Assembly (NCBI GenBank): GCA_041675145.1
Contig: JBAYUK010000001.1
Span: forward strand, 220,057 to 284,056
DNA from: Patescibacteria group bacterium
GTDB taxonomy: Bacteria > Patescibacteriota > JACPGU01
DNA length: 64,000 nt
Reading direction: 5' to 3'
In this document: positions 1 through 64,000 of the stretch, piece by piece
How positions within the stretch are numbered: the first letter of the stretch is position 1
Layout: each line of letters opens with the position of its first letter
Notes under the pieces: model-generated
Databases searched by the model: none
Seen by the model: only the letters and a program-made list of their open reading frames with translations
Told to the model about the DNA's origin: nothing
Program-made: the position numbers and the translations under genes

Positions 1-625
1 CCTCAATCTCGCACAAGCCGCACAGTATCTCAATGTTTCGGAAAAAAGTGTCCGTCGCTATATCCATGCGGGACGCTTACCGGTACAAGTGGTGCGTGGC
101 CAAAAAGGAGATGAGTACCGCTTTGACTCCGTAAACCTTGATCAGCTCTTAAAGCCTGAACGAGGAAGAAAGAAGAACAGCACACCACACACCCCAGTCA
201 CCAAAGCACAAGTAGATACCCCCCGCACCCCGAAACCATACGAACCCGAGAAAAGAGCGGAAGAAACTGCTCCGTTATCTCAAGAGAAACACCTAGACCA
301 GATCATTAACCGTGACTTTATCCATATCCGTCAGCTCATCGACGATATCAAAGAGAAAAAAGCCGCTACCCAGGATACAAGACCTGAGACACGAACACCT
401 ACTCCTGAACCAGCCTTTGTAAAACCAACCGAGACAGATACCCTCTACCGCGAACTGCTTGCCAAATACGAAGATGCCCTCATGAAGATCGGACATTTAG
501 AAGCTCAGTTGCGAGTAGAGAACGCTCAAATTACGCAACGAGAAGAACACTTAAAGCGGCGCCTCGCCGAACAGGAGCAACTCATTCAAGAACTCTACCA
601 GATCGTCCGGTTCTATGAGGCATAA
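1..625 (+). CDS. HTH (excisionase/MerR-type) DNA-binding protein with a coiled-coil C-terminus, 5'-partial
   Basis: In-frame translation from nt 1 reads LNLAQAAQYLNVSEKSVRRYIHAGRLP (HTH) and continues into the listed ORF. Lys/Glu/Thr-rich tail. Confidence 0.55.
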   Translation, partial: LNLAQAAQYLNVSEKSVRRYIHAGRLPVQVVRGQKGDEYRFDSVNLDQLLKPERGRKKNSTPHTPVTKAQVDTPRTPKPYEPEKRAEETAPLSQEKHLDQIINRDFIHIRQLIDDIKEKKAATQDTRPETRTPTPEPAFVKPTETDTLYRELLAKYEDALMKIGHLEAQLRVENAQITQREEHLKRRLAEQEQLIQELYQIVRFYEA

Positions 626-626
626 G

Positions 627-654
627 TAAAAAATCCCCTTTTGGGGATTTTTTA
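627..654. terminator. Rho-independent terminator (bidirectional)
   Basis: aaaaatcccc-tttt-ggggattttt hairpin between convergent genes. Confidence 0.6.
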
Positions 655-694
655 CTATTTCTGCACATCATGTGCGCTATCTTTCTGTTGTGTC

Positions 695-1429
695 TTATTT
701 CTTTGCAGGGATTTTGAGAACCTGACCGATCTCGATTGGATACGGGTCTGCCATGTTGTTTTCTTTTGCAATATCCTGCCATGTCACGCCCAGCTCTGCT
801 CCGATACCGGCTAGCGTATCACCAGACTTAACGGTATACGTAGTGCCACCCGTAGTTGGAGCTGTTGTAGTACCAGTTGGTGCATCCGGATTCGTTGTAG
901 TTGTAGTTGTTGCTGGAGTAGTTGGTGCAGGAGTCTCAGTCTTTGGCGCCACCCCTGGAATAATAAGCTCCTGATCAATTTCAATATTGTACGGCTCTTT
1001 CATATTGTTTGCCTCAGCAATTTTTTGCCACTCAACACCAAACTCGGCTGCAATATCTGCTAGAGTATCACCAGACTTCACTTTGTAGGTAACCTGCTTT
1101 GCCTTTGCCTCTTCTTCTGCTGCCTTTTTAGCGTCCTCAGTTTTTTTCGCTTCTTCAGCCTTCTTAGCTTCTTCAAGCTTAGCGCGGTCAGCATCGCTCA
1201 GGTTCTTTGTCTGCTCTGAAGTGAGGTTGTTGAGGTTCTCAAGATTTGAGAGATCTTCTTTACCAAACAAACTACGGAAGGCAAGAATTACTATCAAAAC
1301 TACGAAGATTAAAAAGATACCAAGAATAACATTCGACATTGCACCAGATTTTTTACCCTTCTGTCCAAGTACCTCTGTATGGATCCAATCTTCTTCGATA
1401 CTATTAAATTCATCTTTATGTGGCTTCAT
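695..1429 (-). CDS. LysM-domain protein with N-terminal TM anchor
   Basis: Two LysM motifs (YTVKSGDTLAGIGAELGV..., YKVKSGDTLADIAAEFGV...). ATG at 1427-1429 preceded by GGAGG. Thr/Pro linker. Confidence 0.8.
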   Translation of the reverse strand: MKPHKDEFNSIEEDWIHTEVLGQKGKKSGAMSNVILGIFLIFVVLIVILAFRSLFGKEDLSNLENLNNLTSEQTKNLSDADRAKLEEAKKAEEAKKTEDAKKAAEEEAKAKQVTYKVKSGDTLADIAAEFGVEWQKIAEANNMKEPYNIEIDQELIIPGVAPKTETPAPTTPATTTTTTNPDAPTGTTTAPTTGGTTYTVKSGDTLAGIGAELGVTWQDIAKENNMADPYPIEIGQVLKIPAKK

Positions 1430-1502
1430 GAAAAACCTCCGTATGGTTACTAGTATCCAAACTTTGAATTCATTATACACGAGGCAAGCGCTTCTGCAAC
1501 AC

Positions 1503-1531
1503 AGAAAAACCCTGGGTTGCCCCGGGGTTTT
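1503..1531 (-). terminator. Palindromic hairpin aaaaaccc...gggttttt, likely terminator after tRNA-Leu
   Basis: 8-bp A/T-flanked GC stem, reads the same on both strands. Confidence 0.4.
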
Positions 1532-1630
1532 TCCCATTGTCGCCTAAACAAATGGTGGACGCACTATAGCAGAAAATAGGGTGATTTTCAAGGGAGATTA
1601 GTGTCTATATTACGCATATGGGTTGTGTAT

Positions 1631-1657
1631 GCGATTATATGCGATTATATGCGATTG
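1631..1657. repeat. Tandem 10-bp repeat gcgattatat x2.7
   Basis: Direct inspection. Confidence 0.6.
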
Positions 1658-1728
1658 GTCGTCAATATGGCTATGACTACCCAATACACAAAGAACCCAC
1701 CTACTGGTGAGTTCTTTTTACGTTCAAT

Positions 1729-1813
1729 ACCACGGGCGAGACTCGAACTCGCACGGCGTATTACCGCCCAGGGATTTTAAGTCCCTTATGTCTACCATTC
1801 CACCACCGTGGCC
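1729..1813 (-). tRNA. tRNA-Leu (anticodon TAA), type II with long variable arm
   Basis: Reverse complement GCCACGGTGGTGGAATGGTAGAC...GGGACTTAAAATCCC...TTCGAGTCTCGCCCGTGGT. Acceptor stem pairs. Anticodon loop CTTAAAA. Confidence 0.8.
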
Positions 1814-1852
1814 AGTCTCTTCTCACTACCTACTACCGCTTAGTAGGCTACC

Positions 1853-2476
1853 TTACTGAGCCTTAAGCACAACCAGTCTCTGTCCATCACTTGGTAAGTC
1901 CTTTGCTTCAAGCTTTAAGGTATCGAGAGTCTCTGCAGTCTCGCCTACTTCTTTAATAAAGTCAGCCAACACCCCGTCATCACCGGTCATTGGGATGACA
2001 ATTCTTGGTTCAATCTGGTCAACAATCTTTGACGCTGTTTTTGCATCAACTCCTTCATCTCCTACTGAGATGAATAATATATCTACGTTACCAATCTCCT
2101 CTATATCATCAGCTGTTAGTGTATGACCCAACATCCCGCAATGCAAAATGTTCATACTCGAAAGTCTGAGAGCAAAAATGGTATTAGGTCCGCGAAGCGT
2201 TCCTTTCTCACCATCTGCGTATGAGGCAATACCATCGATCAGAACACCTTTAAGTTCGTATCCACCTGGAGCATCCACTACGAACGCACGAGGAGTATCT
2301 ACTCCGGCAACTTCCTTTCTGGTAACATCAGGAGTCGCAGCAGTACTCACGGTAACCAAATGAGCCTTTGCTCGTGGATGCGCAATCTGCCCTGTTGGCT
2401 CATACGGATCAAGCAAGGCTATGATACCCTTTTGCTTGATCTCGATACACTGGTGTCCGAAGTAATTAATTTCCAT
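1853..2476 (-). CDS. MBL-fold metal-dependent hydrolase (UPF0173-like)
   Basis: MEINYFGHQCIEIK... start typical of MBL-fold hydrolases. Confidence 0.6.
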   Translation of the reverse strand: MEINYFGHQCIEIKQKGIIALLDPYEPTGQIAHPRAKAHLVTVSTAATPDVTRKEVAGVDTPRAFVVDAPGGYELKGVLIDGIASYADGEKGTLRGPNTIFALRLSSMNILHCGMLGHTLTADDIEEIGNVDILFISVGDEGVDAKTASKIVDQIEPRIVIPMTGDDGVLADFIKEVGETAETLDTLKLEAKDLPSDGQRLVVLKAQ

Positions 2477-2563
2477 AGGAATACATATTAACTTAGTAAC
2501 TAGCTGTCGTGGTTATACTACAATCATAATCTGCTTATCTTTTTAACACAAGCATGCAATGTA

Positions 2564-2830
2564 TTACTTCTGATGTGTTGCCTGCTCAAAAGAGATCTGT
2601 GGCAGGGCAACATATGCTCCCTTTGGGCTCTTGGAATCTACTTTGATCCGGCGACCCTTACTTGAAGCACTATTCCAGCAGTCTGGTGAACAAAAATACA
2701 CTCCTCGCCCTGCCATGTTCTGTTGCGGATCGTAGACAAGCGTTTCGCCAGTGACCACAAAACGAACAAGTTGGGATTTCGGTTTCTTTGTTCTACACAC
2801 GCAGCAACTTCGCTCGACTGCACCTGCCAT
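2564..2830 (-). CDS. YlxR/DUF448 family RNA-binding protein
   Basis: CCVCR...LVRFV...GRGVYFC...C motif arrangement. Confidence 0.7.
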   Translation of the reverse strand: MAGAVERSCCVCRTKKPKSQLVRFVVTGETLVYDPQQNMAGRGVYFCSPDCWNSASSKGRRIKVDSKSPKGAYVALPQISFEQATHQK

Positions 2831-2831
2831 A

Positions 2832-4178
2832 TTACTGTGCAAGTTGTACTATTTTTTCTGCAGTTTTTTCACCAATACCTTCAATAGCGGTAAGATCTGC
2901 TACTGTTTTTCCTTTAATGTCAGACATAGAACTAATACCGCCAGCGTTAAGCTTTTTTAGTACTGCCGCGCCAAGAGAAGCAAATGACTCACCTGACTCC
3001 TCTTCAGAGTCTACTACTTCAGCCTTCTTTGCTTTTGGCGCTTTTTTAGCTGTCGCTTCCTCGCCACCTGGCTCAAGAGCCTTGAGTGAAAGAGAAAGAC
3101 GGTGCTGTTCTGGGTCAATTGAGAGTACTTTAAATTCTTTCTGGTCACCTAGAGCGAGAACCTCAGCAGGGTCGGTAAGATGCTTATGTGAGATCTCAGA
3201 AATGTGGACGAGGGCATCTATTTCAGCGTCTTTAAGTTTTACTTTCACGAATGCTCCGTATGGAGTAAGTCGACTCACACGACCTGAAAGGATTGCTCCT
3301 GGAGAAAGTTCTTTTACCATCTTCTTCCATGGGTCCTCATCGAGTTGCTTGAGTGAAAGAGAGAGACGGCTGTTTTCAATATCTATAACCTTGAGCTTCA
3401 TAGTATCCCCGATCTTTACAAAGTCAGCGATATGTTCTACCTTGCCCCATGAGATCTCCGAGATGTGAACAAGTCCTTCAACACCACCTACATCTACAAA
3501 GAATCCGAAGTCTACAATACCAATGACGGTACCGGTAACAACTGCACCAACGGCGATATCTTTTGGCACATCACGGTTACCGATAGCTTCGCGCTCAGAG
3601 AAAATAAGCTTATTTGATGATTTTTCAAGTGCGTGGATCTTTACATCAATAGTCTTACCAACTAACTGTCCAAGACGAGATAAGATCTCATCCTTGTTAC
3701 CACCCTCTACACGAGGATAGTGTTGTGCAGAAAGCTGAGATACTGGCAAGAATCCTTTGATTCCGCCCATCTCGATGATAAGTCCACCCTTATTAGCAGC
3801 AGAAACTACTACCGCTAGAGATTCTTTGTCCTCCATCTTCTTATTCAAAGCAGTCCAGGTAGTATCCCGGTTTGCTTTGCGTAGTGAAAGGAGCATAGTA
3901 CCTTCATCGTCTTCTGGATAAATCACAAAAGCGGTGATTACATCACCTTTGACAAGACCGCGCACAAATTGCGGGTCATACATGAGTTCCTTACCACCAA
4001 CAATACCGTGGATACGGTCGTCGATCGTAACGAACACTTTATTTTTTGTGACTTTATCAACAATACAATCAATCGAGTCGCCCTCTTTGTAGATCTTCAT
4101 TCCCGCTGCTTCTTTGAGCAGTTTTTCCATCGGGATGAGTCCGCCTCGAATAATGTCCTTATCTGTAGTAGTTGCCAT
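2832..4178 (-). CDS. rpsA: 30S ribosomal protein S1
   Basis: Multiple S1 domains (e.g. GDTMKLKVIDIENSRLSLSLKQL). ATG at 4176-4178. Confidence 0.85.
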   Translation of the reverse strand: MATTTDKDIIRGGLIPMEKLLKEAAGMKIYKEGDSIDCIVDKVTKNKVFVTIDDRIHGIVGGKELMYDPQFVRGLVKGDVITAFVIYPEDDEGTMLLSLRKANRDTTWTALNKKMEDKESLAVVVSAANKGGLIIEMGGIKGFLPVSQLSAQHYPRVEGGNKDEILSRLGQLVGKTIDVKIHALEKSSNKLIFSEREAIGNRDVPKDIAVGAVVTGTVIGIVDFGFFVDVGGVEGLVHISEISWGKVEHIADFVKIGDTMKLKVIDIENSRLSLSLKQLDEDPWKKMVKELSPGAILSGRVSRLTPYGAFVKVKLKDAEIDALVHISEISHKHLTDPAEVLALGDQKEFKVLSIDPEQHRLSLSLKALEPGGEEATAKKAPKAKKAEVVDSEEESGESFASLGAAVLKKLNAGGISSMSDIKGKTVADLTAIEGIGEKTAEKIVQLAQ

Positions 4179-4223
4179 GTTAATTATATAAATTACTAAT
4201 ATTATGAGAACAGCTCATGCGAG

Positions 4224-4631
4224 CTATTTTTTACGATAAAGGTTCTTGCGTCGTTCCTGCGCCTGGTCTGCAATACTACGGGCAATTGTTCTCAGTACTG
4301 CCTTGAGCCCTAGAACTATCCAGACAATTGCCATGATGATCCAGGCTGCAAAAAGTGCCCGCATACTAAAGTATGGAATACCCTGCAGTCTAAAGAATAC
4401 TAGGAGAAGACCAACAAGACCTACCCATAGCCCCCAGTTAGCAAGATATGCGTACAAAGGACGGTAGACAGACTTTCTTTTCTTATATGCAAGAAAAGCA
4501 GTTACTATAGCCAATAATACCAGAACTGAGAAAAAAATCAAGAAAAAGGGTGCAGACGTAAAATAATACCCAGGTTCTGGGTTAAAGATATACGTCGGTG
4601 TAAAGAGGAGTTTCAAGCTCGTACTATTCAT
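4224..4631 (-). CDS. Hypothetical membrane protein
   Basis: Three or four predicted TM helices, basic C-terminus. Confidence 0.5.
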   Translation of the reverse strand: MNSTSLKLLFTPTYIFNPEPGYYFTSAPFFLIFFSVLVLLAIVTAFLAYKKRKSVYRPLYAYLANWGLWVGLVGLLLVFFRLQGIPYFSMRALFAAWIIMAIVWIVLGLKAVLRTIARSIADQAQERRKNLYRKK

Positions 4632-4654
4632 TCTTTTTCAGGTTATGGTACAAA

Positions 4655-4728
4655 TGGGCGGTAGAGGATTCGAACCTCTGACCCCCTCGGTGTAAACGAG
4701 GTGCTCTAACCAACTGAGCTAACCGCCC
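4655..4728 (-). tRNA. tRNA-Val (anticodon TAC)
   Basis: Reverse complement GGGCGGTTAGCTCAGTTGGTTAGAGCACCTCGTTTACACCGAGG...GGTTCGAATCCTCTACCGCCCA. Confidence 0.85.
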
Positions 4729-4733
4729 TCAAA

Positions 4734-4805
4734 TGCCTGGAGAGAGAATTGAACTCCCGACGCCAGCCTCTTCAGGGCTGCGCTCTACCACTGAGCTATC
4801 CAGGC
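4734..4805 (-). tRNA. tRNA-Phe (anticodon GAA)
   Basis: Reverse complement GCCTGGATAGCTCAGTGGTAGAGCGCAGCCCTGAAGAGGCTG...GGAGTTCAATTCTCTCTCCAGGCA. Confidence 0.85.
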
Positions 4806-4879
4806 TCTCAACTGCATAGCACGAGAACATGCCAAGCATGTATTTCGCATTTTACCCAATAATCCCTTTTTATGCAACC

Positions 4880-5710
4880 CTAGTCCTCTTCTTCAACTGT
4901 GGCAGCAAAAAGTTCGTTTTGCTTAACCAGCCCCAACAGAAGGTCGTTTAAAAGTGGGATACGCAGTTGCGACTTATATTGCAACACTGCTTGGAGTTTC
5001 TTATCTATCGTACCGGGCTGTAACACATACTTACCCCAGCGTTCGTCGAGGCGTACGAGGCGCACTGGTGGAAGAAGGAATACTCCCGTGTTTAAATTCC
5101 GTGGCTTGGGAAAGAGCGGGTGGTGCACCAGATACCTATAAAACCGGAGCTTTCTTTTACCCGCTGCGATGCGTGCCATCGTACCCGTAACGGCATGGTC
5201 AGCATGCGCGTCTTTTGGATGTGGCGCAAAAATCACCGTTGGTTTTACCTGATTAATAACCTCGGTAAATTTCTTCTGCACTATTTTTTTATCTTGGCGG
5301 GCTAACGACCCGTCCTTGAAATCAAGAAAGAGCAGATTATCATGCGGGACACCCAGTATCTCTGTTGCACTATAGAATTCGCGGTACCTCTTAATCTCAA
5401 AGCCGTACTTGTTGCCGTTGGTAATGAGCGCTATCCACACCTGAGCACCACGCTCGATACTTTCTATAATATACCCACCAACCGCAATCGTCTCATCATC
5501 TTGATGAGGCGAGAAAACGAGAATCCTGTCCCGTGCATCGGCTGGCGTTACATCGTCCAGCAGTGAAGCTGCTGCTTGAGGCAACACCTCGTATCTCCAG
5601 GCGTAAAATCCATACGCCAACAACGATACCAGTGAAGATATCCAAAAAGGGGCACTAGGAAAGCGACCCCGAAACAGGAATGGTTTTTGTGGTTTGTTTT
5701 CTTTTGGCAT
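4880..5710 (-). CDS. PIG-L/LmbE family N-acetylglucosaminyl deacetylase, membrane-anchored
   Basis: VFSPHQDDETIAVGG ... HPKDAHADHAVTG motifs, N-terminal TM. Confidence 0.75.
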   Translation of the reverse strand: MPKENKPQKPFLFRGRFPSAPFWISSLVSLLAYGFYAWRYEVLPQAAASLLDDVTPADARDRILVFSPHQDDETIAVGGYIIESIERGAQVWIALITNGNKYGFEIKRYREFYSATEILGVPHDNLLFLDFKDGSLARQDKKIVQKKFTEVINQVKPTVIFAPHPKDAHADHAVTGTMARIAAGKRKLRFYRYLVHHPLFPKPRNLNTGVFLLPPVRLVRLDERWGKYVLQPGTIDKKLQAVLQYKSQLRIPLLNDLLLGLVKQNELFAATVEEED

Positions 5711-5783
5711 TGTGAGCGCTGTCTAAGCGCTCAGACTAGTATAGCGTATTTTTTTAAATACAACTAGGGTATGAGGCCATAAT

Positions 5784-5808
5784 AAAACCCCATCTACTGG
5801 GGTTTTAT
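5784..5808 (-). terminator. Rho-independent terminator
   Basis: aaaacccc-atctact-ggggtttt. Confidence 0.5.
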
Positions 5809-5814
5809 TATGCG

Positions 5815-6231
5815 CTATTTTGTAACGGCTGTTGGAGTTGGTGCTCCTGCATGACGAGAGAATCCTTTCTTTCTCTCAGAGACCTTCCCTTCTTTATGTC
5901 CTCCTCGAGGTGGTGGCAGAAAACCTAAGTCCTTCATAATCTGTTTCGCCTCAGCATGCTTTCCTTCCTTCATAAGTTGATGGGCTTTGGCAAACTGTGC
6001 AAAGTTTTCTGGCGTAACGTTTTCAGTTAGCTTTCCCGGCAAGTCACTGGTTGCTGTTTTCCAAGCCTGGTAGTCGGCCTGTTCCAGTGCCTGTTCGATA
6101 GCCGCTTTCTTTTCTGGGTTAAATACTTTTTCACGACCCATACCATGGGCAGATGCAGCTCCAATACTGGCGGTTAGTACCGCTCCAGCTGCGAAAACAC
6201 CAAGTCCTGCACGCATCATTTTTTTCTTCAT
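5815..6231 (-). CDS. Secreted small helical protein (signal peptide), last gene of the ECF sigma operon
   Basis: MKKKMMRAGLGVFAAGAVLTASIGAASA signal. Helical, Lys/Glu-rich, possibly CpxP/Spy-like. Confidence 0.5.
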   Translation of the reverse strand: MKKKMMRAGLGVFAAGAVLTASIGAASAHGMGREKVFNPEKKAAIEQALEQADYQAWKTATSDLPGKLTENVTPENFAQFAKAHQLMKEGKHAEAKQIMKDLGFLPPPRGGHKEGKVSERKKGFSRHAGAPTPTAVTK

Positions 6232-6306
6232 ATCTCCTCCTTGCTTTACTAGTATGTTCTTGAGCGCTCATACACTACTACGCACGAGTTATTTTTTTGT
6301 TACACA

Positions 6307-7011
6307 TTACCGAGGAACCATAGGAGCGGCAAATCGTACCATATGTGCTTCAAAGTGCATTTCAGGTCTGCGTTCCCCCATCACGCGCAAGACATCTTGA
6401 ATGCGGATATCTGGGTTAAGATCCTCGCACATTTCACACAACACCTGCCACCTATCTCCTCTTGGGTCTTGTAATATAAAGCTTTGTTGAGTTTTAATAT
6501 CTCGTACTGAACCAAAAATGAATCCTCTTTCAGGCCTCTCCCAGTACCCTTGACCGCGCAACTTTGGCGCATGTTCATAGTAAGGTAGGTTTCTTATCAT
6601 AAAGCGATCTATCGCCTGGCCCAAGCCTAGACTAAAAGAAATAACACCTATTAAAATAGAAAAAATAATATGGAAAAGGCCAAGCCGGATTAGGCTAATA
6701 CGGTATCCGTTCCGTGTGTGGCGCAGTGCGTAGCCTGAAAAAAGAAAGAACCCTGCCATGGCAGCTACCCAGATATATGGGACAGAAAGAACTAAGAGCT
6801 CAAGAATACTGCCTCCTGTCTTACGCAGAAACTCAAAGTCCTGACTAGCAACTGAGTCCAAAATAATAGCAACCGCTAAGCCTCCAAATATAGTACTGAC
6901 CGCAAAGATCACCCAGATACCGTAGTCCTTAACCCAAAATAACCACGGCGATAGTGGCTTGATGTGTTCTTGCTCTATTTGTTCCAACACTTTTTGCTCG
7001 ATGTTTTCCAT
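6307..7011 (-). CDS. Polytopic membrane protein co-transcribed with ECF sigma (putative anti-sigma factor)
   Basis: ATG 8 bp after the sigma gene stop (the TTG alternative overlaps it). Several TM helices. Confidence 0.5.
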   Translation of the reverse strand: MENIEQKVLEQIEQEHIKPLSPWLFWVKDYGIWVIFAVSTIFGGLAVAIILDSVASQDFEFLRKTGGSILELLVLSVPYIWVAAMAGFFLFSGYALRHTRNGYRISLIRLGLFHIIFSILIGVISFSLGLGQAIDRFMIRNLPYYEHAPKLRGQGYWERPERGFIFGSVRDIKTQQSFILQDPRGDRWQVLCEMCEDLNPDIRIQDVLRVMGERRPEMHFEAHMVRFAAPMVPR

Positions 7012-7018
7012 GGTATTG

Positions 7019-7615
7019 CTAGATACTATCAAATTGTATGCTATTTTTTTGAGAAATTTGTTTAAACTGCTTTTTTGCGCGATTGATCATGGCAGATACG
7101 GTTCCTATGGGCCTGCGAATAATATCAGATATCTCAGCGTAATCCATACCGTCAAAGAATCGCAGCTCTAAGACTTCTTTATACTTTGGATCCATCTGTG
7201 AAAAGATACTACGAATCATGTGCGCATCATGCTCGACCCCTAACTCCTCTATTACCGAGTTAACCTCATACCCTAAGTCAAGCTCCGCTACCTCATCGAT
7301 AGATACTTCTTGTACCCTGCTCTTTCTTTTCCTATATAAACTAATCGCTTCATTGTGAGCGATGCGGTAAATCCATGAAGAAAACTTGAGTGATGGATTA
7401 AAATCATTCAAATTTCGGTAGGCTTTAATAAACACCTCTTGTAATACATCTTCTGCCTCGTCACTGTGTTGGCTAATTAATCGACAAATGTATCTCAGTA
7501 GCTTTGACTCATAGCGCCGTACAAGATGTCCAAAATAGAGGTGGTCTTCAAGCGCTTTTGCAACCAGTTCTTCATCAGATAACTGATTTTCGTGTTGGTT
7601 TGTGGTGTCAGGCAT
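7019..7615 (-). CDS. RNA polymerase sigma-70 factor, ECF subfamily
   Basis: Region 2 (VLQEVFIKAYRNLNDFN...FSSWIYRIAHNEAISLYRKRK) and region 4 (DYAEISDIIRRPIGTVSAMINRAKKQ). Confidence 0.85.
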   Translation of the reverse strand: MPDTTNQHENQLSDEELVAKALEDHLYFGHLVRRYESKLLRYICRLISQHSDEAEDVLQEVFIKAYRNLNDFNPSLKFSSWIYRIAHNEAISLYRKRKSRVQEVSIDEVAELDLGYEVNSVIEELGVEHDAHMIRSIFSQMDPKYKEVLELRFFDGMDYAEISDIIRRPIGTVSAMINRAKKQFKQISQKNSIQFDSI

Positions 7616-7662
7616 TATACTCCCTAGTATCTAGTACGGATTTTAGGACTTTTTCTTGCACC

Positions 7663-8766
7663 CTAGAGACTCTGCAGACTGCGAACAATGTGAGCAGTAG
7701 CATATGGCTTTGCAATTCTTCTCGTAGCAAGTCTCAGTTTTCGAAGTACGAGAGTATTTTCTAGAATAATACGCGTAATTTCAGAGACTCCTAGCGGGTC
7801 ATCGGAACGGTAGGCCGCTTTATGTTTCATAATATACCGGGCATTGGCTTCTTCTTGTCCAGGTAGTGGATTAGAAATAAGCAGTGGCACACCCATAGCC
7901 AGCGTCTCGGCAGTAGTCAGTCCCCCAGGCTTACTAATAATAAGGTCTACCACTGCCATAATTTCCTCGATCGTATCGGTAAAGCCAAGCACCACCACCT
8001 TTTTCCGGGATTTCTGTGCTAACTCTGTCATCTCCTTTTTCAGTGCATGGTTATTACCCGCTACAACAATAATCTGGAATTGTCCTGGAATTGCTTCAAG
8101 TGCGCTCCATATCTCCTTCACGGGACCCATACCGAATCCACCCGAGAAAATACCCACCGTAAACGTCTTTGCGATATGGTACTTACGACACAGCAATGCT
8201 CGGTTATATCGCTTGCTAAACTTCACATCAATAGGGATACCAGTACAAAATATTCGAGAGGTCTGGATACCATAGCCTACTAGGCTCTTTTTTACATCAG
8301 GAGTGGCGACAAAGTAACGGTCAACTCCACGATCCGCCCATAACTTATGCGCTTCATAGTCTGTGACAGTGACTGCTATCTTGTAGTCGTACTTGTATTT
8401 ACTTCTCCAGTGAACAAATAAACTGGCGGGGATGAAGTGGGTGCAGACTATCAGGTCAGGGTTAAACTCTACCATCTGCTTTTTTAACTCCTGCGCATTC
8501 ATGCGGTCAAAAATTAGTCTCGCTTCGTTACTTGAAGACATATCTGCATTCTTATACAGCCAAGCATAAAGCTCGGGCAACTTCCCAATCACATCAACAG
8601 CGAGTTTTCCGTAGAACTTATTGGATAAAAAACTTGCATAGTCGAGAAAATCGATGTTCTTCACCTCAACGCCAGGATGCGCGCGAACAATCTCTCGTTC
8701 GAGCGCTTCGGCAGCTTTGACATGTCCCGCCCCAACTCGTAGTGATACTATTAAAACTTTTTTCAT
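7663..8766 (-). CDS. GT28-family glycosyltransferase (MGDG synthase / UgtP-like diacylglycerol glycosyltransferase)
   Basis: N-terminal VGAGHVKAAEAL motif and C-terminal GT-B domain, around 370 aa. Confidence 0.7.
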   Translation of the reverse strand: MKKVLIVSLRVGAGHVKAAEALEREIVRAHPGVEVKNIDFLDYASFLSNKFYGKLAVDVIGKLPELYAWLYKNADMSSSNEARLIFDRMNAQELKKQMVEFNPDLIVCTHFIPASLFVHWRSKYKYDYKIAVTVTDYEAHKLWADRGVDRYFVATPDVKKSLVGYGIQTSRIFCTGIPIDVKFSKRYNRALLCRKYHIAKTFTVGIFSGGFGMGPVKEIWSALEAIPGQFQIIVVAGNNHALKKEMTELAQKSRKKVVVLGFTDTIEEIMAVVDLIISKPGGLTTAETLAMGVPLLISNPLPGQEEANARYIMKHKAAYRSDDPLGVSEITRIILENTLVLRKLRLATRRIAKPYATAHIVRSLQSL

Positions 8767-9320
8767 TTCTTAGGTAGTTGTGGTAAGTATTTTTTGTTGA
8801 TGTGTAATATTACAAGACCAATCACAACCCCAATTATAGACCCTGAGATAACATCAGTTGGAAAGTGAGATCCTAGGTATACTCGAGAAAACGCAATCAG
8901 TACTGCTGCGGGATAAACAGCTAAACGAGTCTTCGGATACATAGTCGCGATTATTACAGCACATGCAAAAGCCGTCATAGAGTGACCCGACATAAACGCC
9001 GTATCTTTCCAGCCAGTATCCCAGAAAGTGAGATAGTATAGATCCGGAGTAGAATACGGACGAGGCCGCATCACGAGATGCTTAATAATTCCACCATTTA
9101 CAACTACCTCAGTTAAAAGCCCCGAGATGATAAGCCAGAAGGTGCGCATGCCTCGCGCTCCATTCGCAAAAAGTATCCCGAGAGCGAGCGACCACCAGAG
9201 CACACCAAGCGTTCCAAGGTTAGTAATGAACCGTGCAGTAGTAACCAACCACATAGGGTGTGGCAGGTGGTTTATGTACGCAAACAAAGCGTAGTCGATT
9301 GTTTGGATTATATGGAACAT
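8763..9320 (-). CDS. PAP2-family phosphatase (phosphatidic acid phosphatase type 2)
   Basis: RPRPY ... SGHS ... SRVYLGSHFPTDV motifs. 4-bp overlap with the downstream GT28 gene. Confidence 0.8.
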   Translation of the reverse strand: MFHIIQTIDYALFAYINHLPHPMWLVTTARFITNLGTLGVLWWSLALGILFANGARGMRTFWLIISGLLTEVVVNGGIIKHLVMRPRPYSTPDLYYLTFWDTGWKDTAFMSGHSMTAFACAVIIATMYPKTRLAVYPAAVLIAFSRVYLGSHFPTDVISGSIIGVVIGLVILHINKKYLPQLPKK

Positions 9321-9371
9321 ATTTGTTTCTAGTATTAGTTCATTTTATATACAAAGAAGGTTTTTGTATAT

Positions 9372-9400
9372 AAAAAAGAGACCACAATAGTCTCTTTTTT
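9372..9400. terminator. Rho-independent terminator (bidirectional)
   Basis: agagac-cacaat-agtctc flanked by A6/T6. Confidence 0.55.
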
Positions 9401-9406
9401 ATGTAA

Positions 9407-9488
9407 TGCCGTGGAGAGGACTCGAACCTCCAAGCCTTGCGGCATACGCACCTCAAGCGTACGCGTATACCAATTCCGCCACCACGGC
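9407..9488 (-). tRNA. tRNA-Leu (anticodon GAG), type II
   Basis: Reverse complement GCCGTGGTGGCGGAATTGGTA...TACGCTTGAGGTGCGTA...long variable arm...GGTTCGAGTCCTCTCCACGGCA. Confidence 0.8.
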
Positions 9489-9551
9489 ACATAATGCAGA
9501 TCAGCCAATGCTGATCTCACCTATTATAACCCTATATGTAGATATATTCAA

Positions 9552-9779
9552 CTATGCCAAACCAGCATGAATCTTGAGCTGCTCGATATCTCGTTCATTT
9601 CTCTTCATCCGTTCGCTCTTAAATGTCATATTCTCATCTACTCGAGAGACTATCGTCATAATATCGTCGGTAACACTCAAGAATTCCTCTCGTGTTACCA
9701 TCTTTGCTTCAATATTAGCAATTTTTTCTTGCTGCAAGATAAGCATATCAATTATTTTGTTTTCTGTTTCGTCAGTCAT
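9552..9779 (-). CDS. Hypothetical small coiled-coil protein
   Basis: 75-aa ORF, hydrophilic, no recognised motif. Confidence 0.4.
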   Translation of the reverse strand: MTDETENKIIDMLILQQEKIANIEAKMVTREEFLSVTDDIMTIVSRVDENMTFKSERMKRNERDIEQLKIHAGLA

Positions 9780-9875
9780 ATTGCAATACTAATACATAGC
9801 TACTCATCAGTCAACGCGTGAGATATACACATGCATCGTAATTAAGACTGCATTGCCACATAATACTACAATGGA

Positions 9876-9904
9876 TTGACTTAAAATAGTAATAGTTATA
9901 TAAT
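9876..9904 (+). promoter_or_regulatory. Sigma-70-type promoter TTGACT-N17-TATAAT
   Basis: Consensus -35 at 9876-9881 and -10 at 9899-9904, upstream of the 9951 ORF. Confidence 0.5.
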
Positions 9905-9950
9905 CAATATGAAACAAAAATCCAAACGAACCCAAAGGAGTTGATGCACT

Positions 9951-10607
9951 TTGTACAACCGAAAAAGAATGAAGTTTTTCCCCTTCCTCTACTGGCTGGT
10001 ATCCTGCTTCAAAATTCGACCCACCGTGAAAAAAGCTGACCCATTCTTGCAAGAGCTCGGCAACAGACTCCTCATCGTGGTCTTTGCCTTCGGGCAAGTC
10101 GAGAAAAAATCACACATAGGAACTCCCGTTTACACAAGAATATTCCCTGGTGAAAGCAATGAAGCTCTTGCAGAATATGTGAAGGACTTGTGGACTCAGT
10201 ACCCCAACGCACACTTTGCAATTCAATGGAAAGTTTGCGACTGGATAACAGGCGAGATGAACCTTAAGGCTAGAATCACCCGCATCCACCAGCACCGCGA
10301 AGTTGATCCCAAAACCGGCAAGCCAAAGTACTTAGACTGCCAAGAAATTGCCCTACAAGCTAATGACGCCCATACTGCACTGCTAACTGAAGTCCAGCAC
10401 ACCTCCATGGTTGTCAGCCACGAAATCTTGGTGCCCCGAGGTGTTGCTCTTATGCAAAACCTTGAATACACAGCACATGTTCCACCGGGCCTTGGCCAAA
10501 TTCCCTACTGCAAAGACTCTACCCAGCCATGGTGCCGCTCCAAGTGGCGCTTTGTCCCGCGCGAGATTCTCGCCAGAATCCTTTACCGCCTTAAAGGGTG
10601 GATCTGA
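9951..10607 (+). CDS. Hypothetical protein (TTG start with GGAG RBS), GC-richer than surroundings
   Basis: 218-aa ORF flanked by a strong promoter and a downstream terminator. No family recognised. Confidence 0.5.
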   Translation: MYNRKRMKFFPFLYWLVSCFKIRPTVKKADPFLQELGNRLLIVVFAFGQVEKKSHIGTPVYTRIFPGESNEALAEYVKDLWTQYPNAHFAIQWKVCDWITGEMNLKARITRIHQHREVDPKTGKPKYLDCQEIALQANDAHTALLTEVQHTSMVVSHEILVPRGVALMQNLEYTAHVPPGLGQIPYCKDSTQPWCRSKWRFVPREILARILYRLKGWI

Positions 10608-10621
10608 CTCGACGCACATTT

Positions 10622-10657
10622 CAATGCCATGTCTCCCAAAGGAGGCATGGCATTTTT
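10622..10657 (+). terminator. Rho-independent terminator
   Basis: aatgccatg...catggcatt followed by T-run. Confidence 0.6.
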
Positions 10658-10734
10658 TATATCTTTTACCCTTTTTTCTATAGTCCGCACATATTTCTTT
10701 GAGTGCAAAAGTCAGTTAGGGTCAACACGGATAC

Positions 10735-13700
10735 CTAACTCTTTACCTGAATCTCCCAGTACAATCCAATATCTTTCATCCAATCAACCCCATCTACTAC
10801 TGGAGTAAAGTACGCTTTATATGTACCAGGCTTATCTGGTGCTTTAATACTAAACTGGAATCTGGTATGCCAACCAGGCTCTATTATTGGGTGCATAATA
10901 GTTACAGGACGATTGTTTGACAACCAACTTGCATGTGCAAATTCAGATGCGTAGTCTCGTTGCTGATTGGTTGCACCAAAGGCAGATCCCGTACCAAGCC
11001 TGACAGGATGCTTTCCGACATTAAACCACGGAGTCTTTCCGGTATTTTTAATCTCCACCCACACATTGCTTACCTGTCCTGGCTTCATGACAGCTGGATA
11101 CGGGGATTGCGTAATAAACTGGTAATCATAGAGACGAGGCACTTCATAGCGTATACGCCAACCTGCCACTACAACTTCTGGGTTTGATACCAGACTCGGA
11201 AAGGCGATCTTATTAAGCTCAACTAACCTTTTCCACTGCTCTCTATCTCCATACAACTTTAACGCAATAGTTTTGAGACTATCAAACGGTTGAACAATAT
11301 AGTATGCGATTCCGTCCTCAGCTGAAGTATCAACCACTCCTTCTACTTGACCTACTACTGTTGTACCAGAGGTATAGTCTTTGACGATTATGCCGTTAGC
11401 ACTACCCTGGGCAGTAACAATAGTAAGGGTTGTCTGTGTGAGCCGTATGTGACAGGTATACTTCCATGTTTCGGAAATATCGAGCAAACCGTTATTATTG
11501 ATGTCACCAGACGGGCTAGATAAAGGCGCGCATCCACTATCGGTCACAAGCACGTGCGACAATGGCACCTCGCCAGGATTAGTAACGGTATAGGTATAGT
11601 TAACGACTCCGCCTGCAGCCGGTAATACAGCTGGACTCCTATTTTTCACTACACTAATAACAGGCTGCTGAGGAGTTGCACCAACCGTGAGGGTAAAATC
11701 TGCACTTGCCTGAATAGAAGAACCACCGGCTACTCCAGTAGCAACTACATTACTTTTTGTTGTCTGCGTAACATATGTACTACACGAGAATTCCCAAGTT
11801 TCACTAGCGTCTAGTATGTTGTTACTATTTATATCCCCCGCTATACGAAAAACTGGGCTACATACAGAGTCTGTTACAGCAATAGTACCCACTGGTACGG
11901 TGCTGATATTCTTTACAATATATATATAACTTACTGAACCGGGAACAGACAATGAGTTAGATGGAGTAGCGGATTTTGTAACACTAATCCCTGGAGTAAC
12001 ATTTTGTGGAACATATATACCACCACCAACACTCGTACTAACAGGATTAAGACTCACCGAGATATTCTGTTCTGGTGTGCTGATGAAGTTAGAAGTTGTC
12101 TGCGAGACATACCCTGCGTTACTCGTGCTAAAAGAAAAGGGATTTCTTCCTCCGCTGGTTATAGATAATGAACCGCCGTTACTAATACTAGTAGCAAGAA
12201 TAGGTGTACTTAACGCAGATACCCCAGATATTCCCGTTGTAACCGTTCCGACAAGCTGCTGAAGTGCGTTGCGTATTGTAGTGACTGCTCCATTAATTGG
12301 ACTACTACCCTCTTGTACGGTAGTTTTAACGGTGTAATAAATGTCTAAGTTCCCGGTATTTTGAACATCTAATGCCGAGATAGAAAAGACACTATCTTGC
12401 AACGCATTATTTGCCGTCGTAAGCATAATGACATCTTTTGCGGCACTATTTTGCAAAGTCGAATTTTTAATCACATTACTTGCTGATGTCCCGGTCAAAA
12501 CTACCGCATTATCGTTGTTTGTACTCGTAACTGCTTCAACTATATTATCTGTAGAGTTATGCAATACAATACCTCCGTAGTTGTCGGTAATCACCGTACG
12601 GTGAATAGCTGGCGGAGAAGTATCGCCTGGCTTGACTGAAATACCTTCTGCAGCAGCAGCTGCTGCGTTGTAAGTAAAAACACCATTTGTCACCGTAAAG
12701 ATATTCGGGATATAGTGCTCAACAGTCACCTCACCCGGGTTGGCGCATTGCAAGAATGCACTCGCGCCCGACAGGTAGTTATCCTGTGCAAAAGCAGTAA
12801 GTCGCAACCCCAGATAGTTAACTAAATACAGATTCCAGTTTTGTGGCGTACCTACGAGCGCAGTAATATCATGGTTATTATCTGTAGTAGCATCAAATGG
12901 ACAACTACCTGGAGAGGGAGTTCCTGAAGCAATAAGCATAATATCAGAGCCACCACTCACTGCAGCCCCATCGTCGTACAGATTTACTCCGTCACTCATC
13001 TCAGAATAATCAATTGCATAGGTTGTACTCGTAGGAGAAGTCGAGCCAGTTGTCTTAAGATTCTTAACAGTCGAGTTGGTGAAGTTTGGAAGATATACTG
13101 CATTACTATTCCCACCCGCGTCAAACACCGTCCCTACACCCGCTCCCTGAATCGTTACATTATTAAATGACCCAGTAAGTAGCATCGGGGCGTAAGTTCC
13201 CGCCGCAATATCTACAATATCGCCGTCTTTAAGAATACTACTCAAAAATGTACTAACATTGTTTCCACTAAAGTAGCAAGTAGCGTAGTCGATTGTACAG
13301 CTATCATCAATACTATAGTGTGTTACGCGCGCTGCGGAGAGTACGCCAATATCCTGTGCACCGTTTACATCGAAATAACGGCTCATCGGAGCTGGGTTGT
13401 AATCATCAGCGGTACTGACGTTCTGTGTGCGCAACATAGGATCAGCTGTGGTTGTAGTGGCATCGAGACTCGTAAAAACATTATTCAAGTCAGAAATAGA
13501 TGCTGCTACATGCGAGATACCGTTATATGAATTTGGAATACTTAACGTAACATTCCCAGGAACATAGGTAAGCGCAATGCCGTACCCACTTCCCCCGGGG
13601 GCGGTTGAAGGACTGTAACATAAGTTGTAGTTGACCTGAAGCGTAACAGACGGGTTGCCATGAGACCCATCGTCATACAAACCAAAACAAGTACTACCCG

Positions 13701-14643
13701 AGAGCATTGAGGCATTGGTACCATCGCGCATAATAATAGTATTATGCTCCGCAGTAATAGTCATATCCCCGTCACCAACTCGCAAATTAACTCCCCATGA
13801 GTTACTACTCGCTCCAACAGTCTTTTCCGGGAGGATATAGTAGTTATAGGCAATGTACACTTCAGAGTTACTAAAACTCGTCATCACTGTATAGGTGTCG
13901 TTTTGTACTATCGCAGCATCTATTGTGTTGTTTGTAATATTTATGTTCTCTCCTGCATAAATACTAATATAGTCCCCGGCACTATTTGGTGAGTAGTTTG
14001 AGATATGATTATTGGTAATATCTACATTACTTGAAATAGATGCTGAGTCTGTATAATCAGAGCCGCCGCCAGCAATTGAAGCGCTAATACAACTTTGGTC
14101 AAACCGACAGGTAATGGTGTTGTTGTTAATGACCACGTTATCTGCAGTCTGTAAGCGAATGTTTTGAACTCCGATATTGTTACTTATCTCAATGCCATCA
14201 TCGTTTGTAAGAACAATTTGGCTTTCTGCCGCTGCTGAAATAGTATTTCCGAGCCACTTTACGTTACCTGTGTTACTGGCATCAAAAAAAACATTCTCAA
14301 AAGTACAATTCTGAATAGTGTCATCACCGCTCGGGTTAAGCTGAATTCTTGCACTCGCCTGATCTCCAACAGTATCTGACCCCGGTAAACACTCGAGTGT
14401 AACGCTAACCGGAAGAACAATAGAAGTCCCCTCGTTTGCGTCATTAAAAACATATCCAGCAGTAAGCTGTATGATATCGGCTCCGCCAATACCAGGAGCA
14501 ATAGAAGCGTCATACAGGGACGTAAAATCACAACCACTCGTACAGACAGTATACGTAGTCCCAGCAGCATGAACGCTGCTCGTAAAAGAAAAGAGAGCTA
14601 GTACTACACTAAAAATACAAAAAAGAATTCTACTTTTTTTCAT
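10735..14643 (-). CDS. Giant secreted surface protein: signal peptide, right-handed beta-helix repeats, two DUF11-like repeats, LysM-like segment and C-terminal NBR1-like Ig domain
   Basis: MKKSRILFCIFSVVLALFSFTSSVHA signal. Many N-N-T-I/ITNN beta-helix-like repeats. ASETWEFSCSTYVTQTT and ISETWKYTCHIRLTQTT repeats. YYIVQPFDSLKTIALKLYG (LysM-like). C-terminal KPGQVSNVWVEIKNTGKTPW. Confidence 0.75.
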   Translation of the reverse strand: MKKSRILFCIFSVVLALFSFTSSVHAAGTTYTVCTSGCDFTSLYDASIAPGIGGADIIQLTAGYVFNDANEGTSIVLPVSVTLECLPGSDTVGDQASARIQLNPSGDDTIQNCTFENVFFDASNTGNVKWLGNTISAAAESQIVLTNDDGIEISNNIGVQNIRLQTADNVVINNNTITCRFDQSCISASIAGGGSDYTDSASISSNVDITNNHISNYSPNSAGDYISIYAGENINITNNTIDAAIVQNDTYTVMTSFSNSEVYIAYNYYILPEKTVGASSNSWGVNLRVGDGDMTITAEHNTIIMRDGTNASMLSGSTCFGLYDDGSHGNPSVTLQVNYNLCYSPSTAPGGSGYGIALTYVPGNVTLSIPNSYNGISHVAASISDLNNVFTSLDATTTTADPMLRTQNVSTADDYNPAPMSRYFDVNGAQDIGVLSAARVTHYSIDDSCTIDYATCYFSGNNVSTFLSSILKDGDIVDIAAGTYAPMLLTGSFNNVTIQGAGVGTVFDAGGNSNAVYLPNFTNSTVKNLKTTGSTSPTSTTYAIDYSEMSDGVNLYDDGAAVSGGSDIMLIASGTPSPGSCPFDATTDNNHDITALVGTPQNWNLYLVNYLGLRLTAFAQDNYLSGASAFLQCANPGEVTVEHYIPNIFTVTNGVFTYNAAAAAAEGISVKPGDTSPPAIHRTVITDNYGGIVLHNSTDNIVEAVTSTNNDNAVVLTGTSASNVIKNSTLQNSAAKDVIMLTTANNALQDSVFSISALDVQNTGNLDIYYTVKTTVQEGSSPINGAVTTIRNALQQLVGTVTTGISGVSALSTPILATSISNGGSLSITSGGRNPFSFSTSNAGYVSQTTSNFISTPEQNISVSLNPVSTSVGGGIYVPQNVTPGISVTKSATPSNSLSVPGSVSYIYIVKNISTVPVGTIAVTDSVCSPVFRIAGDINSNNILDASETWEFSCSTYVTQTTKSNVVATGVAGGSSIQASADFTLTVGATPQQPVISVVKNRSPAVLPAAGGVVNYTYTVTNPGEVPLSHVLVTDSGCAPLSSPSGDINNNGLLDISETWKYTCHIRLTQTTLTIVTAQGSANGIIVKDYTSGTTVVGQVEGVVDTSAEDGIAYYIVQPFDSLKTIALKLYGDREQWKRLVELNKIAFPSLVSNPEVVVAGWRIRYEVPRLYDYQFITQSPYPAVMKPGQVSNVWVEIKNTGKTPWFNVGKHPVRLGTGSAFGATNQQRDYASEFAHASWLSNNRPVTIMHPIIEPGWHTRFQFSIKAPDKPGTYKAYFTPVVDGVDWMKDIGLYWEIQVKS

Positions 14644-14726
14644 TGATTTGTATATGTTTACAAGTTACCTATATTCTATATGAAAGTAAGCATTTGAACA
14701 GAGCATAACCTGTGCATAATACGCAC

Positions 14727-15146
14727 TTACTGTTCAATATCCGCATTGTTCTGCTCTCTTCTTCGACAATTCACACATACCCCTTTGAGCACCACTGAGT
14801 AGTCCTCGATGAGATCTACTACTCCATCTTCCTTGATCGTCTGGAAGTTAAGCAGGATATTATCCGGCACATTATATATTCTCTCGCACATAGTACAAAT
14901 AAAATGATGGTGCTTCTCTTCAACGCCATCGTATTGGACACGGTCGTGCTTGAAGTGGTGCGCACGAATGAGCCCCTTGCCCGCCATAGAGTCAAGATTA
15001 CGGTACACTGTCGCGAGGGATATCTGCGGCAGACGATCGCGCACCACTTCATATACCTCGTATGCATCAGGATGACCCGTGGTAGATCGTAAGTAGTCTA
15101 GTATCGCTTTCTTTTGGTTGGTTAGTCGTTCTATCTTTTCAGCCAC
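14727..15146 (-). CDS. Fur-family transcriptional regulator (Fur/Zur/PerR)
   Basis: ILDYLR...HPDAYEVY... ATVYRNLD ... HHHFICTMCERI ... CVNC metal-site motifs. Confidence 0.85.
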   Translation of the reverse strand: MAEKIERLTNQKKAILDYLRSTTGHPDAYEVYEVVRDRLPQISLATVYRNLDSMAGKGLIRAHHFKHDRVQYDGVEEKHHHFICTMCERIYNVPDNILLNFQTIKEDGVVDLIEDYSVVLKGVCVNCRRREQNNADIEQ

Positions 15147-15233
15147 TGTGTTTTTATAGGAATTATTATTAATAACATTGTATTACTAATAGGTTTTAAT
15201 ATGCAATAGGTAATACATACCAATAATGAAGAT

Positions 15234-15260
15234 ACAAAAAAATCGGGGTCTCCCCCGATT
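15234..15260 (-). terminator. Rho-independent terminator
   Basis: atcgggg-tctc-ccccgat preceded by A7 on the plus strand. Confidence 0.55.
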
Positions 15261-15272
15261 TCAGACACCGAG

Positions 15273-16976
15273 CTATTTTGTATTGATGTACCAGTTTACA
15301 ACACTGGCAAATCGATCCCAGGTATTAGTTATACCCGCAATACCGATACCCTTCACCTGGTTCGAAACCTTATACACATATACCGGCTGATACAGCATGA
15401 TAGCGGGCAATTCTTGCGCTATAATTTGCTGGAATTTCTGGTAGTCACGAATCTTGAGATTAGTATCCGTAGTTTGTCGTGCTTCCTCAAGCAACTTATC
15501 TACCTCACCATTTTCAAACATTGAAAGGTTAAGACCTGGGTAGTTACTTTGAGATGAGTGCCAGTACGAGTACGGGTCAGCATCTAAGCCAACGTTCTCA
15601 CCAATGAGTACCATATCATAGGCACGAGTGGCAAGATACTGCTGTTCAAATTCCTGAGCAGTTCCTTTGCGTACATCAAGGCGCACGCCAATGACTTGCA
15701 GTTGTCGGGTAAGCTCGTCTGCTACACGGACAAACTGTTCATCTTGCGGAATAGCTAAGAGCAAAGATAAGTCATGCCCATCTTTCTCACGAATACCATT
15801 ACTGTCAGCATCGTTCCATCCCGCTTGAGACAATAATGACTGAGATGTTTTGACATCCTGTGCGTATTTTTTTACATCGTCGCTATGCCCGATATATCCC
15901 TGGAGTATCGGAGAGTCAATAACCGTACCTGCTGAAAAGTTGGCAGCAGCACGCAGTGTCTCACGATCAAGAGCACCAGCAACAGCCTCGCGCACCGCGT
16001 GGTCAGTCACATACGATCCGCCTGGTTTTTTAAGATTAAAAAATAGTCCAACATACTGAGGAAGAGAAACAACATGGTTCGTGTATCCACGAAGGTTATC
16101 TCCAGCCAGGGCATCGTCAAAAGAGAAAAGCCCAGCAGAAGATATCTCGCGCTTCGCAAGACCCTTAACTAGGTCAGAGCGTTCATTGTAAAAACGGATA
16201 TCAAAACGAGAAATATATGGAGCGTGAGGTTGTCTTTTAGAAAAAGCAGTAAGCTCCATCGTCACGATCTTACCTTCCTTATCCTGATTGATCGTATTCA
16301 CCTGATACGCTCCTGCACCAACTGGCTTGGTGTTAAGTGGGTAGGTCGGGAAGTCAGAAACTTTTACATCAGCCCATAAGTGCCAAGGTAGCAACCCTAC
16401 GGTTAACGCATTTAAAAAGAGGGGGTAGGCTCTGGGTAGGCCAAACTTAACGGTCAACTGATCCACCTTTTCTGCTCGTATTCCTTCCCAGGTCGCTTTG
16501 AGTGCTCCGTTGTAATCTGGATTCTGAAGTACTGCAACGGTGTACATAACATCATCCGCATCAAGTGCCTTTCCGTCCTGCCAGGTAAGCCCTGGCTTAA
16601 GATACAAGGTATATATCTTTTTATCTTCAGAGACTTCAAAGCGAGCAGCTAAGTCAGGTACGATCTCCTGTTTCTCGTTCATCTGCATAAGACCCGCGTA
16701 GACAAGCGAAGTAAGGGACTTATCTAATTCGCTTTTCGCGAGTACCGGGTTGATAAACTCAGGTCGTCCTACCATACCTTCAATAATCAGACCACCTGAA
16801 ATCGGCTGGATACCACCAGTTACGCTCAGTTTTCCACCGGTAGGTAGCACGGTTAAAAAACCTGAGACCACCATGACCACGATTAGAATTGAAGCTGCAA
16901 TTTTTTCCTGCCTAGTCAAAATCCGCAATAGCGCAAACAATACAGTGCGAATTTTGCGTAAAAAAGAAACTTTCAT
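15273..16976 (-). CDS. ABC transporter substrate-binding protein, family 5 (oligopeptide/nickel-type)
   Basis: 567 aa, N-terminal membrane anchor, SBP_bac_5-like length and composition. Confidence 0.65.
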   Translation of the reverse strand: MKVSFLRKIRTVLFALLRILTRQEKIAASILIVVMVVSGFLTVLPTGGKLSVTGGIQPISGGLIIEGMVGRPEFINPVLAKSELDKSLTSLVYAGLMQMNEKQEIVPDLAARFEVSEDKKIYTLYLKPGLTWQDGKALDADDVMYTVAVLQNPDYNGALKATWEGIRAEKVDQLTVKFGLPRAYPLFLNALTVGLLPWHLWADVKVSDFPTYPLNTKPVGAGAYQVNTINQDKEGKIVTMELTAFSKRQPHAPYISRFDIRFYNERSDLVKGLAKREISSAGLFSFDDALAGDNLRGYTNHVVSLPQYVGLFFNLKKPGGSYVTDHAVREAVAGALDRETLRAAANFSAGTVIDSPILQGYIGHSDDVKKYAQDVKTSQSLLSQAGWNDADSNGIREKDGHDLSLLLAIPQDEQFVRVADELTRQLQVIGVRLDVRKGTAQEFEQQYLATRAYDMVLIGENVGLDADPYSYWHSSQSNYPGLNLSMFENGEVDKLLEEARQTTDTNLKIRDYQKFQQIIAQELPAIMLYQPVYVYKVSNQVKGIGIAGITNTWDRFASVVNWYINTK

Positions 16977-16979
16977 AGA

Positions 16980-17204
16980 TTATTTTACCAGCAAGCTCGC
17001 AATAGCGAGGCCGACAAAACAGATAGCCAAAATAATAGTTACAATATAGAGAAACTTCTCAGCACCACGACGAGTCGTATGCAGTGCACTATCTCCACCA
17101 AAAGTACCAGACAGTCCCGCTCCGCGAGATTGCACCATAATACTAATAATAAGGAGGAATGCAACAAACAACTGTGCAATCAGTAAAACATCCGGAATGT
17201 TCAT
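16980..17204 (-). CDS. secG: Preprotein translocase subunit SecG
   Basis: LLIISIMVQSRGAGLSGTFGG...TTRRGAEKFL signature. ATG at 17202-17204. Confidence 0.8.
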   Translation of the reverse strand: MNIPDVLLIAQLFVAFLLIISIMVQSRGAGLSGTFGGDSALHTTRRGAEKFLYIVTIILAICFVGLAIASLLVK

Positions 17205-17231
17205 AATGTAAGTTAGGTAACTGGGTATAAA

Positions 17232-17303
17232 AGCGGGCAAGCAGGATCGAACTGCCGTCTCATCCTTGGCAAGGACGTGTAATAGCCACTATACGATGCC
17301 CGC
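17232..17303 (-). tRNA. tRNA-Gly (anticodon GCC)
   Basis: Reverse complement GCGGGCATCGTATAGTGGCTATTACACGTCCTTGCCAAGGATG...GGTTCGATCCTGCTTGCCCGCT. Confidence 0.8.
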
Positions 17304-17315
17304 ACGGTTTTTAAA

Positions 17316-17387
<72 letters not shown>

Positions 17388-17408
17388 TCAAGCAACCCTT
17401 AAAAACTT

Positions 17409-17756
17409 CTAGATAATAAAATGCGCGAAATAGTTCACCAGCCCTACAATACCACCAGCAAACAACACGGTAAGAATGTCTCCCGGATGGAACCCTGGAA
17501 CAAACATGCCAATACCATACAATACTGCCGCATCCACAAAGAAAAATAGAATAGGGCCAAGAAAGAACAAGGGTAAGGACAGCACTTTTACTACCGGCTT
17601 CAAGACTATTGCAATGAGCGAGAAGATACCAGACACCATCAGTAGGATTTCTATACTATCGTAGTTGAACTGATTAAGGTATAGAGATGCAAAATACATC
17701 GCCAGCGCGTTAATCACCCATCCAAGTACAAATTTTCTGATCTGTGTCTTTAGCAT
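17409..17756 (-). CDS. Small 4-TM membrane protein (phage-holin-4-like family)
   Basis: GWVINALAMYFA...PGFHPGDILTVLFAGGIVGLVNYF pattern. Confidence 0.5.
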   Translation of the reverse strand: MLKTQIRKFVLGWVINALAMYFASLYLNQFNYDSIEILLMVSGIFSLIAIVLKPVVKVLSLPLFFLGPILFFFVDAAVLYGIGMFVPGFHPGDILTVLFAGGIVGLVNYFAHFII

Positions 17757-17820
17757 ATATATCTGTGTATTAGTCCTCTTATGGTAGCATAAACACCGAA
17801 AATCGTCAAAATCTTGCAAG

Positions 17821-18237
17821 TTAGTATAAATCGGCTGATTGTATACCCGATCTACCCTTTTTTATATGCGACCTCACCTTCTTCTCCACTAGCCTTTTCA
17901 CCTTCTCTTGCTTGGGGATTTTAGTCGCATATCGTTCTTTTTCAGGGATCAGCGCTTCCCGTATCATGTCTTGTAGCTTCTCCATGGCTTCGAGGTAGTT
18001 TCTATGTTGCGCCCGCTCGCTTTCTGCTGAAACAATTAACTCCCCCATCTTGTTGATTCTATTCGCCAGTTTTTCTAAGACAATACTCTTTTGACTTTCA
18101 TTAAGGGTCTTAGATTTGGCTACTGGGAACCGCAAAACCACTTTACTTTCTGTCTTGTTGACATTTTGCCCACCGGGTCCCCTAGACCTGGCAGTGGCAA
18201 CATCTATTTCGTGGAGTGGTATCTTTATTGTATGCAT
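17821..18237 (-). CDS. arfB: Peptidyl-tRNA hydrolase ArfB (alternative ribosome-rescue factor, GGQ domain)
   Basis: RSRGPGGQNVNKTESKVVLRF with basic C-tail, 138 aa. Confidence 0.8.
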   Translation of the reverse strand: MHTIKIPLHEIDVATARSRGPGGQNVNKTESKVVLRFPVAKSKTLNESQKSIVLEKLANRINKMGELIVSAESERAQHRNYLEAMEKLQDMIREALIPEKERYATKIPKQEKVKRLVEKKVRSHIKKGRSGIQSADLY

Positions 18238-18240
18238 ACT

Positions 18241-19752
18241 TTATTCTACCACTATTTTTTCTTTGATGCGTAGTGCAAGAGATCTACCCACCACTGCTTC
18301 TAGTTGTGGTATCGTAGCTCCTGCTATACCACGAACCGACCCGAACTCTTTTATCAGCTTGCGTCGAGTTGCTGGACCAATACCTAAAACCTCATCAAGA
18401 GAGGAAGTGATGTTGCGTTCACGGCGTAACTTTTTGTGGAAAGTGATCGCAAACCGATGTGCTTCATCTCGAATATTTTGTACAAAATATCCCTCTGGAC
18501 TATCTTTTGATATATCCGCACGCGCAAACTGTAGCTTCTTGATATCTATCCCCCAGACTTCCTCATCACGCTTCGCAAGTCCCACGAGTGGGATATTAAT
18601 ATGTTCTTTTTGGAACAGCTGCCAGATGGTTGAAAGCTGTGGCTTGCCACCATCCAAGATTATGAGATCGGGGTTTCTCCATGGTTTCTTATCGTGGCCA
18701 GTAAGGTGTCCTAAGCGACGAGTGAGCACTTCTTTCATCATCGCAAAGTCGTTTACTCCTTTTACGGTCTTAATCTTAAACTTCCTGTACTCTCTTTTAT
18801 CCATCTTTCCATCTTGCCAGACCACCATACTCCCTACTGGTTCTGCTCCTTGAATATTACTCATATCATAAAGCTCGATACGAAACTTTCCAGATGATAA
18901 TATGGCATACCCAAAAGCTGAATTAATCTTAGCTATGACAGATTGCAAAACATCGGAATCTACTTTAGGAACGCTTTGTTGTTCCTTTACCTTATGTACG
19001 CTTTTATCCCTTACCTTGCCCAAGTGAAGTAACCCTTCTACTTTGTCTCGTACTCTTGCTGCCCCTTCGAAATCTTTCTTTTTAGATAACCTACTCATGT
19101 CTTTCTTTAAACCGCTTACCAAGCTCTCTTTCTTACCTTCAAGGAAGGTAACCAACTGCATTAAGTCCTTCTTATATTCCACCTCTGAGATGTATCCGCC
19201 ACACACCCCGCGACAAAACGCTATATGGTAGTCAAAACACGGACGGTGCTTTTTACGATGCAACTCTACCTGATGGGGAGTCAACTCACACCACTTAAAT
19301 ATTTTTCTTAAAGTCCTCATGCCGTCCTTGAGTAACCCAGCATCAGTATATGGTCCAAATATTTTTATCTTAGTATCTTTACTAGATCCAACTACCTGAC
19401 GAATAAACTCAGGACGAGGAAACTGCTCATGGAAATCTATTTTGATGTATAGAAAAGATTTATCATCTTTAATCTTTATGTTATAGCGAGGAAGATGCTT
19501 TTTAATGAGTTGGGATTCTAAAATTAACGCCTCCATCTCGGATGGAGTCTCGATCCATTTAAGATCAGCAATTAAGGAGACTAAAACATGGGTCTTAGGA
19601 TCATGATCTTTCTTTTGAAAGTAAGAGTTAACACGCTTTTTCAAGTCTTTCGCTTTACCGACATAGAGCAACTTTCCTTTCACATCAAAATACTGGTAAC
19701 AACCAGGGGATGTGGGAACTAGTTTCAGTTTGTCTGCAAGGTGTTGAGTCAT
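18241..19752 (-). CDS. uvrC: Excinuclease ABC subunit C
   Basis: N-terminal GIY-YIG (PGCYQYFDVKGKLLYVGKAKDLKKRVNSYF), C-terminal HhH. Confidence 0.85.
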   Translation of the reverse strand: MTQHLADKLKLVPTSPGCYQYFDVKGKLLYVGKAKDLKKRVNSYFQKKDHDPKTHVLVSLIADLKWIETPSEMEALILESQLIKKHLPRYNIKIKDDKSFLYIKIDFHEQFPRPEFIRQVVGSSKDTKIKIFGPYTDAGLLKDGMRTLRKIFKWCELTPHQVELHRKKHRPCFDYHIAFCRGVCGGYISEVEYKKDLMQLVTFLEGKKESLVSGLKKDMSRLSKKKDFEGAARVRDKVEGLLHLGKVRDKSVHKVKEQQSVPKVDSDVLQSVIAKINSAFGYAILSSGKFRIELYDMSNIQGAEPVGSMVVWQDGKMDKREYRKFKIKTVKGVNDFAMMKEVLTRRLGHLTGHDKKPWRNPDLIILDGGKPQLSTIWQLFQKEHINIPLVGLAKRDEEVWGIDIKKLQFARADISKDSPEGYFVQNIRDEAHRFAITFHKKLRRERNITSSLDEVLGIGPATRRKLIKEFGSVRGIAGATIPQLEAVVGRSLALRIKEKIVVE

Positions 19753-19785
19753 TGTGTGTATGGCGTATAAAAAAAGTAGGTTGCA

Positions 19786-20079
19786 TCATTCAAAGAAATA
19801 CGAGTGGCTACCGATATCAATAAGTATTAAAATTAACTGACTTCTGTCAGTTCTGTATAGCAGTAATACATCACTGCGTATGTGACATTCACGAAATTCT
19901 TGCATATCGCCCTTGAGTTGGTGGTCACGATACTTGCTTGCCAGCTTTTCCCCACGAGCGATCGTACGGATAATATCATTGAGTTCATCTAGTGCCTGTT
20001 GATACTTTCCTGATCGACAAATCTTATTATATGCCTTAACAAATCTTTTTGTTTTAATTTGTTGGTACATCTCAGACAC
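19786..20079 (-). CDS. yafQ: Type II toxin YafQ-like (RelE/ParE superfamily)
   Basis: HQLKGDMQEFRECHIRSDVLLLYRTD...GSHS. 8-bp overlap with the upstream antitoxin. Confidence 0.7.
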   Translation of the reverse strand: MSEMYQQIKTKRFVKAYNKICRSGKYQQALDELNDIIRTIARGEKLASKYRDHQLKGDMQEFRECHIRSDVLLLYRTDRSQLILILIDIGSHSYFFE

Positions 20080-20347
20080 CTAAATCCTTAATAAACTCTT
20101 CAACATCAGTATATACCTTTCCCTCTCGTAATGTCTCCTCGACCTCTTTCTTTAAACGCACAGCAAGCGCTTTTTGCTCAGCCCTAGAAGTAGGCTTTCG
20201 AGAGGGCAAAAAAGGCAAGGCCTGATCATGTACCGCCTGCTGAAAGAACACTTTAATTGCAGTAGACATGTCCATCCCTAGGCCAGCAAAGGTTTTTTGC
20301 GCCTCTTTTTTCAGCGATTCATCAATACGAACATTGAGAGTGGTCAT
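20072..20347 (-). CDS. dinJ: Type II antitoxin DinJ/RelB family
   Basis: MTTLNVRIDESLKKEAQKTFAGLGMDMSTAIKVFFQQAV. Confidence 0.7.
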   Translation of the reverse strand: MTTLNVRIDESLKKEAQKTFAGLGMDMSTAIKVFFQQAVHDQALPFLPSRKPTSRAEQKALAVRLKKEVEETLREGKVYTDVEEFIKDLGV

Positions 20348-20413
20348 AGTAGTAATTTAGTAATATATACATTGTAATTACGAAGTCGTTACCTGTCAAC
20401 ACTAAGTCTCCAC

Positions 20414-21486
20414 CTATTCATACCACATGTTCTCGATTTTTTGACCGAGTTCAAAGGTATCTGCATGGCTTAGGACTCCTCGGTACGACTGCATTGTTTG
20501 CAGTAGCTTTTTCTCAACTATCTTTCCGTTTCTATACTCATCCAACTTGTGTCGAATATTTCTAATAATTCGTTGTCGTGTCTTACTTCGAACGAGTCTG
20601 TGGGTCGGAAACACTACATACCCTAGAAAATCTATTCCTTGAGAAAACTTACGAATACTGGTCTTATGCGGGTGAAGTGTGAGTCGCAACTGGTTATGTA
20701 AGAAGCTATTTAGTACTGGGGTTAGCTCCATAAGATACGCCTGGCTATCTGAGACAATCACGAAGTCATCGGTATAGCGCACATAGTTCTTGATACGCAA
20801 GGTATGTTTCACAAACTGATCAAATTCATTCATGTAGATATTGGCGAACAACTGAGATGTGAGGTTTCCAATAGGTATACCTGTTTTTCGGGAGCCCTCC
20901 TTACTCTCTCTCTCTCTCTCTCTCTCTCGAAGGTGCCTACCTGAAGGCTATAGCTTTGGATAATATTCTGGATCAACTGAAGAGCCCGCAAATCAGTGAT
21001 GCGTTTCGAGATAATATCAAATAAGATGTCATGATCGACTGAATCAAAGAATTTACGAACATCACATTTTAGAGCAAAGCATGGGCGAGTGTTGTTACGC
21101 GATACTGAACGCAACATATTCTCAAGAACCGCTACTCCCCGGTGAGTGCCAAAACCTATGCGACAAGAAAAAGATGTGGCTATAAATGTCGGTTCAAAGA
21201 TAGAGTTTAAAACTCTAAACAACGCGTGATGCACTACCCGATCCCGAACTTGAGCTTTATGAATATGTCGCTGTTTGGGATCCTGGATATAAAATCCTTG
21301 ATAAGGCCCGTGCTGATAAGTTTCGCTTTTAAGCTCGCTATAAAGGGCAAATAAGTTTTGCTCTATATCTTTTTCAAAAGCTATCACATCTTCCTTGTGC
21401 CTCTTATCATGTCGGAATTCTTCCCATGATAGAAAGAGATTTGGTACTGAAATAATGGTATGATAGATTTTGGAAAATTTCTGCAT
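20414..21486 (-). pseudogene. DGR reverse transcriptase, interrupted by a +1/-2 frameshift inside a (TC)12 tract
   Basis: N-terminal segment (frame of 20830-21501) has RT motifs 1-3 (FALKCDVRKFFDSVDH). C-terminal frame reads ...GIPIGNLTSQLFANIYMNEF...YVRYTDDFVI (DGR-specific I/LGxxxSQ plus YxDD). The two frames meet in the GA/TC repeat. Confidence 0.8.
20904..20928. repeat. Dinucleotide microsatellite (CT)12C on plus, (GA) on the coding strand, inside the RT gene
   Basis: ttaCTCTCTCTCTCTCTCTCTCTCTCTCga counted directly. Confidence 0.95.
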
Positions 21487-21508
21487 ACTAATAATATACA
21501 ATATCCCA

Positions 21509-21856
21509 ATGGACCACTTCGATATACCCTTATTTAAAAAGTCATACGACCTGTATAAAACACTGTATGGGTACCGTCTTGCTGTACCAAAACTAGATCG
21601 CTATGGTATCTGGCAAAAGACCGAGAATACCTTACTAGAAGTAATCGAACACGTACTCCTTGCAAGTCAAAAAGCAAAACAAGAAAAGATCTCCCATCTA
21701 GAACAAGCAAGCTCAAGCCTGAACCTTCTTCGTGTTTTTATCCGCCTCATGAAAGACACGAAGGCACTGGACATGAAAAAGTACCTCATACTAGAAGTAG
21801 CCATTGAAGAGATAGGCCGCATGCTTGGTGGCTGGATAAAGTCTACAAAAGAATAA
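21509..21856 (+). CDS. avd: DGR accessory variability determinant (Avd), four-helix-bundle family
   Basis: MDHFDIPLFKKSYDLYK... and C-terminal LEVAIEEIGRMLGGWIKSTKE resemble Bordetella bAvd (..IAEVGRILGSWI..). ATG at 21509. Alternative TTG at 21470. Confidence 0.7.
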   Translation: MDHFDIPLFKKSYDLYKTLYGYRLAVPKLDRYGIWQKTENTLLEVIEHVLLASQKAKQEKISHLEQASSSLNLLRVFIRLMKDTKALDMKKYLILEVAIEEIGRMLGGWIKSTKE

Positions 21857-21881
21857 ATACCCACTAAGAGTGGGTATTTAT
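21856..21881 (+). terminator. Hairpin terminator directly after the avd stop
   Basis: atacccact-aag-agtgggtat then ttat. Confidence 0.5.
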
Positions 21882-21901
21882 AACCTGTTCTAGGCGAGAT
21901 G

Positions 21902-22019
21902 ACTTCCGGGAGGACGACACGCCCACATTGTCGTTGCGGTTACTGTCCCAGTTGTTGTTGACATTGAGACCGTCGCCATCAAAGCTGCCAATGTTGACAT
22001 GGTTGCCGTCCGAATCGAT
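21902..22019 (-). repeat. DGR template repeat (TR)
   Basis: 118 bp collinear with 22368-22485. 15 mismatches, all at plus-strand T (= A in the minus-sense TR). Encodes an Asn-rich peptide (NHVNIGSFDGDGLNVNNNWDSNRNDN). Confidence 0.85.
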
Positions 22020-22271
22020 AATTGCCTTTCTCCATCCGTTGTGTTTCACTAGAAATCGAGACGTTTACCGCACTGCTTATCTCTTTTTCCTGTATCTTTT
22101 TTGGGGGCTTACTCCACCAGAGAGAGGCAAGAAGTTCGATCTCTATCCTTTTTTGCACACTACCGTCATCCTTAGATAACGATACTCCGGCATCCCAGGC
22201 GAGATATCTCGTGAGTTTAAACCGTAATCCAAACTACATGAACGAGATACTCATACTATATAAGAATTCAA

Positions 22272-22309
22272 AGTAAAAGAAAATGCCGACAGCTAAAGCT
22301 GCCGGCATT
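22272..22309 (-). terminator. Rho-independent terminator of the DGR target gene
   Basis: atgccgacagc-taaa-gctgccggcat followed by a T-run on the minus strand. Confidence 0.5.
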
Positions 22310-22335
22310 GCAAAAAGGGTTCAAAAGTAAAAGTA

Positions 22336-23151
22336 TTAGGGGTTCAAGGACTCAAGAGCCTTCGTAAACTTCCGGGAGGACGACACGCCCACATCGTCGC
22401 CGCGGTAACTGCCCCAGTAGCTGTCGACATCGAGACCGCCGCCATCAAAGCTGCCAATGCGGACAAGGCTGCCGCCCGAATCGATGGAAGCCGTCCTGGC
22501 ATAGAGCTTCATAAAGATCCGCTCCCCAGTGGCCAAGAAATGGCCGATGATGGTATACACCATCACCTGAGCGGTGGGAACTTCTTCGAGCTCCTTGTCC
22601 AGAAGCTCACCTTGCTCGCTCCAGTTTTTAGCAAGCGATCCTGGCACCTCGTCCTTGCGGACCAAGTACCACCCAACGGTTCCTTTTTCTTGAGCAAAAG
22701 CCTGGGAATTGTACCAGGCATCCTCATGCCGATAGAAGAGCGCTCTCTCGACTCTGGACCTTATATCCAGAATGGAGAGCGGAAAAACAGCCACGAGAAT
22801 GTGGGTTGTCTTACACGCACGCAACTCCTCTTCAGAGTACGGCACTTCTTCCAGAGTCTGCAACTCTTCAAGGGTAGGAGTAATGCCGAAGTGTTTTGTG
22901 GCCTCTTCCACCCCGAAGTAGTTGCTTCCCATAATCCTGCGTGCCTTCACCTGGGATTGTGAGGACTTGCTCGTCATGGCAATGAATTCGACAGCCCTTC
23001 GGGCAGCCTCACCCATCATTTCCTGGAAAATATCACTGTTGACGACTGCCAACTGTGCGTTTTCCTTGCTCGTTTCTGCCAAGCCTTGCTTGGCGCCGAT
23101 CTCGGCCAACTGACCGAGTTTGTCTTTCTGTCCGGATGTGATCAATTTCAT
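22336..23151 (-). CDS. DGR target (variable) protein with C-terminal VR
   Basis: C-terminus ...IDSGGSLVRIGSFDGGGLDVDSYWGSYRGDDVGVSSSRKF aligns with the TR-encoded peptide. AAGGAGG RBS. Confidence 0.8.
   Translation of the reverse strand: MKLITSGQKDKLGQLAEIGAKQGLAETSKENAQLAVVNSDIFQEMMGEAARRAVEFIAMTSKSSQSQVKARRIMGSNYFGVEEATKHFGITPTLEELQTLEEVPYSEEELRACKTTHILVAVFPLSILDIRSRVERALFYRHEDAWYNSQAFAQEKGTVGWYLVRKDEVPGSLAKNWSEQGELLDKELEEVPTAQVMVYTIIGHFLATGERIFMKLYARTASIDSGGSLVRIGSFDGGGLDVDSYWGSYRGDDVGVSSSRKFTKALESLNP
22368..22485 (-). repeat. DGR variable repeat (VR) at the 3' end of the target gene
   Basis: Offset +466 from the TR, no indels. 3'-proximal 27 nt (plus 22368-22394) identical to the TR and GC-rich (IMH-like). 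Confidence 0.85.
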
Positions 23152-23201
23152 GTCATCATCCTCCTTTGTAATCTCCCATCCGAGGTAGTGTGAGTACTTT
23201 C

Positions 23202-23250
23202 AGACGAGGGAACTGCTTACCTTCAATACCAGGCAGGCAACTCCCTCATC
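23202..23250 (-). promoter_or_regulatory. 15-bp stem-loop in the 5' leader of the DGR target mRNA
   Basis: Minus-sense AGAUGAGGGAGUUGC-19 nt-GCAGUUCCCUCGUCU, fully paired with 3 G-U wobbles. Lies 35 nt upstream of the RBS. Confidence 0.45.
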
Positions 23251-23284
23251 TGAAATAGGTTAGTTTTCAAAGATCAATTTCTAT

Positions 23285-23313
23285 ATTTTATCACATTTTA
23301 TACTAAAAAGCAA
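23285..23313 (-). promoter_or_regulatory. Putative promoter of the target gene (TTGCTT-N17-TAAAAT on the minus strand)
   Basis: Reverse-complement reading of 23285-23313. Confidence 0.4.
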
Positions 23314-23452
23314 GCTTTTTCTGTATTCCTTTGATCTCTTCCCTTCTGGTCAGTCTAGTCTTGACTTGTGGATAATAGTATGCTAAGATGAAGATATTAA
23401 GACGAAAAGGGGTCCAAACGGCTAACTACCTAAGGCACCCTTTTCTTTTTGT

Positions 23453-23971
23453 CTAAAATACACTCTCTTCTGCTATTTTTTGCCTAATATCACCATCATC
23501 TAAATATACAAAATATTTATTAGATAACTTCTTATAAAGTGAGGATCTAAACCTTCTATTTGGAAATAATATTTTTTCTAGTCTTTCTTCCTCAACAAGA
23601 AAATCGATTAACATTTTGTAGTCCCCATCTCCAGAAACTAACACGATTTTCCCGAAATCTTCTCGTCTATATATTCGTACCATAATGTTGAAGATAATAT
23701 CAGAATCAACATTCCCCTTCTTGGTGCCGAGCATAGCAGCGTTATGTTGACGAAAAACTAAAATAAAACCTGCGAGTTGTATCTCTTCATATAAATCCTG
23801 ATATTGTTCTTGGACATAGCCTAAATAGTAATATGCCTGAGTAACGCCATATTTCTTTTCAAGATATACACGAAAACGAGCTAGATCAATATTCCAAGGA
23901 GGATCGATTTTGGCTGTACCCATATATAGATTCTGTCCATCAATAAACGCATAGTTGTTTTGTTTTTGCAT
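23453..23971 (-). CDS. NYN-domain (LabA-like) protein, predicted RNase
   Basis: YAFIDGQNLY ... VLVSGDGDY signature. Confidence 0.75.
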   Translation of the reverse strand: MQKQNNYAFIDGQNLYMGTAKIDPPWNIDLARFRVYLEKKYGVTQAYYYLGYVQEQYQDLYEEIQLAGFILVFRQHNAAMLGTKKGNVDSDIIFNIMVRIYRREDFGKIVLVSGDGDYKMLIDFLVEEERLEKILFPNRRFRSSLYKKLSNKYFVYLDDGDIRQKIAEESVF

Positions 23972-23981
23972 TGTGATTAAG

Positions 23982-25985
23982 TTATTTCTTTTTTGTTTTA
24001 CCTTCGCGGCGTCTCACCGTCTCCAGCTCAAATATATGATCCCTGATATCTGCTGCTTTTTCAAACTCGAGGTTACGAGCAGCCAAGTCCATCTTTTTTT
24101 CCATATCTCTTACCATCTGGCGGAATTGTTTTTCCGGTAGAGCTTCAATATCTACCGGTAGACCGTCGATTCTCTTTTTCTCCTCACCCTTAGCACTTCT
24201 CCAGTCACCATCCTCAGACACCGCCTTATCTATTGTATGTGGCGTAATCCCATGCTTGGTATTGTATGCTTCCTGGATCGTGCGGCGACGATTCGTCTCG
24301 TCGATAGCCATCTGCATAGAACCCGTAATACTATCTGCATACATAATTACTTTTCCATCCACATTACGAGCTGCTCGTCCCATGATCTGGACAAAGGCCG
24401 AGTAGGAACGCAGAAACCCTTCTTTATCTGCATCTAAAATTGCCACCAGCGACACCTCTGGTAAGTCGAGTCCTTCACGCAGGAGGTTAATACCGATCAA
24501 ACAGTCATAGCGCCCGAGTCGCAGGTCGCGCAAGATGTCCAAGCGATCGAGTGTATCCACATCTGAGTGCATGTAAGCTGCCTTAATACCCAACTCTTGC
24601 AAGTAAAGTGAGATGCGCTCGGCCAGCTTTTTGGTAAGGGTTGTGATTAAGATGCGCTGTCCCCTGGCAGTACGCTCCCGAATCTGTTCAATCAAGTCAT
24701 CGATCTGGTTGGTAGTAGGTTTTATTTCAATAACTGGGTCAACTAGGCCAGTTGGACGAATAATTTGCTCAACAACCTGGATACTTTTCTCTATCTCGTA
24801 GGGAGCTGGAGTAGCTGAGACATACACTATCTGCTTTTGCCGTGCATCAAACTCATCAAAAGTAAGTGGTCGATTATCTCGAGCAGAGGGCAGGCGGAAA
24901 CCAAAATCTACTAGATTTTGCTTACGAGCTGCATCTCCGTTATACATACCCCGTACCTGCGGTACGGTCATGTGAGACTCATCAATAAACGTTAAGAAGT
25001 CTTTTGGAAAGAAGTCTATTAGTGTCGACGGGGGAGAGCCCGGCGTACGACCAGATAAGTGCCGGGCATAGTTTTCAATACCATTCACATACCCTACTTC
25101 TTTGAGCATCTCAAGATCGTAGTTTACTTTCTGCTCTATTCGCTGCGCCTCGATCAACTTGTCGTGCTTTTTGAAATACTCAATGCGTTCTTTGAGTTCC
25201 TCGTAAATACTTTTCTCAGCTCGTGCGATACTATCTGCTGTAGTCATAAAGATCTTAGCCGGGTAGATCGTAAAATCGGTAAGCTTTTCCATCACTGATC
25301 CCGTAATAGGGCTGACCACTCCAATGGAGTCTATTTCTGAACCAAAGAACTCCACCCGAATAACATTCTCCTCATAGGCAGGAATAACCTCTACAGTGTC
25401 TCCCCGTACTCTAAAACGACCGCGAGCAAGCTCCATATCATTTCTTTCGTAAAGGTTGGCGATTAGAAAGTTCAGGAACGCTTCACGGGTCATCTTACCG
25501 CCTTTTTCTATTTTAAAAGAAGCATTGAGGTACTCCTCCGGTTCTCCGAGACCATATATACATGAAACAGAGGCAACAATGATCACATCCCGACGCGTTA
25601 AAAGTGCGTGAGTAGCAGCATGACGCAAGCGGTCTATCTCATCGTTAATTGATGTCTCTTTTTCTATATAGGTATCTGTCTTGGGGATATATGCTTCTGG
25701 CTGGTAGTAGTCGTAATATGAGACAAAGTAGTGTACGGCATTGTCTGGAAAAAAAGCCTTAAACTCTGAGGCAAGCTGGGCAGCTAAAGTCTTGTTGTGG
25801 GCGAGTACCAAAGTCGGACGATTCTGAGCTGCTATGATATTTGCCATAGTAAAGGTCTTACCAGAGCCTGTGACACCTAAAAGCGTCTGGTCGCGATACC
25901 CAGACTCAACTCCTGATAGTAGTTTTTTAATAGCCTCCGGCTGATCTCCTTGTGGCTGAAATGGGGAAACAAGATTAAAGGACAT
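23982..25985 (-). CDS. uvrB: Excinuclease ABC subunit B
   Basis: [14 protein letters not shown]...[15 protein letters not shown]... full-length helicase and UVR domain. Confidence 0.9.
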
Positions 25986-25991
25986 GTAGAA

Positions 25992-26246
25992 CTATTTATT
26001 ATAAACATCTCTCCTGTGCCCAGCTTTTAGCACAATAATACACTCACCCACAATGTCAAAAAAAACACGGTAGTCGCCAATACGAAACTTAAATGTACCA
26101 AGCTCAGGATCAAGTAATCTCTCGGCGTGCCGGTAAGGATCAGCCAGATTCCGAACAAGCGTTTTGTCTATTCTTTTCCGAACTACAAAATCAAGTTTCT
26201 GTATTTGCTTGAGAGCTCTATTTGTATACTGATATTCGTATGCCAT
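25992..26246 (-). CDS. Type II toxin, RelE/ParE family
   Basis: FKFRIGDYRVFFDIVGECIIVLKAGHRRDVY. Confidence 0.7.
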   Translation of the reverse strand: MAYEYQYTNRALKQIQKLDFVVRKRIDKTLVRNLADPYRHAERLLDPELGTFKFRIGDYRVFFDIVGECIIVLKAGHRRDVYNK

Positions 26247-26251
26247 AAGAC

Positions 26252-26497
26252 CTACCCAAAAACCTCTTCGTGAGAATGCAACTTACCTTGCTTTGCCTCA
26301 AGGCGAGCGGCACGAATATCCGCAAGAAATTCTGGTGAAGACAGCGCCAACAGATCCTCAAAATAGTCCAGATTAATCAAAGCTGAGACTGCTTTTCCTT
26401 TATTGGTGATTACGAAGTACTTCTCTTTTTCGTTTACCAAACGAATAGCATCTGCAATGTTATCACGAAACGCCGATGTGGTAAGTGTTTTTTCCAT
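26252..26497 (-). CDS. Type II antitoxin, Phd/YefM family
   Basis: MEKTLTTSAFRDNIADAIRLVNEKEKYFVITNKGKAVSALINLDYFEDLL. Confidence 0.7.
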   Translation of the reverse strand: MEKTLTTSAFRDNIADAIRLVNEKEKYFVITNKGKAVSALINLDYFEDLLALSSPEFLADIRAARLEAKQGKLHSHEEVFG

Positions 26498-26513
26498 ATA
26501 ATGAAATTTAATA

Positions 26514-26545
26514 GTACAAATTAATTGTACAACAGATTCGTACAA
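26514..26545 (-). promoter_or_regulatory. Three GTACAA (TTGTAC on the coding strand) direct repeats upstream of phd, candidate TA operator
   Basis: gtacaa at 26514, 26526 and 26540, spacing 12 and 14. Confidence 0.4.
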
Positions 26546-26665
26546 TGTCAACTATAAGATTGATCACACCTGTTTCTCTCTCTTATTATAGAAGCACCAG
26601 CAGATAATCAACATCCATATCATATGGTATATGTCAAGTATATTTAATGAATATATAGAATATAT

Positions 26666-27337
26666 CTAAGTAATCTTTTTATTAATCTTCATTACACAAG
26701 CATCATCGATACCGCCCTTTGCACTCACATAGACTGCATACATAAAAGTTTCCTTTTTTGTGGAATGTTGCCCGCCGAAATCATCCCCAAAGTCGGGGTC
26801 ATTTGTATAGAACTCCGTGTTGTTCATGCCTGTAACTACATTAAAGTGGGTAGTAAAACGAGGTGGCATACTGGTTTGGCGCAAGAACCAGTGAGATAAA
26901 GGTACTAAAACTGGGCGTTGTTCGTTTAGTTCTGATTCGATATCCATATCCGTGGGAATTTTTGGCGAAAATATGCCTCCTTCTTGGACAAAAGAAATAA
27001 AATGCTCAATTGCTATAGCATCATAGCCGTCTTTTAAAACAGTTCGCATCTTTTGCAGATACTCGATCATTTCTGACGAATCAATAAAACTACTGTTGAG
27101 CTGAAATAGTGCTGGGTGTAGGCCAACGATTTCCACATCAAATCCGTGTGCTAGAAAAAACCTTCCTAATTGAGGAGTGGTAGTCCCCCAAGAGTAAACT
27201 CCAAGCTCTTTTCTGATATCTTCGTAAGAAATATCTAGATTATAGTAGTCCGCTATCATCGCAACACAAGCAACCCCACAATCATTGCTCATGTTAGGCT
27301 GTTGAATCAAGTTAACTTTTAAATCAATTTCTGTCAT
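26666..27337 (-). CDS. Papain-like cysteine peptidase, C39-like domain protein (no signal peptide)
   Basis: QQPNMSNDCGVACVAMIADYY N-terminal Cys box. Confidence 0.55.
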   Translation of the reverse strand: MTEIDLKVNLIQQPNMSNDCGVACVAMIADYYNLDISYEDIRKELGVYSWGTTTPQLGRFFLAHGFDVEIVGLHPALFQLNSSFIDSSEMIEYLQKMRTVLKDGYDAIAIEHFISFVQEGGIFSPKIPTDMDIESELNEQRPVLVPLSHWFLRQTSMPPRFTTHFNVVTGMNNTEFYTNDPDFGDDFGGQHSTKKETFMYAVYVSAKGGIDDACVMKINKKIT

Positions 27338-27381
27338 ATTAGATATTTAATTTATCTTATAAATCTACATGTATTTATAAC

Positions 27382-28074
27382 CTATACCTCCTTTACTTGC
27401 TTTCCTCTCCACTTCGCAATTTCAGCATGGTTACCAGACTTGAGTACCGGTGGAATTCTTTTTTTTGTTACCTTACCGGCAATCTTTGCTTCAAAGATTT
27501 CTGGCCTGGTGTACTGCGGGTACTCTCCAAACTTCCCTTCCTTCTCCTGTATGGTAAAAGTCTCATCTTTTAAAGAATCGGCCTTTATCGCACCAGGCAC
27601 GAGGCGCACTACCGAGTCGATGATAGCAAGAGCTGGGATCTCTCCTCCCGTTAGAATAAAGTCCCCTAAACTTATCTGTTCATCCACTAGACTCACAATC
27701 CTTTCATCATACCCTTCGTAGTGCGGGCATAAAATTACCAGGTGTTTCTTTTTTGATAACCGTTGCGCCATCTTCTGATCTATTCGTTTGCCCTTAGGGG
27801 TTGGGAGTATCACCCAGGAATCACGAGACTTTTTTGGCTTATCTATCTGTGCCAGCTCCTTTAAGGCCTGGTACGCCACATCTACTTTAACTACCATCCC
27901 CGCCCCTCCACCGTACGGGCGATCATCCACGGTTTTATGCGGGTCAGCGGTCCAGTCGCGTAAGTAATGTATGGCGATATCCACCACACCCTTTGCCTGA
28001 GCACGCTTAATAATGGATTCTGTGAGAATCCCTTCAAACATCTTGGGAAATAAAGTAACAACATCGATTTTCAT
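27382..28074 (-). CDS. trmD: tRNA (guanine37-N1)-methyltransferase
   Basis: MKIDVVTLFPKMFEGIL... full TrmD. Confidence 0.9.
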   Translation of the reverse strand: MKIDVVTLFPKMFEGILTESIIKRAQAKGVVDIAIHYLRDWTADPHKTVDDRPYGGGAGMVVKVDVAYQALKELAQIDKPKKSRDSWVILPTPKGKRIDQKMAQRLSKKKHLVILCPHYEGYDERIVSLVDEQISLGDFILTGGEIPALAIIDSVVRLVPGAIKADSLKDETFTIQEKEGKFGEYPQYTRPEIFEAKIAGKVTKKRIPPVLKSGNHAEIAKWRGKQVKEV

Positions 28075-28141
28075 AGGATATGATTTAAAAAAGCCACGCT
28101 CAAAAACAGAGTGTGGCTTTTTCTCGTATTCAAAATTTCAA

Positions 28142-28441
28142 TTACATCATGCTATCAGATGAACCCATTTCAGGAGACCGCATTCCGCGAGTCGAGCCTT
28201 CAGGTTCAATGATTTTGAGGTTCAGACGAGCATTGTTCTTTGCGCCAAACGCACGAAGAATCGTACGTAGTGCCTTGGCTGTGTTTCCCTGCTTCCCAAT
28301 AACCGTACCCATGTCGGTCTGGTCTATTGAAAGTTCAAGAAGCACTCCCATTTCGTCCACTTTACGATCAATCTTGACCGCTTCAGGACTACTGACGATC
28401 GCCTTTACCATCGTTTCGAGCAGTTCGATATCTGTAATCAT
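28142..28441 (-). CDS. KH-domain RNA-binding protein (UPF0109/YlqC-like)
   Basis: VIGKQGNTAKALRTIL GXXG motif. Sits between rpsP and trmD. Confidence 0.7.
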   Translation of the reverse strand: MITDIELLETMVKAIVSSPEAVKIDRKVDEMGVLLELSIDQTDMGTVIGKQGNTAKALRTILRAFGAKNNARLNLKIIEPEGSTRGMRSPEMGSSDSMM

Positions 28442-28533
28442 CGCTATTCCTATCGTCTTTACTGTATATTGATCGACCTTTCGTTCACTATACTATATTG
28501 AACTAGATTGTGAAGACCACTTTATCCACAATA

Positions 28534-29112
28534 TTAGACTGCCTCTTCTGCAGGAACTTCATCAGTTGGAGCAAGCGCTTCCTCTACCACCTCTGCCGCT
28601 TCGGCAGGAGCTTCGGTAACTTCTTCAGCAACTACTTCCTCTGTAGGTACTTCAGGAGTTTCGACAACTTCTGAAACAGGAGCTTCAGTTGACGCAACTT
28701 CTTCTACTGGTGCAGGATTTTTGGCTGCTTCTTCAGCTGCGGCCTTAGCCTCAGCTGCCGCAATCTTAGCATCCTCCGCAGCTTTTTTCGCTGCCTCGGC
28801 TTCTGCTACTTTTGCCGCTTCTTTTTCAGCATTACGATATACCTTGAGTGGTACTTCTTTTTGATAGTCCTTGTTCTTATCTACAAAACGACCCTTCAGG
28901 CGCAAAACAGTATCTGTAGGTTGCGCACCCTTCTTTATCCAGTCATTGTATTTATCTATATCAAGATTGAACTCCTTGCGAGAGATCATTGGATTATAGT
29001 TTCCGATAAAGTCAGTAACCCGACCGCGACCAGTGCGAGCGCTCTCAACCACTACAACACGCCAGGTAGGCTGATCTTTTTTTCCGAATCGAACAAGTTT
29101 AATACGAAGCAT
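28534..29112 (-). CDS. rpsP: 30S ribosomal protein S16 with a long Ala/Glu-rich C-terminal tail
   Basis: MLRIKLVRFGKKDQPTWRVVV... Confidence 0.85.
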   Translation of the reverse strand: MLRIKLVRFGKKDQPTWRVVVVESARTGRGRVTDFIGNYNPMISRKEFNLDIDKYNDWIKKGAQPTDTVLRLKGRFVDKNKDYQKEVPLKVYRNAEKEAAKVAEAEAAKKAAEDAKIAAAEAKAAAEEAAKNPAPVEEVASTEAPVSEVVETPEVPTEEVVAEEVTEAPAEAAEVVEEALAPTDEVPAEEAV

Positions 29113-29279
29113 AGCAAGTCTTTAGTTCTGTAATAATCCTACCTATTGTAATCGATCAGGAAGACAAAGTCAAGGAAGAAGAAAAAGGCTAATTCAAGAG
29201 TTTATCTTGCTAAATACATTCTTTTAGTGTATAGTATGCACATCTCCAGAAATCCAACCATTCTAGAAGGAGCAGATCA

Positions 29280-29801
29280 TTGACAAATTCACTCTATACC
29301 CCGACATGCCCCTACCGGTTCTCGGACCACATCAAAAACCCAAAGTTACGCAGTAAATCAGCCGATGCTCTGATGTTTACCAACTACAGAGCACTTAAGA
29401 ACTTTTTCTTATGGCTATCCAAGCAACACAGACCAAACCACGAGATGTACAACCATCTTGGCTGGCTGCTCCACCAAGGGGAAAACAGAAAAACAGTGAT
29501 GACTTGCCGGTTTTGTCAGGAGAACCCTGTTACCCAGTTTTCGGTTATTTTTTCAGCTGAAAACATACCGTCCCTTGGTCAGGGGTACACCTGCTGTGAT
29601 GGCGAACACTGCAAAACTCAGTTGTTCGAACTATCCTGCAGAAAAGATCTTTACTTCTACCCCTTTGCCTTTGATTCCATGACCGCCTTTCATACTGCAC
29701 TGGATGTCGAGAAGGTGGATCACCTCTTTCGCTGGGCCTTTGGTCTTACAGGAAAACTCACTGCCGAAAAAGCCTTTGCTTTCTTCCAGAAAGAACCGTA
29801 A
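29280..29801 (+). CDS. Hypothetical Cys-rich protein (TTG start, AAGGAG RBS)
   Basis: 173-aa ORF, 10 Cys including CRFCQENP and YTCCDGEHC. Confidence 0.5.
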   Translation: MTNSLYTPTCPYRFSDHIKNPKLRSKSADALMFTNYRALKNFFLWLSKQHRPNHEMYNHLGWLLHQGENRKTVMTCRFCQENPVTQFSVIFSAENIPSLGQGYTCCDGEHCKTQLFELSCRKDLYFYPFAFDSMTAFHTALDVEKVDHLFRWAFGLTGKLTAEKAFAFFQKEP

Positions 29802-29859
29802 ACCTCTCTTCGCCAAGAATATGCCCCAGATCTCCGTATGGAAATCTGGGGCTCTTGTT

Positions 29860-31881
29860 TTATAAAATAGAAAGCGGATCCACATCTATCGTCCAATCAG
29901 ATGGAACTTGTTTTAGCAGCTGGTCCCGAACTACATACCTCTGATCTGTAGTATCTTTTCGTATTTTCAGCACGATGGTTCTTAGATACTTGCCATATTT
30001 TTTTGCAACGAGTGGTTCAAATGGTCCAACAATAGTTACAGTATTTTCTGGATCCACTTTTTCTTTCAGTTCATCCAATTGTATTTTAAGGTCTTTTGCT
30101 TTTTTCTCAGCCACTTCAGGCTTGAGGTGTGCGTAGGACAATACCACCAAATCCATAAACGGTGGGTAACCAAAGAGTTCTCGCTTTTTCAGTTCCTGTG
30201 TGGCAAAGCCAGTGTAATCACCTTTACGAGCTAACTCAAAAATAAAGTGATCCGGCATTTCAGTTTGCACAACCAGCATCCCCTTCATTTCCCCACGACC
30301 AGTACGACCCGCCAACTGAACAAGGAGCTGGAAGACTCCCTCCTCGCTCCTATAGTCTGGTAGCAGCAGTGGACCATCAATGGAGATGACCGCAGCCAGA
30401 TCCACACTGGGAATATCCCAGCCGTGGACTACCATCTGCGTTCCTACAATAATATCTATTGCGCCTTTTTTAAAAGATTCGAAGATGTTTAAATAATCTT
30501 CTCCTTTTTCCATTGTGTCACGATCCATTCGCGCGATAATTGCCTGCGGGAATGACTGTTTTAATTCCATCTCCACGCGCTCTGTTCCTCGTCCACCAAA
30601 AAATATCTGCGCTCCTTGGCAGTGCTTACATTTATACAAGAGCTCATACTGGCGACTACAGTGGTGGCACCACATCTTGTTATTGGACATGTGATACACC
30701 AGTGGCACGGAACAATCTTCGCACTCTGAGACCGTACCACAGTCCTGACAGCGTATAATTGTCGAGGCACCACGACGATTAAGAAACACGATCGCCTGTC
30801 TCTTATGTGCCACAATGAAGCGCAACGACTCTTCCAAGTAACTGGAAAGATACGACTTGTTACCGTGTTGCCGTTCATCCCACATGTTTAAAATCTTTAC
30901 AGTGGGAAGTTGCTTGTTATCTACCCGCTCTGGTAGTGATAAATATTCCCATTCACTGGTTACAACTTTCTGGTAGCTGGTAACTAGCGGGGTGGCCGAC
31001 CCGAAGATAAGGGCTGCACCAGTACGCTTGGCCAGTTCTTGGGCAACAAAATGTAATTCGTAACGAGGAGTTTGATCTGACTTGAACGAAATCAAGTCGT
31101 GTTCCTCATCCACTATTATGATCTTAAGATTAGGTAGTGGAGCAAAAAGAGCTGAGCGCGAACCTACCACCACTTTCTTTTGTCCGTCTCTTATACCCTC
31201 CCAGATCTTAAGACGCTCCCCACTTGTCATCTGTGAGTGAACTACTGCGACACTTTCACGCCCAAATACTTGCTCAAAACGAGCAATGGACTGGGGTGTT
31301 AGGGATATCTCAGGCACAATAAAGATCCCTTGTCCGCCTGATTCTAAGACATGTGCCATAGCACGAAGATATATTTCAGTCTTACCAGACCCCGTGACAC
31401 CATGGAGCAGAAATGGAGTATATATTTTCTTATCTATAGCAGAAGTAATTTTTAATAGAGCAGGCTTTTGATAAGCGTTTAAAATAAGGTCGTTTATAAC
31501 GAACTTCTGACCGTGCGTTTCTTTTTTCGCCTTTACGCTTGAAAGCTTTCTTTTTCTTTTCCGTACATTGGGTGGCAACATATGGAATAAGGTAAGTGGC
31601 AGTGAGGTATAGAAATGCTGGGCAATAGTGCGGGCAACCTCAATATGCACAGGAGATAGTACTGGCTCCTCATCAATAATCTTTTTTATCTCACGAGTCG
31701 TAAAGCTGGGCTTCGTATTATGAATAGCGAGCACTATCCCGTTAATAGTACGAGGTCCTAATGGTATCTGCACGAGTTGCCCTATTATAACAATACCCCG
31801 TAGTTCCTCGGGGATGGCATAGGTAAAAAGCTCCAGATTACCTGAAGTCTTGGCATTAGGAGCGATATCTGCGTAGGTCAT
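29860..31881 (-). CDS. priA: Primosomal protein N' (PriA helicase)
   Basis: [12 protein letters not shown] Walker A, DEEH box, Cys4-Cys4 zinc region (CQDCG...CEDC...CHHC...CKHC). Confidence 0.85.
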   Translation of the reverse strand: MTYADIAPNAKTSGNLELFTYAIPEELRGIVIIGQLVQIPLGPRTINGIVLAIHNTKPSFTTREIKKIIDEEPVLSPVHIEVARTIAQHFYTSLPLTLFHMLPPNVRKRKRKLSSVKAKKETHGQKFVINDLILNAYQKPALLKITSAIDKKIYTPFLLHGVTGSGKTEIYLRAMAHVLESGGQGIFIVPEISLTPQSIARFEQVFGRESVAVVHSQMTSGERLKIWEGIRDGQKKVVVGSRSALFAPLPNLKIIIVDEEHDLISFKSDQTPRYELHFVAQELAKRTGAALIFGSATPLVTSYQKVVTSEWEYLSLPERVDNKQLPTVKILNMWDERQHGNKSYLSSYLEESLRFIVAHKRQAIVFLNRRGASTIIRCQDCGTVSECEDCSVPLVYHMSNNKMWCHHCSRQYELLYKCKHCQGAQIFFGGRGTERVEMELKQSFPQAIIARMDRDTMEKGEDYLNIFESFKKGAIDIIVGTQMVVHGWDIPSVDLAAVISIDGPLLLPDYRSEEGVFQLLVQLAGRTGRGEMKGMLVVQTEMPDHFIFELARKGDYTGFATQELKKRELFGYPPFMDLVVLSYAHLKPEVAEKKAKDLKIQLDELKEKVDPENTVTIVGPFEPLVAKKYGKYLRTIVLKIRKDTTDQRYVVRDQLLKQVPSDWTIDVDPLSIL

Positions 31882-31964
31882 GGATGTATTGTACACGACT
31901 CCTGAGCTTATATGAAAAAATCCCTCCAACCACAAGGGTCAGAGGGACAAAGTGTCTGAAGAAC

Positions 31965-32654
31965 TCAGGGCTTGAGTTTCTTCAGTTTCGGGACGAAGAA
32001 CCGACGCCGATTCCGCGCGGACAAGACATTGCTGAACTCAAGCTCGTAGACAGGCACAACGAGACGACCCCGGCCGCCGAAGGAAGCGTTAGCAACGAAG
32101 AAACCCTCTTCGATGTTATTGGCCTCGTCTTTTTCCCGTTTCATAAGGAAAAAGTTGCCGTACCCATCAGTTCTGAGCTTGTTCTTATGAAGGTGGCAGA
32201 ACTCCCGGATTTGGTGCGGGGTAAACACCAGAGCGTTTAAGTCAACACCAAAGCCACGAAAGATCTGGTCAAGGATGCCATCCTTGGAAAGCTCGTAGCA
32301 GATAACTTTGGTCTCGGGGGTTGGGACCTGTTTCTTTTCCAAGCCCCACCTGGCAAAATCTGCGTCGGTGCCTCCTGGGAAGACTTCTTTGGCTCCCGTG
32401 ATCGCCTTTGTGCCATCAGTGGCATCCAGGTTTAGGGTGACCAAATAAGTCAAGAATGAGTTGACCATTTTTGGCCTTCCCGCTCTCTCTTTTTTCTTCA
32501 CAGGGACATCTACAAAGGGATTTTCCCCTCGGTTGAAACGGTTGAGCCGTTCCAGCCACAGTTTTCCCTCTGGGCCCGTAAGGCGATCCAAAAGGGTGGA
32601 AAACGGTCCGCGTGCTTCGCGAAGCGTTAGGTCAAGCACATCATTTCCAGACAT
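31965..32654 (-). CDS. Hypothetical protein, GC-rich, C-terminus weakly resembles the DGR target C-terminus
   Basis: 229-aa ORF. ANASFGGRGRLVV...NVLSARNRRRF versus TASIDSGGSLVRIG...VGVSSSRKF. Confidence 0.5.
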   Translation of the reverse strand: MSGNDVLDLTLREARGPFSTLLDRLTGPEGKLWLERLNRFNRGENPFVDVPVKKKERAGRPKMVNSFLTYLVTLNLDATDGTKAITGAKEVFPGGTDADFARWGLEKKQVPTPETKVICYELSKDGILDQIFRGFGVDLNALVFTPHQIREFCHLHKNKLRTDGYGNFFLMKREKDEANNIEEGFFVANASFGGRGRLVVPVYELEFSNVLSARNRRRFFVPKLKKLKP

Positions 32655-33066
32655 GGTCGACTCCTTTTTACTGGGTTGGTTTGTATTAAGCGATTACCTC
32701 GCCCCAGCAGGGAGGAGAGAATAAAATATTATCTTCTTTCTGCTGGGGTGAAATGTATTTGTAAATGAACAAAGAGTACGTACCTATATTATACCAAATC
32801 CCAGTCTTGAAACTGCCGCGATGGTGAGGGCGGTAAGTATATAAACGACCCTATCTTTTGACTGACCATCGCACAAGCAGTTTGCAAACCAGGATTACGG
32901 TCTCTTTATACTAGCATATTTATGTACTTATGTCAAGTATATTGTGTTATTTTAGCCATTTTATAGATACTTTACAGTTATAGTATGTGTGTTAGGGCGA
33001 GACAACTCCCTACTCTTCTTCGGTATTATTTGGTATAGTAGGGACATTATTAGAACTGCAATTCCT

Positions 33067-33378
33067 ATGAGCAAGAAATTCAAGAAAGACAAGATCAAAA
33101 AGCAACTCTTAGCCGCCCAGATGCAAGCACACCAGCGTGCAGCATCTCAGAACCCGCATATCACAAGTACACACCCTACCCAGCAGGTAGCGCCCAAGAC
33201 CGGCGAAATAACTCACTCATCTTCTGATGAAACCCGTGTTCACCGTCGAGATACCTTTCTTTCAGTGGGGCTGATTATTGTTATCGTAATTCTTTTTTCA
33301 GTACTGTATGTAATGGACCAGAAACACAACGTCCTGCTCCCATTTGCTAATCGTCTCTTTACTTCACTCGTGCGCTAA
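33067..33378 (+). CDS. Hypothetical small protein with C-terminal TM helix
   Basis: MSKKFKKDKIKKQ... followed by a strong terminator. Confidence 0.45.
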   Translation: MSKKFKKDKIKKQLLAAQMQAHQRAASQNPHITSTHPTQQVAPKTGEITHSSSDETRVHRRDTFLSVGLIIVIVILFSVLYVMDQKHNVLLPFANRLFTSLVR

Positions 33379-33380
33379 TA

Positions 33381-33408
33381 AAAAAAGACCCAGAAGGGTC
33401 TTTTTTTA
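33381..33408 (+). terminator. Rho-independent terminator
   Basis: aagaccc-agaa-gggtctt-ttttttt. Confidence 0.6.
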
Positions 33409-33504
33409 TGCATGGCGTATATCATATCCCACTTGCAATGCACTATTACATAAAAACGCCGACCTTTTTAGGTCGGACGTTTTACGTGTTCGCGTGAGTT
33501 CTCC

Positions 33505-34071
33505 TCACGGTATGGGAAATTCGAAGTGGTGTAGTGAAGCGTTAGGGATCTTCGCTAGACCTTGCTGGTCGGTATAGAAATGCAACGCCATCCTCACAAT
33601 TCCACCGTGGGTCACCACTAAGATTCGCGAACCAGGCTCCTTGTGGTGGTCACGAATTTCTGTGATCACTCGGCTGAACCGCTCGGAAACCTGCAGTGCT
33701 GATTCCCCGCCATGTGGCGTGTAGTCGTATCCTTGGAAGCGATCCAGTGTGGCTAGGTCTGGGTTCTGGGTCTTTTCAGTCGCTTCTTCCCAGGTAAGCC
33801 CTGCCAGATCACCAAAGTTTCGCTCCCATAGGTCACCTGTGAAAATCACAGGAAGCTGTAAATCCTGGTTGAGAATCTCGGTGGTTTGCTGGCACCGCAG
33901 TGCGGTTGAGGAGTAGATGGCAACAATGCCATCTGGCAACTGAGAACGAGCTTCTTCAACTTGCGCTCTGCCCTCAGCAGACAAGGGGACATCAGTCTGT
34001 CCTGTAATCACCCCGCTTTCATTGGTTGGTGTTCTTCCGTGCCGGATCAGCGTCAGCGTAATTGACGGCAT
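33505..34071 (-). CDS. Histidine phosphatase (phosphoglycerate mutase family)
   Basis: LIRHGRT catalytic-His motif. Confidence 0.75.
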   Translation of the reverse strand: MPSITLTLIRHGRTPTNESGVITGQTDVPLSAEGRAQVEEARSQLPDGIVAIYSSTALRCQQTTEILNQDLQLPVIFTGDLWERNFGDLAGLTWEEATEKTQNPDLATLDRFQGYDYTPHGGESALQVSERFSRVITEIRDHHKEPGSRILVVTHGGIVRMALHFYTDQQGLAKIPNASLHHFEFPIP

Positions 34072-34116
34072 ACTCTGCCTCCTAAAATGTATTTCTTGTC
34101 TTATTGTAGCAGTTTT

Positions 34117-35016
34117 TTACAATTTCACAAAATCAGAAGCACGCTTTATGCCTTGCTCTGGGCTTTGTACCCAGTAAATACTGGGGTCACGCTTAAACCA
34201 TGTTAGTTGGCGTTTAGCATATTGCCTGGTATGGAGCGTAATCTTTTGTTTAATTTCTTTTATCTCTTCAGGAGCTGGGTTGTGCCAGAGGTCACCGATC
34301 ACCTCCCGAAACTCACGGTACCCAATGCTCGTCATCGCTTCATGCTCCCAGCCATATTGAGAAACAAGATTAGCTACTTCCTTCACTAGTCCGGAGTCCA
34401 CCATCTGGTTAGTACGGTCGACTATCTTGCGCTCAATAACCGCCATATCTGCCTGAGGGGCAAGTTTTAGTACATCATACTGAGATTCCCCGAGCTTGGG
34501 CTGCTTAGTAAATGGCACTCCCGTTTCAAAGTACACTTTAAGAGCTCGAAGTACGCGTCGAGGGTTTTTGAGATCTACCTGAAACTGGGAGTCTGGATCT
34601 ACTTTCAAAAGGAGCTGCACCTGCTCATCCTCTGTCTCAGGTATCTCGTAGTATATTTCCTCTGTTTTTTTTGGTAACTGATAGTTGTATATCAGACCAT
34701 CTATCCAGAGGCCGGTTCCCCCCACGAGAACTGGTACCTTACCGCGGGCAACAATTTCTGAAATAACCTGCGCTGCATCGCTCTTGAACTGAAAGAGCGT
34801 GTAGCGCTCGTCTGGGTTTGCAATATCTACTAGATGGAGTGGGATATCTTCAGGAATTTCTTTATTCGTCCCGATATCCATACCTCTATATACCTGACGA
34901 CTGTCGGCGTTGACCATCTCTCCGTTAAGCGTGCGACATATCTCAGAAGCGAGCTGGGTTTTCCCGCTCGCTGTTGTTCCACAGACTACAATGAGTTTTG
35001 GTTTTAGACTTTTCAT
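34117..35016 (-). CDS. miaA: tRNA dimethylallyltransferase
   Basis: LIVVCGTTASGKTQLASEI P-loop, full-length MiaA. Confidence 0.85.
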   Translation of the reverse strand: MKSLKPKLIVVCGTTASGKTQLASEICRTLNGEMVNADSRQVYRGMDIGTNKEIPEDIPLHLVDIANPDERYTLFQFKSDAAQVISEIVARGKVPVLVGGTGLWIDGLIYNYQLPKKTEEIYYEIPETEDEQVQLLLKVDPDSQFQVDLKNPRRVLRALKVYFETGVPFTKQPKLGESQYDVLKLAPQADMAVIERKIVDRTNQMVDSGLVKEVANLVSQYGWEHEAMTSIGYREFREVIGDLWHNPAPEEIKEIKQKITLHTRQYAKRQLTWFKRDPSIYWVQSPEQGIKRASDFVKL

Positions 35017-35134
35017 CTTCTAAATAAGAAACTATAAAAATGTATGAATTTTGTACATGATAAAAAAGTACAAAGGTCGGTTCACCCGACCCTCGAGGAA
35101 CCCTGAAAGGGGTTCCGTTTTTTTATACTTACGC

Positions 35135-35485
35135 CTACAACTCCGCTCCCTTAAGCGTAAACACTCCAAGAAAGACGTAGGGCAGAAGGAACAGAAGAAA
35201 CGGAGTGAGAGCAAGAAGGGCTGTGATCGTCTCGTAGCGAGCAATATCCTTCTCGTCTATATCCTGGGCACTATGAATACCAAAAAATATAGATCCAGCA
35301 TACGCTCCAGCACAAATAAGAGCAAAAGTGAAAAGCACAGGCACAAAGAGGGGCTTATACAACATCGGTGTTATAAAGGCTGAGAAAATAGATGAGAAGA
35401 TTAGCCAGAGAGCACAAGCGAAGTTCAGTATAAACGAGAAGAGAGCTTTTCTTTTGATCTGCGCTATTTTTATTTCATTCTTCAT
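35135..35485 (-). CDS. Hypothetical membrane protein
   Basis: 3-4 TM helices. Confidence 0.5.
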   Translation of the reverse strand: MKNEIKIAQIKRKALFSFILNFACALWLIFSSIFSAFITPMLYKPLFVPVLFTFALICAGAYAGSIFFGIHSAQDIDEKDIARYETITALLALTPFLLFLLPYVFLGVFTLKGAEL

Positions 35486-35501
35486 AGTGGTGTGTTAGTT
35501 T

Positions 35502-35837
35502 TTATTCTTTTTCATCTACTCCAGTAAGAAACACTCTCATTTCAAAACCACCTCTTTTTTCTTTTTTATCAGTGCGTTTCTTCTCTATATCTTCCCATAC
35601 TATACCATAGTTAGTAGCAATTGCCTGAAGTACTTCAAGACAGTCGGCCAACTCCTCCCCGACCCCCCCCTGATCTTGTGCACCCTTTACTTCACCTGCT
35701 TCTTCTAGTAGCTTATCTTTGAGCATCTCACTATATTCTTCTACTGTAAGAATTCTTGTATGAGGCGTCTCTCCACCTGAGATAATCTTCTCAGGAATAC
35801 GGTCACGAACTAGTTTGTTGTATTCTTTGTATGGCAT
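35502..35837 (-). CDS. MazG-like nucleotide pyrophosphohydrolase
   Basis: KLVRDRIPE ... EELADCLEVL all-alpha NTP-PPase motifs. Confidence 0.7.
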   Translation of the reverse strand: MPYKEYNKLVRDRIPEKIISGGETPHTRILTVEEYSEMLKDKLLEEAGEVKGAQDQGGVGEELADCLEVLQAIATNYGIVWEDIEKKRTDKKEKRGGFEMRVFLTGVDEKE

Positions 35838-35974
35838 AAAATATTAGAGAGATAGATCTTTAAGATACTGAGCAAACTCTGTGCCAGTCTGCTCATGCTG
35901 CAGATCAGTTCATACTGTAATTTTACCATACTCTCTAAGTCTCATACTAAAAACTGCAAATTGCAGTAAAAAAA

Positions 35975-36003
35975 CTTGACTTTTTCACCATTTCCTGTAC
36001 ACT
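35975..36003 (+). promoter_or_regulatory. Promoter-like TTGACT-N16-TACACT on the plus strand
   Basis: Followed about 30 nt later by a terminator hairpin, enclosing a possible transcript of about 60 nt. Confidence 0.3.
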
Positions 36004-36032
36004 AGAAAGTACAAATGGCCTTTTGGCTCCGG

Positions 36033-36066
36033 AGACCCCACCCCTCAAAGGTGGGGATCGTCTGTT
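36033..36066 (+). terminator. Plus-strand terminator hairpin abutting the mazF stop
   Basis: ccccacccc-tcaaa-ggtgggg + atcgtctgtttt. Confidence 0.45.
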
Positions 36067-36453
36067 TTATAGACACACCTCCCTAGTTTTCAATTTAATA
36101 TCCTCAAATAAGTCCTCATTAATTTTTCTAATTTTTCTTGTGAGTCTCTTTGTACTTATTAATCGTAACTGTGAGAGTATTACGGCAAACTGCTTTCCGT
36201 CATGCTCAAAAATATAATGGAACTTATCTTCTTTCACCTTTGAAGTGAGTGGCACAACCATAACAACTGATCGGTTGAACTTTTTTAGTATCAAAACTGG
36301 TCTCTCGAATAGATCATTTTTCCCATCTTGCTCGTACCCAATATTAATACCAAGCGAACACCACCAAATCTCACGCTCGTGAACATAGGCAACAAACTCA
36401 CTAGTCTGTATATCCTTTTTTCTATTATTCCAAGTATCGAAATCTTTATGCAT
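36067..36453 (-). CDS. mazF: MazF/PemK-family endoribonuclease toxin (no cognate antitoxin ORF adjacent)
   Basis: RPVLILKKFNRSVVMVVPLTSK..., similar to EndoA/MazF. Confidence 0.7.
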   Translation of the reverse strand: MHKDFDTWNNRKKDIQTSEFVAYVHEREIWWCSLGINIGYEQDGKNDLFERPVLILKKFNRSVVMVVPLTSKVKEDKFHYIFEHDGKQFAVILSQLRLISTKRLTRKIRKINEDLFEDIKLKTREVCL

Positions 36454-36531
36454 TTTTGTTTTACTACATCACTAGTAAAGAAAACCCATAAGCATGTGAA
36501 TTGCCGCTCTGCCCTAGTCTTTTGTACATTC

Positions 36532-36556
36532 AACTGTCCGATTTTATCGGACAATT
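36532..36556. promoter_or_regulatory. Inverted repeat TGTCCGAT-N3-ATCGGACA upstream of mazF (operator candidate)
   Basis: 8-bp perfect arms, extendable with one mismatch. Confidence 0.4.
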
Positions 36557-36563
36557 GAACTTT

Positions 36564-36782
36564 CTATTTCAACCGGTGACATTTTGTCACCACTTCACTT
36601 CCTTCTTCTCTCAGCCTCTGAGCAAGCTTATTCCAATACTTTCTTGCCGCTAAATCGTCAGCTTGATCTGTTAGCGACTGTACCACATCCACTACTGAAA
36701 ACCACCACTCGTTGCTATAAATAACCTTACGAATCTTAGTACCTTTGAAGAGAACAATTTTGTTTGTGTCCGTAGTAATAAA
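36564..36782 (-). pseudogene. N-terminal fragment of a DinD-like (DNA-damage-inducible protein D) gene, no start codon
   Basis: Minus-strand frame reads KIRKVIYSNEWWFSVVDVVQSLTD...ARKYWNKLAQRLREEGSEVVTKCHRLK then stop. Resembles the DinD-type EWWFS...YW..L motif block. Begins right after a stop codon. Confidence 0.35.
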
Positions 36783-36788
36783 TTACTA

Positions 36789-37271
36789 TTAATTCTTTTT
36801 CTTAACCGTCTTTTGCTTGAGTACCTCTCGTACCGTGTTTAGCTGCTCTAAAGTTAATGCTCGCTTTGGAATAGGGAGTGTTGGTGACTTCATAACATAC
36901 AAGACGATAAAGTCTTTTGTCTCAGTAAACTTCTTCGATAGCTGCCATTTTATCTTTGAGTTGATTAAGTCCGTCTTCATCTCCCAGCCTTCGTCATCAA
37001 GAGTTACTTGCTGCCCTGTATTCATCTTCTTGTTCTTACTGTACCCAATACGACGAGCCACCCATAGCATAAGAAACAAGACGAGAGATGAAAGAATTAA
37101 AGAGATCAAAAAGTCTATATAGTGAAATCCATCGTCTTTAATATGGGTGATAATGTTTATAACAAGGAGAATTAGGTATACATTCCTCATTTTGTTTTGC
37201 AACATAATACTCGTTACTTGCAACAGTTCTTTTTTAGTATAGGTAAAACTTAATGAGATGGGTTGAATCAT
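36789..37271 (-). CDS. Hypothetical membrane protein (YcxB-like)
   Basis: Two TM helices followed by a soluble domain. Confidence 0.45.
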   Translation of the reverse strand: MIQPISLSFTYTKKELLQVTSIMLQNKMRNVYLILLVINIITHIKDDGFHYIDFLISLILSSLVLFLMLWVARRIGYSKNKKMNTGQQVTLDDEGWEMKTDLINSKIKWQLSKKFTETKDFIVLYVMKSPTLPIPKRALTLEQLNTVREVLKQKTVKKKN

Positions 37272-37280
37272 AGAAGGATA

Positions 37281-37589
37281 TTAGAGGGTATGTATAACTA
37301 GAAACTTCAACGCATCAATAAGAAGGATATCCTCGTGACCCCCGAACCTTTCGAGTAACTCCTTTTCGTGCTTAATACATAGAGAAAGAATAGCACGAGC
37401 ATCCTCTTCAGGACCATTGAAGTGAATGCCGTTTATTTTTCCATCCTCAACATGAACATGCTCATCTTCCTTATACCAAGGCGTAAACTGGTTTCCTGAC
37501 TGCATCTGCCTTGAGTCATCAGGTCTTTCAGGAAGCGTTGTCGCGTCCATCACAGACCCATCACGCTCAAGTATTATCCAACTACTCAT
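37281..37589 (-). CDS. Hypothetical protein
   Basis: 102-aa ORF, acidic, no motif recognised. Confidence 0.4.
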   Translation of the reverse strand: MSSWIILERDGSVMDATTLPERPDDSRQMQSGNQFTPWYKEDEHVHVEDGKINGIHFNGPEEDARAILSLCIKHEKELLERFGGHEDILLIDALKFLVIHTL

Positions 37590-37610
37590 ATGAATATGTT
37601 AGTGCTATGT

Positions 37611-38294
37611 CTAGGCAAACATTGCTTCTATCTTCTCAGAACTTAGGTCTGTAAAGCTTGTAATTTCAGCATCCGCACCGGTAACGGTAAGATCTACTCC
37701 TACTACTGTCTCTTTCTTCTCTGACTGGTACTGAGTAAACAGGATAGATTTCATACCTGCCCGTTTAGCCGCATCAATACCAGACTGAGCGTCTTCAATT
37801 ACCACACAGTTGCCAGGCTCAACACCGAGTTGTTTGGCAGACTCTAAAAGTACATCAGGATGTGGTTTGTGTTGTACTACATCTTCTGAAGTCACTACTA
37901 CCGGGAAATATCCTCCAAGATCAAACATAGTAAATACGCGATCCACTCGAGCGTGAATTGAGTTGGTCGCAAGTGCAACTGGTATATTCTTTGATTTAAG
38001 ATCTTTTAATAACTCCGCAAGACCTTCAGGAGCTGTTACTCCGTCTTTTTCCATCAAAGAGAAAGTTAGTTCAGTCGCTTGACGAGAAAACTCATTATAG
38101 TCGAGAGCAACCTCAAATTTCTGTTCGACGTACTTGAGTAAATCACGTAGCGACCTTCCTCTCCATGAGAACCCTTGGTTGATACGATCCATAGTAAGTC
38201 CGTGGGACTTCAAAATTTCATCAAAGGCTATTGAATTGTATCGAGGCGAATCTATTAGCACTCCTTCGAATGTAAAAATAACTGCGTGGTTCAT
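37611..38294 (-). CDS. HAD-superfamily hydrolase (beta-phosphoglucomutase-like subfamily IA)
   Basis: IFTFEGVLIDS (DxD-like motif I region), motifs II-IV consistent. ATG at 38292-38294. Confidence 0.7.
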   Translation of the reverse strand: MNHAVIFTFEGVLIDSPRYNSIAFDEILKSHGLTMDRINQGFSWRGRSLRDLLKYVEQKFEVALDYNEFSRQATELTFSLMEKDGVTAPEGLAELLKDLKSKNIPVALATNSIHARVDRVFTMFDLGGYFPVVVTSEDVVQHKPHPDVLLESAKQLGVEPGNCVVIEDAQSGIDAAKRAGMKSILFTQYQSEKKETVVGVDLTVTGADAEITSFTDLSSEKIEAMFA

Positions 38295-38295
38295 A

Positions 38296-40110
38296 TTATC
38301 CCTTTCTATTCTTAATCTCATCTAAAATTTTCTCAACAAACTCTTCTGCCTTCATCTGACCTAGATCGCCGTCTTTTTTAGAGCGGACGGCAATTACCCC
38401 TGCTTCGCGTTCTTTAGCTCCAAGCACTACCATGTATGGGACTTTCTCGACCTCCGCAGTGCGGATTTTTTTACCCAATGACTCGGTACGGTCGTCGATT
38501 TCAAATCGAATACCGGCGAGGTGCATCCGGTCGCCTACTTCCTTCGCAAACACAATTAGTTCATCATTAATAGGAAGTAACTTCACTTGCACTGGTGCGA
38601 GCCAGACGGGGAAGTTCCCCGCATAGTGTTCAATTAACACCCCAAGGAAACGATCTGGGCTACCAACGAGGGCAGCGTGGATCATAACCGGAGTCTTGGC
38701 CTCACCTGTCTCGTCGATATATTCAAGCTTAAAGCGTTCTGGTTGGTTGAAGTCCAGCTGGATGGTTGAGATCTGCCACTCACGATTTAATGCGTCGCGA
38801 GCGATGAGATCCATCTTCGGACCGTAAATTGCTGCTTCGCCCTCTGCTCGTACATACTCAATCTTGCGTTTCTCAACGATACCTTCAAGAATAGACTCGG
38901 ACTTATCCCAGACCTCATCAGAACCCAGATACTTCTCCTTATTTTGTAAGTCACGCAAAGAGAGGCGGATATAATAGTCCATGCCATACGTAGCCATAGC
39001 TTTTTTGATTGCATCAAGCAATGCATCAAACTCCGCTTCAATTTGGTCTTCACGACAAAACGCATGGCCATCGTCCTGCGCAAACGAGCGCAGACGAGTG
39101 AGCCCTGAGAGTTCTCCTGGTCGCTCGTCCCGGTAGAGCGTAGCAAAGTCACAGTAGCGGATTGGTAAATCCCTGTACGACCGGGTATGCGCCGCGTAGA
39201 TCTGAGTATGTTGCGGACAGTTCATGGGCTTTAAAAAGAATTCTTCTTTTGAGTAATGTGAAGTTACCATAAACATATCTTCATGGTACTTGTCATAGTG
39301 ACCTGAAATCTTAAAGAGCTCTGCCTTGTTCATATTCGGCGTAAACACTTCTTGGTATCCAATAGCAGTTCGAAGCTCTCTTGAATATTGGGCAATTTGA
39401 TTTCTGACCGCAAATCCCTTCGGAGTGTACAGTGGCATACCGGGCCCGACTAAGTCTGAAAAAACGAAGAGATCGAGTTCGCGGCCAAGTTTTCTGTGGT
39501 CTCGTGCCGCTGCTTCTTCCAGGTTTTTTTGGTGCTGCTCAAGTTCATCTTTTGTGTTAAAGTAGGCGCCATATATACGAGTAAGCATCTGGTTTTTCTC
39601 ATCTCCACGCCAGTAGGCACCGGCAATGCGCATAAGCTTGAGTCCTTCCGGATTAATCTCACCTGAGTTTGCAACATGAGGTCCACGACACAAATCCACA
39701 AACTCACCTGTCTTATATACAGAGACTTCTTTGACTGAATCTCCCAGATCCGTCATCTCGTCTTCTTTCAGGCTTGTAGTCCCTTTCTTTTTAAGGTCAG
39801 AAAGTAACTCTACTTTAAAGCTCTGGTTCTTTTTTTCAAAAAGGGCGATAGCATCGTCAATATCCAAAACTTCTTTTTCAAAGGCAACTTTGCCACGAAT
39901 AATCTCGTGCATGTAGCGCTCGAGCTTTTCTAGATCGTGCTCGGTAATGGGTGTAGGAGTAGCCACATCATAGTAGAAGCCGTTTTCAATCACAGGACCT
40001 ATTCCAAACTGCGTATCTGGATACCAGTGCTCAATTGCAGCAGCTAATATATGCGCCGCTGAGTGTCTGGCTGAAGAAAGTAGGTCATGGTCGTGTGATT
40101 GTTTTTTCAT
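38296..40110 (-). CDS. thrS: Threonyl-tRNA synthetase
   Basis: Class II motifs, HxxxH editing domain start (SARHSAAHILAAAI), anticodon-binding C-terminus. Confidence 0.9.
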   Translation of the reverse strand: MKKQSHDHDLLSSARHSAAHILAAAIEHWYPDTQFGIGPVIENGFYYDVATPTPITEHDLEKLERYMHEIIRGKVAFEKEVLDIDDAIALFEKKNQSFKVELLSDLKKKGTTSLKEDEMTDLGDSVKEVSVYKTGEFVDLCRGPHVANSGEINPEGLKLMRIAGAYWRGDEKNQMLTRIYGAYFNTKDELEQHQKNLEEAAARDHRKLGRELDLFVFSDLVGPGMPLYTPKGFAVRNQIAQYSRELRTAIGYQEVFTPNMNKAELFKISGHYDKYHEDMFMVTSHYSKEEFFLKPMNCPQHTQIYAAHTRSYRDLPIRYCDFATLYRDERPGELSGLTRLRSFAQDDGHAFCREDQIEAEFDALLDAIKKAMATYGMDYYIRLSLRDLQNKEKYLGSDEVWDKSESILEGIVEKRKIEYVRAEGEAAIYGPKMDLIARDALNREWQISTIQLDFNQPERFKLEYIDETGEAKTPVMIHAALVGSPDRFLGVLIEHYAGNFPVWLAPVQVKLLPINDELIVFAKEVGDRMHLAGIRFEIDDRTESLGKKIRTAEVEKVPYMVVLGAKEREAGVIAVRSKKDGDLGQMKAEEFVEKILDEIKNRKG

Positions 40111-40168
40111 ATATAGATGTTACTGGCACGAATATATTTTCCCCTATTATAAACAATTTCCGGCTCAT

Positions 40169-40199
40169 TTGACAGCCCCGTCTACTAAAGGAGTATAAT
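40169..40199 (+). promoter_or_regulatory. Promoter TTGACA-N19-TATAAT for the DUF5667 gene
   Basis: Consensus hexamers, GGAG RBS at 40222. Confidence 0.45.
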
Positions 40200-40235
40200 A
40201 CTATCAATATCACAACAATCTAAGGAGTTATACAC

Positions 40236-41432
40236 ATGTACACAAAGAGATTCAATCTTGTTATTTTTGCGCTACTAGCACTTGTTATTGCCTTGCCAGG
40301 AGGTGTGGCTCACGCAGCCGACACAAATACTACAGAAGCCACAACAACGAGCACTGAGACCAGTAGCTCAGTTACTACCGAAGATACAGATACAGCAGTG
40401 GCAGCTAGTACTACTGTAGATGAAGTAACCGCAGACGACTTAGGAGTTGCCGAACCATCAGTACTCCCTGGTTCTTTCCTGTACCCGTTTAAGAGGCTCT
40501 CTGAGAGCATCCAAGAGGTATTCACCTTCAATGCCCAGAGCAAAGCAGAACTTTCTGAGCACTTAGCGAACAAGCGCTTGGTTGAGGCTCGTGCTCTTGC
40601 TCGTGACGGCAAGACAGATGAAGCAGTGAAAATCTTAGATGACTACAAGGCGCGCCTAGACCAAGCACAGACGAAGCTTGCTGCAATTGACCGCACTAAG
40701 CTTACGCAAGACCAGGTAGCAAAGCTTGAGAAGGTTGAAGACCGTCTTACCTCAAACCTCCTCAAACAAGAAAGAGTTTTAGAGCGCGTACAAGACCAGG
40801 TACCTGAAGTAGCAAAAGAAAAGATCAAGGAACATCTCTCTCAAGCGCAGGAGAAAATAGAAGACAGAATCAGCAAGCTTCCTGCAGGAGACCAAGAGAA
40901 AGCAAAGGCTCGCTTGGATGAGATAATCTCTCAGCTTCCTGGAGACGAGGTAAGTAAGGTTGAATATCTTCAAGCTCTTAAAACGGTCAGAGCAGACATA
41001 GTACCAGAAGCTATCAAGGCTCAAATCGAGATAAAAGCTACTGAACACCAAGCAAAAATAGATGAAGCTGTTAAGGCCGGTACTATCACAGCGGAGCAAG
41101 CAGCGAAAAGAATCGAGGCAGTAAAACTTCGTGCAGAGACTCGTGTTGAGAATCTCGATGTAAGAACAAAAGCAGAAGCTGAACTAAAAGATCTCAGAGA
41201 TCAAGCAAAAGACGCAGTAACCGAAGAGGCGAAAAAAGCAGTTCAAGATCAAGCAGCACAGTTAAAGAATACAGTGAAACAGACAGTGGAACAAAATAAA
41301 GAAATCATGAAAGACGAACTCAAAGCTAACGCTAATCGTGCAGTTGAAGAAAAGAAAAAAGAGGCAGCAGACACAGCAACACAAAAAGCAGAGCAACTAA
41401 GAAAGATGCTTAAGCCAGAAGAAGTAAAATAA
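40236..41432 (+). CDS. Secreted DUF5667-like coiled-coil protein with a Thr-rich linker
   Basis: Signal peptide. LPGSFLYPFKRLSESIQ motif. Long Lys/Glu/Ala helices. Confidence 0.65.
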   Translation: MYTKRFNLVIFALLALVIALPGGVAHAADTNTTEATTTSTETSSSVTTEDTDTAVAASTTVDEVTADDLGVAEPSVLPGSFLYPFKRLSESIQEVFTFNAQSKAELSEHLANKRLVEARALARDGKTDEAVKILDDYKARLDQAQTKLAAIDRTKLTQDQVAKLEKVEDRLTSNLLKQERVLERVQDQVPEVAKEKIKEHLSQAQEKIEDRISKLPAGDQEKAKARLDEIISQLPGDEVSKVEYLQALKTVRADIVPEAIKAQIEIKATEHQAKIDEAVKAGTITAEQAAKRIEAVKLRAETRVENLDVRTKAEAELKDLRDQAKDAVTEEAKKAVQDQAAQLKNTVKQTVEQNKEIMKDELKANANRAVEEKKKEAADTATQKAEQLRKMLKPEEVK

Positions 41433-41439
41433 AACATTA

Positions 41440-41464
41440 AAAAGCCCCGTACGGGGCTTTTTAA
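41440..41464 (+). terminator. Rho-independent terminator
   Basis: aaagcccc-gtac-ggggcttttt. Confidence 0.6.
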
Positions 41465-41494
41465 TCAATAATACCCTGAATATTCAGGGTATTA

Positions 41495-41707
41495 TTATTT
41501 CTTCATAGCAGCTGAAACGAGCATGTATACCGCGGCAAGACCGACGAGTATATACACAGCGCTCTCAACCATAGGCCACGAACCAACCAAGACTTTAACG
41601 AGGTTGAAACTGCCGCTTGTCGCGCCAACCAAACCCCAGTTAAGTCCACCCACGATAACGAGGATGAACGCTACCCAGTCGAGTCCATTCATTTTTACAT
41701 CTGCCAT
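41495..41707 (-). CDS. DUF378 family small membrane protein
   Basis: GGLNWGLVG...FNLV...ILVGLAAVY. Confidence 0.65.
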   Translation of the reverse strand: MADVKMNGLDWVAFILVIVGGLNWGLVGATSGSFNLVKVLVGSWPMVESAVYILVGLAAVYMLVSAAMKK

Positions 41708-41785
41708 AGCAACTCCTTTTTGTGTGTGTTACTAATATTACCCTATTCATACGCTATATACCAAATGATGTCAAGAGCTAGTATA

Positions 41786-41823
41786 TATAAAAAGAAGGCT
41801 GATGCATTTCTGCAATCAGCCTT
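41786..41823 (-). terminator. Rho-independent terminator
   Basis: gaaggctgat-9 nt-atcagccttc, T-run on the minus strand. Confidence 0.5.
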
Positions 41824-41851
41824 CTGTTATCCTCAGTATGAGGCGTTGAAT

Positions 41852-42616
41852 TTATTCCGCTTGAATGTGCGGTTGCCCGAAACGGGCCACATAGCTTTTC
41901 CCTTTACCAACATCCGTGTTGATACGGACGCCTTCTTTGCACATGGGACACTCATCAGGCTCCCATGCATCCATTTTGACATTAAGAAGTGAAACAAACT
42001 GCGGTGGATCTCCCACATCTTCTGCCGTTTTTCCTCCTCGATTGCACAAAACCCCAAGACCCAACACTTCACCTCCGAGAGCGCGGATCGCCTCGATTGT
42101 TCGTTTGGCTGAGCCACCTGTTGTGATGATGTCCTCGACACCCAGAACTTTCTTGGCTTCGACCAACTTGTTGTAGTTGCGCTTGGCTTCAAAGCCCGGG
42201 CGGCGCACAAAAAGCTCATCGCTCTTTGCAAGTCGTGTCTCTTCTTGCACTTTGGAGCCAACTTCTGTGCTCCAATAAAAAAGCTGGTCTTCTGTCGCCT
42301 TAAAGAGCGATATCTCTTGGCGCTCCAAGTAGACACCCAACACTTCACGATTTTCCATTTCGCTTAAGTGATAGGCCACCCACTGGCTCAAAATGATGCC
42401 GCCCTTTTCAGGACCGACAACCACTTCAACGCCAAGACCCTGAAACTGGTGAGCCAAGGCTTTGCAGAGCAAGGAAACTTTCCGTGTGTAGGGATAGACC
42501 GCATCCTTATTGACATAGGCCCTCCCGTGTTTGTCTGAGGTGTACACGAAGTGACCGTTGGTGTCAATTGCGTTGGCCTCAGAAAAGATTGCTTTAATTT
42601 CTTCTAGCGTTAACAT
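41852..42616 (-). CDS. pyrE: Type I phosphoribosyltransferase, orotate phosphoribosyltransferase-like, with Cys-containing C-terminal extension
   Basis: VVVGPEKGGIILSQ ... DIITTGGSAKRTIEAI PRPP-binding motif. Immediately downstream of pyrF. Confidence 0.6.
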   Translation of the reverse strand: MLTLEEIKAIFSEANAIDTNGHFVYTSDKHGRAYVNKDAVYPYTRKVSLLCKALAHQFQGLGVEVVVGPEKGGIILSQWVAYHLSEMENREVLGVYLERQEISLFKATEDQLFYWSTEVGSKVQEETRLAKSDELFVRRPGFEAKRNYNKLVEAKKVLGVEDIITTGGSAKRTIEAIRALGGEVLGLGVLCNRGGKTAEDVGDPPQFVSLLNVKMDAWEPDECPMCKEGVRINTDVGKGKSYVARFGQPHIQAE

Positions 42617-42634
42617 AAACCCTCCTTCAGGGCA

Positions 42635-43591
42635 TTAGGCCGCTGGCTGTGGAGCCAGTTCGACCTCTTTTTTGATGTCTTCGTGGAAGTTTTTCGCTGC
42701 GCGAGCAACTGCCTCGAAGTGATCTTCACCTTCTGCTTTGTGCTTCGGGCTCGTAATGTAAGAGGAAACATTGATCAAGATCCCCTCTCCATTAGAGTCA
42801 AGACCAGCACGCACCGTCGTCATCATGTCTCCTCCCTGCCGGCCAAGGCCAGGCATAAGGAAAACACAACTAGGGGCGAAATGCCGCATTGCGCGAATGC
42901 GTTGATCTGAGCAGGTGGCTCCTACCACTAGTCCCATGTTGCCATTGCCGTTCCAGCGTTCAACTGTTTTAGCAATGTGACTGGCAAGAGAAATGCTGGT
43001 GGGCTGAATCTCCAGACCACCAAATTCCTTGGCTCCCTTGTGGGACATCTCCCCGAGGACAAAGAACAATTTATCAGGATACTCAAAAAAAGCATCCAGC
43101 CCTTGTTCTTTTCCGGGGAGCGGGTTCAAGGTGACCGAGTCCGCACAACACAGGCCAAATGCGAATTCGGCCGCGGCCTTGTTGGTGTTACCTAAGTCGC
43201 TGTACTTTGCATCCAGAATCAAAAGGATGTCTGGATAGTTTTCAGTGATGTACTGGCAAATCCGTTCCAAAGCGCGCATGCCACAGTGACCGAACCGTTT
43301 GTAAAACTGTTCGTTCGGTTTGTACGCGGCTGCGAACTCGTGCGTTGAGTCCACCACTTTCTTGAGGAAGTCGAAAATAACCGCCTCCGCCAAGGCGTTG
43401 CGGATACCCACATATTTGAGGTATCCATATTCACCCATCTGTTTTTCTGCGGGCCATTCAAGGTGACTCTTCAGGTCTTCCGGTATGTCCTCCAATACCG
43501 GATCGAGGCCAACGCACAAGTATTTTCCTTCCTTCCACTTGCGCTGGAGTTTTTGCATGGCAGTTTCCTGCATGACAGCTACATTACTCAT
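42635..43591 (-). CDS. pyrF: Orotidine 5'-phosphate decarboxylase (long type 2)
   Basis: LCVGLDP ... ILDAKYSDLGNT ... motifs. Confidence 0.8.
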   Translation of the reverse strand: MSNVAVMQETAMQKLQRKWKEGKYLCVGLDPVLEDIPEDLKSHLEWPAEKQMGEYGYLKYVGIRNALAEAVIFDFLKKVVDSTHEFAAAYKPNEQFYKRFGHCGMRALERICQYITENYPDILLILDAKYSDLGNTNKAAAEFAFGLCCADSVTLNPLPGKEQGLDAFFEYPDKLFFVLGEMSHKGAKEFGGLEIQPTSISLASHIAKTVERWNGNGNMGLVVGATCSDQRIRAMRHFAPSCVFLMPGLGRQGGDMMTTVRAGLDSNGEGILINVSSYITSPKHKAEGEDHFEAVARAAKNFHEDIKKEVELAPQPAA

Positions 43592-43732
43592 ATCTCTACC
43601 TACACTTTCGTATTTTTTAAAAGGGCGAGCCTTCCGTTACCCATGGTAACAGAAAATGGGTTTACAGACAAGAAAAAACCGTCCTCAGCGAAAGTGCTAA
43701 GAACGGTTTACAAAGAGCTAATGAGATAGGAC

Positions 43733-44017
43733 TTAGAAAAGCTTCTTGGTTTCCAGCTTTTCAAGTGCTTGTTTGAGCGTGGCAATGAGGTCGCTACGCT
43801 TTTTCTCAAGACTTTTTTTCGAAGCGTTGAACCGATCCCGATCCTTGGGATCTTCATCCAGCACTTTAAGGCGCTGATCTTCGTATTCCCCGATATGGAA
43901 CAGGAGCTTGTTCTGAAGATTCTCAAAGACAGTTTCACTCATGAAGCCAGGGATCTTCCTTGCGTTAACGCGAAGTGTCCTGATGTTTTCTGACTCTTCC
44001 TTGTAGAGCTTTTTCAT
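43733..44017 (-). CDS. Hypothetical protein
   Basis: 94-aa ORF with its own terminator at about 43671-43710. Confidence 0.45.
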   Translation of the reverse strand: MKKLYKEESENIRTLRVNARKIPGFMSETVFENLQNKLLFHIGEYEDQRLKVLDEDPKDRDRFNASKKSLEKKRSDLIATLKQALEKLETKKLF

Positions 44018-44580
44018 GGCTGAACTCCAGGAACAGATGGCCAGTACATATATACTGGCTTGTTGTCGATTGCCACCAGTCCAGAAGACCTAGGAAACTG
44101 GAATTCACCAAGTGGCGTTTTCACCACTTCAGTTGCCAGCGCACCCGGCAGCACTTTTACTGCCGTGGTTGAGCTGTAAAACGGCTTGAGTTCACCACCG
44201 TAAGGACCCGTGAATCCGTACTGAGCCACCGTGGTTGTCCCGGTGGACATATCAGCTTGCACCCAGGAATAGAACAGGAACAGGGTGTTCTGATCCAACA
44301 GTCCAACATGAATGTTGGTTGCCCAGGGAGGAAGCGTGAGGGTTGGCTTGGCAATCTTTGTGCCAGCATACCCCTTCACTTCGGTCGAGGCCGAAACAGG
44401 AAGCGAGGTGCTCAGCGCCACCACTGGGATGTCGAGACACTTAGTGACATCTGTTGCAAGGCACATGCGCACTGTTTGGAGTGGCTGGGTGGCCAGGTCT
44501 GGAGCAGCATGTGCTGCGCTTCCTGAAACGAGACTGCCGATCATAAGAAGGGCAGGAGTAAGCCAATTTTTAAAAGGCAT
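44014..44580 (-). CDS. Hypothetical secreted protein
   Basis: MPFKNWLTPALLMIGSLVSGSAAHA signal peptide. GC-rich. Confidence 0.55.
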   Translation of the reverse strand: MPFKNWLTPALLMIGSLVSGSAAHAAPDLATQPLQTVRMCLATDVTKCLDIPVVALSTSLPVSASTEVKGYAGTKIAKPTLTLPPWATNIHVGLLDQNTLFLFYSWVQADMSTGTTTVAQYGFTGPYGGELKPFYSSTTAVKVLPGALATEVVKTPLGEFQFPRSSGLVAIDNKPVYMYWPSVPGVQP

Positions 44581-44643
44581 GAGAGAACTCCTTTATCCGA
44601 TGTGGATGTTTGTGTTGCCTATAATTATACATATTTATCCACA

Positions 44644-44669
44644 ATTGTCAATAAATGCATATTGACAAT
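44644..44669. promoter_or_regulatory. Perfect inverted repeat ATTGTCAAT-N8-ATTGACAAT in the promoter region of the secreted-protein gene
   Basis: 9-bp perfect arms, 60-85 bp upstream of the 44580 start. Confidence 0.4.
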
Positions 44670-44995
44670 CATTCCCAACTAGGATTAAATACAATGACCA
44701 CGCGTTATTCATACGCAATTGCAACTTACCAACACACAAACATCAACCCACCTCCCCCATCTTCGAGCAACCGCTCACGCGAAAGGAACTTACCTTGAAT
44801 TTTATCGACACTTACTCCCACTGGGCAAATAGCCTGCTTTGGTGGCAATATTGCCTCGTCTTCGGTGTCCCAGTATGTTGCTTGTGGACATACCTTCTTT
44901 TTAGAATTTTTTCTCCTAATAAAGACAGGGACACCACCCGCCACACACTCCATGTTTCGTAATAAACACCAAACCTGGAGCATCATCAACAGTAA

Positions 44996-45037
44996 CCCAG
45001 CAGCGACTTCGGTCGCCCGCTGGGTTCTTCTCTTTTT
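44996..45037 (+). terminator. Plus-strand terminator-like structured hairpin
   Basis: cccagc-AGCGAC-ttcg-GTCGC-ccgctggg followed by ttcttctcttttt. Confidence 0.4.
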
Positions 45038-45039
45038 AA

Positions 45040-45102
45040 GGCAAAAAATAGAGCGCCGCAGATTACATCTGAGGCGCTCATTTCGTTTCAATAAAAAGCC
45101 TG
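45040..45102 (-). terminator. Tandem pair of minus-strand terminators after the CYTH gene
   Basis: gcctgc-tta-gcaggc and gagcgcc-N15-ggcgctc, each followed by a T-run on the minus strand. Confidence 0.5.
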
Positions 45103-45103
45103 C

Positions 45104-45742
45104 TTAGCAGGCGAGATTGCTGTTTTTCCAGGCTGAGTCAGCAGTGACCTCGACGGGGTTAAGTTTTGTGACCCAGGAAGGGAAAACTAATAAGGATTCT
45201 TCGCGCTCTGATTTGAATTCGCATTCGAGAGAAAACTTACCTTCGGGTTGTTGGTACTGGTCAAACTCAAGCGTGAAGCGACCATGCAACACTTTGTACC
45301 GCAGCTTCTTCACTTGCTTGCCCACTGTGTAGCCAATGAGAAGGTCAAACACCCAAGAGGGGATTTCTTTTTCCCACTCTGTGCGGTGTTGACCTCCAAA
45401 TAAAGACTTGATGGTGAAGTAGCACCGGTCCCCCGCGATACGTAAACGCCTCTCAAATGGAGCTCTTTTGTTGTCATCAAATGCGATAAGGAGATCAAGT
45501 GGGATGCGTTTTTTCCAGACAGTGCCAGCACGATCCTGAACTTGCAGATAGGCGTAGTTTAAGTCGTTTTCCGACCTGTATGCCACCACCTCCTTAGGGG
45601 TACGGGACAAATATCCCTGCACAATTTGCACGGGGTCGTTGAGATACTTCTTGGGTGGCAGATGATCTATCTTCCACTTCTTTTCGTTTTCAATACCACT
45701 TTTTTTGTGTGGTTTTGGTTGCGTTTTGTTTTTACCCTCCAT
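45104..45742 (-). CDS. CYTH-domain protein (triphosphate tunnel metalloenzyme)
   Basis: ENEKKWKI (EXEXK motif) and later acidic motifs. Confidence 0.6.
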   Translation of the reverse strand: MEGKNKTQPKPHKKSGIENEKKWKIDHLPPKKYLNDPVQIVQGYLSRTPKEVVAYRSENDLNYAYLQVQDRAGTVWKKRIPLDLLIAFDDNKRAPFERRLRIAGDRCYFTIKSLFGGQHRTEWEKEIPSWVFDLLIGYTVGKQVKKLRYKVLHGRFTLEFDQYQQPEGKFSLECEFKSEREESLLVFPSWVTKLNPVEVTADSAWKNSNLAC

Positions 45743-46436
45743 TGGCTACCTCCATAAGATTGTTGAGCAATGCAATCGTAAACGACTGCACGAGTTGTTC
45801 GACGCTGGTTTCGGTAATGACGATATGACGACGGTGCGGTTTCCATGCCTCCATGAGATCTTTGTCTAGTTTCTGCGCTTGTGCAGCACTGGTTTCGTAG
45901 CGCGCCATATTTCCTTCTTGGATGTTTTTCTCAAACTGTGCTGGGTTGGTGACCGCTAGCGAAGTTAAGTGAAACACCATAGTGTAGCGCTGGTTAAGCA
46001 GATCTGGGCTAAAGTTATGGAAATCATAGAAGCCACTACTTCCACCCTCAAGATGGTATCCGTCGCCGTCTCCAACACCCCGATCTCCAAACACGAGTGG
46101 CGGACACCCGATTTGGTTTAACGCTTTGTCTTCCAGTCCCATCGTCAGTGGCACGATGATGTTGTTAAACGTCCGCTGCCATAGAGAGCTTTTAGCTTGC
46201 GCCTCAGTGGGAATGGGATAGCCATTTTTAAACAGAAACGTGGCGGCTTCTGGCACGATGCGTACCAGAAATCCCAGAGTGTCCTGGATAAAGTCCATAA
46301 CCGTGGTTTTTCCTGCCATAGGCCCACCCGTCACGACTACCAAGAGTGGTTTCTCTAACTGGTAGAGAAAATACAAGAGCTCCGGGGTAATTAACCGCCG
46401 GACGTGTGCTTTGGGTAACCGATACATGAGAAACAC
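45732..46436 (-). CDS. P-loop NTPase / AAA-family ATPase-kinase-like protein
   Basis: VVVTGGPMAGKTT Walker A. 11-bp overlap with the CYTH gene. Confidence 0.6.
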   Translation of the reverse strand: MFLMYRLPKAHVRRLITPELLYFLYQLEKPLLVVVTGGPMAGKTTVMDFIQDTLGFLVRIVPEAATFLFKNGYPIPTEAQAKSSLWQRTFNNIIVPLTMGLEDKALNQIGCPPLVFGDRGVGDGDGYHLEGGSSGFYDFHNFSPDLLNQRYTMVFHLTSLAVTNPAQFEKNIQEGNMARYETSAAQAQKLDKDLMEAWKPHRRHIVITETSVEQLVQSFTIALLNNLMEVANGG

Positions 46437-46658
46437 CTGCCTTTATGTAGTTGTGTGTGAAATGTCGAAGTTGGTAAGGAGCTTCCTCCTTGTCCCTATT
46501 ATACCCAAGAACGAGACTACAACCAAATACTTTACTGTTTTCCTGTTGTTAATACATAAATTCATCTAATGTATTGACATACTTAGTATAATATGCAATA
46601 ATCTGATTAATTGCACTTTTGCAGACCAGACACCTACACCCACATCACAGGAGGAACT

Positions 46659-46937
46659 ATGCCCATTCACATTGACTTTGACGGCTGGAAATTTTTTCTT
46701 GCCGCCCTACTCTTGATTGGGGTAGCGCCCCGACTTAACTATCCGAAGTTGTACCAGAAAGCGAAAACAAAATACCAGCGATGGTATTTTGCCCGTTTTC
46801 TAGACAACGGAGGGCGTTACCGGACCAACAACGAGAAGCTTTTAAAGAAGCGTCGCGTAAGCCCGCCAACAACCGGGAGCTACTTGTTTCCCGATGACCC
46901 GTCTGATCTGCAATCTATGCAGATAGGGAGGAACTAG
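46659..46937 (+). CDS. Hypothetical small membrane protein
   Basis: GGAGG RBS, ATG at 46659, one TM helix. Confidence 0.45.
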   Translation: MPIHIDFDGWKFFLAALLLIGVAPRLNYPKLYQKAKTKYQRWYFARFLDNGGRYRTNNEKLLKKRRVSPPTTGSYLFPDDPSDLQSMQIGRN

Positions 46938-46940
46938 GCC

Positions 46941-48011
46941 ATGTATTACACAATCTACAAAGGTGTTCCCGTGCTGGCACACCCACCAAACCTTGCGTTG
47001 TTCTTCATCGCTTTTCTTCTCGCAGCAGTTTGCGGAGCATTTCTCTACCGCCTCTGGCTGAAACGGGTCAAAAAGTGGAACAGCGAAGCAGTCCAACGAC
47101 TCCGAGACGACCCGGACTTTAAAGTTGCAATTCAGGATTTCTTTGACGATGTCCTGGAAGGCAAAGACCAGCGCCGGAGCAACATGCTTCTCAGACGATT
47201 CGAAGAGGCTGGCATCATCCACGACGGCCTTGAAAAGACATTCCCCAAGTATGCGGATAGCAAACTTGCAAGCCTTGGGGAACAAATAAAAGTCGAGGAG
47301 GGAAAGGCATTAGACAACCTCGCAACTTCAAAGGCTAATCTTCAACGAGAACTCTCTGTTCAGACTGAAGACAGCAAAGACACAATCAAGGAAATGCTTA
47401 AATCCGCTGAACAAACCCTTGAAGTTCTTACCAACAAAACGAAGGAACTCGAGAGCCTTAAACAAAAGGGGCTCGAGGAAAAATACGACGAAGTTTTCAA
47501 CGAAATTGGAGAGCGTGGTGTTAAAATCGTGCAAGATGCAAAAAATAGCATCGAAGAAGCGCTCACCAGCTTTCAAAATCAGTGCAAGGCTAGCCTGACT
47601 CATCTCGAGGAAAACGCTGACGCAGAAGAAAAAAAGCGATGGGACAGTCTCAAGACCCATATCCGAGACATACAAAGCAAACTCGATGTAGACATGAAAA
47701 ACCTCACAAACCGTGTCGGCAGAATCGAGTCTTCGCTTAAGCTGACAAACGGCAATGGTGACACCCATGGGCTAACTATTACATCCACGCCTAAACCACC
47801 GACGCAAACACAAGCCGGAATTCAGGCAATGAACTTGTCTCTGCAGTCCCAATCTGAGCAACAAGAACAAGCTCCACAGGCCACAGCACAGCTTGAGCAA
47901 CCAGCGAACACTCCCGAAGAAACCTTTATTGGTCCGCCGGATTCAACCGAACAAGACCAGTCACTAGGAAACCCGCCTCCCGCAGGCGAAGCCCCTGCCC
48001 CTACCGAGTAA
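46941..48011 (+). CDS. Membrane-anchored coiled-coil protein with Gln/Pro-rich tail
   Basis: GGAGGG RBS, N-terminal TM, long heptad-like region. Confidence 0.55.
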   Translation: MYYTIYKGVPVLAHPPNLALFFIAFLLAAVCGAFLYRLWLKRVKKWNSEAVQRLRDDPDFKVAIQDFFDDVLEGKDQRRSNMLLRRFEEAGIIHDGLEKTFPKYADSKLASLGEQIKVEEGKALDNLATSKANLQRELSVQTEDSKDTIKEMLKSAEQTLEVLTNKTKELESLKQKGLEEKYDEVFNEIGERGVKIVQDAKNSIEEALTSFQNQCKASLTHLEENADAEEKKRWDSLKTHIRDIQSKLDVDMKNLTNRVGRIESSLKLTNGNGDTHGLTITSTPKPPTQTQAGIQAMNLSLQSQSEQQEQAPQATAQLEQPANTPEETFIGPPDSTEQDQSLGNPPPAGEAPAPTE

Positions 48012-48035
48012 TCGGTTCGTATTGATTTGGTATTG

Positions 48036-48066
48036 AAAAGGCCCCTCTTCAGGGGCCTTTTTTTAT
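48036..48066. terminator. Bidirectional rho-independent terminator
   Basis: aaaggcccct-cttc-aggggccttttttt. Confidence 0.6.
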
Positions 48067-48998
48067 TCTTCTTTTTTGTTCTTACCATGGAACGCTTTAT
48101 GTACATCACGCAATTGCTGGTTGGTGATATGGGTATAGATCTGGGTAGTAGTAATAGATGAGTGACCCAGCATGGTTTGTACTGAGCGGATATCTGCCCC
48201 GTTCATAAGCAGGTCTGTTGCAAACGAGTGACGCATAGTGTGGGGAGTAACTTTTTTTACAATCCCGGCAAGCCTCGCATACTTTTGAATAATACGCTCA
48301 ACAGACCTGGCGGTTAACCTCGGCTCACCTTTGATCGTCTTTTTCCCAGTGGTAGGTAAAAAGACTGCCTTACGGTCATCTTTTCTAAAGCTTAAGTATT
48401 CTTTCAAGATTTCTTTGGCATCCTCAGATAAAAAGACGAGGCGGATCTTACTTCCCTTTCCACGCACCGCAAACTCACCGCGCGTGATCTCTACTTGGTC
48501 TCGGTTCAGCCCTACTAGCTCTGAGACACGCAAGCCAGTAGAAAAAAGAGTGGCGAGAATCGCGCGGTCTCGCAGTTGCTTTTGCAGGTTTTTTTCAAAC
48601 TGGAGGGGAGCAGCTAAAATTCTCACCAACTCTTCAGCATGTAAGAACGATACCTCCCGTGCCTCTTGTTTGGCTAGCTCTACCTTCTCAGCGGATAGTG
48701 TATCTATATCTCGCTTGGCTAGGTACTTCAGAAATGAGCGTAGCGCAATACTATGGTAGTTTTGGGTACTCTTTTTAATCGGGTCTCCGTTCTTATCCAA
48801 GAAACGGTTTAAGTATAGACGGTAGTGACGAATGAGATCGTGGTTAATGTCTGGTGCGCTAGATACTCCTTTTTCTGCCGCAAACAACACGAAGCGTCCG
48901 AGGTAATGCTCGTAGTTTTCAATAGTCTTAATAGAGCGACCTTTCTCTATTTCAAGATGTTCAAGAAATTCCCTTAGTAGTATAGAAAGATCGTGCAT
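48063..48998 (-). CDS. Tyrosine site-specific recombinase XerC/XerD
   Basis: RHSFATDLLMNGADIRSVQTMLGHSSITTTQIYTHI catalytic region. Confidence 0.85.
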   Translation of the reverse strand: MHDLSILLREFLEHLEIEKGRSIKTIENYEHYLGRFVLFAAEKGVSSAPDINHDLIRHYRLYLNRFLDKNGDPIKKSTQNYHSIALRSFLKYLAKRDIDTLSAEKVELAKQEAREVSFLHAEELVRILAAPLQFEKNLQKQLRDRAILATLFSTGLRVSELVGLNRDQVEITRGEFAVRGKGSKIRLVFLSEDAKEILKEYLSFRKDDRKAVFLPTTGKKTIKGEPRLTARSVERIIQKYARLAGIVKKVTPHTMRHSFATDLLMNGADIRSVQTMLGHSSITTTQIYTHITNQQLRDVHKAFHGKNKKEE

Positions 48999-49090
48999 AG
49001 GTATGTGTGTGTTCTAAACAATACTTGTATTGTACGACATCTCAAAAAGAAAACATAGAGAAAGGGGATAATCTTTGTTAGAATACATCC

Positions 49091-49717
49091 ATGTGGAATA
49101 TTTTAATGACCATTACCGACTCGATTGCGCACCACGGATATTTGGCTACTTTTGTGTTGATGTTTTTAGAGTCCTGCAATATCCCGGTCCCCTCAGAACC
49201 AGTCCTCATGTTTTCCGGCTTTCTTGTGGTAACAAAAGACATGTCTTTTTGGGGAATGGTACTGGCGAGCACCATTGGATGCGTGCTCGGTTCCCTACCC
49301 CCATACGCGCTTGGTCGCTGGGGCGGAAGACCACTGGTGTATAAATACCGCAGGCTTCTCCTTTTAACTAAAAAAGATCTTGATCGTTCAGATCGCTGGT
49401 TTGATAACCACCGAACTCCGGTACTCCTCATCTCACGAATGCTACCACTCGTGCGTGCAGTCATTTCAATCCCGGCCGGCATATACGAAACACCGATCTG
49501 GATCTTTTGTCTGTTAACGGCTCTCGGAAGCTTGGTGTGGTCGGTAGCACTGGTCTATCTCGGTATGATCGCAGGCACTCACTGGGAACAGTGGGCAGAA
49601 AAGTTTAATTACCTTTTGTACACCATTATTTCTCTCGCTATCATGGCAGTACTGTGGTACATCTGGCACAAAATACATAAAATACGAACAGAAGATAACG
49701 AGGAGATATCATCATGA
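49091..49717 (+). CDS. DedA-family membrane protein
   Basis: YLATFVLMFLESCNIPVPSEPVLMFSGFL... Confidence 0.8.
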   Translation: MWNILMTITDSIAHHGYLATFVLMFLESCNIPVPSEPVLMFSGFLVVTKDMSFWGMVLASTIGCVLGSLPPYALGRWGGRPLVYKYRRLLLLTKKDLDRSDRWFDNHRTPVLLISRMLPLVRAVISIPAGIYETPIWIFCLLTALGSLVWSVALVYLGMIAGTHWEQWAEKFNYLLYTIISLAIMAVLWYIWHKIHKIRTEDNEEISS

Positions 49718-51003
49718 AATTTCACTATTCAAAAATACAACTCAAAAACGGGATCCGGGTCTTAACCTCCCCGATGCGAGAAACTGCCGCTGCTATGGTT
49801 AGAATCTATTTTGGTGCTGGGGCACGCCACGAAACACAAGAACAAAACGGGATTGCCCACTTTTTAGAGCATATGGCCTTTAAGGGCACAAAGAAGCGCC
49901 CCACTACCCTGGATATTGTGAAAGAGCTCGACCGGTACTCGGGAAGCTACAATGCCAGTACAGGATATGAAACCACTAGCTACTACATTCACCTACCAGC
50001 CAGAAAGTTAGATGTAGCACTCGACATCTTTTCCGACATGTTACTCAACTCTAAGTTTGATGCTAAGGAAATAGAGAAAGAAAAAGGACCGATTCTGGAA
50101 GAACTCAAGCACACCCACGATGACCATGGCTCTTTTTTAGGGTACCGGATGCAGGAGTTACTCTACGGAGACTCTCCACTCGGCCGCGAGATTGTGGGAA
50201 CCGAGAAGCTCTTGAAAGAAATGGATCGAGAAAAGATCCTTGGGTTTTACAACCAGTTCTACAATCCAGATAACATTGTCGTGGCAGTAGCCGGGAACTT
50301 TGATGAGGCGAAGACTCAGAAGCTCATCAGTAAACTCTTTACTCCCCTTACCGGTAAAACCACAGATAAGTTCGAGCGGATCATCCCCATTCAGACAGCA
50401 CCACAGGTCAAGCTCTACAAACGAGATATGCAACAAGTACGCCTCTCGATGACCTTCCGCTCTTTTGGACGCCACCACACACCCGAATCAGATCTCTACG
50501 CGCGGTGGTTACTCTCAGACATCCTGGGAGGCTTTATGAGCTCACGCCTTTTTATTCAAGTTCGCGAAAAGCGCGGTTTATGCTATAGTATAGGTTCCTC
50601 ACAGGGTAGTTATGATGAATTAGGAGAGTTTGAGATCGGCGGTGGCTTTGATCCTGCCAATACCAAGAAAGCACTGGAAGTAATCTTTGCTATCCTGCGC
50701 GATATAAAGAGAAAAGGTTTTACCCCAGATGAACTCGCAATGGCCAAGGAGAATAACATCGGAGGACTTGAGCTTGCCCAAGAAGGACCAGGGTATATTT
50801 CTAACTTACTTGCTCGTGATGAGCTCCACTTCGGTAAGATCAGGACTCCAGACGAGACTATTGCTAATATTAAAAAAGTCACAAATAAAGATCTCATGAG
50901 AGTAGCAAACCAGATCTTTACCCCAGAGAACTGTAATATGGTACTAGTTGGCGCAGTGAAGGAAAAGGAAGAGAGCGAATACGCATCATTAATTAAATTG
51001 TAA
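49714..51003 (+). CDS. M16-family zinc peptidase (insulinase-like)
   Basis: HFLEHMAFKGT inverted zinc motif. Start overlaps the dedA stop. Confidence 0.8.
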   Translation: MKFHYSKIQLKNGIRVLTSPMRETAAAMVRIYFGAGARHETQEQNGIAHFLEHMAFKGTKKRPTTLDIVKELDRYSGSYNASTGYETTSYYIHLPARKLDVALDIFSDMLLNSKFDAKEIEKEKGPILEELKHTHDDHGSFLGYRMQELLYGDSPLGREIVGTEKLLKEMDREKILGFYNQFYNPDNIVVAVAGNFDEAKTQKLISKLFTPLTGKTTDKFERIIPIQTAPQVKLYKRDMQQVRLSMTFRSFGRHHTPESDLYARWLLSDILGGFMSSRLFIQVREKRGLCYSIGSSQGSYDELGEFEIGGGFDPANTKKALEVIFAILRDIKRKGFTPDELAMAKENNIGGLELAQEGPGYISNLLARDELHFGKIRTPDETIANIKKVTNKDLMRVANQIFTPENCNMVLVGAVKEKEESEYASLIKL

Positions 51004-51031
51004 TAATTACTAATTAGGAATAATTACTGTT

Positions 51032-51562
51032 ATGACTGAGAAAACACTTGTACTTGTTAAACCAGATGGCGTGCAAAAAAAGATTGTCGGGGATATTATC
51101 GCCCGTTTTGAAAAAGTAGGACTAAACCTTGTTGCTCTAAAGATGATTGCAGCTGACCAGCAGACTGTCGAACAGCACTATATCGCAGATGAAGCCTGGA
51201 TGGAGAATCTTGGTAAGAAAGCTCGTGCCTCGTACGAAGCAAAAGGCATGGATTTTCCTGTAACAGATATGGAGCATGGACAAAAAGTACGCGCTCAACT
51301 GATGGATTACCTTGGCATGGGACCAGTTGTAGCTATGGTACTTGAAGGAGAAGGAGCGGTTAAACTCGTGCGTAAACTAGTAGGTTCAACTGAACCTGCC
51401 AGCTCTGCACCTGGCACGATTCGAGGAGATCATGCGCTGGAGAGTTACCAGCTAGCAGATAACCTGGATCGTCCAGTATATAACGTGATCCATGCCTCGG
51501 GAGAGGTAGAGGAAGCGGCTCGTGAGATCCCGATCTGGTTCTCAGACCACGAGATTGTCTAA
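51032..51562 (+). CDS. ndk: Nucleoside diphosphate kinase (with internal insertion, 176 aa)
   Basis: TLVLVKPDGV ... NVIHASGEVEEAAREIPIWF. Confidence 0.75.
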   Translation: MTEKTLVLVKPDGVQKKIVGDIIARFEKVGLNLVALKMIAADQQTVEQHYIADEAWMENLGKKARASYEAKGMDFPVTDMEHGQKVRAQLMDYLGMGPVVAMVLEGEGAVKLVRKLVGSTEPASSAPGTIRGDHALESYQLADNLDRPVYNVIHASGEVEEAAREIPIWFSDHEIV

Positions 51563-51565
51563 AAC

Positions 51566-51594
51566 AAAAATCCCCCGGTCTGGGGGATTTTTTA
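51566..51594. terminator. Bidirectional rho-independent terminator
   Basis: aaatccccc-ggtc-tgggggattttttat. Confidence 0.6.
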
Positions 51595-51608
51595 TACTCA
51601 CCTGTTTC

Positions 51609-52424
51609 CTATTCAACAGTAAAGTTTATTTCCTTAATCTGTTCGTTGTTAATCATCACCTGTACGGTGTACTTACCCTTCGCGAAGCGATGTGAGGCAA
51701 GCCATGAATCCGCGCGCGCTTCAAACAGGGCAGCAAACGATCCGTCTCCTTCAACTTTCTTAGTAAAGGTCTTAATAGTACGATCATCGGGGAGATAACG
51801 CCATTTAAGGGTAAATTCTGTATCTTTGGGTGCTTGCTGATAGGCAACTGAGGCGTAAACCTTTGCGCTATCTTGCGTAAAGCTAGTTTTAGCTCCTACT
51901 GCTGGCTTACCAGTTAGATCTACTTCTGAAACGATTGAGACATTTTTTAGAATATTTAAGAACTGTTCTTGGCTGATCTGTTGCGGAGTTCTAACTGAAA
52001 ACTTCCCGCTGTAGTCTTCTGTTCCATTAATTAAGACCCGTAAGACAAAATCACCAGTTCCCCATTGCAAACTTTTTTTCGATATCTTCGTAATACTACT
52101 TCCCGAGAACGGGTCCTTAACGGCTCGGTCTTCTCCAAGGAGCAATTCACTGGTATTGGTATTCGCCCACTCGTAGCGAACGGTCGTTGCAGCGGGGACA
52201 TTTACGAAGTCAACGACTGCTATAATATCGGTATCGTTAGTAGTAAAGACCGTTACTTCGTCACCATCTATTTTTTTGTCCTCGGTAACAGCGCGACCAA
52301 AGGCAATGTTTTTTACCACCCCTGAAACTGATTGCGGTTTACCAGCTCCTCCCGAGAGGAGTATAATACCCAAGAGGAGAACGATAACCCCGCCGATTAT
52401 TGCAAAGAGTATTTTCTTTTCCAT
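51609..52424 (-). CDS. Hypothetical membrane-anchored extracytoplasmic protein
   Basis: N-terminal TM (ILFAIIGGVIVLLLGIILL), beta-rich remainder. Confidence 0.5.
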   Translation of the reverse strand: MEKKILFAIIGGVIVLLLGIILLSGGAGKPQSVSGVVKNIAFGRAVTEDKKIDGDEVTVFTTNDTDIIAVVDFVNVPAATTVRYEWANTNTSELLLGEDRAVKDPFSGSSITKISKKSLQWGTGDFVLRVLINGTEDYSGKFSVRTPQQISQEQFLNILKNVSIVSEVDLTGKPAVGAKTSFTQDSAKVYASVAYQQAPKDTEFTLKWRYLPDDRTIKTFTKKVEGDGSFAALFEARADSWLASHRFAKGKYTVQVMINNEQIKEINFTVE

Positions 52425-52440
52425 ATTATAAATTGTTACT

Positions 52441-53514
52441 GTGATTATTTATTTTTTTATCTCAGCACTCGTATCCCTTGTCTTTTCATTCAGTCTATAT
52501 CGCCTGAGTCTAAAATACAAGCTGGTAGATACTCCCAATAAAGAGCGCAAACATCATGCCACGCCAACCCCAAATATTGGCGGTATTGCACTGTTTGCTG
52601 CCTTCTGGATCACAACCATACTCTTTGTCCTAATCTATCAAGTGCAGGGCGAGTATCTTACATATCTTACTGGTCTGTTTCTGGGTAGTTTACTCTTACT
52701 GGTTATTGGGATTATTGATGACCGCATTAATCTGTCTCCGAGCAAGAAACTTATCGGACAGGTGGTAGCCTCAGGAGTTATCATCGCATCGGGAGTTGGC
52801 GTAAGCGTACTGGCCAGTCCGTTTGGCGGGTTTCTTCATTTAGATCAGATCAATATCGGTCTTTTTACCATCCAGGGAGTCACCTACCATCTTACGCTCA
52901 TTGCTGACGCTTTGGCGTTACTTTGGATTATTACACTCATTAATACCTTCAACTTCTTAGATGGCTTAGATGGCTTAGCCGCTGGCACCGCTGCAATTGC
53001 TTTTTTTGTCATAACGATTCTTTCACAAAATCCACTTATTAACCAACCACTTTCTGCTATTATCGCCCTTATTGCCCTGGGTGCTATAGTTGGCTTTCTG
53101 CCATTCAACCTCCCACCCGCTAAAATGTTTATGGGAGATTCTGGCAGTACTTTCTTGGGCTTCCTCCTCGCTGTACTCGCTATTATCGCGGGGAGTAAAC
53201 TGGCTACTGCTCTACTTGTACTTGGTCTTCCTATCTTTGACTCACTCTGGGTAGTATCCTCTCGTATCCTTAAAGGGAAAAAGCCCTGGGAAGCAGGACG
53301 CGACCACCTTCATCACAAGCTTCTTCAGCTCGGTATTTCCTCTCGTTGGGTAGTGATTATTTTCTGGACTATTACTGCTACCTTCGGTGCTATTAGCCTA
53401 CTGACACAAGGATCTGGGAAGCTTGTTGCGTTAGTGATATTTATTACGATCCTCGTCATCGCGATGACTCTTATTGAGCTCCGGCTCAGGAAAATTAAAA
53501 GAGCCGAAGCGTAA
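52441..53514 (+). CDS. GT4-family polyprenyl-phosphate N-acetylhexosamine-1-phosphate transferase (WecA/TagO/MraY-like)
   Basis: NTFNFLDGLDGLAAG and FMGDSGSTFLGF motifs. GTG start at 52441. Confidence 0.7.
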   Translation: MIIYFFISALVSLVFSFSLYRLSLKYKLVDTPNKERKHHATPTPNIGGIALFAAFWITTILFVLIYQVQGEYLTYLTGLFLGSLLLLVIGIIDDRINLSPSKKLIGQVVASGVIIASGVGVSVLASPFGGFLHLDQINIGLFTIQGVTYHLTLIADALALLWIITLINTFNFLDGLDGLAAGTAAIAFFVITILSQNPLINQPLSAIIALIALGAIVGFLPFNLPPAKMFMGDSGSTFLGFLLAVLAIIAGSKLATALLVLGLPIFDSLWVVSSRILKGKKPWEAGRDHLHHKLLQLGISSRWVVIIFWTITATFGAISLLTQGSGKLVALVIFITILVIAMTLIELRLRKIKRAEA

Positions 53515-53638
53515 TCTTTTATTCCAGCGCTAAATATGATAATATAGCCTAGATAGGCTCTTCTTTGAGCCTGTTCGCATTTTAAAAAATCGCGTGAGTA
53601 GAAAAATCAAAACCCAAGGAAAAGGAGCGTGGTCAACC

Positions 53639-56533
53639 ATGACCAAAAACACAATTCATGTAGTACGCGTCGTGGAGAAAGGTTTTCAACAAAACCGCCA
53701 CCACCTACTCAGCAACATCCGTCAAATCGGAATTAAGGGTGTCACAAATGTGCAGGCCGTAAAGGTCTACCGCTTAGAAGGGATATCTCTTAAAGAGACT
53801 AAAAAGCTGGCAACCAAGTTGTTCGCTGAGTCTCTTACACAAGAGTTCTCTATTAATGCACCCGCACCCATTGAGCACGGAAAGGATATCGTTGAGGTCG
53901 GCTACATCCCTGGTGTCATGAATCCTGAAATTAGCTCGATTATGAAAGCAGCGCATGACCTGGGAATTGCTCTTGTCGCCGTTGACACAAGTTGGGAACA
54001 CCACTTCTACGGCAAACAGTCAGAAGGTGATATTCACACCATTACCTCTCGTCTGCTCTTTAATAAAACCACGCAACGCGTGATCACTGAAGAACCAGCG
54101 ACACTGCTGTTCGCCGACACACCGCCTGAACCAACGAAAACAATTCCAGTTCGCTTCATGACAAATGGACAACTGGAAAAACTTTCAAAAGAAGGGCAAC
54201 TGTTTCTCAATCCAGCAGAAATGGCAGTTATCCGCGACTTCTTTTATTCGATTGGTCGCGATGCAAGTGATGTTGAGCTGGAAACACTCGCCCAAACATG
54301 GAGCGAGCACTGCAAACACAAGACCTTCTCCGCAAAGCTGGTTATTAATGGGGTTGAAAAAGAATCACTATTCAAGCGCCTCAAAGATGCCAGCAAACGA
54401 GCGGGTGGAAACATCATCTCGGCTTTTATTGATAACGCCGGTGTCATCTCGTTTTATGATGACTACGGTATCGTCGCAAAGGTCGAGACACATAACTCAC
54501 CTTCGGCTCTCGAGCCGTATGGTGGAGCCATGACCGGCACTGGTGGTGTCTTTCGAGATATCATGGGTACCGGCAAAGGAGCACGGCTTATCGCCTCAAC
54601 CGACATGTTCTGTCTTGCTCCGCCCGACCTTGCAGTGGAAGATTTGCCTCCAGGATGCTTGCATCCTCGAGAGCTTTTGCAAAACATTGTAGCGGGCGTG
54701 CGTGACTACGGAAATAGAATGGGGGTTCCGACCAACAATGGCTCGGTCACCTTCCATGAAGACTTCAGAGCAAAACCAACCGTCATTGTTGGTAGCTACG
54801 GCCTTGCCCCTGCCAAATACTGCACACAAGGAGAAGCAAAAAACGGCCATCGCCTCATCACAATTGGCGGAGCCATTGGACGCGACGGTGTGCATGGTGC
54901 AACATTCTCCAGTGGAGAAATGAATGCCCAAACAGTACACACTAGCGGGAGTGCTGTTCAGATTGGCAATGCCATTGAACAGCAACGCATGGCTCGTGCA
55001 CTACTAAAAGCTCGTGACCTTCATCTCGTTGAGGCCATCACCGACTGTGGCGCTGGAGGACTTTCAAGCGCTGTCGGTGAAATGGGCAGCAAAACTGGCG
55101 TCCATATCTTCTTGCATTTAGCTCCAACTAAGTACCCTGGGCTTCCTGCCTGGATACGCTGGATCTCTGAATCGCAAGAACGAATGGTAGTAGCCGTTGC
55201 TCCAAAAAATGTTCGTCGCTTCATTAAACTCTGCCACGACTATAATGTGGCAGCAGTAGATATCGGCGAATTCACCGACACCAAACGACTTGTGGTTCAG
55301 TTTCATGATGAGATTGTATGCGACTTGCTGATGGAGTTTCTCCATAACGGTCTCCCGCAACGGGTCATGAAAGCTACTTTCACTCCACAAAAGCCAAAGA
55401 TTCACCAAATCAAAGAACCGCTAACCCCACAACAGTGGAGTGAGACTTATTTGAAAGTCATGGGGCATTTGGATGTGTGCTCAAAAAAGCCCATCACTGA
55501 TCAATACGACCACACCGTCCAGGGGACCAATGTGCTCCCGCCATTTTCTGGCGTCAAGCTCGATGGCCCCAACGATGCGGCAGTTCTGGCTCCGTTCCCA
55601 AACAAGCCACACGGGATCATTATTAGTCACGGAATGAACCCAAGACTCATGCGCATTGACCCCTACCACGGGGCGATCTGGGCAATCCTGGAAGCACTCT
55701 CCAATTATGTTGCCGTAGGCGGTAACATCACAAAAGGTGAACTCGGCTTGGTGGACAACTTCATTTGGCCGTTCCCTGACGACCGTGGGCTTTTCATGCT
55801 TGACCAAGCAATGGAAGCTATCTGCTACATGATTAACACCTTCGGGATTGGATTTATTTCCGGCAAAGACTCACTGTCGAGCACCTACCGATTTCCCGAT
55901 GGAAGTAAACTGGAAATCCCACCGGTGCTTTGCATCTCAGCAGTTGGACGCATCCCGGATATCAGTAAAACAATGAGTGCTGACTTCAAAAAAGTCGGAT
56001 CACGCATCGTGCTGGTTGGAGCAACACACAAAAGCCTTGCTGGTTCAGTTTATGCTGACATTCAGAAGAAACTACCAGCAGGAGAGCAGTACGCTAACCA
56101 CATACCTTCTCCCGCCAAGTACCCGGAGAGCCTGGAGATCATTCAACAGGTCTACGCCAGAATCCACCAACTCATCATTCGAGGAGAAATCAGCGCCTGC
56201 CATGACATTAGTCAAGGAGGAGCGCTTGCAGCCTTAGCTGAAATGTGTATCGGTGGAGACTGTGGGGCGTTTGTTGGTAAAGAAATTGTGAACATGCAAG
56301 ATCCTGGTCGCTTCTACTTCAATGAATCACCTGGGTGCTTTTTGTGTGAAGTTCCGGAAAACACTGAACCATCCACTCTCTTTCATGACACCGACATCCC
56401 CTATTACGAAATCGGCACAACGACAAAAGAAAAAGATATTGTTCTGCACAATTACGGGCGACAGATCTGTAAAATCTCAGTTGCGGAACTCAAAAATGCC
56501 TGGGAAAAACCCATGAAGGAGGTGTTCGCATGA
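53639..56533 (+). CDS. purL: Phosphoribosylformylglycinamidine synthase, PurS-PurL fusion
   Basis: N-terminal PurS-like block (HVVRVVEKGF...), then PurL start (LAQTWSEHCKHKTF) and two AIRS domains. ATG at 53639 with AAAGGAG RBS. Confidence 0.8.
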   Translation: MTKNTIHVVRVVEKGFQQNRHHLLSNIRQIGIKGVTNVQAVKVYRLEGISLKETKKLATKLFAESLTQEFSINAPAPIEHGKDIVEVGYIPGVMNPEISSIMKAAHDLGIALVAVDTSWEHHFYGKQSEGDIHTITSRLLFNKTTQRVITEEPATLLFADTPPEPTKTIPVRFMTNGQLEKLSKEGQLFLNPAEMAVIRDFFYSIGRDASDVELETLAQTWSEHCKHKTFSAKLVINGVEKESLFKRLKDASKRAGGNIISAFIDNAGVISFYDDYGIVAKVETHNSPSALEPYGGAMTGTGGVFRDIMGTGKGARLIASTDMFCLAPPDLAVEDLPPGCLHPRELLQNIVAGVRDYGNRMGVPTNNGSVTFHEDFRAKPTVIVGSYGLAPAKYCTQGEAKNGHRLITIGGAIGRDGVHGATFSSGEMNAQTVHTSGSAVQIGNAIEQQRMARALLKARDLHLVEAITDCGAGGLSSAVGEMGSKTGVHIFLHLAPTKYPGLPAWIRWISESQERMVVAVAPKNVRRFIKLCHDYNVAAVDIGEFTDTKRLVVQFHDEIVCDLLMEFLHNGLPQRVMKATFTPQKPKIHQIKEPLTPQQWSETYLKVMGHLDVCSKKPITDQYDHTVQGTNVLPPFSGVKLDGPNDAAVLAPFPNKPHGIIISHGMNPRLMRIDPYHGAIWAILEALSNYVAVGGNITKGELGLVDNFIWPFPDDRGLFMLDQAMEAICYMINTFGIGFISGKDSLSSTYRFPDGSKLEIPPVLCISAVGRIPDISKTMSADFKKVGSRIVLVGATHKSLAGSVYADIQKKLPAGEQYANHIPSPAKYPESLEIIQQVYARIHQLIIRGEISACHDISQGGALAALAEMCIGGDCGAFVGKEIVNMQDPGRFYFNESPGCFLCEVPENTEPSTLFHDTDIPYYEIGTTTKEKDIVLHNYGRQICKISVAELKNAWEKPMKEVFA

Positions 56534-57282
56534 AACCCAATATCTGCGTTCTTATCACGGACGGCACCAACTGCGACACTGAGACTGCCTTCGCCTTCCA
56601 AAAGGCTGGCGGCAAGGTGAAAACCATCCACATCAACCAACTTCGTTCAGGACAAAAGAGCCTGAGAGACTTCCAGATCATCACCCTGCCAGGAGGATTC
56701 TCATACGGTGACGACATTGTCTCCGGAAAAATCCAGGCCATTGAGATGATCTCGTTTCTGAGTGAACAACTCAGAGAATTTATCAAAAAGAAAGGACTGA
56801 TCGTCGGAATCTGTAACGGATTCCAAATTCTGGTTCGCACGGGACTTCTGCCTTTTGGAGTGCAACGGTTAGGAAAGATGGATGCCACTCTTACCCACAA
56901 CGAGTCCGGGAAGTTCCAATGCCACCCTATCACAATGCGCGTTGAAAAAACTTCCTGCATTTTCACACAAGGAATGGAAGGGAAAACCATCGAGCTCCCA
57001 ATGGCACATGGAGAAGGAAGGTTCTTTGCAGAACCCCCAGCCATGGAGCGACTCCACAGCAACAACCTCGTGGTCCTGCGCTACACAGACAACCCAAATG
57101 GGAGCCTCGAGGACATCGCTGGTATCACTGATCCCAGCGGTCATATCCTTGGCCTCATGCCTCACCCTGAGCGCGCAGTGCGACCAGAGCTCAATGCAAA
57201 CTGGCGACGAGGCAACACCTTTCCTGACGGCCTCGCGTTCTTCCAAAACGCTGTCGCCTACGCAACAAAAAACCTCTCATAA
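56530..57282 (+). CDS. purQ: Phosphoribosylformylglycinamidine synthase glutaminase subunit PurQ
   Basis: GICNGFQIL Cys nucleophile, HGEGRF. ATGA overlap with purL. Confidence 0.85.
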   Translation: MKPNICVLITDGTNCDTETAFAFQKAGGKVKTIHINQLRSGQKSLRDFQIITLPGGFSYGDDIVSGKIQAIEMISFLSEQLREFIKKKGLIVGICNGFQILVRTGLLPFGVQRLGKMDATLTHNESGKFQCHPITMRVEKTSCIFTQGMEGKTIELPMAHGEGRFFAEPPAMERLHSNNLVVLRYTDNPNGSLEDIAGITDPSGHILGLMPHPERAVRPELNANWRRGNTFPDGLAFFQNAVAYATKNLS

Positions 57283-57305
57283 CGATCACACTATGTGTAG
57301 AAAAT

Positions 57306-57336
57306 TGAAGACCGGGCCACAAGCCCGGTCTTTTTG
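57306..57336. terminator. Bidirectional rho-independent terminator
   Basis: aagaccgggc-cacaa-gcccggtcttttt. Confidence 0.6.
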
Positions 57337-57359
57337 ATTTCCAAAAAAAACACTATCCT

Positions 57360-59147
57360 CTACTTCTTAAGCAGATCCAAGAACACATTACTCGGGATAT
57401 TAACCTTACCAAACATCTTCATCTTTTTCTTTCCCGCTTTCTGTTTTTTAAGTAACTTATCTTTTCTTGATCTATCTCCTCCATACAGGTACCCGGTTAC
57501 ATCTTTACGCATTGCCGACATGGATTCACGAGCAAGAATCCGTGACCCTATTGCCGCTTGGATAGATACCTCAAACATTTGGCGCGGGAGTAGCTCTTTG
57601 AGTTTTGCAACCATAGCTCGTCCTACTTCCTCTGCTTCTTCCTTTTCTACAATTTTTGCAAGCGTCTCGATGATATCTCCGGCAAGCAGGATATCCATTT
57701 TAACTAAGTCTCCTTCCCGCATACCAAGGTGCTCGTAGTTTAAAGAGGCATAGCCTGAAGAAACAGACTTCAGGTCGTCATAGAAGTCCATGATCATAGC
57801 AGCTAGCGGGATCTCAAACTTAATCAGTGTCTTGGTTTCATCCAAGTACGACATATCTTTATATATCCCACGGTAGCGGGATAACATCTCCATTACAGGA
57901 CCTACAAAGTCTTTGGGTACGAGAATTTCAGCCAACACCCATGGCTCTGCAACTGCCGTAATACGACTGGGGTCCGGGAAGTCAGCGGGGTTACTGGTTG
58001 AAAACATCGTGCCGTCCGAGAGCTCGATGTCGTACTCTACAGTAGGGCTGGTTACAATCAGGTCGAGGTCGTTTTCCCGTTCCAGCCGCTCTTTAATAAT
58101 ATCTAAGTGAAGCATCCCTAAAAAGCCACAACGGAACCCTAGCCCTAACGCGGGAGACTTCTCGTTAGTAGTGATTAATGAGGCATCATTCATTTTCAAT
58201 TTTGAGAGTCCATCGCGTAACCGAGCATAATCCGTACCGTCAGTTGGGTAGAGTCCCGCAAAGACCGTCGGTTTGGCTTTCTTGTATCCAGGAAGGCCTG
58301 GGGTAGTAGTCTTTTCTTTTTCCAGCATGACGGTATCTCCCACTGAAGCCAGCGAGACATCTTTCAGTGAAGTAACGATATATCCGATCTCGCCTGTCTT
58401 AATGCCATCGCTTTTACTCATGCGAGGACTAAAATATCCCACTTCAAGAGACTCAGTCGACTTATCTGCTGCTAGCATATACAGCTTCTGGTTAGCAACC
58501 AAGCTACCGGTGACCACGCGCACATAGGCAATAACCCCACGGTACGAGTCGTAGAGCGAATCAAAGATAAGCGCCTGCAGGTTGCCGTTTGGGTCTCCTT
58601 TAGGAGCAGGGATGCGTTCAATAACCGCTGCCAGCAACCCATCAATGTTCTGCCCAGTCTTAGCAGAGACAAAGATCATCTCAGACATATCGAAACCGAA
58701 TGTCTTGATGAGCTCGTGTGCCACCCGTTCAGGCTCGGCACCTGGTAAGTCAATCTTGTTTATAACTGGAATGAGCTTGAGTCCAATATCCTGCGCCTGG
58801 TAGGCGTTAGCCAGCGTTTGTGCCTGAATACCCTGCGCTGCATCTACTACCAGTAGTGCGCCTTCTACAGCGGCTAGAGACCGAGATACTTCATACTGGA
58901 AGTCTACATGCCCTGGGGTGTCGATCAGGTTTAAAATATATTTCTGGCCAGTAAGGGTATAGTGCATGCGAACAGGTGCCAGCTTGATAGTAATACCCTT
59001 TTCTCTTTCAAGATCCATGGAGTCTAAAAGCTGCGCCTGCATATCTCGTTTCTCGACCGTTCCGGTAAATTCCAAAAGCCGGTCGGCAAGCGTCGATTTC
59101 CCGTGATCAATATGAGCGATAATACAAAAATTGCGGATATTTTCCAT
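57360..59147 (-). CDS. lepA: Elongation factor 4 (LepA)
   Basis: NFCIIAHIDHGKSTLADRLL G-domain and LepA C-terminal domain. Confidence 0.9.
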   Translation of the reverse strand: MENIRNFCIIAHIDHGKSTLADRLLEFTGTVEKRDMQAQLLDSMDLEREKGITIKLAPVRMHYTLTGQKYILNLIDTPGHVDFQYEVSRSLAAVEGALLVVDAAQGIQAQTLANAYQAQDIGLKLIPVINKIDLPGAEPERVAHELIKTFGFDMSEMIFVSAKTGQNIDGLLAAVIERIPAPKGDPNGNLQALIFDSLYDSYRGVIAYVRVVTGSLVANQKLYMLAADKSTESLEVGYFSPRMSKSDGIKTGEIGYIVTSLKDVSLASVGDTVMLEKEKTTTPGLPGYKKAKPTVFAGLYPTDGTDYARLRDGLSKLKMNDASLITTNEKSPALGLGFRCGFLGMLHLDIIKERLERENDLDLIVTSPTVEYDIELSDGTMFSTSNPADFPDPSRITAVAEPWVLAEILVPKDFVGPVMEMLSRYRGIYKDMSYLDETKTLIKFEIPLAAMIMDFYDDLKSVSSGYASLNYEHLGMREGDLVKMDILLAGDIIETLAKIVEKEEAEEVGRAMVAKLKELLPRQMFEVSIQAAIGSRILARESMSAMRKDVTGYLYGGDRSRKDKLLKKQKAGKKKMKMFGKVNIPSNVFLDLLKK

Positions 59148-59212
59148 ATCTGGTGATTATACCAAAATTCAGAAAAAAAATAAGACCCACACCCCGGAGA
59201 GTGTGGGTCTTA

Positions 59213-60055
59213 TTACTTTTTCGTTCGTGAAACATGCGGGTACAGGGAATCGAGGTCCCTTGTTGTGAGGGCTATTTTTAGCCTATCCAGCGTATCTTGT
59301 TCGATTTGCCGGACACGTTCCCGCGTGACGCCAAGCTCAATACCAACTTCCTCGAGGGTCTTTTCTTCAACAATGCGCGACAAAATAATGAAGCGTCTTT
59401 TTGAATCTAGGTGAGCCAATGCTTTTCCGAGTAGTTCGGAGTCACTCTCAAGGATAAGTCCATTAGATAGGTCACCGAGATGCTCATCCTCTACGCAGTC
59501 GACCAATCGTGTTTTTTTCTCTCCGTCATAAACATAACTATCGAGTGGTATTGGAGTGCGTAAACGCTTTTGATTATCCCACCCTGCCAACTTCTTCTCA
59601 GATACACCGATACCTTCTGCAGTTTCTGGAGTAGTCGGAAAACGACCGTGTTCGCGACGAAACTTTTCTTGGAATGCCTTCACTTTCTGTATTCCTTTGT
59701 TAGTTTCGTATTTAACCATACCAGTCGAACGCAGATAGGTAAACGCGACATTGAAGGTGTTCTGGTAGGCGTAGGTATTGAATTGCAAGCCCATCTCAGG
59801 CTTGAAATGTCGGCGAGCAATATCAAGTAAGGCAAGGCTCGCAATCTGCTCGAACTCCTCCAGCGTGGGACGAACTGCCCCCATATCTGCCGCCACTCCA
59901 CTAAAAAAGAGTTTGTTAGCAGCCTTCATGATCACGCCGCGATTCTTCTTCAGGAGCAACTCTGCTGCATTGCGGTCGCCTGCGCGATACAGGGCAACGA
60001 GTTCTTCATTGCTCTGCATGACAGTATTTGCGAACTGCTTCTTCTTCAAATCCAT
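59213..60055 (-). CDS. RNA polymerase sigma factor, sigma-70 family (non-ECF, regions 2-4)
   Basis: Region 4 TLEEVGIELGVTRERVRQIEQDTLDRLK. ATG at 60055 with AAAGGAGG RBS. Confidence 0.75.
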   Translation of the reverse strand: MDLKKKQFANTVMQSNEELVALYRAGDRNAAELLLKKNRGVIMKAANKLFFSGVAADMGAVRPTLEEFEQIASLALLDIARRHFKPEMGLQFNTYAYQNTFNVAFTYLRSTGMVKYETNKGIQKVKAFQEKFRREHGRFPTTPETAEGIGVSEKKLAGWDNQKRLRTPIPLDSYVYDGEKKTRLVDCVEDEHLGDLSNGLILESDSELLGKALAHLDSKRRFIILSRIVEEKTLEEVGIELGVTRERVRQIEQDTLDRLKIALTTRDLDSLYPHVSRTKK

Positions 60056-60179
60056 CGCCTCCTTTGGTGTATTTTTTTTGCAACAGATACGAAATTTTCC
60101 AATTGTTAAGGATACTTCACTATACAACAAAAACAACTATTCTTCAATAGTTGTTGGGTATACACACCTAATAATTACA

Positions 60180-61760
60180 TTATTTCACAACCGGTTTAGA
60201 TCGCGTAATAAGTGCAACGAGCTTATCTGCCTCGCCTACCTTAAGAAGCGCAGATAGCAAGAGGTAAACAAAGATACCGACACCACCGGCAAACACCGTC
60301 TGAGTCATAAGGCCAATGGTAGTTAAGGTATTTACCAGTGGTGCTGTGAAGTACAACATTCCATACGCGGCAAGCCCTGCAACCGTACTCATAGCGATAT
60401 ATTTTCCGGCAGACAGGAACATAGCGTTAAAGTCGATAGCAGGAAAACGAGTACGCAGTGCGTAGAGCAGGCACATCATAGAAACAAAAGCGGCAATGGT
60501 TGAACCAAGAGCCAGACCTGCAACTCCTAAACCTAAGAAATGTGCAAAGAAAATTGAGGCGACGACATTTACCACCACATCAACGGCCGTAATCTTAAGA
60601 GGGGTTTTCGTATCATTGATGGCATAAAAGATTCGAGCCAAGAATGGAAGCAAGCCTTCTGCTACAAGGCCAAGCGCAAAATACCCAAAGGCACGAGAGG
60701 TACGCACTGTGTCTATAATATCAAAGAGGCCGGCACCAAGCACCAGACGCACAATCTGAGCGCGCAGAATCAAAGACAAGACCATGAGTGGAATCAGTAG
60801 GAAGACAATGAAGTTGAAGGTCTTCGTAAAGTGCAGGGCAAACATATCCGACTTCTTCTCGTTATATGCATAAGAAAGCAACGGGAACACCGAAGTGGCA
60901 AAAGAGAGCCCCACCAGTCCAATCGGAAGTGAAATAAGATTGTTAGCCAAGTGGATTACCGCGATACTTCCCTCCGTTAACCATGATCCAATAATCGTAT
61001 CTACAAAGATGTTAATTTGTGTGAGTCCTAACCCTAATGTCACGGGGATCATAAGAATCAGAATCTTTTTAAGGTGTGGGTCTTTGAAGTCAAAAACTGG
61101 CTTAAAACGGTACCCGACTGCAAGCAAGCTGGGAACTTGGACTAAAAAGTGTCCAGCCGCACCGATTACCACACCATACGCAAGGCCCTCTAGGCCGTAG
61201 CGCGGGACAAGGTAGAGTGCTCCAATAATAATTCCAATATTGTAGATAATAGGAGCAACTGAATAGACAAAGAACTTACCAAACACATTTAGCACTCCCC
61301 CTACAATAGAGGAAAGAGCGAAAAAGAGCGGGGAGAGCAACATAATACGCGTTAACCAGATTGTAGTTGCGAGTTGCTCGCCTGAGAACCCAGGAGTAAT
61401 AAGACGCACGAGCCACGGTGCAAAAATAAAAACTACCGTAAGTATTGCAATCAGTGAGATGGTTGCGACATTGCCGAAGTTGTTGACCACGCGCCACGCC
61501 TTCTTCTCGTCTTTAAAAACTAGACTGGAGAAGATAGGAATAAAGGCAGCAGAAAGGGCTCCTAGTATAAGGAGGTTAAAGATAAGATCTGGGATACGAA
61601 ACGCTGCATAGTAGCTATCCAGCTGATGCCCTGCTCCGAATTCACCAGCGAGTACTCGGTCACGGAAAAGACCCAGTACTCGGGAAATAAGAGAAGCAAC
61701 AGCAATTACTGCTGCGTTGCGACTGACTTGGCCTATTTTTGAGACAACTTTGCTATCCAT
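60180..61760 (-). CDS. murJ: Lipid II flippase MurJ (MviN)
   Basis: VASLISRVLGLFRDRVLAGEFGAG...DSYYAAFRIPD N-terminal signature, 14 TM. Confidence 0.85.
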   Translation of the reverse strand: MDSKVVSKIGQVSRNAAVIAVASLISRVLGLFRDRVLAGEFGAGHQLDSYYAAFRIPDLIFNLLILGALSAAFIPIFSSLVFKDEKKAWRVVNNFGNVATISLIAILTVVFIFAPWLVRLITPGFSGEQLATTIWLTRIMLLSPLFFALSSIVGGVLNVFGKFFVYSVAPIIYNIGIIIGALYLVPRYGLEGLAYGVVIGAAGHFLVQVPSLLAVGYRFKPVFDFKDPHLKKILILMIPVTLGLGLTQINIFVDTIIGSWLTEGSIAVIHLANNLISLPIGLVGLSFATSVFPLLSYAYNEKKSDMFALHFTKTFNFIVFLLIPLMVLSLILRAQIVRLVLGAGLFDIIDTVRTSRAFGYFALGLVAEGLLPFLARIFYAINDTKTPLKITAVDVVVNVVASIFFAHFLGLGVAGLALGSTIAAFVSMMCLLYALRTRFPAIDFNAMFLSAGKYIAMSTVAGLAAYGMLYFTAPLVNTLTTIGLMTQTVFAGGVGIFVYLLLSALLKVGEADKLVALITRSKPVVK

Positions 61761-61784
61761 GAAATATAGTATATCACGCTAAGA

Positions 61785-63581
61785 CTACAACTTCTGCAAC
61801 TCATAAAACTTCCGGTACAGGCCTTTCTTGTTCTTGATCAGCTCCTGATGTCTACCTACTTCTGCTATCCTGCCATCTTTTAAAACTATGATCTTATCTG
61901 CCTTACGCACGGTAGCCAGGCGGTGAGCAATAATAAAAGTAGTGCGACCCTTCATCAGAATATCCAAGGCCTGAGCGATAGCCCGCTCAGATGTCGCATC
62001 AAGCGCTGAAGTGGGTTCATCAAGTATAAGGATCCGTGGATCACGCAAGATTGCCCTGGCAATAGCAATGCGCTGCTTCTGACCTCCAGATAACTTAATG
62101 CCTCGCTCACCTACTACTTGGTTATATTGCTTCGGGAACTTCATAATAAACTCATGCGCGGCTGCCTTCTTAGTAGCCTCTATCACCTCTTTTTCTTTGG
62201 CCGTAAAACTACCGTACTTGATATTGTTCTTTACTGTGTCATTAAATAACAAGACTTCCTGGGGGACGATAGCAATCTGTGAGCGAATATCTTTCAGGTT
62301 AAGCTTCGTACTGTCAACGCCATCAATCTCTATTACCCCGTGCTGTGGTCTACTATACAGAGAAATGAGGTCAATCAAGGTAGATTTACCTACGCCCGAC
62401 TCACCAACCAGGGCAACGGTCTCACCAGGGGCAATACGAAATGACATGTTCTTAATAGTAGTATCTTTTTTCTTCCCATAACTAAATGAGACATTCTTAA
62501 AGACAATACTGCCCTGCATCTTTTTAAGCGAAATAGCATTGTCTGGCTCGTAGTCCTCGGATGGCGTTTGAAGAATTTTTTCTGCATCTTCGAGTGCTAA
62601 GATACCCGTCTGAAGCGTCTGCCAATTTTCTGCCAAGTTCACAAAGGGAGTAAAAATCATCGCAGAATATGCCGTAAAGACTGCAACTTCACCAATTGTC
62701 ATCTTATGGTTCCAGACAAAGTAGATGGCAATAGCGTAAATACCCAACTGAGCGATAGCAATAATGAGACCCTGGGAAAAACCCGCATTGCTATATACAT
62801 GCATGTATTTTGCATAGTACCCCACTGCCTTTTCAAACATCGTAACTACCGTCTTATTTTCGTGATCTTCGGCAACTGCTTGTTTAACTGACTGAACATT
62901 TGTTAACGAGTCATAAAAATAACCCCACGCCTTACGGTAGCTGTCCTGACCTTTTTTCTGGAAGTAGCGGATCTGCGCCATGACTCGCCATGAGATAATC
63001 GCATACAAGATTACCGAGAGCACAAGGAGGAACGAGAGGTAAGAGTTGAGCTTAAAGGCAAGAAAGAAGACAAAAAAGACACTTAAAAAACGAGGAGCAA
63101 GATCGACAAAAATAATACCGATCTGTTCATAGAGCCACCCAGCTGCTTTTTCTATTCTTCGAGCTGTTTCACCGATCTTATTCGTTTTATGATACGACAT
63201 CGGCATAGAAAGAAGATGCGCAAAGCCCTGCTTATAGCAGTCCGCCTCTACCTGCAGACGCAGGATCTGGCGTCTTTTAGACCGCTGCCAGGCGAGTACT
63301 TCCTCGGTAGCACGAATTGCAAACCAAAGAATTATCCACCAAATAATAGTAAACATAGTGATGCCAAACAAGGAGGTGGTGACTCCTGGTGCTAGCATTG
63401 AGTCAATAATCTTACCGGCAAAGTATGGGGAGATGGGACCTAAGGCCGCCGAAACCACAGCAAGAATAATCAGAAACCGAAGATTCTTCTTATGTAAGGC
63501 CACATACCGGTACATGATCGCAAGACCAGATAAGAGCTCTTTGCGTGAAAGTTGTTTGAATTTTTTTGTTTGTTGTGCCAT
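61785..63581 (-). CDS. ABC exporter, fused permease/ATPase (MsbA-like)
   Basis: 6 TM + GESGVGKST Walker A, LSGGQKQRIAIARA signature, ILILDEPTSALD. Confidence 0.85.
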   Translation of the reverse strand: MAQQTKKFKQLSRKELLSGLAIMYRYVALHKKNLRFLIILAVVSAALGPISPYFAGKIIDSMLAPGVTTSLFGITMFTIIWWIILWFAIRATEEVLAWQRSKRRQILRLQVEADCYKQGFAHLLSMPMSYHKTNKIGETARRIEKAAGWLYEQIGIIFVDLAPRFLSVFFVFFLAFKLNSYLSFLLVLSVILYAIISWRVMAQIRYFQKKGQDSYRKAWGYFYDSLTNVQSVKQAVAEDHENKTVVTMFEKAVGYYAKYMHVYSNAGFSQGLIIAIAQLGIYAIAIYFVWNHKMTIGEVAVFTAYSAMIFTPFVNLAENWQTLQTGILALEDAEKILQTPSEDYEPDNAISLKKMQGSIVFKNVSFSYGKKKDTTIKNMSFRIAPGETVALVGESGVGKSTLIDLISLYSRPQHGVIEIDGVDSTKLNLKDIRSQIAIVPQEVLLFNDTVKNNIKYGSFTAKEKEVIEATKKAAAHEFIMKFPKQYNQVVGERGIKLSGGQKQRIAIARAILRDPRILILDEPTSALDATSERAIAQALDILMKGRTTFIIAHRLATVRKADKIIVLKDGRIAEVGRHQELIKNKKGLYRKFYELQKL

Positions 63582-63596
63582 TTGTGTGTACCGATC

Positions 63597-63836
63597 CTAA
63601 GTATCGTAGTGTAATTTTAAAAACTCACTTTTTGTAATCTTAAGATCTCGAAGGTATTTACTCATCATACCAGCAGAGATCGTGCGCCCTGAGTGAAAAG
63701 ATATCGTTAAGATGAGGCCATACTGATTAATATATTGCCGGTGACTTCCTTTTTGTCGAATAAAAAAATAGCCGAGCTTATGTACGACCTTTTCCATATC
63801 CTTCGCAGTAAGACTTGGACTATGCTGGCTGGCCAT
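63597..63836 (-). CDS. hicA: HicA-family toxin (YcfA-like mRNA interferase)
   Basis: KVVHKLGYFFIRQKGSHRQY motif. Confidence 0.6.
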   Translation of the reverse strand: MASQHSPSLTAKDMEKVVHKLGYFFIRQKGSHRQYINQYGLILTISFHSGRTISAGMMSKYLRDLKITKSEFLKLHYDT

Positions 63837-64000
63837 GAAGCTCTTCTGTATGTTTTTTTATGTTTTGAATGACCGTCTGAGAAAGCTCCTGGCGCACTTC
63901 AAGGCAAAGTGTAATTACTTCTGCAATATGCTTCAACGCTTCTTTCTTTGTCTTCCCGTCTGCATAACACCCTTGGAGAAGTGGGCATTCAGCAATGTAA
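63820..64000 (-). CDS. hicB: HicB-family antitoxin, 5'-partial (runs off the window end)
   Basis: Minus-strand frame reads ...AECPLLQGCYADGKTKKEALKHIAEVITLCLEV... and stops overlapping the hicA start. Confidence 0.5.
   Translation of the reverse strand, partial: YIAECPLLQGCYADGKTKKEALKHIAEVITLCLEVRQELSQTVIQNIKKHTEELHGQPA

What the first reader, a model, noticed from the sequence alone, without database searches (positions are those of the whole stretch)
21902..22485. TR/VR pair shows strictly adenine-specific substitutions and a conserved GC-rich IMH-like 3' end
TR (21902-22019) and VR (22368-22485) align without indels at a constant offset of 466 bp. All 15 differences are plus-strand T in the TR versus C, A or G in the VR, which is A to N in the minus-sense template. 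This is the hallmark of mutagenic retrohoming. The 27 nt at the 3' end in gene orientation (plus 21902-21928 and 22368-22394, ACTTCCGGGAGGACGACACGCCCACAT) are identical and GC-rich, consistent with an IMH. The TR encodes an Asn-rich (AAC codon) peptide, the classic way to maximise codon variability. Homology stops at 22019/22485, where the next four TR positions (aatt) read ggaa in the VR, a change not explained by adenine mutagenesis.
Basis: seen in the sequence. Interest (0 to 1): 0.75.

Follow-up and report, generated by a model that had tools for sequence, protein, structure and literature searches.

The report
Protein diversifier with slippery on/off switch
The repeat pair is a genuine diversity-generating retroelement of a tiny groundwater-type (Patescibacteria) bacterium. 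Its reverse transcriptase gene is broken here by a slippery (GA)n tract that changes length between near-identical genomes and may act as an on/off switch for the mutator.

Summary
TR 21902-22019 and VR 22368-22485 align without gaps at offset 466. All 15 differences fall on template adenines (P about 8e-11), and all 31 TR adenines sit at codon positions 1 or 2.

The surroundings complete a diversity-generating retroelement (DGR):
- a 271-aa target whose model has a C-type-lectin fold;
- an oppositely oriented avd gene;
- a reverse transcriptase (RT) most similar to Bordetella phage bRT, with the IGNLTSQ signature.

This TR-(avd)-RT layout is the known "B3" architecture of Candidate Phyla Radiation (CPR) DGRs, so the DGR itself is an ordinary new member.

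The unexpected part is the RT gene. It is split at a pure (GA)12.5 tract (20904-20928). Two other assemblies of the same genome differ from the window over 20.8 kb at only two sites: this tract (23 nt, RT intact) and one adenine site in the VR.

A frame-blind metagenome scan found such tracts in about 120 distinct RT lineages. Among 73 scorable loci, 59 are out of frame, and one GA unit restores every one. Tract length varies between near-identical genomes in four lineages. Lineages with short tracts or none are stable.

Best reading: slipped-strand switching gates the DGR. I found no published report of this.

The parts
22336..23151 (-). Target (variable-protein) gene of 271 aa. It belongs to a large family of roughly 255-aa Patescibacteria proteins with no Pfam domain. 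The model shows a C-type-lectin/FGE-like fold.
22368..22485 (-). Variable region (VR), the last 39 codons but 11 of the target gene.
   Evidence: 118 nt with 15 differences from the TR, all at TR adenines.
22439..22439 (-). VR position that differs between assemblies of the same genome. The window has G (Gly238). L001 and L002 have A (Asp), which is the TR base. Its TR partner 21973 is an adenine site.
   Evidence: It is the only substitution in 20.8 kb.
22368..22394 (-). IMH-like 3' block of the VR. It is identical to the 3' end of the TR, is 63% G+C, and contains 3 unmutated adenines.
   Evidence: Its function is inferred from the BPP-1 model (PMC5758913).
22346..22362 (-). Small imperfect hairpin starting 6 nt after the VR. 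It is a weak candidate for the post-IMH inverted repeat.
   Evidence: It is weak and was not tested for conservation.
22282..22309 (-). Terminator-like hairpin (12-bp stem plus T-run) after the target gene.
21902..22019 (-). Template region (TR). It is non-coding in situ, Asn/Asp-rich in the VR frame, and holds 31 adenines, all at codon positions 1 or 2.
21853..21881 (.). 13-bp hairpin followed by a T-run on the minus strand, starting 21 nt after the TR 3' end and directly after the avd stop codon. It probably ends the TR RNA and may also end the convergent avd transcript.
   Evidence: A terminator-like hairpin plus T-run lies within 80 nt after the TR in 65 of 91 related loci.
21509..21856 (+). 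avd (accessory variability determinant, 115 aa from the ATG). It lies on the strand opposite to TR, RT and target, between TR and RT.
   Evidence: PF22296 bAvd E 4.9e-18. NF033474 DivGenRetAVD 79.1 bits against a cut-off of 80. The same opposite-upstream position occurs in 101 of 114 related loci. This is the B3 architecture (PMC5758913).
20414..21486 (-). DGR reverse transcriptase gene, frame-broken in this assembly. The N-terminal part reads from 21486 to a stop at 20830 (218 aa from the ATG). The C-terminal part, in the -1 frame, is open from inside the tract to 20414.
   Evidence: RVT_1 halves. Frames shown. The repaired protein matches the 8ub7-series RT at E 1.6e-44, against 2.6e-20 for group II intron RTs. 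It carries IGNLTSQ, which fits [I/V/L]GxxxSQ, and conserves the equivalents of bRT R74 and I181.
20904..20928 (-). Pure (GA)12.5 simple sequence repeat inside the RT gene, between KCDVRKFFDS and GIPIGNLTSQ. It encodes an (ER)n surface loop. The window has 25 nt (out of frame). Sister assemblies have 23 nt (in frame, 356 aa).
   Evidence: It is the only dinucleotide tract in the window. Comparison with L001 and L002. The loop is absent from the 8ub7 chain. It is the only segment with pLDDT below 50 in the model of homologue P0035. Census. Within-lineage length variation.

Best explanation
The locus is a chromosomal diversity-generating retroelement (DGR) of the Patescibacteria/CPR type, with the order target(VR)-TR-(avd, inverted)-RT.

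Mechanism, inferred by homology to the Bordetella phage system:
1. The TR is transcribed as a short RNA that probably ends at the hairpin just downstream.
2. The RT-Avd complex copies it into cDNA and misincorporates opposite adenines.
3. The cDNA replaces the VR. The shared GC-rich 3' block fixes the 3' boundary.
4. This recodes about 15-20 surface residues at the C-terminal end of a C-type-lectin-fold protein.

On top of this, the RT gene carries a pure (GA)n tract in a disordered surface loop. One repeat unit is 2 nt, so each slippage step moves the gene between one in-frame and two out-of-frame states. In this window the tract is one unit too long and the RT is off. In two other assemblies of the same genome it is in frame.

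I propose that slipped-strand mispairing at this tract is a heritable, reversible on/off switch for the diversifier, with most cells kept off.

Shown: the TR/VR adenine pattern, the gene set, the fold, the frame break, and tract-length polymorphism between near-identical genomes.
Inferred: retrohoming itself, the reversibility rate, and any adaptive value of the switch.
For: DGR identity:
- 15 of 15 mismatches fall on TR adenines, P 8e-11, and no adenine is at a third codon position.
- An Avd homologue is present.
- The RT is closest to the 8ub7-series RT and has the IGNLTSQ signature.
- The target model has a CLec fold and matches TvpA, Mtd and TaqVP.
- The architecture is shared by 101 of 114 related loci.
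- Adenine-only TR/VR pairs occur in about 90 related loci.
- The layout equals architecture B3, which accounts for 90% of CPR DGRs (PMC5758913).

Recent or ongoing activity:
- The only substitution in 20.8 kb between assemblies of this genome is at a VR adenine site.
- The same holds for the one recurrent substitution in the P0311 lineage.

The switch:
- The tract is the only dinucleotide SSR in 64 kb.
- The window has 25 nt (off); L001 and L002 have 23 nt (on).
- Of 73 scorable loci, 14 are in frame, 29 are +1 and 30 are +2. Both halves are otherwise open.
- All 59 off loci become one full ORF after adding or removing one GA unit.
- Off loci keep clean adenine-only TR/VR pairs.
- Within-lineage lengths: 68/52/46/41+14 (interrupted)/36 nt in loci 99.5-99.7% identical by BLAST with the tract gap counted, differing by 1-4 substitutions plus the tract; 27 versus 25 nt recurring in 4 and 3 assemblies; L134 versus L137.
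- Controls: a 15-nt tract is invariant in 5 samples, and a tract-less RT is intact in 9 assemblies.
- The loop is disordered in the model and is missing from the 8ub7 chain.
- Tract-bearing RTs are only 44% identical at the median and interleave with tract-less ones.
- Other lineages carry (GT)n, (CT)n or (GA)n tracts at the avd/RT 5' ends.
Against: - No reads, transcripts or proteins were available. Switching within one population, its rate and its reversibility are therefore not observed directly.
- The window-versus-L001 difference is a single repeat unit, which on its own could be an assembly or PCR-stutter artefact.
- In-frame alleles are rarer (19%) than the 33% expected from free slippage (P about 0.006-0.009, uncorrected for relatedness). 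This fits selection for OFF but was not predicted beforehand.
- The VR differences between assemblies are single sites. A whole-VR re-randomisation, as expected from one complete retrohoming event, was not seen.
- Slippage on (GA)n at the RNA or ribosome level could make the genomic frame partly irrelevant.
- Absence of a published report was checked only in the held library.
Confidence: 0.72

Rival explanations
1. Recoding rather than switching. RNA polymerase or the ribosome slips by 2 nt on the (GA)n tract, since tRNA-Glu on GAG re-pairs perfectly after a 2-nt shift. Every genomic frame would then yield a little full-length RT. The tract would be an expression attenuator, and the DNA frame would be nearly neutral.
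For: The +1 and +2 frames are equally common (29 versus 30), as expected if the frame is not selected. GA repeats contain no stop codon in any frame. Off alleles persist in all 7 assemblies of the P0344 lineage, yet that lineage keeps both RT halves intact.
Against: Nothing here tests RNA or protein. The DNA tract clearly changes length between near-identical genomes, so DNA-level switching occurs regardless. In-frame alleles are depleted rather than at one third. Efficient 2-nt slippage on dinucleotide repeats is not an established mechanism (my own knowledge).
Confidence: 0.17
2. Technical artefact. The extra GA unit in the window is an assembly or amplification error, the RT is really intact, and the element is a plain constitutive DGR.
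For: Two other assemblies of the same genome give 23 nt and an intact 356-aa RT. Dinucleotide repeats are prone to stutter.
Against: 59 of 73 independent metagenome loci are out of frame at the same tract. Length differences of 16-32 nt occur between near-identical loci. The 27-nt and 25-nt alleles each recur in several samples and assemblers. Tract-less and short-tract lineages are never broken.
Confidence: 0.07
3. Decay. The DGR of this genome is a dying element, with the RT becoming a pseudogene and the VR frozen.
For: The RT is frame-shifted in the window. An orphan target homologue without any RT nearby is identical in 12 contigs, which shows that frozen copies exist in the family.
Against: There is only one lesion, and both RT halves are complete. 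avd and TR are intact. TR/VR show zero non-adenine differences. A sister assembly is in frame. The same single-lesion pattern occurs across lineages that are only about 44% identical, which decay cannot maintain.
Confidence: 0.04

Closest known systems
Bordetella phage BPP-1 DGR (mtd-avd-TR-brt), the prototype
   Same: TR/VR pair with adenine-specific changes. VR at the 3' end of a CLec-fold target. Avd present. The RT is the closest solved relative (8ub7-series chain, E 1.6e-44), with the [I/V/L]GxxxSQ motif and conserved R74/I181 equivalents. There is a GC-rich shared 3' block.
   Different: The element is chromosomal in a Patescibacteria genome, not on a phage. avd is inverted and lies between TR and RT. 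IMH and IMH* are identical over 27 nt. The RT has an insertion of about 20 residues that bRT lacks, encoded by the (GA)n tract. The TR is followed closely by a terminator-like hairpin.
CPR/Patescibacteria DGRs: architecture B3 'TR-(avd)-RT' of Wu et al. 2018 (PMC5758913); DGR clade 2 of Roux et al. 2021 (PMC8144416)
   Same: Same gene order and orientation. Same host group (names). The target has no recognisable sequence domain, as reported for clade 2.
   Different: Neither paper, as far as I could search, mentions a repeat tract or frame-shifted RTs. The survey in PMC5758913 compiled 'putatively functional' DGRs, which may have excluded out-of-frame alleles.
Simple-sequence-repeat contingency loci, e.g. 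Helicobacter pylori outer-membrane genes with repeat tracts in promoter and coding region (sabA, PMC2715451)
   Same: A perfect dinucleotide tract inside a coding region. One unit changes the frame. Length is polymorphic between near-identical genomes. Both on and off alleles occur in one lineage.
   Different: The switched gene is not a surface antigen or a restriction-modification enzyme. It is the enzyme of a targeted hypermutation system. The tract sits mid-gene in a tolerated loop rather than near the 5' end. The host is an uncultivated environmental bacterium.
Treponema denticola TvpA, Thermus TaqVP and Mtd variable proteins
   Same: The fold of the target model is a CLec/FGE-like scaffold with the variable residues at the C-terminal end.
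   Different: Sequence identity to these DGR variable proteins is 8-18%. There is no sequence-level match to any solved structure. The VR is shorter (39 codons), and the N-terminal helical domain is different and poorly modelled.

Membership tests
Diversity-generating retroelement (DGR) | TR/VR near-repeat whose differences are confined to adenines of the template | tested here: met
   15 of 15 at adenines, P 8e-11.
Diversity-generating retroelement (DGR) | VR inside (usually at the 3' end of) a protein-coding target, with TR adenines at codon positions 1 and 2 | tested here: met
   The VR is in frame with the 271-aa ORF. Adenines at codon positions: 14 at position 1, 17 at position 2, 0 at position 3.
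Diversity-generating retroelement (DGR) | RT of the DGR clade with the signature [I/V/L]GxxxSQ | tested here: met
   IGNLTSQ is present. The best PDB relative is the 8ub7-series RT at E 1.6e-44, against 2.6e-20 for group II RTs. Motif definition from PMC7826257. NCBIfam has no DGR-RT model, and other RT models score below their cut-offs.
Diversity-generating retroelement (DGR) | Intact RT open reading frame | tested here: not met
   The window is split into a 223-aa ORF (218 aa from the ATG) and a 145-aa ORF at the GA tract. The feature is met in sister assemblies L001 and L002, which have 356 aa.
Diversity-generating retroelement (DGR) | Accessory protein Avd | tested here: met
   PF22296 at 66 bits against a cut-off of 40. 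NF033474 at 79.1 bits against a cut-off of 80, just below.
Diversity-generating retroelement (DGR) | Target with a C-type-lectin (or Ig) fold displaying the VR | tested here: met
Diversity-generating retroelement (DGR) | IMH at the VR 3' end, distinguished from IMH* of the TR, plus a downstream inverted repeat | tested here: inconclusive
   The 27-nt GC-rich block is identical in TR and VR. Only a weak hairpin follows the VR. Identical IMH/IMH* pairs and missing inverted repeats are both known among DGRs. Function cannot be tested in silico.
Diversity-generating retroelement (DGR) | Ongoing mutagenic retrohoming (population VR variation at adenine sites) | tested here: inconclusive
   One VR adenine site differs between assemblies and is the sole substitution in 20.8 kb. 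There is one comparable case in the P0311 lineage. No read data were available.
SSR contingency (phase-variable) locus | Perfect short tandem repeat placed so that a one-unit change shifts the reading frame | tested here: met
   (GA)12.5 lies inside the RT gene. All 59 off loci are restored by adding or removing one unit.
SSR contingency (phase-variable) locus | Repeat-number polymorphism between otherwise near-identical genomes, with both on and off states | tested here: met
   Window lineage: 25 versus 23 nt. P0311 lineage: 68 nt (on) versus 52, 46, 41+14 (interrupted) and 36 nt. P0344 lineage: 27 versus 25 nt. L134 versus L137. Stable controls.
SSR contingency (phase-variable) locus | High-frequency reversible switching within a clonal population, with a phenotypic consequence | not testable with these tools
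   This needs reads, cultures or expression assays.

The most novel reading that the evidence does not exclude
CPR bacteria may place their targeted hypermutation machine under a second-order stochastic switch. A hypervariable (GA)n tract in a disordered RT loop keeps the DGR genetically OFF in most cells and turns it ON in rare slippage variants. Protein diversification would then come in bursts in a subpopulation. In other lineages the tract is (GT)n, (CT)n or (GA)n in the overlapping avd/RT 5' ends, or at the avd 3' end. The recurrence of SSRs at three different positions in these cassettes suggests repeated selection for this control.
Probability: 0.5. Interest if true: 0.8.

Novelty: new variant of a known kind. 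Interest (0 to 1): 0.66.

Why it matters
How DGR activity is regulated in cells is largely unknown, and uncontrolled reverse-transcriptase-driven mutagenesis should be costly.

If a repeat tract gates the RT, three things follow.
- It would be a simple, heritable and reversible control of targeted hypermutation, in one of the most DGR-rich groups of organisms.
- Many CPR DGRs scored as inactive or discarded as pseudogenes would be explained, because surveys that demand an intact RT ORF would miss most alleles.
- The idea is directly testable with data that already exist: tract-length and VR-variant frequencies in metagenomic reads and time series.

For engineering, an (ER)n-tolerant loop in a DGR RT is a natural insertion site and switch. 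The DGR itself adds one more member to a known class.

Tried and rejected
- Searched the window for further VR copies with adenine positions masked. None found.
- Rfam at gathering threshold over the whole window, and at permissive E-value over 20300-23300. Only tRNAs and one chance lncRNA hit.
- Classical -1 or +1 programmed frameshifting as a general solution. Rejected because the +1 and +2 states are equally frequent. In the window the only candidate slippery stretch (CGAAAAAC) does not fit the X XXY YYZ rule in the zero frame (my reading).
- Re-initiation after the TAA that follows the tract (TAAGGAGG looks like a ribosome-binding site). No start codon follows in the C-terminal frame, and the motif is not conserved in other lineages.
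- The same GA-tract-plus-motif pattern in IMG/VR viral contigs. Zero hits.
- Exact look-ups of the window's target protein and RT N-terminal product. Not on record.
- Avd look-up for more assemblies of this genome. Only the two already known.
- P0151 turned out to be an orphan target copy without a DGR.
- The P0360 lineage has a split RT region without any SSR. Not pursued.
- Protein similarity between avd and the ORF over 22022-22276, to explain the extra short repeat. None.
- Literature searches for SSR, phase variation or frameshift in DGR RTs. Nothing found. Paul et al. 2017 is not held.
Full report
**1. The observation**

Plus-strand 21902-22019 and 22368-22485 form a 118-nt direct repeat with no gaps at offset 466. 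The 15 mismatches are all T in the first copy, against C (11), A (3) or G (1) in the second. On the minus strand, which is the coding sense, these are A-to-G, A-to-T and A-to-C changes.

With 31 T among 118 positions, the chance that all 15 hit T is 8.3e-11. The 27-nt 3' block occurs exactly twice in the window, with none expected by chance.

In the frame of the ORF that contains the second copy, the first copy reads IDSDGNHVNIGSFDGDGLNVNNNWDSNRNDNVGVSSSRK. That is 7 AAC and 2 AAT codons. All 31 adenines sit at codon positions 1 or 2. Every element of the finding is confirmed.

**2. What surrounds it**

On the minus strand the order is as follows.
- A 271-aa ORF (22336-23151) ends with the VR.
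- A terminator-like hairpin follows (22282-22309).
- Then comes the TR (21902-22019).
- A 13-bp hairpin with a T-run follows the TR (21853-21881).
- A 115-aa gene lies on the opposite strand (21509-21856).
- An RT gene follows (21486-20414).

The opposite-strand gene is Avd (PF22296 E 4.9e-18; NF033474 79.1 bits against a cut-off of 80).

The RT halves both match RVT_1. The repaired protein is far closer to the 8ub7-series reverse transcriptase (E 1.6e-44) than to group II intron RTs (2.6e-20). I identify that PDB series as Bordetella phage bRT from memory; the depositors' name is only 'Reverse transcriptase'. The RT has IGNLTSQ, which fits the DGR signature [I/V/L]GxxxSQ. It also conserves the residues equivalent to bRT R74 and I181, which promote adenine mutagenesis (PMC7826257).

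The host is a Patescibacteria MAG. The target equals NCBI MFA7308708.1. The element lies between uvrB and uvrC.

**3. Relatives**

Eighty species-representative genomes and about 120 metagenome contigs carrying related RTs were fetched. avd sits inverted and immediately upstream of the RT in 101 of 114 loci with enough sequence. Roughly 90 loci contain a TR/VR pair with almost exclusively adenine mismatches, at the same spacing. A terminator-like hairpin plus T-run follows the TR within 80 nt in 65 of 91 loci.

This is architecture B3, 'TR-(avd)-RT', of Wu et al., reported for 90% of CPR DGRs (PMC5758913). It is probably also the Patescibacteria-restricted clade 2 of Roux et al. (PMC8144416). 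Identical IMH and IMH* blocks are also already described.

**4. The RT gene is broken at a (GA)n tract**

The RT is read as two ORFs. The break lies at a pure 25-nt GA tract (20904-20928), the only dinucleotide repeat in the 64-kb window. Removing one GA unit gives a 356-aa RT.

Two other assemblies of the same genome were compared with the window: ENA ERZ27247358 (377 kb, L001) and Logan SRR6484325 (L002). Over 20.8 kb and 8.4 kb respectively they differ at exactly two places.
- The tract is 23 nt, and the RT is called as an intact 356-aa protein.
- Window position 22439 in the VR is G in the window and A in the other two. Its TR partner is an adenine.

So the only two polymorphisms in this genomic region are the two places where a hypermutable mechanism is expected.

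**5. The tract is widespread and usually out of frame**

In-frame RT homologues at 54-63% identity often show RERERE(S) at the same place (16 of 26 aligned; 34 of the best 120).

A DNA pattern blind to reading frame was scanned over metagenome contigs: (GA)6, a gap of 3-33 nt, then the degenerate P(I/L)GNLTSQ codons. These hold 121 tract instances and form about 115 distinct clusters at 95% identity. Tracts are pure GA and 12-51 nt long.

Among the 73 loci where both RT halves are fully present, 14 are in frame, 29 are shifted by +1 and 30 by +2. In every one of the 59 shifted loci, both halves are otherwise open, and adding or removing a single GA unit recreates one full-length ORF.

The shifted loci still have clean adenine-only TR/VR pairs. 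The equal use of both shifted frames argues against a dedicated -1 or +1 ribosomal frameshift site.

In-frame alleles are fewer than the one third expected from random slippage (binomial P 0.006 one-sided, 0.009 two-sided). This is not corrected for relatedness.

Tract-bearing RTs are very diverse (median 44% and minimum 27% identity in the C-terminal half). They interleave with tract-less ones on a neighbour-joining tree, which requires at least 20 changes of state. No match was found in viral contigs.

**6. The tract changes length between near-identical genomes**

Identical Avd proteins were used as handles to fetch several assemblies per lineage.
- P0311 lineage: six samples of one project have loci 99.5-99.7% identical by BLAST with the tract gap counted, differing by 1-4 substitutions plus the tract. 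Tracts are 68 nt (RT intact, 372 aa), 52, 46, 36 and 41+14 nt (interrupted). All but the first are shifted, and two contigs break inside the tract. The one substitution shared by several samples is again a VR adenine site.
- P0344 lineage: 27 nt in four assemblies and 25 nt in three, both shifted.
- L134 and L137 have 100% identical flanks and differ only at the tract.
- Controls: a 15-nt tract is invariant and in frame in five samples. A tract-less RT is intact in nine assemblies.

Long tracts vary and short ones are stable, which is the normal behaviour of simple sequence repeats. Differences of 16-32 nt, and alleles that recur across samples and assemblers, are not sequencing stutter.

**7. 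Where the tract sits in the protein**

The tract encodes alternating Glu-Arg in any frame and contains no stop codon. It lies between KCDVRKFFDS and GIPIGNLTSQ. The 8ub7 chain has a gap of about 20 residues there. In the AlphaFold model of the in-frame homologue P0035 (pLDDT 85), the only segment below pLDDT 50 is 181-198, TGFTRERERERESKNAPK. The loop should therefore tolerate any in-frame length.

**8. Other repeats in these cassettes**

In the 597 kb of species-representative loci, 13 dinucleotide repeats of 13 nt or more exist, and 12 lie inside DGR cassettes.
- Three are in the RT loop.
- Eight are in the very short divergent avd/RT 5' region. These are (GT)n in L035, L039, L041 and L045, (CT)n in L036, and (GA)n in L058, L059 and L079. 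Several lie inside the N-terminal codons of avd and/or RT.
- One is at the avd 3' end next to the TR (L030).

This recurrence at different positions is the main reason I think the repeats are selected for, rather than merely tolerated.

**9. Interpretation and limits**

The best explanation is a B3-type CPR DGR whose RT is gated by slipped-strand changes of a coding (GA)n tract. The window shows the OFF state.

Retrohoming and its steps are inferred from the Bordetella system. The DNA-level length polymorphism and frame states are shown. Rate, reversibility within a population, and benefit are all inferred.

The main rival is slippage at the RNA or ribosome level, which would make all frames leaky. 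I could not test it. Assembly error could explain the single-unit difference in this genome, but not the wider pattern. Decay is contradicted by the single, always-repairable lesion across deeply diverged lineages.

The VR differences between assemblies are single sites. That fits consensus flips in a heterogeneous population better than one complete retrohoming event. This remains unexplained.

I found no paper in the held library describing repeat tracts or phase variation in DGR RT genes. One key CPR paper is not held, so the novelty claim is provisional.

**10. Verdict**

- The DGR is a new member of a known kind.
- The repeat-gated RT is, to my knowledge, a new variant of that kind.
- The idea can be tested with public read data.

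Noticed in passing
window 21771-21793 and 22236-22258: A second short match lies almost collinear with TR/VR: 18 of 23 identical at offset 465, against 466 for TR/VR. One copy is inside the avd 3' part and the other is in the target-TR spacer. None of 2000 flank shuffles reached this score within +/-1 of the offset. It may be a relic of a larger ancestral duplication. There is no protein-level similarity.
   Followed up: partly
L035 3962-3974; L039 857-873; L041 3931-3949; L045 3951-3969; L036 849-869; L058 1237-1257; L059 2523-2539; L079 3966-3986: Other CPR DGR lineages carry (GT)n, (CT)n or (GA)n tracts of 13-21 nt in the tiny divergent avd/RT 5' region. These often lie inside the first codons of avd (HTHTHT, SLSLSL, RERERE) and sometimes of the RT too. 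One tract could then shift both genes.
   Followed up: partly
L030 2568-2594: In a Peribacteraceae MAG with a rearranged cassette, a 27-nt GA tract sits at the 3' end of avd, 24 nt from the TR, instead of in the RT loop. Its length would change the Avd C-terminal tail.
   Followed up: partly
window 19786-20347 and 25992-26551: Two type II toxin-antitoxin pairs flank the region: RelB/YafQ directly downstream of the RT, and Phd/ParE beyond uvrB. The DGR is wedged between uvrB (23982-25985) and uvrC (18241-19752).
   Followed up: no
window 23453-23971: A NYN-domain (predicted RNase) gene lies directly upstream of the target gene on the same strand (PF01936, E 6e-14). Whether it is linked to the DGR in relatives was not checked.
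   Followed up: no
L203-L211: A target-family homologue (P0151) sits between holA-like and DUF3048 genes with no RT, avd or TR nearby. It is identical in 12 contigs from different samples. It looks like an orphan, apparently frozen copy of the variable protein.
   Followed up: no
L213 2905-3023 (TR) and 4193-4311 (VR): In the P0311 lineage the target gene is inverted relative to TR and RT, yet it shows 14 adenine-specific differences plus one C/A difference in the 3' block.
   Followed up: partly
L223-L229: The P0360 lineage has an RT region called as two ORFs (151 aa plus 324 or 262 aa) without any simple repeat. This may be a true pseudogene or a different interruption.
   Followed up: no
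window 22336-22367: This target protein continues 11 codons past the VR (FTKALESLNP plus stop). Most family members stop right after the conserved ...SSARKF that the IMH-like block encodes.
   Followed up: no
L162 585-606 and 704-727: One 1.5-kb scaffold containing Ns holds two tract-plus-motif copies (21 and 23 nt) 120 nt apart, with different flanks. This is probably two alleles or paralogues joined by scaffolding.
   Followed up: no

Follow-up and report, generated by a model that had tools for sequence, protein, structure and literature searches.

The variable-protein gene of a DGR in a CPR chromosome is preceded by a hairpin, P2, which is a well-supported candidate for the local copy of a previously undescribed conserved RNA motif, one whose general kind, the structured 5'-UTR cis element, is known. 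We hold with high confidence that the leader of this gene is a conserved cis-acting structured RNA. Judged from the sequences searched, only one CPR family of DGR variable-protein genes has the motif, and the conserved hairpin points to post-transcriptional control of this family. Herein, the window denotes the whole 64,000-nucleotide stretch of DNA that was analyzed.

The window belongs to a bacterial (CPR/Patescibacteria) chromosome, as its gene context indicates, with uvrB at 23982-25985 and uvrC at 18241-19752. The following features make up the DGR locus.

22336-23151, minus strand: DGR variable-protein (target) gene, 271 aa, with the VR at 22368-22485
22368-22485, minus strand: variable repeat (VR), 118 nt, from repeat comparison with the TR
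21902-22019, minus strand: template repeat (TR), 118 nt, from repeat comparison with the VR
21509-21856, plus strand: bAvd accessory gene (Pfam bAvd, 3.5e-18), on the opposite strand
20414-21501, minus strand: DGR reverse transcriptase (RT) in two ORFs, both of which match RVT_1
22282-22309, minus strand: terminator-like hairpin after the target gene, a 12-bp stem followed by a T-run, with a homologous hairpin in related loci
about 22020-22249, minus strand: conserved RNA domain with predicted structure, directly 5' of the TR, from RNAalifold

Within the 118-nt repeat, TR and VR differed at TR adenines only. A frameshift in a (GA)12 run at 20904-20928 splits the RT into its two ORFs. On the strength of the adenine-only TR/VR differences, the bAvd gene and the RT, the gene behind the hairpin leader is a genuine DGR target, in agreement with the first-pass annotation, which had placed the leader in front of such a gene. 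The RNA upstream of the TR occupies the 230-260 nt between the target terminator and the TR and is multi-helix and strongly covarying; RNAalifold on 20 loci, the window included, predicted 62 pairs, 36 of them with compensatory changes. The target protein belongs to a family of about 255 aa with 683 matches at E<=1e-10, and all of the named sources are Patescibacteria/CPR. Its closest genomic relatives come from Saccharibacteria, Wildermuthbacteria, Minisyncoccia and Kaiserbacteria MAGs. No Pfam domain was found in the family, and a Foldseek search of the target protein structure against the PDB returned no match; the variable protein has a CLec/FGE-type fold. A NYN-domain gene lies upstream of the leader in the window only.

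The leader itself was laid out on the minus strand as follows, from the promoter to the start codon.

23308-23313, minus strand: -35-like hexamer TTGCTT, read from the sequence, in a placement that agrees with homologous loci
23285-23293, minus strand: extended -10, TG-a-TAAAAT, read from the sequence, with TAAAAT at 23290-23285 and TG at 23293-23292, one base upstream
23264-23275, minus strand: GATCTTTGAAAA box, the first nucleotides of the predicted transcript, aligned with the family GTTCTTTGAAA box
23237-23255, minus strand: 5' arm of P2, UUUCAGAUGAGGGAGUUGC, from sequence and RNAfold; in the covariance-model alignment it falls in register with the family consensus aUGAGaCGAGCg
23217-23236, minus strand: apical part of P2, UGCCU/AGGUA (5 bp) closing an 8-nt loop, in both the RNAfold MFE and centroid structures
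23198-23216, minus strand: 3' arm of P2, GCAGUUCCCUCGUCUGAAA, which includes the near-invariant family CUCGUCU, from sequence, RNAfold and model alignment
23160-23166, minus strand: Shine-Dalgarno (SD) sequence AAGGAGG, read from the sequence, outside P2
23149-23277, minus strand: whole leader as matched by covariance model R1 (29.8 bits, E = 3e-4), the sole match in the 64-kb window

The minus-strand promoter named by the first-pass annotation, TTGCTT-N17-TAAAAT, was present as placed, with a spacer of 17 nt, although its -35 is weak. TTGCTT matches the -35 consensus at only 3 of 6 positions, and because of this the promoter was absent from the list of a consensus scan. The -10 ends 33 nt ahead of the 5' arm, inside the range of 31-65 nt seen at homologous loci. 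Taking the start site at about 7 nt past the -10, the predicted leader is about 127 nt long, close to the earlier estimate of about 125 nt. The AAGGAGG ribosome-binding site was likewise found, at 23166-23160, with the ATG at 23151-23149. It lies at least 32 nt downstream of P2, within an unpaired A-rich stretch. In RNAfold a weak 4-bp CCUC:GAGG pairing touches the window SD, and this pairing is unconserved in the family. The GTTCTTTGAAA box is unspecific for this leader and also follows the promoters of unrelated genes on related contigs. A candidate helix P1, formed by GUUCUUUGAA with UUCAGAA, was rejected: it had two competing registers, paired at 60-80% and showed no covariation, and the first box in it is promoter-general. 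In one closely related clade only, the 5' box is complementary to a decamer at about +494 in the coding region.

On the minus strand, the arms 5'-AGAUGAGGGAGUUGC (23251-23237) and GCAGUUCCCUCGUCU-3' (23216-23202) form 15 contiguous pairs. Three of these are G-U wobbles (U-G, G-U, U-G), which on the plus strand would be A-C mismatches, and the sequence thus reads as the first-pass annotation had described it. The loop had been given there as a plain one of 19 nt. The gap between the 15-bp arms is in fact 20 nt, and RNAfold pairs UGCCU with AGGUA inside it, leaving a loop of 8 nt. RNAfold also adds 4 pairs (UUUC/GAAA) at the base of the stem, bringing it to 19 contiguous pairs, and the entire hairpin P2 of the window (23198-23255, minus strand) is predicted as this 19-bp stem with the 5-bp apical stem on top. 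Folding of the leader, which had been proposed as a check, predicts P2 as a stable hairpin: the 151-nt window leader has an MFE of -44.4 kcal/mol, against -30.4 +/- 3.6 kcal/mol in 200 dinucleotide shuffles (z = -3.95), and 0 of the 200 shuffles folded equally well. Uninterrupted stems of at least 15 bp numbered 10 in the 64-kb window, compared with a shuffle mean of 1.4, when both strands were scanned with G-U permitted and loops of 3-40. Among these, P2 was found on the minus strand only. Across the family, the energy of the P2 helix averages about -34 kcal/mol, and with the window included P2 comes to about -34 to -36 kcal/mol.

To place the hairpin in its family, 84 homologous target loci were used, 4 from genomes and 80 from metagenomes. 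These were gathered by protein similarity alone, and the sample is therefore unbiased as to the leader. About 80% of the loci carried P2, with 50-90 nt between it and the downstream ATG; of 71 distinct upstream regions, 55 had the P2 element as their longest hairpin. The other homologous genes, about 20%, have other leaders. Loci that bear P2 encode proteins that are 50-60% identical and come from Saccharibacteria, Wildermuthbacteria, Minisyncoccia, Paceibacterota and Nealsonbacteria. Second target copies in tandem (at L036, L046, L073 and L077) were also preceded by a leader match.

Family-wide, P2 forms a long, near-continuous helix (about 20-27 bp; 12 + 6 + 4-6 pairs with one mismatch) and varies at its tip. 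The 5' arm has the consensus (U)AUGAG[A/G][C/U]GAGC and the 3' arm GCUCGUCUCAU, and the inner stem and tip are variable. The half-sites in the two arms are spaced from 4 to more than 60 nt apart across the family; the apical loop varies, and three loci (L037, L010 and L047) carry insertions of 40-65 nt in it with the helix kept. What is under maintenance thus seems to be the helix itself. One locus, L065, keeps the 5' arm without its partner. A TTGAC-N16-18-TAnnnT promoter was present in 41 of 51 distinct leaders and ends 31-65 nt ahead of the 5' arm. Downstream of P2, most members have a purine-rich linker, GAGAYAAGC, then a small hairpin P3 (e.g., UCCGAACGAAUCGGA), an A-rich stretch and AGGAGGU[A/G]UGCNAUG.

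Evolution of the family has maintained the pairing. From a plain MAFFT alignment of 23 leaders, RNAalifold recovered P2, the apical stem and P3, with 10 of 24 pairs compensated. In this unfitted alignment, 94.7% of the cells were paired, compared with 86.8% in column shuffles, and double changes occurred at 11 pairs, compared with 4.5 in shuffles; 0 of 500 shuffles reached 11. Slid registers on the same alignment gave 35-45% pairing. A covariance model was built from those 23 leaders with the window left out, and it returned 58 sense-strand matches (E<2e-5) at 54 loci. The alignment of these 58 leaders was fitted to the model and hence favors the structure, with 94.8% of cells paired against 79.0% in shuffles, double changes at 20 of 26 pairs and a covariation score of 0.450 against at most 0.135 for slid registers, and the unfitted 23-leader result agrees with it. 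The top mutual-information column pairs were all inside predicted helices, and the apical stem of the family varies in sequence and covaries.

Paired cells of the 58-leader alignment included 153 G-U/U-G and 24 A-C/C-A, a roughly six-fold difference. This excess of G-U over A-C argues that the structure is selected on the sense (mRNA) strand. Selection at the RNA level had been proposed from the three wobbles of the window, and the compensatory changes in dozens of orthologous loci, together with the G-U excess, bear it out. A search of orthologous loci for covariation had been suggested, with a stem that is neither conserved nor covarying as the outcome that would speak against the claim; both conservation and covariation were found.

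The window is a member of this family. Built without it, the model gave a single match in the 64 kb, to the leader, and over 551 kb of flanking DNA the same match had E = 0.0026. P2 of the window aligns in register with the consensus, and three of its pairs are swapped in a compensatory manner (A-U to U-A, G-C to C-G and C-G to G-C). The CUCGUCU core is retained in its 3' arm. The linker GAGAYAAGC and P3 are unrecognizable, with 20 nt left unaligned against 30 model positions, and the window copy is therefore a divergent, simplified member.

Matches of the covariance model across the 551 kb lay only upstream of target genes or tandem paralogues. At gathering thresholds, no family in Rfam 15 matched the leader; at E<=1, the window region and 7 strong members gave only noise, such as mir-84 at 18 bits. 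Full-text literature searches found no leader structure described for DGR targets. A pattern search of viral contigs with TGAGRYGAG-N20-50-CTCGTCTCA gave 36 matches, which were rejected: each had only the 9-13 bp that the pattern required, most were apparently in coding sequence, and 0 were matched by the covariance model. Target genes for which no TR occurs in the surrounding 4 kb (L040, L047, L050 and L082) also keep the leader, as do two decayed cassettes (L026 and L001) that have lost the TR and the greater part of the RT by deletion. Since it persists where TR and RT are deleted or absent, it is part of the expression unit of the gene and not of the mutagenic machinery.

Sequence conservation in P2 is uneven. 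The lower stem is nearly invariant, whereas the upper stem covaries freely, and the 3' arm is the most conserved segment of the leader. The 5' arm changes by transitions that give G-U pairs (GAGACGAG, GAGGCGAG and GAGAUGAG). Just downstream of P2, the linker is a near-copy of the 5' arm and could pair with the 3' arm as GCUCGUCUC-AUUCC-GAGAUAAGC. This alternative hairpin was predicted in nearly all members, with a mean of -8.2 kcal/mol, and 8 of its 9 positions pair in 93-100% of sequences. Its pairing of 84.4%, compared with 83.6% in shuffles, gives it no covariation support of its own, and RNAalifold on the segment predicted no consensus structure. In the window, the alternative fold has -1.3 kcal/mol, and no alternative hairpin forms.

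Another pattern came from the 45 leaders with the linker in register. Their compensatory changes in the lower stem cluster at pair 35-75 (8 cases), the single position that is unpaired in the alternative hairpin. The 7 positions paired in both helices have 2 compensatory cases in all, and at the pairs that border the shared region covariation is free (10 and 23 cases). In the window, L063 and L066, where the linker is missing, double changes do occur at pairs that are invariant elsewhere. This pattern, which comes from only 2-3 independent lineages, is consistent with a 3' arm constrained by re-pairing with the linker and gives that idea indirect support at the level of sequence. A protein that contacts the 3' arm would account for the pattern at pair 35-75 equally well.

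P2 quite possibly tunes how strongly the variable protein is expressed, as a dsRNA element for processing and stability of the mRNA. We propose this tentatively, and the variable tip, the constrained lower stem and the free ribosome site make it the best fit. A sigma-70-type promoter, situated about 25-55 nt upstream of the hairpin, would transcribe the leader, with the strong SD staying free in the A-rich stretch. A dsRNA-specific factor, for which RNase III is the obvious candidate, would then bind or cut P2. In most members, the near-invariant 3' arm (GCUCGUCUC) could next re-pair with the adjacent near-copy GAGAYAAGC, so that the new 5' end of the mRNA would carry a short hairpin or have one close by. 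This hairpin would shield the mRNA while the ribosome site is kept open, and the level of the hypermutated protein would thereby be set independently of the retroelement. The window has neither the near-copy nor P3, and therefore the re-pairing step cannot apply to its copy as stated.

The length of the window helix, 19 contiguous pairs plus the 5-bp apical stem, is of RNase III type, for which about 20 bp or more is expected. The RNase III signature was not found in the window and the collected loci, which are small parts of the genomes. P2 is dispensable, in that some homologous genes do without it.

Conservation of the lower-stem sequence exceeds what RNase III substrates usually need, and a sequence-specific binding protein fits this feature at least as well. 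P2 could accordingly be the operator of an RNA-binding protein, whether a host regulator, the variable protein or a DGR component, with cleavage unneeded. This is possible, if on the doubtful side; binding of a regulatory protein had been among the suggestions of the first-pass annotation, and it is one of the two leading explanations. Such a protein would recognize AUGAGRYGAGC / GCUCGUCUCAU in the lower stem and regulate translation or decay, negatively or positively. A lower stem that stays near-invariant while the upper stem covaries, a 3' arm conserved beyond the needs of pairing and a motif confined to one gene family, as is typical of autoregulatory leaders, all speak for it. However, no candidate protein is conserved beside the leader, the NYN-domain gene being peculiar to the window, and nothing in the fold of the variable protein hints at RNA binding. 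Operator hairpins are, in most known cases, read via loops or bulges, whereas the loops of P2 are variable.

The double use of the 3' arm could also be regulatory in itself. A two-state RNA switch for DGR variable-protein genes, in which the invariant 3' arm would toggle between the 5' arm and the near-copy under a retroelement-linked factor (RT-Avd or the TR-upstream RNA) or another signal, seems improbable. Very unlikely, too, is a classical conformational switch, that is, a riboswitch, a transcription attenuator or an RNA thermometer. Two mutually exclusive partners for one arm are a hallmark of switching leaders, and the weak CCUC:GAGG pairing of the window could reach the SD. Against this, the P2 helix, at -34 kcal/mol, wins over the alternative, at -8 kcal/mol, and is too strong to melt at physiological temperature, and both SD and AUG are outside the two helices. 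Neither helix is followed by a U-tract, and a conserved uORF is absent. Conservation is found inside helices, with no multi-helix junction that has conserved unpaired nucleotides; the leader predictions are hairpins only, mutual information adds no long-range pairs, and the absence of a matching Rfam family points the same way. A small-molecule riboswitch is unlikely.

Two specific forms of control that the first-pass annotation had raised did not hold up. An attenuator is contradicted by the lack of a U-tract in the window and the family, of a leader peptide and of a terminator/antiterminator pair. What comes after P2 is GAAAGUACUC in the window and CAUUCCGAGA across the family, the A-rich stretch comes after P3, and a terminator scan listed nothing in 23152-23313. 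Translation from the AUG in the 5' arm was considered as a leader peptide or uORF and rejected, as this AUG lacks an SD and the frames it starts run to 2, 7, 10, 11 or more than 30 codons depending on the member. The thermosensor fails because SD and AUG are unpaired outside the hairpin and because a helix of about -34 kcal/mol is too stable to melt.

Could the leader be coupled to the retroelement? It would then be recognized by RT-Avd or pair with the TR-upstream RNA, tying target expression or the homing of mutagenized cDNA to the state of the DGR. The motif does occur at DGR target genes only, and the TR-upstream RNA has a conserved UCUC-loop-GAGA hairpin, with one clade sharing the octamer CGUCUCAU with the 3' arm of the leader. 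These resemblances do not extend further. Local alignments of the leader with the TR-upstream RNA scored no better than shuffles, and co-variation between the 3' arm and the UCUC-GAGA hairpin is inconsistent across clades, being broken by L028, L041, L063 and L073. Target genes without a TR and RT, whether through deletion or otherwise, still have the leader, and the DGRs of L015 and L083 keep TR and RT with a different leader. With P2 also lying about 700 nt from the VR, such coupling is decidedly unlikely.

That the inverted repeat acts as DNA, as a cruciform, a ssDNA hairpin (DGR-recognition- or attC-like) or a palindromic operator, we regard as extremely unlikely. The strand asymmetry is no strict proof of RNA, given that ssDNA also tolerates G-T, and DNA hairpins adjacent to the VR matter for DGR homing in Bordetella phage BPP-1. 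In the leaders, however, the element lies between promoter and SD alongside a second covarying hairpin, P3, and the position directly 3' of the VR is already taken by the separate hairpin at 22282-22309. A protein operator would need neither the spacing of 4 to more than 60 nt nor a covarying, unconserved inner stem, and an attC-type core sequence is absent. A chance hairpin or functionless neutral remnant, such as an old insertion, is scarcely credible, for although about 20% of homologous genes have no hairpin and the 5' arm survives partnerless in L065, compensatory changes maintain the hairpin across proteins that are 50-60% identical and across several CPR classes.

DGR research has so far focused on the copying of TR RNA and the rewriting of the VR. 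To our knowledge, almost nothing is known of how expression of the diversified protein is controlled in DGRs. This holds most of all for CPR bacteria, whose DGRs are exceptionally frequent and still beyond study in culture. A conserved, covarying leader found in a single large CPR family of variable proteins, and kept even where the retroelement has decayed, offers a testable handle on the control of target expression, and as a well-supported candidate it joins the very few structured regulatory RNAs known from CPR bacteria. The covariance model R1 is ready for genome-wide searches. If the two-state switch were true, it would mean post-transcriptional control over the timing at which a newly diversified protein is produced.

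Several known systems resemble parts of this leader. Phage RNase III hairpins, namely the T7 R sites, the lambda N leader and sib, are helices of about 20 bp or longer that decide the fate of an mRNA. Like them, P2 is double-stranded over about 20 bp or more, lies in untranslated RNA and has an unimportant tip. Those sites are in polycistronic phage transcripts, whereas the CPR element is chromosomal, belongs to one gene family and has an invariant arm. DGR target genes of Bordetella phage BPP-1 and Legionella carry a hairpin/cruciform that acts as DNA and is short, GC-rich and directly 3' of VR/IMH. P2 shares with it a conserved inverted repeat at a DGR target gene. It differs in lying 5' of the gene, about 700-710 nt from the VR, in tolerating G-U and in persisting without TR or RT.

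Structured noncoding RNAs near retroelements, some of them in DGRs, have been found by comparative analysis, as the leader was. Weinberg et al. 2017 described the motifs RT-1 to RT-19 beside the RT or TR, such as RT-10 in the BPP-1 DGR (PMC5737381). In contrast to this likeness in kind, none of the 19 matches the CPR leader; the sole sub-threshold match, RT-16 (E = 0.93), is in the TR-upstream RNA, outside the leader.

The cspA leader of S. aureus is the parallel for the processing element that we favor. There, RNase III cuts a long 5'-UTR hairpin, and the shorter leader, which bears a 5' hairpin, is more stable and better translated (PMC3386247). Both systems place a long hairpin upstream of the SD in a leader of about 110-150 nt that is conserved among relatives. 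In cspA the 3' half of the cut hairpin is able to refold into a short 5'-terminal hairpin that stabilizes the mRNA; a similar refolding is predicted for the CPR family, although the window copy is without a partner for it. The lower stem of the CPR leader is far more conserved in sequence than that of cspA, and cleavage of P2 is putative. Finally, the long form of cspA masks the ribosome site, whereas the SD of the CPR leader is free in both forms.

RNAalifold predicted a conserved structured RNA with several helices, about 240 nt long, directly 5' of TR in the window. Copies were also found among the loci with homologous DGR target genes (handles beginning with L), which had been collected by protein similarity alone.

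Window 22014-22249, minus strand: structured RNA directly 5' of TR
L008 2128-2391: further copy
L049 2750-3013: further copy
17 further loci: further copies

A total of 62 pairs were predicted, including a 12-bp long-range helix that closes the RNA, and compensatory changes were present in 36 of them. The RNA is preceded by its own -10-like box. No Rfam match was obtained at gathering thresholds, the only match being RT-16, sub-threshold, on L037. In these CPR (Patescibacteria) elements, it probably forms the 5' domain of the DGR RNA.

Part of the RNA was also retained in two decayed DGR cassettes.

L026 4655-5075: decayed cassette
L001 6613-7030: decayed cassette

In both, the leader, target gene, terminator and initial ~110 nt of the RNA upstream of TR have been kept intact and join directly to the last ~40 codons of the RT, with TR and most of the RT deleted. 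In four other loci, the leader occurs a second time, about 1 kb from the first copy, preceding tandem paralogous target genes.

L036 1316-1476: second leader copy
L046 4728-4891: second leader copy
L073 2534-2680: second leader copy
L077 4831-4999: second leader copy

Four or five CTTGA repeats (CCTTGA or TCTTGA), spaced by about 10 nt, lie between VR and the stop codon on one side and the terminator hairpin on the other. In most loci (e.g., L008, L019 and L049), the array lies in the first 60 nt past the stop codon, and it is kept even where the target gene has no TR nearby. At the homing site, such an array could serve to bind a protein or to bend the DNA. Separately, TR contains a near-consensus (11/12) promoter-like sequence, TTGACA-N17-GATAAT, on its antisense strand.

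Window about 22320-22370, minus strand: CTTGA repeat array
Window 21994-22022, plus strand: promoter-like site in TR, directed towards the target gene 3' end

The 5' box near the start of the leader transcript, GTTCTTTGAA(A), recurs 6-17 nt past the -10 hexamer at promoters of unrelated genes on the same CPR contigs, in some cases with a second box, TGGTTYNGAA, after it.

Window 23264-23275, minus strand: 5' box of the leader
L031 6319 and 7244; L065 982; L067 4793: recurrences of the box

It seems to be a motif found generally near promoters or at transcript 5' ends in these organisms. In one clade (L008, L011, L014, L019, L031, L045, L048-L050 and L084), the target coding region contains, at a shared position of about +494 to +512, a decamer that is complementary to the 5' box with at most one mismatch, TTCAAAGAAC; its recurrence may reflect only conserved coding sequence. 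The leader promoter region also has a near-identical 23-nt stretch, AAAAnCTTGCnnnnTAGTATAAA, in common with a site near 17.8 kb.

Window 23297-23319, minus strand: copy in the leader promoter region
Window 17808-17830, plus strand: copy between two minus-strand ORFs

The remaining cassette genes of the window are a split RT and the accessory gene bAvd. A frameshift within a (GA)12 run divides the RT into two ORFs, both with RVT_1. The break could mean that the RT is switched on and off by strand slippage, that it is a pseudogene or that the assembly contains an error. Unlike the target, TR and RT, bAvd is encoded on the plus strand; its start and that of the RT are about 20 nt apart. A 13-bp hairpin between TR and the avd 3' end could terminate transcription of both.

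Window 20830-21501 and 20414-20851: RT ORFs
Window 20904-20928, minus strand: (GA)12 run
Window 21509-21856, plus strand: bAvd
Window 21853-21881: 13-bp hairpin

Architecture B3 has been reported as typical of CPR DGRs (PMC5758913).

What the first reader, a model, noticed from the sequence alone, without database searches (positions are those of the whole stretch)
35975..36560. Orphan MazF toxin with no MazE, a palindromic operator, and a promoter/terminator-bounded mini-transcript at its 3' end
mazF (36067-36453) has no antitoxin-sized ORF upstream (36454-36788) or downstream. A TGTCCGAT-N3-ATCGGACA palindrome sits in its promoter region. On the opposite strand, a consensus-like promoter (TTGACT-N16-TACACT) and a hairpin plus T-tract terminator enclose a roughly 60-nt transcript ending exactly at the mazF stop. 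This could be a small RNA regulator or antitoxin, or MazF is neutralised in trans.
Basis: partly seen in the sequence, partly recalled or inferred. Interest (0 to 1): 0.5.

Follow-up and report, generated by a model that had tools for sequence, protein, structure and literature searches.

The report
MazF toxin paired with small RNA
A MazF-type RNA-cutting toxin gene with no protein antidote is always followed by a tiny conserved RNA gene pointing back at it, in hundreds of ultra-small bacteria and on Campylobacter plasmids. The RNA is most likely the missing antidote.

Summary
ORF 36067-36453(-) is a genuine MazF-fold protein: PF02452 E 1e-13, AlphaFold model closest to S. aureus and B. subtilis MazF, catalytic Arg51 and Thr70 kept. 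It has no MazE.

Across 80 related loci, mostly Patescibacteria, no neighbouring protein is conserved. In 78 of 80, and in the window, a ~56-nt small-RNA gene sits on the opposite strand directly after the stop codon. It has:
- a near-consensus sigma-70 promoter (TTGACa-N16/17-TAtAcT; 73/79 score at least 9/12, against 6% of random windows);
- a conserved 5' tail (U)ACAAAU;
- hairpin P1, a conserved YCCGA linker, and a GC-rich hairpin P2 with strong covariation;
- a U-tract that overlaps the toxin's stop codon.

An RNA-motif-only scan of metagenomes returned 12 loci, and all 12 had a convergent MazF-like gene. Diverged versions occur on Campylobacterota plasmids and prophages, including pVir.

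No Rfam family matches. I read this as a MazF-plus-sRNA toxin-antitoxin module. The sRNA is the inferred antitoxin, acting either by binding the protein (type III-like) or as a 3' antisense (type I-like). The "palindromic operator" is real but not conserved.

The parts
36067..36453 (-). mazF-like toxin gene (128 aa). It belongs to a MazF subfamily with an extra N-terminal helix carrying the invariant motif FDxWNxxKK. Catalytic Arg51 and Thr70 are kept, and the beta1-beta2 loop NxGxExDGKxxxFERP is invariant.
   Evidence: PF02452 E 1.1e-13. The profile aligns to B. subtilis EndoA with R25 and T48 matched. AF2 model pLDDT 85, with all top Foldseek PDB hits being MazF.
35976..36003 (+). Promoter of the small RNA: -35 TTGACT (35976-35981), 16-nt spacer, -10 TACACT (35998-36003). 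The inferred start is about 36010-36011.
   Evidence: for the window. Across 79 copies the -35 is T94 T94 G89 A84 C93 A54 % and the -10 is T98 A96 T70 A72 C56 T98 %. 73/79 score at least 9/12, against 6.2% of random windows.
36010..36068 (+). Small RNA of about 58 nt.
- 5' tail GUACAAAU (36009-36016)
- P1 GGCC/UUUU/GGCU (36017-36028)
- linker CCGGA (36029-36033; family consensus YCCGA)
- P2 36034-36059 (GACCCCACC / GGUGGGGAUC, loop CCUCAAA)
- G, then a U-tract ending at 36068, inside the mazF stop codon (36067-36069)
   Evidence: Fold -23.8 kcal/mol. Covariance model R1 scores window 35999-36071(+) at 59.9 bits, E 3e-11. Covariation: 92.6% of cells paired and 173 double-change cells against 44 +/- 5.7 in shuffles, 0/500. 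All 79 copies fold as two hairpins.
35953..35967 (-). Terminator-like hairpin ACTGCAATTTGCAGT plus TTTTT on the mazF strand, beyond the sRNA promoter. If used, the mazF mRNA carries a 3' UTR of about 110 nt fully complementary to the sRNA. This feature is window-specific.
   Evidence: A comparable mazF-strand terminator is present in only 7 of 79 related loci.
35057..35128 (+). Second, weaker copy of the same sRNA class (GUACAAAGG, P1, CUCGAGG, P2, U7). It has a poor -35 and ends 8 nt before the stop of an ORFan 116-aa membrane ORF (35135-35485, minus strand). It may be an orphan or relic antitoxin.
   Evidence: R1 35.3 bits, E 4e-6 with filters off. Sequence. The ORF has no homologues. There is no mazF relic nearby.
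36529..36559 (.). Palindrome TTCAACTGTCCGAT-TTT-ATCGGACAATTGAA. It is context, not a conserved part of the module, and its function is open.
   Evidence: It is not conserved in related loci.
36564..36764 (-). Start-less, truncated N-terminal fragment (66 codons plus stop) of a Bro-N / PADLOC PDC-S13-type gene. It is a pseudogene remnant, not an antitoxin.

Best explanation
mazF (36067-36453, minus strand) and the convergent ~58-nt sRNA gene (promoter 35976-36003, RNA about 36010-36068, plus strand) form one two-gene toxin-antitoxin module. The sRNA replaces MazE.

Shown:
- The protein is a MazF-fold endoribonuclease with intact catalytic residues.
- It never has a conserved protein neighbour.
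- The sRNA gene, with a strong constitutive-type promoter, two covarying hairpins and an intrinsic terminator, is co-inherited with it at a fixed position and orientation in nearly every relative.

Inferred mechanism (my first choice): the abundant sRNA binds the MazF dimer directly and blocks its RNA groove, like a type III antitoxin.
- Two rigid hairpins, mostly capped by UNCG or GNRA tetraloops, would present invariant single-stranded segments to the toxin.
- These segments are the 5' (U)ACAAAU tail, which resembles MazF sites such as UACAU and ACA, and the YCCGA linker.
- On the protein side, the equally invariant beta1-beta2 loop and the family-specific basic N-terminal helix would read them.
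- If the module is lost or sRNA synthesis stops, the unstable RNA decays and the RNase is freed.

The convergent, stop-codon-abutting layout would add transcriptional or antisense damping of mazF as a second layer.
For: - MazF identity and likely activity.
- No conserved protein neighbour in 81 loci: the largest neighbour cluster covers 6 loci and consists of housekeeping genes. No MazE-type ORF in the window.
- sRNA present in 78/80 loci plus the window, always antisense to mazF. In 60/78 its 3' end overlaps the last 2-9 nt of the ORF.
- Promoter conservation. Two-hairpin fold in 79/79. After P2 there are 5.2 U in 10 nt on the sRNA strand against 1.3 on the other strand.
- Covariation.
- Reverse test: an RNA-motif-only metagenome scan gave 12 loci, and all 12 carry a convergent MazF-like ORF.
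- For protein binding rather than pure antisense:
  - Unpaired positions AAAU, CCGA and G are at least 90% conserved although the proteins are about 50% identical.
  - P1 loops are 33/79 UNCG or GNRA and P2 loops 46/79, so they are structural rather than kissing loops.
  - The sRNA overlaps the CDS by only 0-3 nt.
  - There is no sRNA:5'-region or 3'UTR:5' pairing signal.
  - The N-terminal motif FDxWNxxKK is invariant wherever a convergent sRNA is seen, including the Campylobacterota elements.
  - The Nitratiruptor plasmid copy keeps the 5' UAUAAAU tail and the P1-linker-P2 layout.
Against: - No expression, toxicity or binding data exist for any Patescibacterial member.
- The strict convergent abutment to the stop codon is kept even where the sRNA sequence has completely changed (pVir, H. 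suis, CJIE4). An antisense mechanism would require this layout; a protein-binding decoy would not.
- The one experimentally studied RNA antitoxin on pVir (CjrA) is described as an antisense, type I antitoxin (PMC10470494, PMC7826846). It may be this very sRNA.
- G.U against A.C counts do not by themselves fix the strand (30 vs 20, p 0.2).
- The UAC of the 5' tail is variable (GGUAAAU, UAUAAAU).
- Known type III antitoxins are tandem repeats on the toxin's strand. This is a single convergent gene.
Confidence: 0.4

Rival explanations
1. Same module and same role (RNA antitoxin), but acting as a cis-encoded antisense RNA (type I-like). mazF transcription reads through the P2 hairpin, which has no U-tract on that strand. 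The mazF mRNA 3' UTR is then perfectly complementary to the sRNA. Duplex formation up to the stop codon would trigger RNase III cleavage and 3'-to-5' decay. Convergent transcription from the strong sRNA promoter would add interference.
For: - Convergent layout with the sRNA terminator overlapping the stop codon in 60/78 loci, also in Campylobacterota despite sequence turnover.
- No U-tract after P2 on the mazF strand: 1.3 T in 10 nt.
- The window has a mazF-strand terminator only beyond the sRNA gene.
- Precedents: CjrA is described as an antisense type I antitoxin on pVir of C. jejuni 81-176 (PMC10470494, PMC7826846). That plasmid carries a member of this MazF subfamily with a convergent sRNA. 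From my own knowledge: par/fst RNA I-RNA II, txpA/RatA and bsrG/SR4.
Against: - Cis-antisense pairing needs no sequence conservation, yet the unpaired motifs are at least 90% conserved.
- The loops are stable tetraloops rather than kissing loops.
- Overlap with the CDS is 0-3 nt, so translation is not directly blocked.
- A dedicated mazF-strand terminator beyond the sRNA is seen in only 7/79 loci.
- MazF is a catalytic toxin, for which leaky mRNA-level control alone seems risky (inference).
- The identity CjpT = pVir PemK-like protein was not verified.
Confidence: 0.33
2. The MazF-like protein is not a toxin under antitoxin control. It is a domesticated sequence-specific RNase, and the sRNA is its substrate, cofactor or regulator. 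For example, it might process the sRNA, or the sRNA might target or tune it.
For: - The gene sits among housekeeping genes, often apparently co-transcribed with them.
- It is very widespread in the reduced genomes of Patescibacteria: at least 564 species-level loci and 1374 clusters at 50% identity.
- The invariant RNA motifs and the invariant protein loop are equally compatible with a substrate relationship.
Against: - The genomic location differs in almost every genome, which is typical of mobile, selfish modules.
- Homologues lie on small plasmids next to rep or mob genes and as morons in prophages.
- Decayed or frameshifted copies occur.
- A two-gene unit with a strong antisense promoter is the hallmark of RNA-antitoxin TA loci.
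Confidence: 0.15
3. MazF is neutralised in trans by an unlinked protein (an unlinked MazE, or a recruited regulator as MrpC is for Myxococcus MazF-mx). The sRNA would be an unrelated or merely regulatory neighbour.
For: - Solitary mazF-mx with the surrogate antitoxin MrpC is a documented precedent (PMC4803016, PMC2701414).
- Only 64 kb of this genome could be searched.
Against: - It does not explain the 78/80 and 12/12 coupling of the sRNA with mazF.
- The pair travels on 5.8-27 kb plasmids that encode no MazE-like protein next to it.
- There is no MazE, PemI or AbrB ORF in the window.
Confidence: 0.08
4. The element is not an RNA gene. It would be just a terminator or 3'-UTR hairpin of mazF with a chance promoter-like sequence.
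For: In the window alone the promoter match (9/12) and the hairpin (z -2.3) are unremarkable.
Against: - The promoter hexamers, spacing and distance to the RNA are conserved in 73/79 loci.
- The U-tract is on the opposite strand to mazF.
- P1 and the single-stranded motifs are conserved with covariation.
Confidence: 0.03

Closest known systems
CjrA/CjpT of Campylobacter jejuni 81-176 plasmid pVir (Shen et al. 2016, Mol Microbiol 101:909; cited in PMC7826846 and PMC10470494)
   Same: - An experimentally supported RNA antitoxin (the antisense sRNA CjrA) for a protein toxin on pVir.
- pVir carries a member of the same MazF subfamily (37% identity, same FDxWNxxKK N-terminus).
- Downstream of it lies a convergent TTGATT-N17-TATAAT promoter and a structured sRNA whose terminal GC hairpin abuts the stop codon.
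   Different: - I could not read the paper, so whether CjpT is this PemK/MazF-like ORF is a lead and not a result.
- The pVir sRNA is longer and shares no recognisable sequence with the Patescibacterial sRNA: model R1 and Rfam both give no hit.
- The authors class the system as type I.
Type III toxin-antitoxin systems (ToxIN, CptIN, TenpIN)
   Same: - An endoribonuclease toxin neutralised by a small structured RNA.
- The antitoxin is made in excess.
- No protein antitoxin.
- Found on mobile elements.
   Different: - The toxin here is PF02452 MazF/PemK, not ToxN, CptN or TenpN.
- The antitoxin is a single-copy gene with its own promoter on the opposite strand, downstream. It is not a tandem-repeat array upstream on the same strand separated by a terminator. 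Only 2 loci have two tandem copies.
- Direct binding is untested.
Type I systems with convergent, 3'-overlapping or terminator-sharing RNAs (par fst RNA I/RNA II of pAD1; txpA/RatA and bsrG/SR4 of B. subtilis). Recalled from my own knowledge.
   Same: Convergent toxin mRNA and antitoxin RNA meeting at a shared hairpin, with a strong antitoxin promoter.
   Different: - Those toxins are small hydrophobic peptides. This one is a 128-aa soluble RNase.
- The sRNA here lies wholly outside the CDS.
- Its unpaired nucleotides are strongly conserved.
- No 5' complementarity was found.
Type II MazEF / PemIK
   Same: Toxin fold, catalytic Arg and Thr, and size.
   Different: - No MazE or PemI gene in any of 81 loci.
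- An extra N-terminal helix.
- No conserved operator.
Solitary MazF-mx of Myxococcus xanthus with MrpC as surrogate antitoxin (PMC4803016)
   Same: A mazF without a linked mazE.
   Different: There the neutraliser is an unlinked protein in a single lineage. Here a linked RNA gene is conserved family-wide.
Rfam 'pemK RNA motif' (Weinberg et al. 2017, PMC5737381; named in the DecoyFinder preprint, doi 10.1101/2024.10.12.618037)
   Same: By its name, a structured RNA candidate associated with pemK genes in Firmicutes. Its details are recalled only vaguely.
   Different: - No Rfam 15 model, pemK included, matches the window or 14 related loci even at permissive E-values.
- The arrangement and function of that motif could not be checked: the paper's main text does not mention it and no supplement is held.

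Membership tests
MazF/PemK toxin family (PF02452) | Sequence match to the PemK_toxin profile above the gathering score | tested here: met
   51.7 bits against a cut-off of 23.1, E 1.1e-13
MazF/PemK toxin family (PF02452) | MazF/Kid SH3-like barrel fold with the catalytic Arg (EndoA R25) and Thr/Ser (EndoA T48) | tested here: met
   AF2 pLDDT 85. Foldseek top 50 are all MazF, TM 0.6-0.77. R51 is invariant and T70/S71 lie in PLT[ST]K.
MazF/PemK toxin family (PF02452) | Sequence-specific endoribonuclease activity and toxicity | not testable with these tools
   Needs expression and cleavage assays
Type II MazEF/PemIK module | Adjacent, usually upstream, co-transcribed protein antitoxin (MazE/PemI, AbrB or RHH fold) | tested here: not met
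   No such ORF in the window. No conserved neighbouring protein in 81 loci.
Type II MazEF/PemIK module | Autoregulatory operator palindrome bound by the antitoxin-toxin complex | tested here: not met
   The window palindrome is not conserved. The distribution of upstream inverted repeats is close to that of control windows.
Type III TA (ToxIN/CptIN/TenpIN) | Toxin of the ToxN, CptN or TenpN families | tested here: not met
   Only PF02452 is hit. There is no PADLOC hit. Structural neighbours are MazF.
Type III TA (ToxIN/CptIN/TenpIN) | Antitoxin encoded as tandem direct repeats upstream of the toxin on the same strand, followed by a terminator | tested here: not met
   No direct repeats in 35800-36900. 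The sRNA is single-copy, downstream and on the opposite strand.
Type III TA (ToxIN/CptIN/TenpIN) | RNA antitoxin binds and inhibits the toxin protein directly | not testable with these tools
   Inferred only from conserved unpaired motifs and tetraloop-capped hairpins
Type I TA | Antitoxin is an antisense RNA that base-pairs with the toxin mRNA | tested here: inconclusive
   The sRNA is cis-encoded and convergent. Overlap with the CDS is 0-3 nt. Full complementarity requires mazF read-through, which is plausible because no U-tract follows P2 on that strand, but the transcript ends are unknown. There is no pairing to the 5' region.
Type I TA | Toxin is a small (under about 60 aa) hydrophobic peptide | tested here: not met
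   A 128-aa soluble MazF-fold protein. Exceptions such as SymE and RalR exist (own knowledge; SymE in PMC1891008).
Patescibacterial mazF-associated sRNA (family defined here, model R1) | Sigma-70 promoter, 5' AAAU tail, P1, YCCGA linker, P2 and a U-tract abutting the stop codon of a convergent mazF | tested here: met
   Window 35999-36071(+) scores 59.9 bits, E 3e-11. Every element is present.
Any Rfam 15 family | Covariance-model match | tested here: not met
   No hit at the gathering score in the window. No relevant hit at E up to 10 in 35800-36800, nor in 14 related loci.

The most novel reading that the evidence does not exclude
A previously unclassified, very widespread toxin-antitoxin architecture. 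A bona fide MazF-fold RNase is neutralised not by MazE but by a dedicated ~56-nt two-hairpin sRNA. The sRNA is transcribed convergently from a consensus promoter and binds the toxin as a pseudo-substrate. This would in effect be a fourth, MazF-based type III family, or a type I/III hybrid. It would be dominant in Patescibacteria (CPR) and present on Campylobacterota plasmids and prophages. It would also explain the many MazF/PemK genes annotated 'type II' that lack an antitoxin.
Probability: 0.4. Interest if true: 0.85.

Novelty: new variant of a known kind. Interest (0 to 1): 0.72.

Why it matters
- **Annotation.** MazF/PemK genes of this subfamily are annotated automatically as type II toxins. 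The subfamily comprises at least 1374 clusters at 50% identity and at least 564 species-level genomes, yet these genes have no protein antitoxin. The data give a concrete, testable partner: an unannotated sRNA absent from Rfam.
- **Classification.** If the sRNA is the antitoxin, the MazF fold can be controlled by RNA. This would link type II MazF to the structurally related type III ToxN, and it would blur the type I / type III boundary.
- **Biology of CPR bacteria.** It would be one of the very few conserved regulatory sRNAs known in Patescibacteria, organisms with minimal genomes and few tractable systems.
- **Wider relevance.** The Campylobacter pVir and CJIE4 relatives connect it to plasmid maintenance and prophage biology in a pathogen.
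- **Testability.** The module is about 0.55 kb and easy to test heterologously.

Tried and rejected
- **Hidden MazE upstream.** The three-frame translation of 36454-36800(-) shows only a truncated Bro-N/PDC-S13 fragment.
- **MazE elsewhere in the window.** 33 small ORFs were scanned against Pfam. Only RelB and Phd/YefM were found, each paired with its own toxin.
- **Conserved protein neighbour.** All-against-all BLASTP of flanking ORFs in 81 loci found none.
- **Known RNA family.** Rfam at gathering and permissive thresholds, on the window and 14 loci, found none.
- **tRNA or att remnant.** ARAGORN found none near the site.
- **Small ORF in the sRNA (MAFWLRRPH...).** The AUG is present in only 62/79 copies and the frame of the conserved linker varies 22/22/6. 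Rejected.
- **sRNA pairing with the mazF 5' region.** Cognate -21.0 against non-cognate -21.3 kcal/mol, p 0.72. Rejected.
- **hok-like fold-back of the 3' UTR on the 5' end.** p 0.34. Rejected.
- **Strand assignment from G.U against A.C pairs.** 30 vs 20, not significant. The strand rests on the promoter, the U-tract and the energy asymmetry.
- **Depletion of sRNA motifs in mazF coding sequences as a hint to cleavage specificity.** CCGAG is 5 observed against 16.4 expected, but many unrelated 5-mers look equally depleted under codon shuffling of a homologous family. Inconclusive.
- **The 116-aa ORF next to the second sRNA copy as another toxin family.** It is an ORFan, and there is no mazF relic there.
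- **MazG-like gene downstream as a mazEFG analogue.** It is not conserved in other loci and is only sub-threshold in Pfam.
- **Verifying that CjpT is the pVir PemK-like protein.** The paper is not held and the cluster names are uninformative.
- **Details of the Rfam pemK motif.** They are not in the held text.
Full report
**1. What is in the window**

- ORF 36067-36453(-) encodes a 128-aa protein matching Pfam PemK_toxin (PF02452, E 1.1e-13). The identical protein is deposited as a PemK/MazF family toxin of a Patescibacteria MAG.
- A family profile aligns it with B. subtilis EndoA/YdcE. The catalytic Arg (R25 to R51) and Thr (T48 to T70) correspond.
- An AlphaFold2 model (pLDDT 85) shows a MazF barrel with an extra N-terminal helix (residues 5-17) and a C-terminal helix. 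Its 50 best PDB neighbours are all MazF proteins.
- Upstream there is no MazE. The only open frame (36567-36764, minus strand) has no start codon. It is the first ~66 residues of a ~286-aa Bro-N/PADLOC PDC-S13-type protein.
- Among 33 small ORFs in the whole 64-kb window, none belongs to a MazE, PemI or AbrB family. Two canonical TA pairs (YafQ/RelB, ParE/Phd) and a HicA are present.
- The palindrome is real and longer than reported: 14-nt arms at 36529-36559.
- The plus-strand promoter-like site TTGACT-N16-TACACT (35976-36003) and a hairpin followed by GUCUGUUUU ending in the mazF stop codon are also present.
- Judged on this window alone these RNA signals are weak. The promoter scan finds fewer sites than in shuffles, and the hairpin z-score is -2.3.

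**2. The orphan state is a family trait**

- The protein has 2331 relatives in the 90%-clustered database. It has 1374 clusters at 50% identity with E up to 1e-10, nearly all aligned from residue 1-5.
- A scan of species-representative genomes found at least 564 loci, and I fetched 80 of them. Most are Patescibacteria of many lineages.
- All-against-all comparison of every ORF within 2.5 kb found no conserved neighbour. The largest cluster covers 6 of 81 loci and consists of housekeeping genes.
- The family is defined by an N-terminal extension with invariant FDxWNxxKK and an invariant beta1-beta2 region NxGxExDGKxxxFERP.

**3. The mini-transcript is a conserved sRNA gene**

nhmmer with the 130 nt downstream of the window's mazF hit 20 loci, always at the same place. 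Reading the opposite strand of all loci showed the same layout almost everywhere:

- a strong promoter;
- about 7 nt later, (U)ACAAAUGG;
- a short hairpin P1;
- the linker YCCGAGA;
- a GC-rich hairpin P2 whose sequence differs from locus to locus;
- CGUUUUUAU running into the mazF stop codon.

The supporting numbers are as follows.

- **MAFFT alignment of 54 copies (A3):** 88.9% of cells paired, and 12 of 14 pairs show compensatory changes. There are 83 double-change cells against 23.8 +/- 4.2 in shuffles (0/500). Slid controls give 36-62% paired.
- **Covariance model R1:** it finds the element in 78 of 80 loci and in the window (35999-36071, plus strand, 59.9 bits, E 3e-11), always antisense to mazF.
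- **Model-based alignment (A4):** 92.6% of cells pair, with 173 double-change cells against 44 +/- 5.7 (0/500). An alignment fitted to the model leans towards the structure, but the independent MAFFT result agrees.
- **Position:** in 60 of 78 loci the 3' end of the hit overlaps the last 2-9 nt of the ORF.
- **Promoter:** -35 is T94 T94 G89 A84 C93 A54 %, -10 is T98 A96 T70 A72 C56 T98 %, spacer 16-17. 73/79 score at least 9/12, against 6.2% of random windows from the same loci.
- **Fold:** all 79 copies fold into exactly two hairpins, with a median length of 56 nt.
- **Strand:** the sRNA strand folds better than its complement (Wilcoxon 3e-7). The U-tract follows P2 only on that strand, 5.2 against 1.3 T in 10 nt. 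Wobble-pair counts alone do not settle the strand (30 G.U vs 20 A.C).
- **Coding potential:** the AUG inside AAAUGG is absent from 17 of 79 copies, and its frame relative to the linker is not conserved, so the RNA is non-coding.
- **Rfam:** no Rfam 15 family matches.

**4. The coupling holds from the RNA side too**

A metagenome scan with an RNA-only pattern (ACAAATGGCCNNNNGGCCNCCGAGA) returned 12 contigs. All 12 carry a MazF-like ORF on the opposite strand ending 40-60 nt from the motif. Two of these ORFs are degenerate.

**5. Beyond Patescibacteria**

tblastn found members of the same subfamily, with the N-terminal motif intact, in several places:

- a 27-kb Nitratiruptor plasmid;
- a 5.8-kb Helicobacter suis plasmid;
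- C. jejuni 81-176 pVir;
- CJIE4 prophages, lying between the terminase and portal genes;
- a Lacticaseibacillus plasmid.

In the Nitratiruptor, H. suis, pVir and CJIE4 elements the opposite strand downstream carries a good -10 or -35/-10. It also carries a structured RNA whose terminal GC hairpin abuts the stop codon. The Lacticaseibacillus flank was not clear enough to call either way. The Nitratiruptor copy keeps the 5' UAUAAAU tail and the P1-linker-P2 plan. The others have diverged beyond model R1 and Rfam.

pVir of strain 81-176 is the plasmid on which an antisense sRNA antitoxin, CjrA, was shown to control the toxin CjpT (Shen et al. 2016, as cited in PMC7826846 and PMC10470494). I could not read that paper. 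That CjpT is this PemK-like ORF is a strong lead, not a result.

**6. How it most likely works**

*Shown.* The unit is a two-gene one: a MazF-fold RNase with intact catalytic residues, and a highly expressed-looking, terminator-bounded sRNA. It is co-inherited at a fixed geometry, sits in a different chromosomal place in almost every genome, and occurs on plasmids and prophages. This is the signature of a toxin-antitoxin module whose antitoxin is RNA.

*Inferred.* The mode of neutralisation.

I favour direct binding, type III-like (0.40), for these reasons:

- The unpaired nucleotides (AAAU, CCGA, and the G after P2) are at least 90% conserved while the proteins are only ~50% identical. A cis-antisense RNA does not need this.
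- The hairpins are mostly capped by UNCG or GNRA tetraloops, which suggests a structural scaffold rather than kissing loops.
- The sRNA lies outside the CDS.
- There is no complementarity between the sRNA, or the 3' UTR, and the mazF 5' region. Many mazF genes look leaderless.
- The protein side shows a matching invariant RNA-recognition loop and a family-specific basic helix.
- The 5' tail often reads UACAAAU, which resembles MazF sites.

The antisense, type I-like alternative (0.33) is supported by:

- the rigid convergent abutment to the stop codon, kept even where the sRNA sequence has turned over;
- the lack of a U-tract after P2 on the mazF strand, so mazF transcripts should read through and become complementary to the whole sRNA;
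- the window's mazF-strand terminator lying beyond the sRNA gene;
- the published description of CjrA.

Both layers may operate together. Less likely alternatives are a domesticated RNase with the sRNA as substrate or cofactor (0.15), a protein antitoxin in trans as for Myxococcus MazF-mx/MrpC (0.08), and no RNA gene at all (0.03).

**7. The palindrome and other local features**

- The palindrome is not part of the conserved module. nhmmer with the upstream 340 nt finds nothing.
- Upstream inverted repeats in the family resemble control windows.
- In 57 of 78 loci the upstream gene is on the same strand, often within 60 nt.
- In the window the palindrome sits 5 nt after the stop of the Bro-N fragment. 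On the plus strand it is followed by a T-rich run, so it might stop antisense read-through. This is speculation.
- A second, weaker copy of the sRNA lies at 35057-35128(+) (35.3 bits). It is convergent with an ORFan membrane ORF and has no mazF relic nearby. It may be an orphan or relic antitoxin.
- Two other loci carry tandem sRNA duplicates, and one carries a degenerate extra copy.

**8. Comparison with the known, and novelty**

- As a protein, it is a member of the MazF/PemK family.
- As a system, it fails the defining tests of type II MazEF: no protein antitoxin and no operator.
- It fails the tests for the three type III families: the wrong toxin family, no tandem repeats, and the wrong strand and side.
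- It is atypical for type I: a large soluble enzyme toxin, with the sRNA outside the CDS.
- The nearest experimentally studied relative is probably CjrA/CjpT.
- The Patescibacterial sRNA family itself is absent from Rfam. To the extent that ten full-text searches could show, it is undescribed.

I rate it a new variant of a known kind: an RNA-antitoxin TA system built on a MazF toxin.

**9. Verdict**

The sRNA is established by comparative genomics. Its antitoxin role and its mechanism remain to be tested. The decisive experiment is rescue of a 3'-UTR-less mazF by the sRNA in trans.

Noticed in passing
window 35057-35128 (+): A second, weaker copy of the mazF-associated sRNA (R1 35.3 bits) with a poor -35. 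It ends 8 nt before the stop of an ORFan 116-aa membrane ORF (35135-35485, minus strand). No mazF relic lies nearby. It may be an orphan or relic antitoxin.
   Followed up: partly
window 20414-21856: A bAvd-like ORF (21470-21856 +, PF22296 E 5e-18) sits next to two minus-strand ORFs (20414-20851 and 20830-21501) that look like a split reverse transcriptase (…YTDDFVIV…). This is a probable diversity-generating retroelement. The target gene was not identified; candidates are the 1302-aa ORF 10735-14643 and ORF 22336-23151.
   Followed up: no
window 19786-20347; 25992-26551; 63597-63836: Canonical protein-protein TA modules are present in the same window: YafQ-type toxin with RelB/DinJ antitoxin, ParE-type toxin with Phd/YefM antitoxin, and a HicA toxin at the window edge. 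The genome therefore uses ordinary type II pairs alongside the MazF-sRNA module.
   Followed up: partly
window 36564-36764 (-): A start-less, truncated N-terminal fragment (about 66 of 286 residues) of a Bro-N / PADLOC PDC-S13 candidate defence gene lies directly upstream of mazF. The rest of the gene is missing, so the locus has been rearranged.
   Followed up: partly
window 35502-35837 (-): A MazG-like, all-alpha NTP pyrophosphohydrolase-like gene (sub-threshold Pfam hits) lies downstream of mazF on the same strand. This recalls E. coli mazEFG, but it is not conserved next to mazF in the other 80 loci.
   Followed up: partly
L024 4372-4534; L026 4386-4608; L015 3883-3948: Two related loci carry two tandem sRNA genes, each with its own promoter, downstream of mazF. 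One locus has a degenerate extra copy between the stop of an rpoC-like gene and the mazF start.
   Followed up: partly
L082 2486-2946 (C. jejuni pTet-type plasmids; also hits H3-H30): The Campylobacter pTet-type conjugative plasmid inspected carries a frameshifted, stop-interrupted copy of this mazF subfamily. About 30 similar plasmids match in three separate BLAST pieces, which suggests the same decay. The copies are annotated as short hypothetical proteins or not annotated at all.
   Followed up: partly
L073 (NZ_JAMRYX010000026.1, Methylocystis suflitae NLS-7): A contig of an alphaproteobacterial isolate assembly carries a typical Patescibacteria-type mazF-sRNA module (R1 60.4 bits). This could be horizontal transfer or a contaminating CPR contig.
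   Followed up: no
several loci, e.g. L012, L017, L022, L026 (40 nt upstream of mazF): Many mazF genes of the family have a TATAAT-like box ending about 7 nt before the start codon. This suggests leaderless mRNAs.
   Followed up: no
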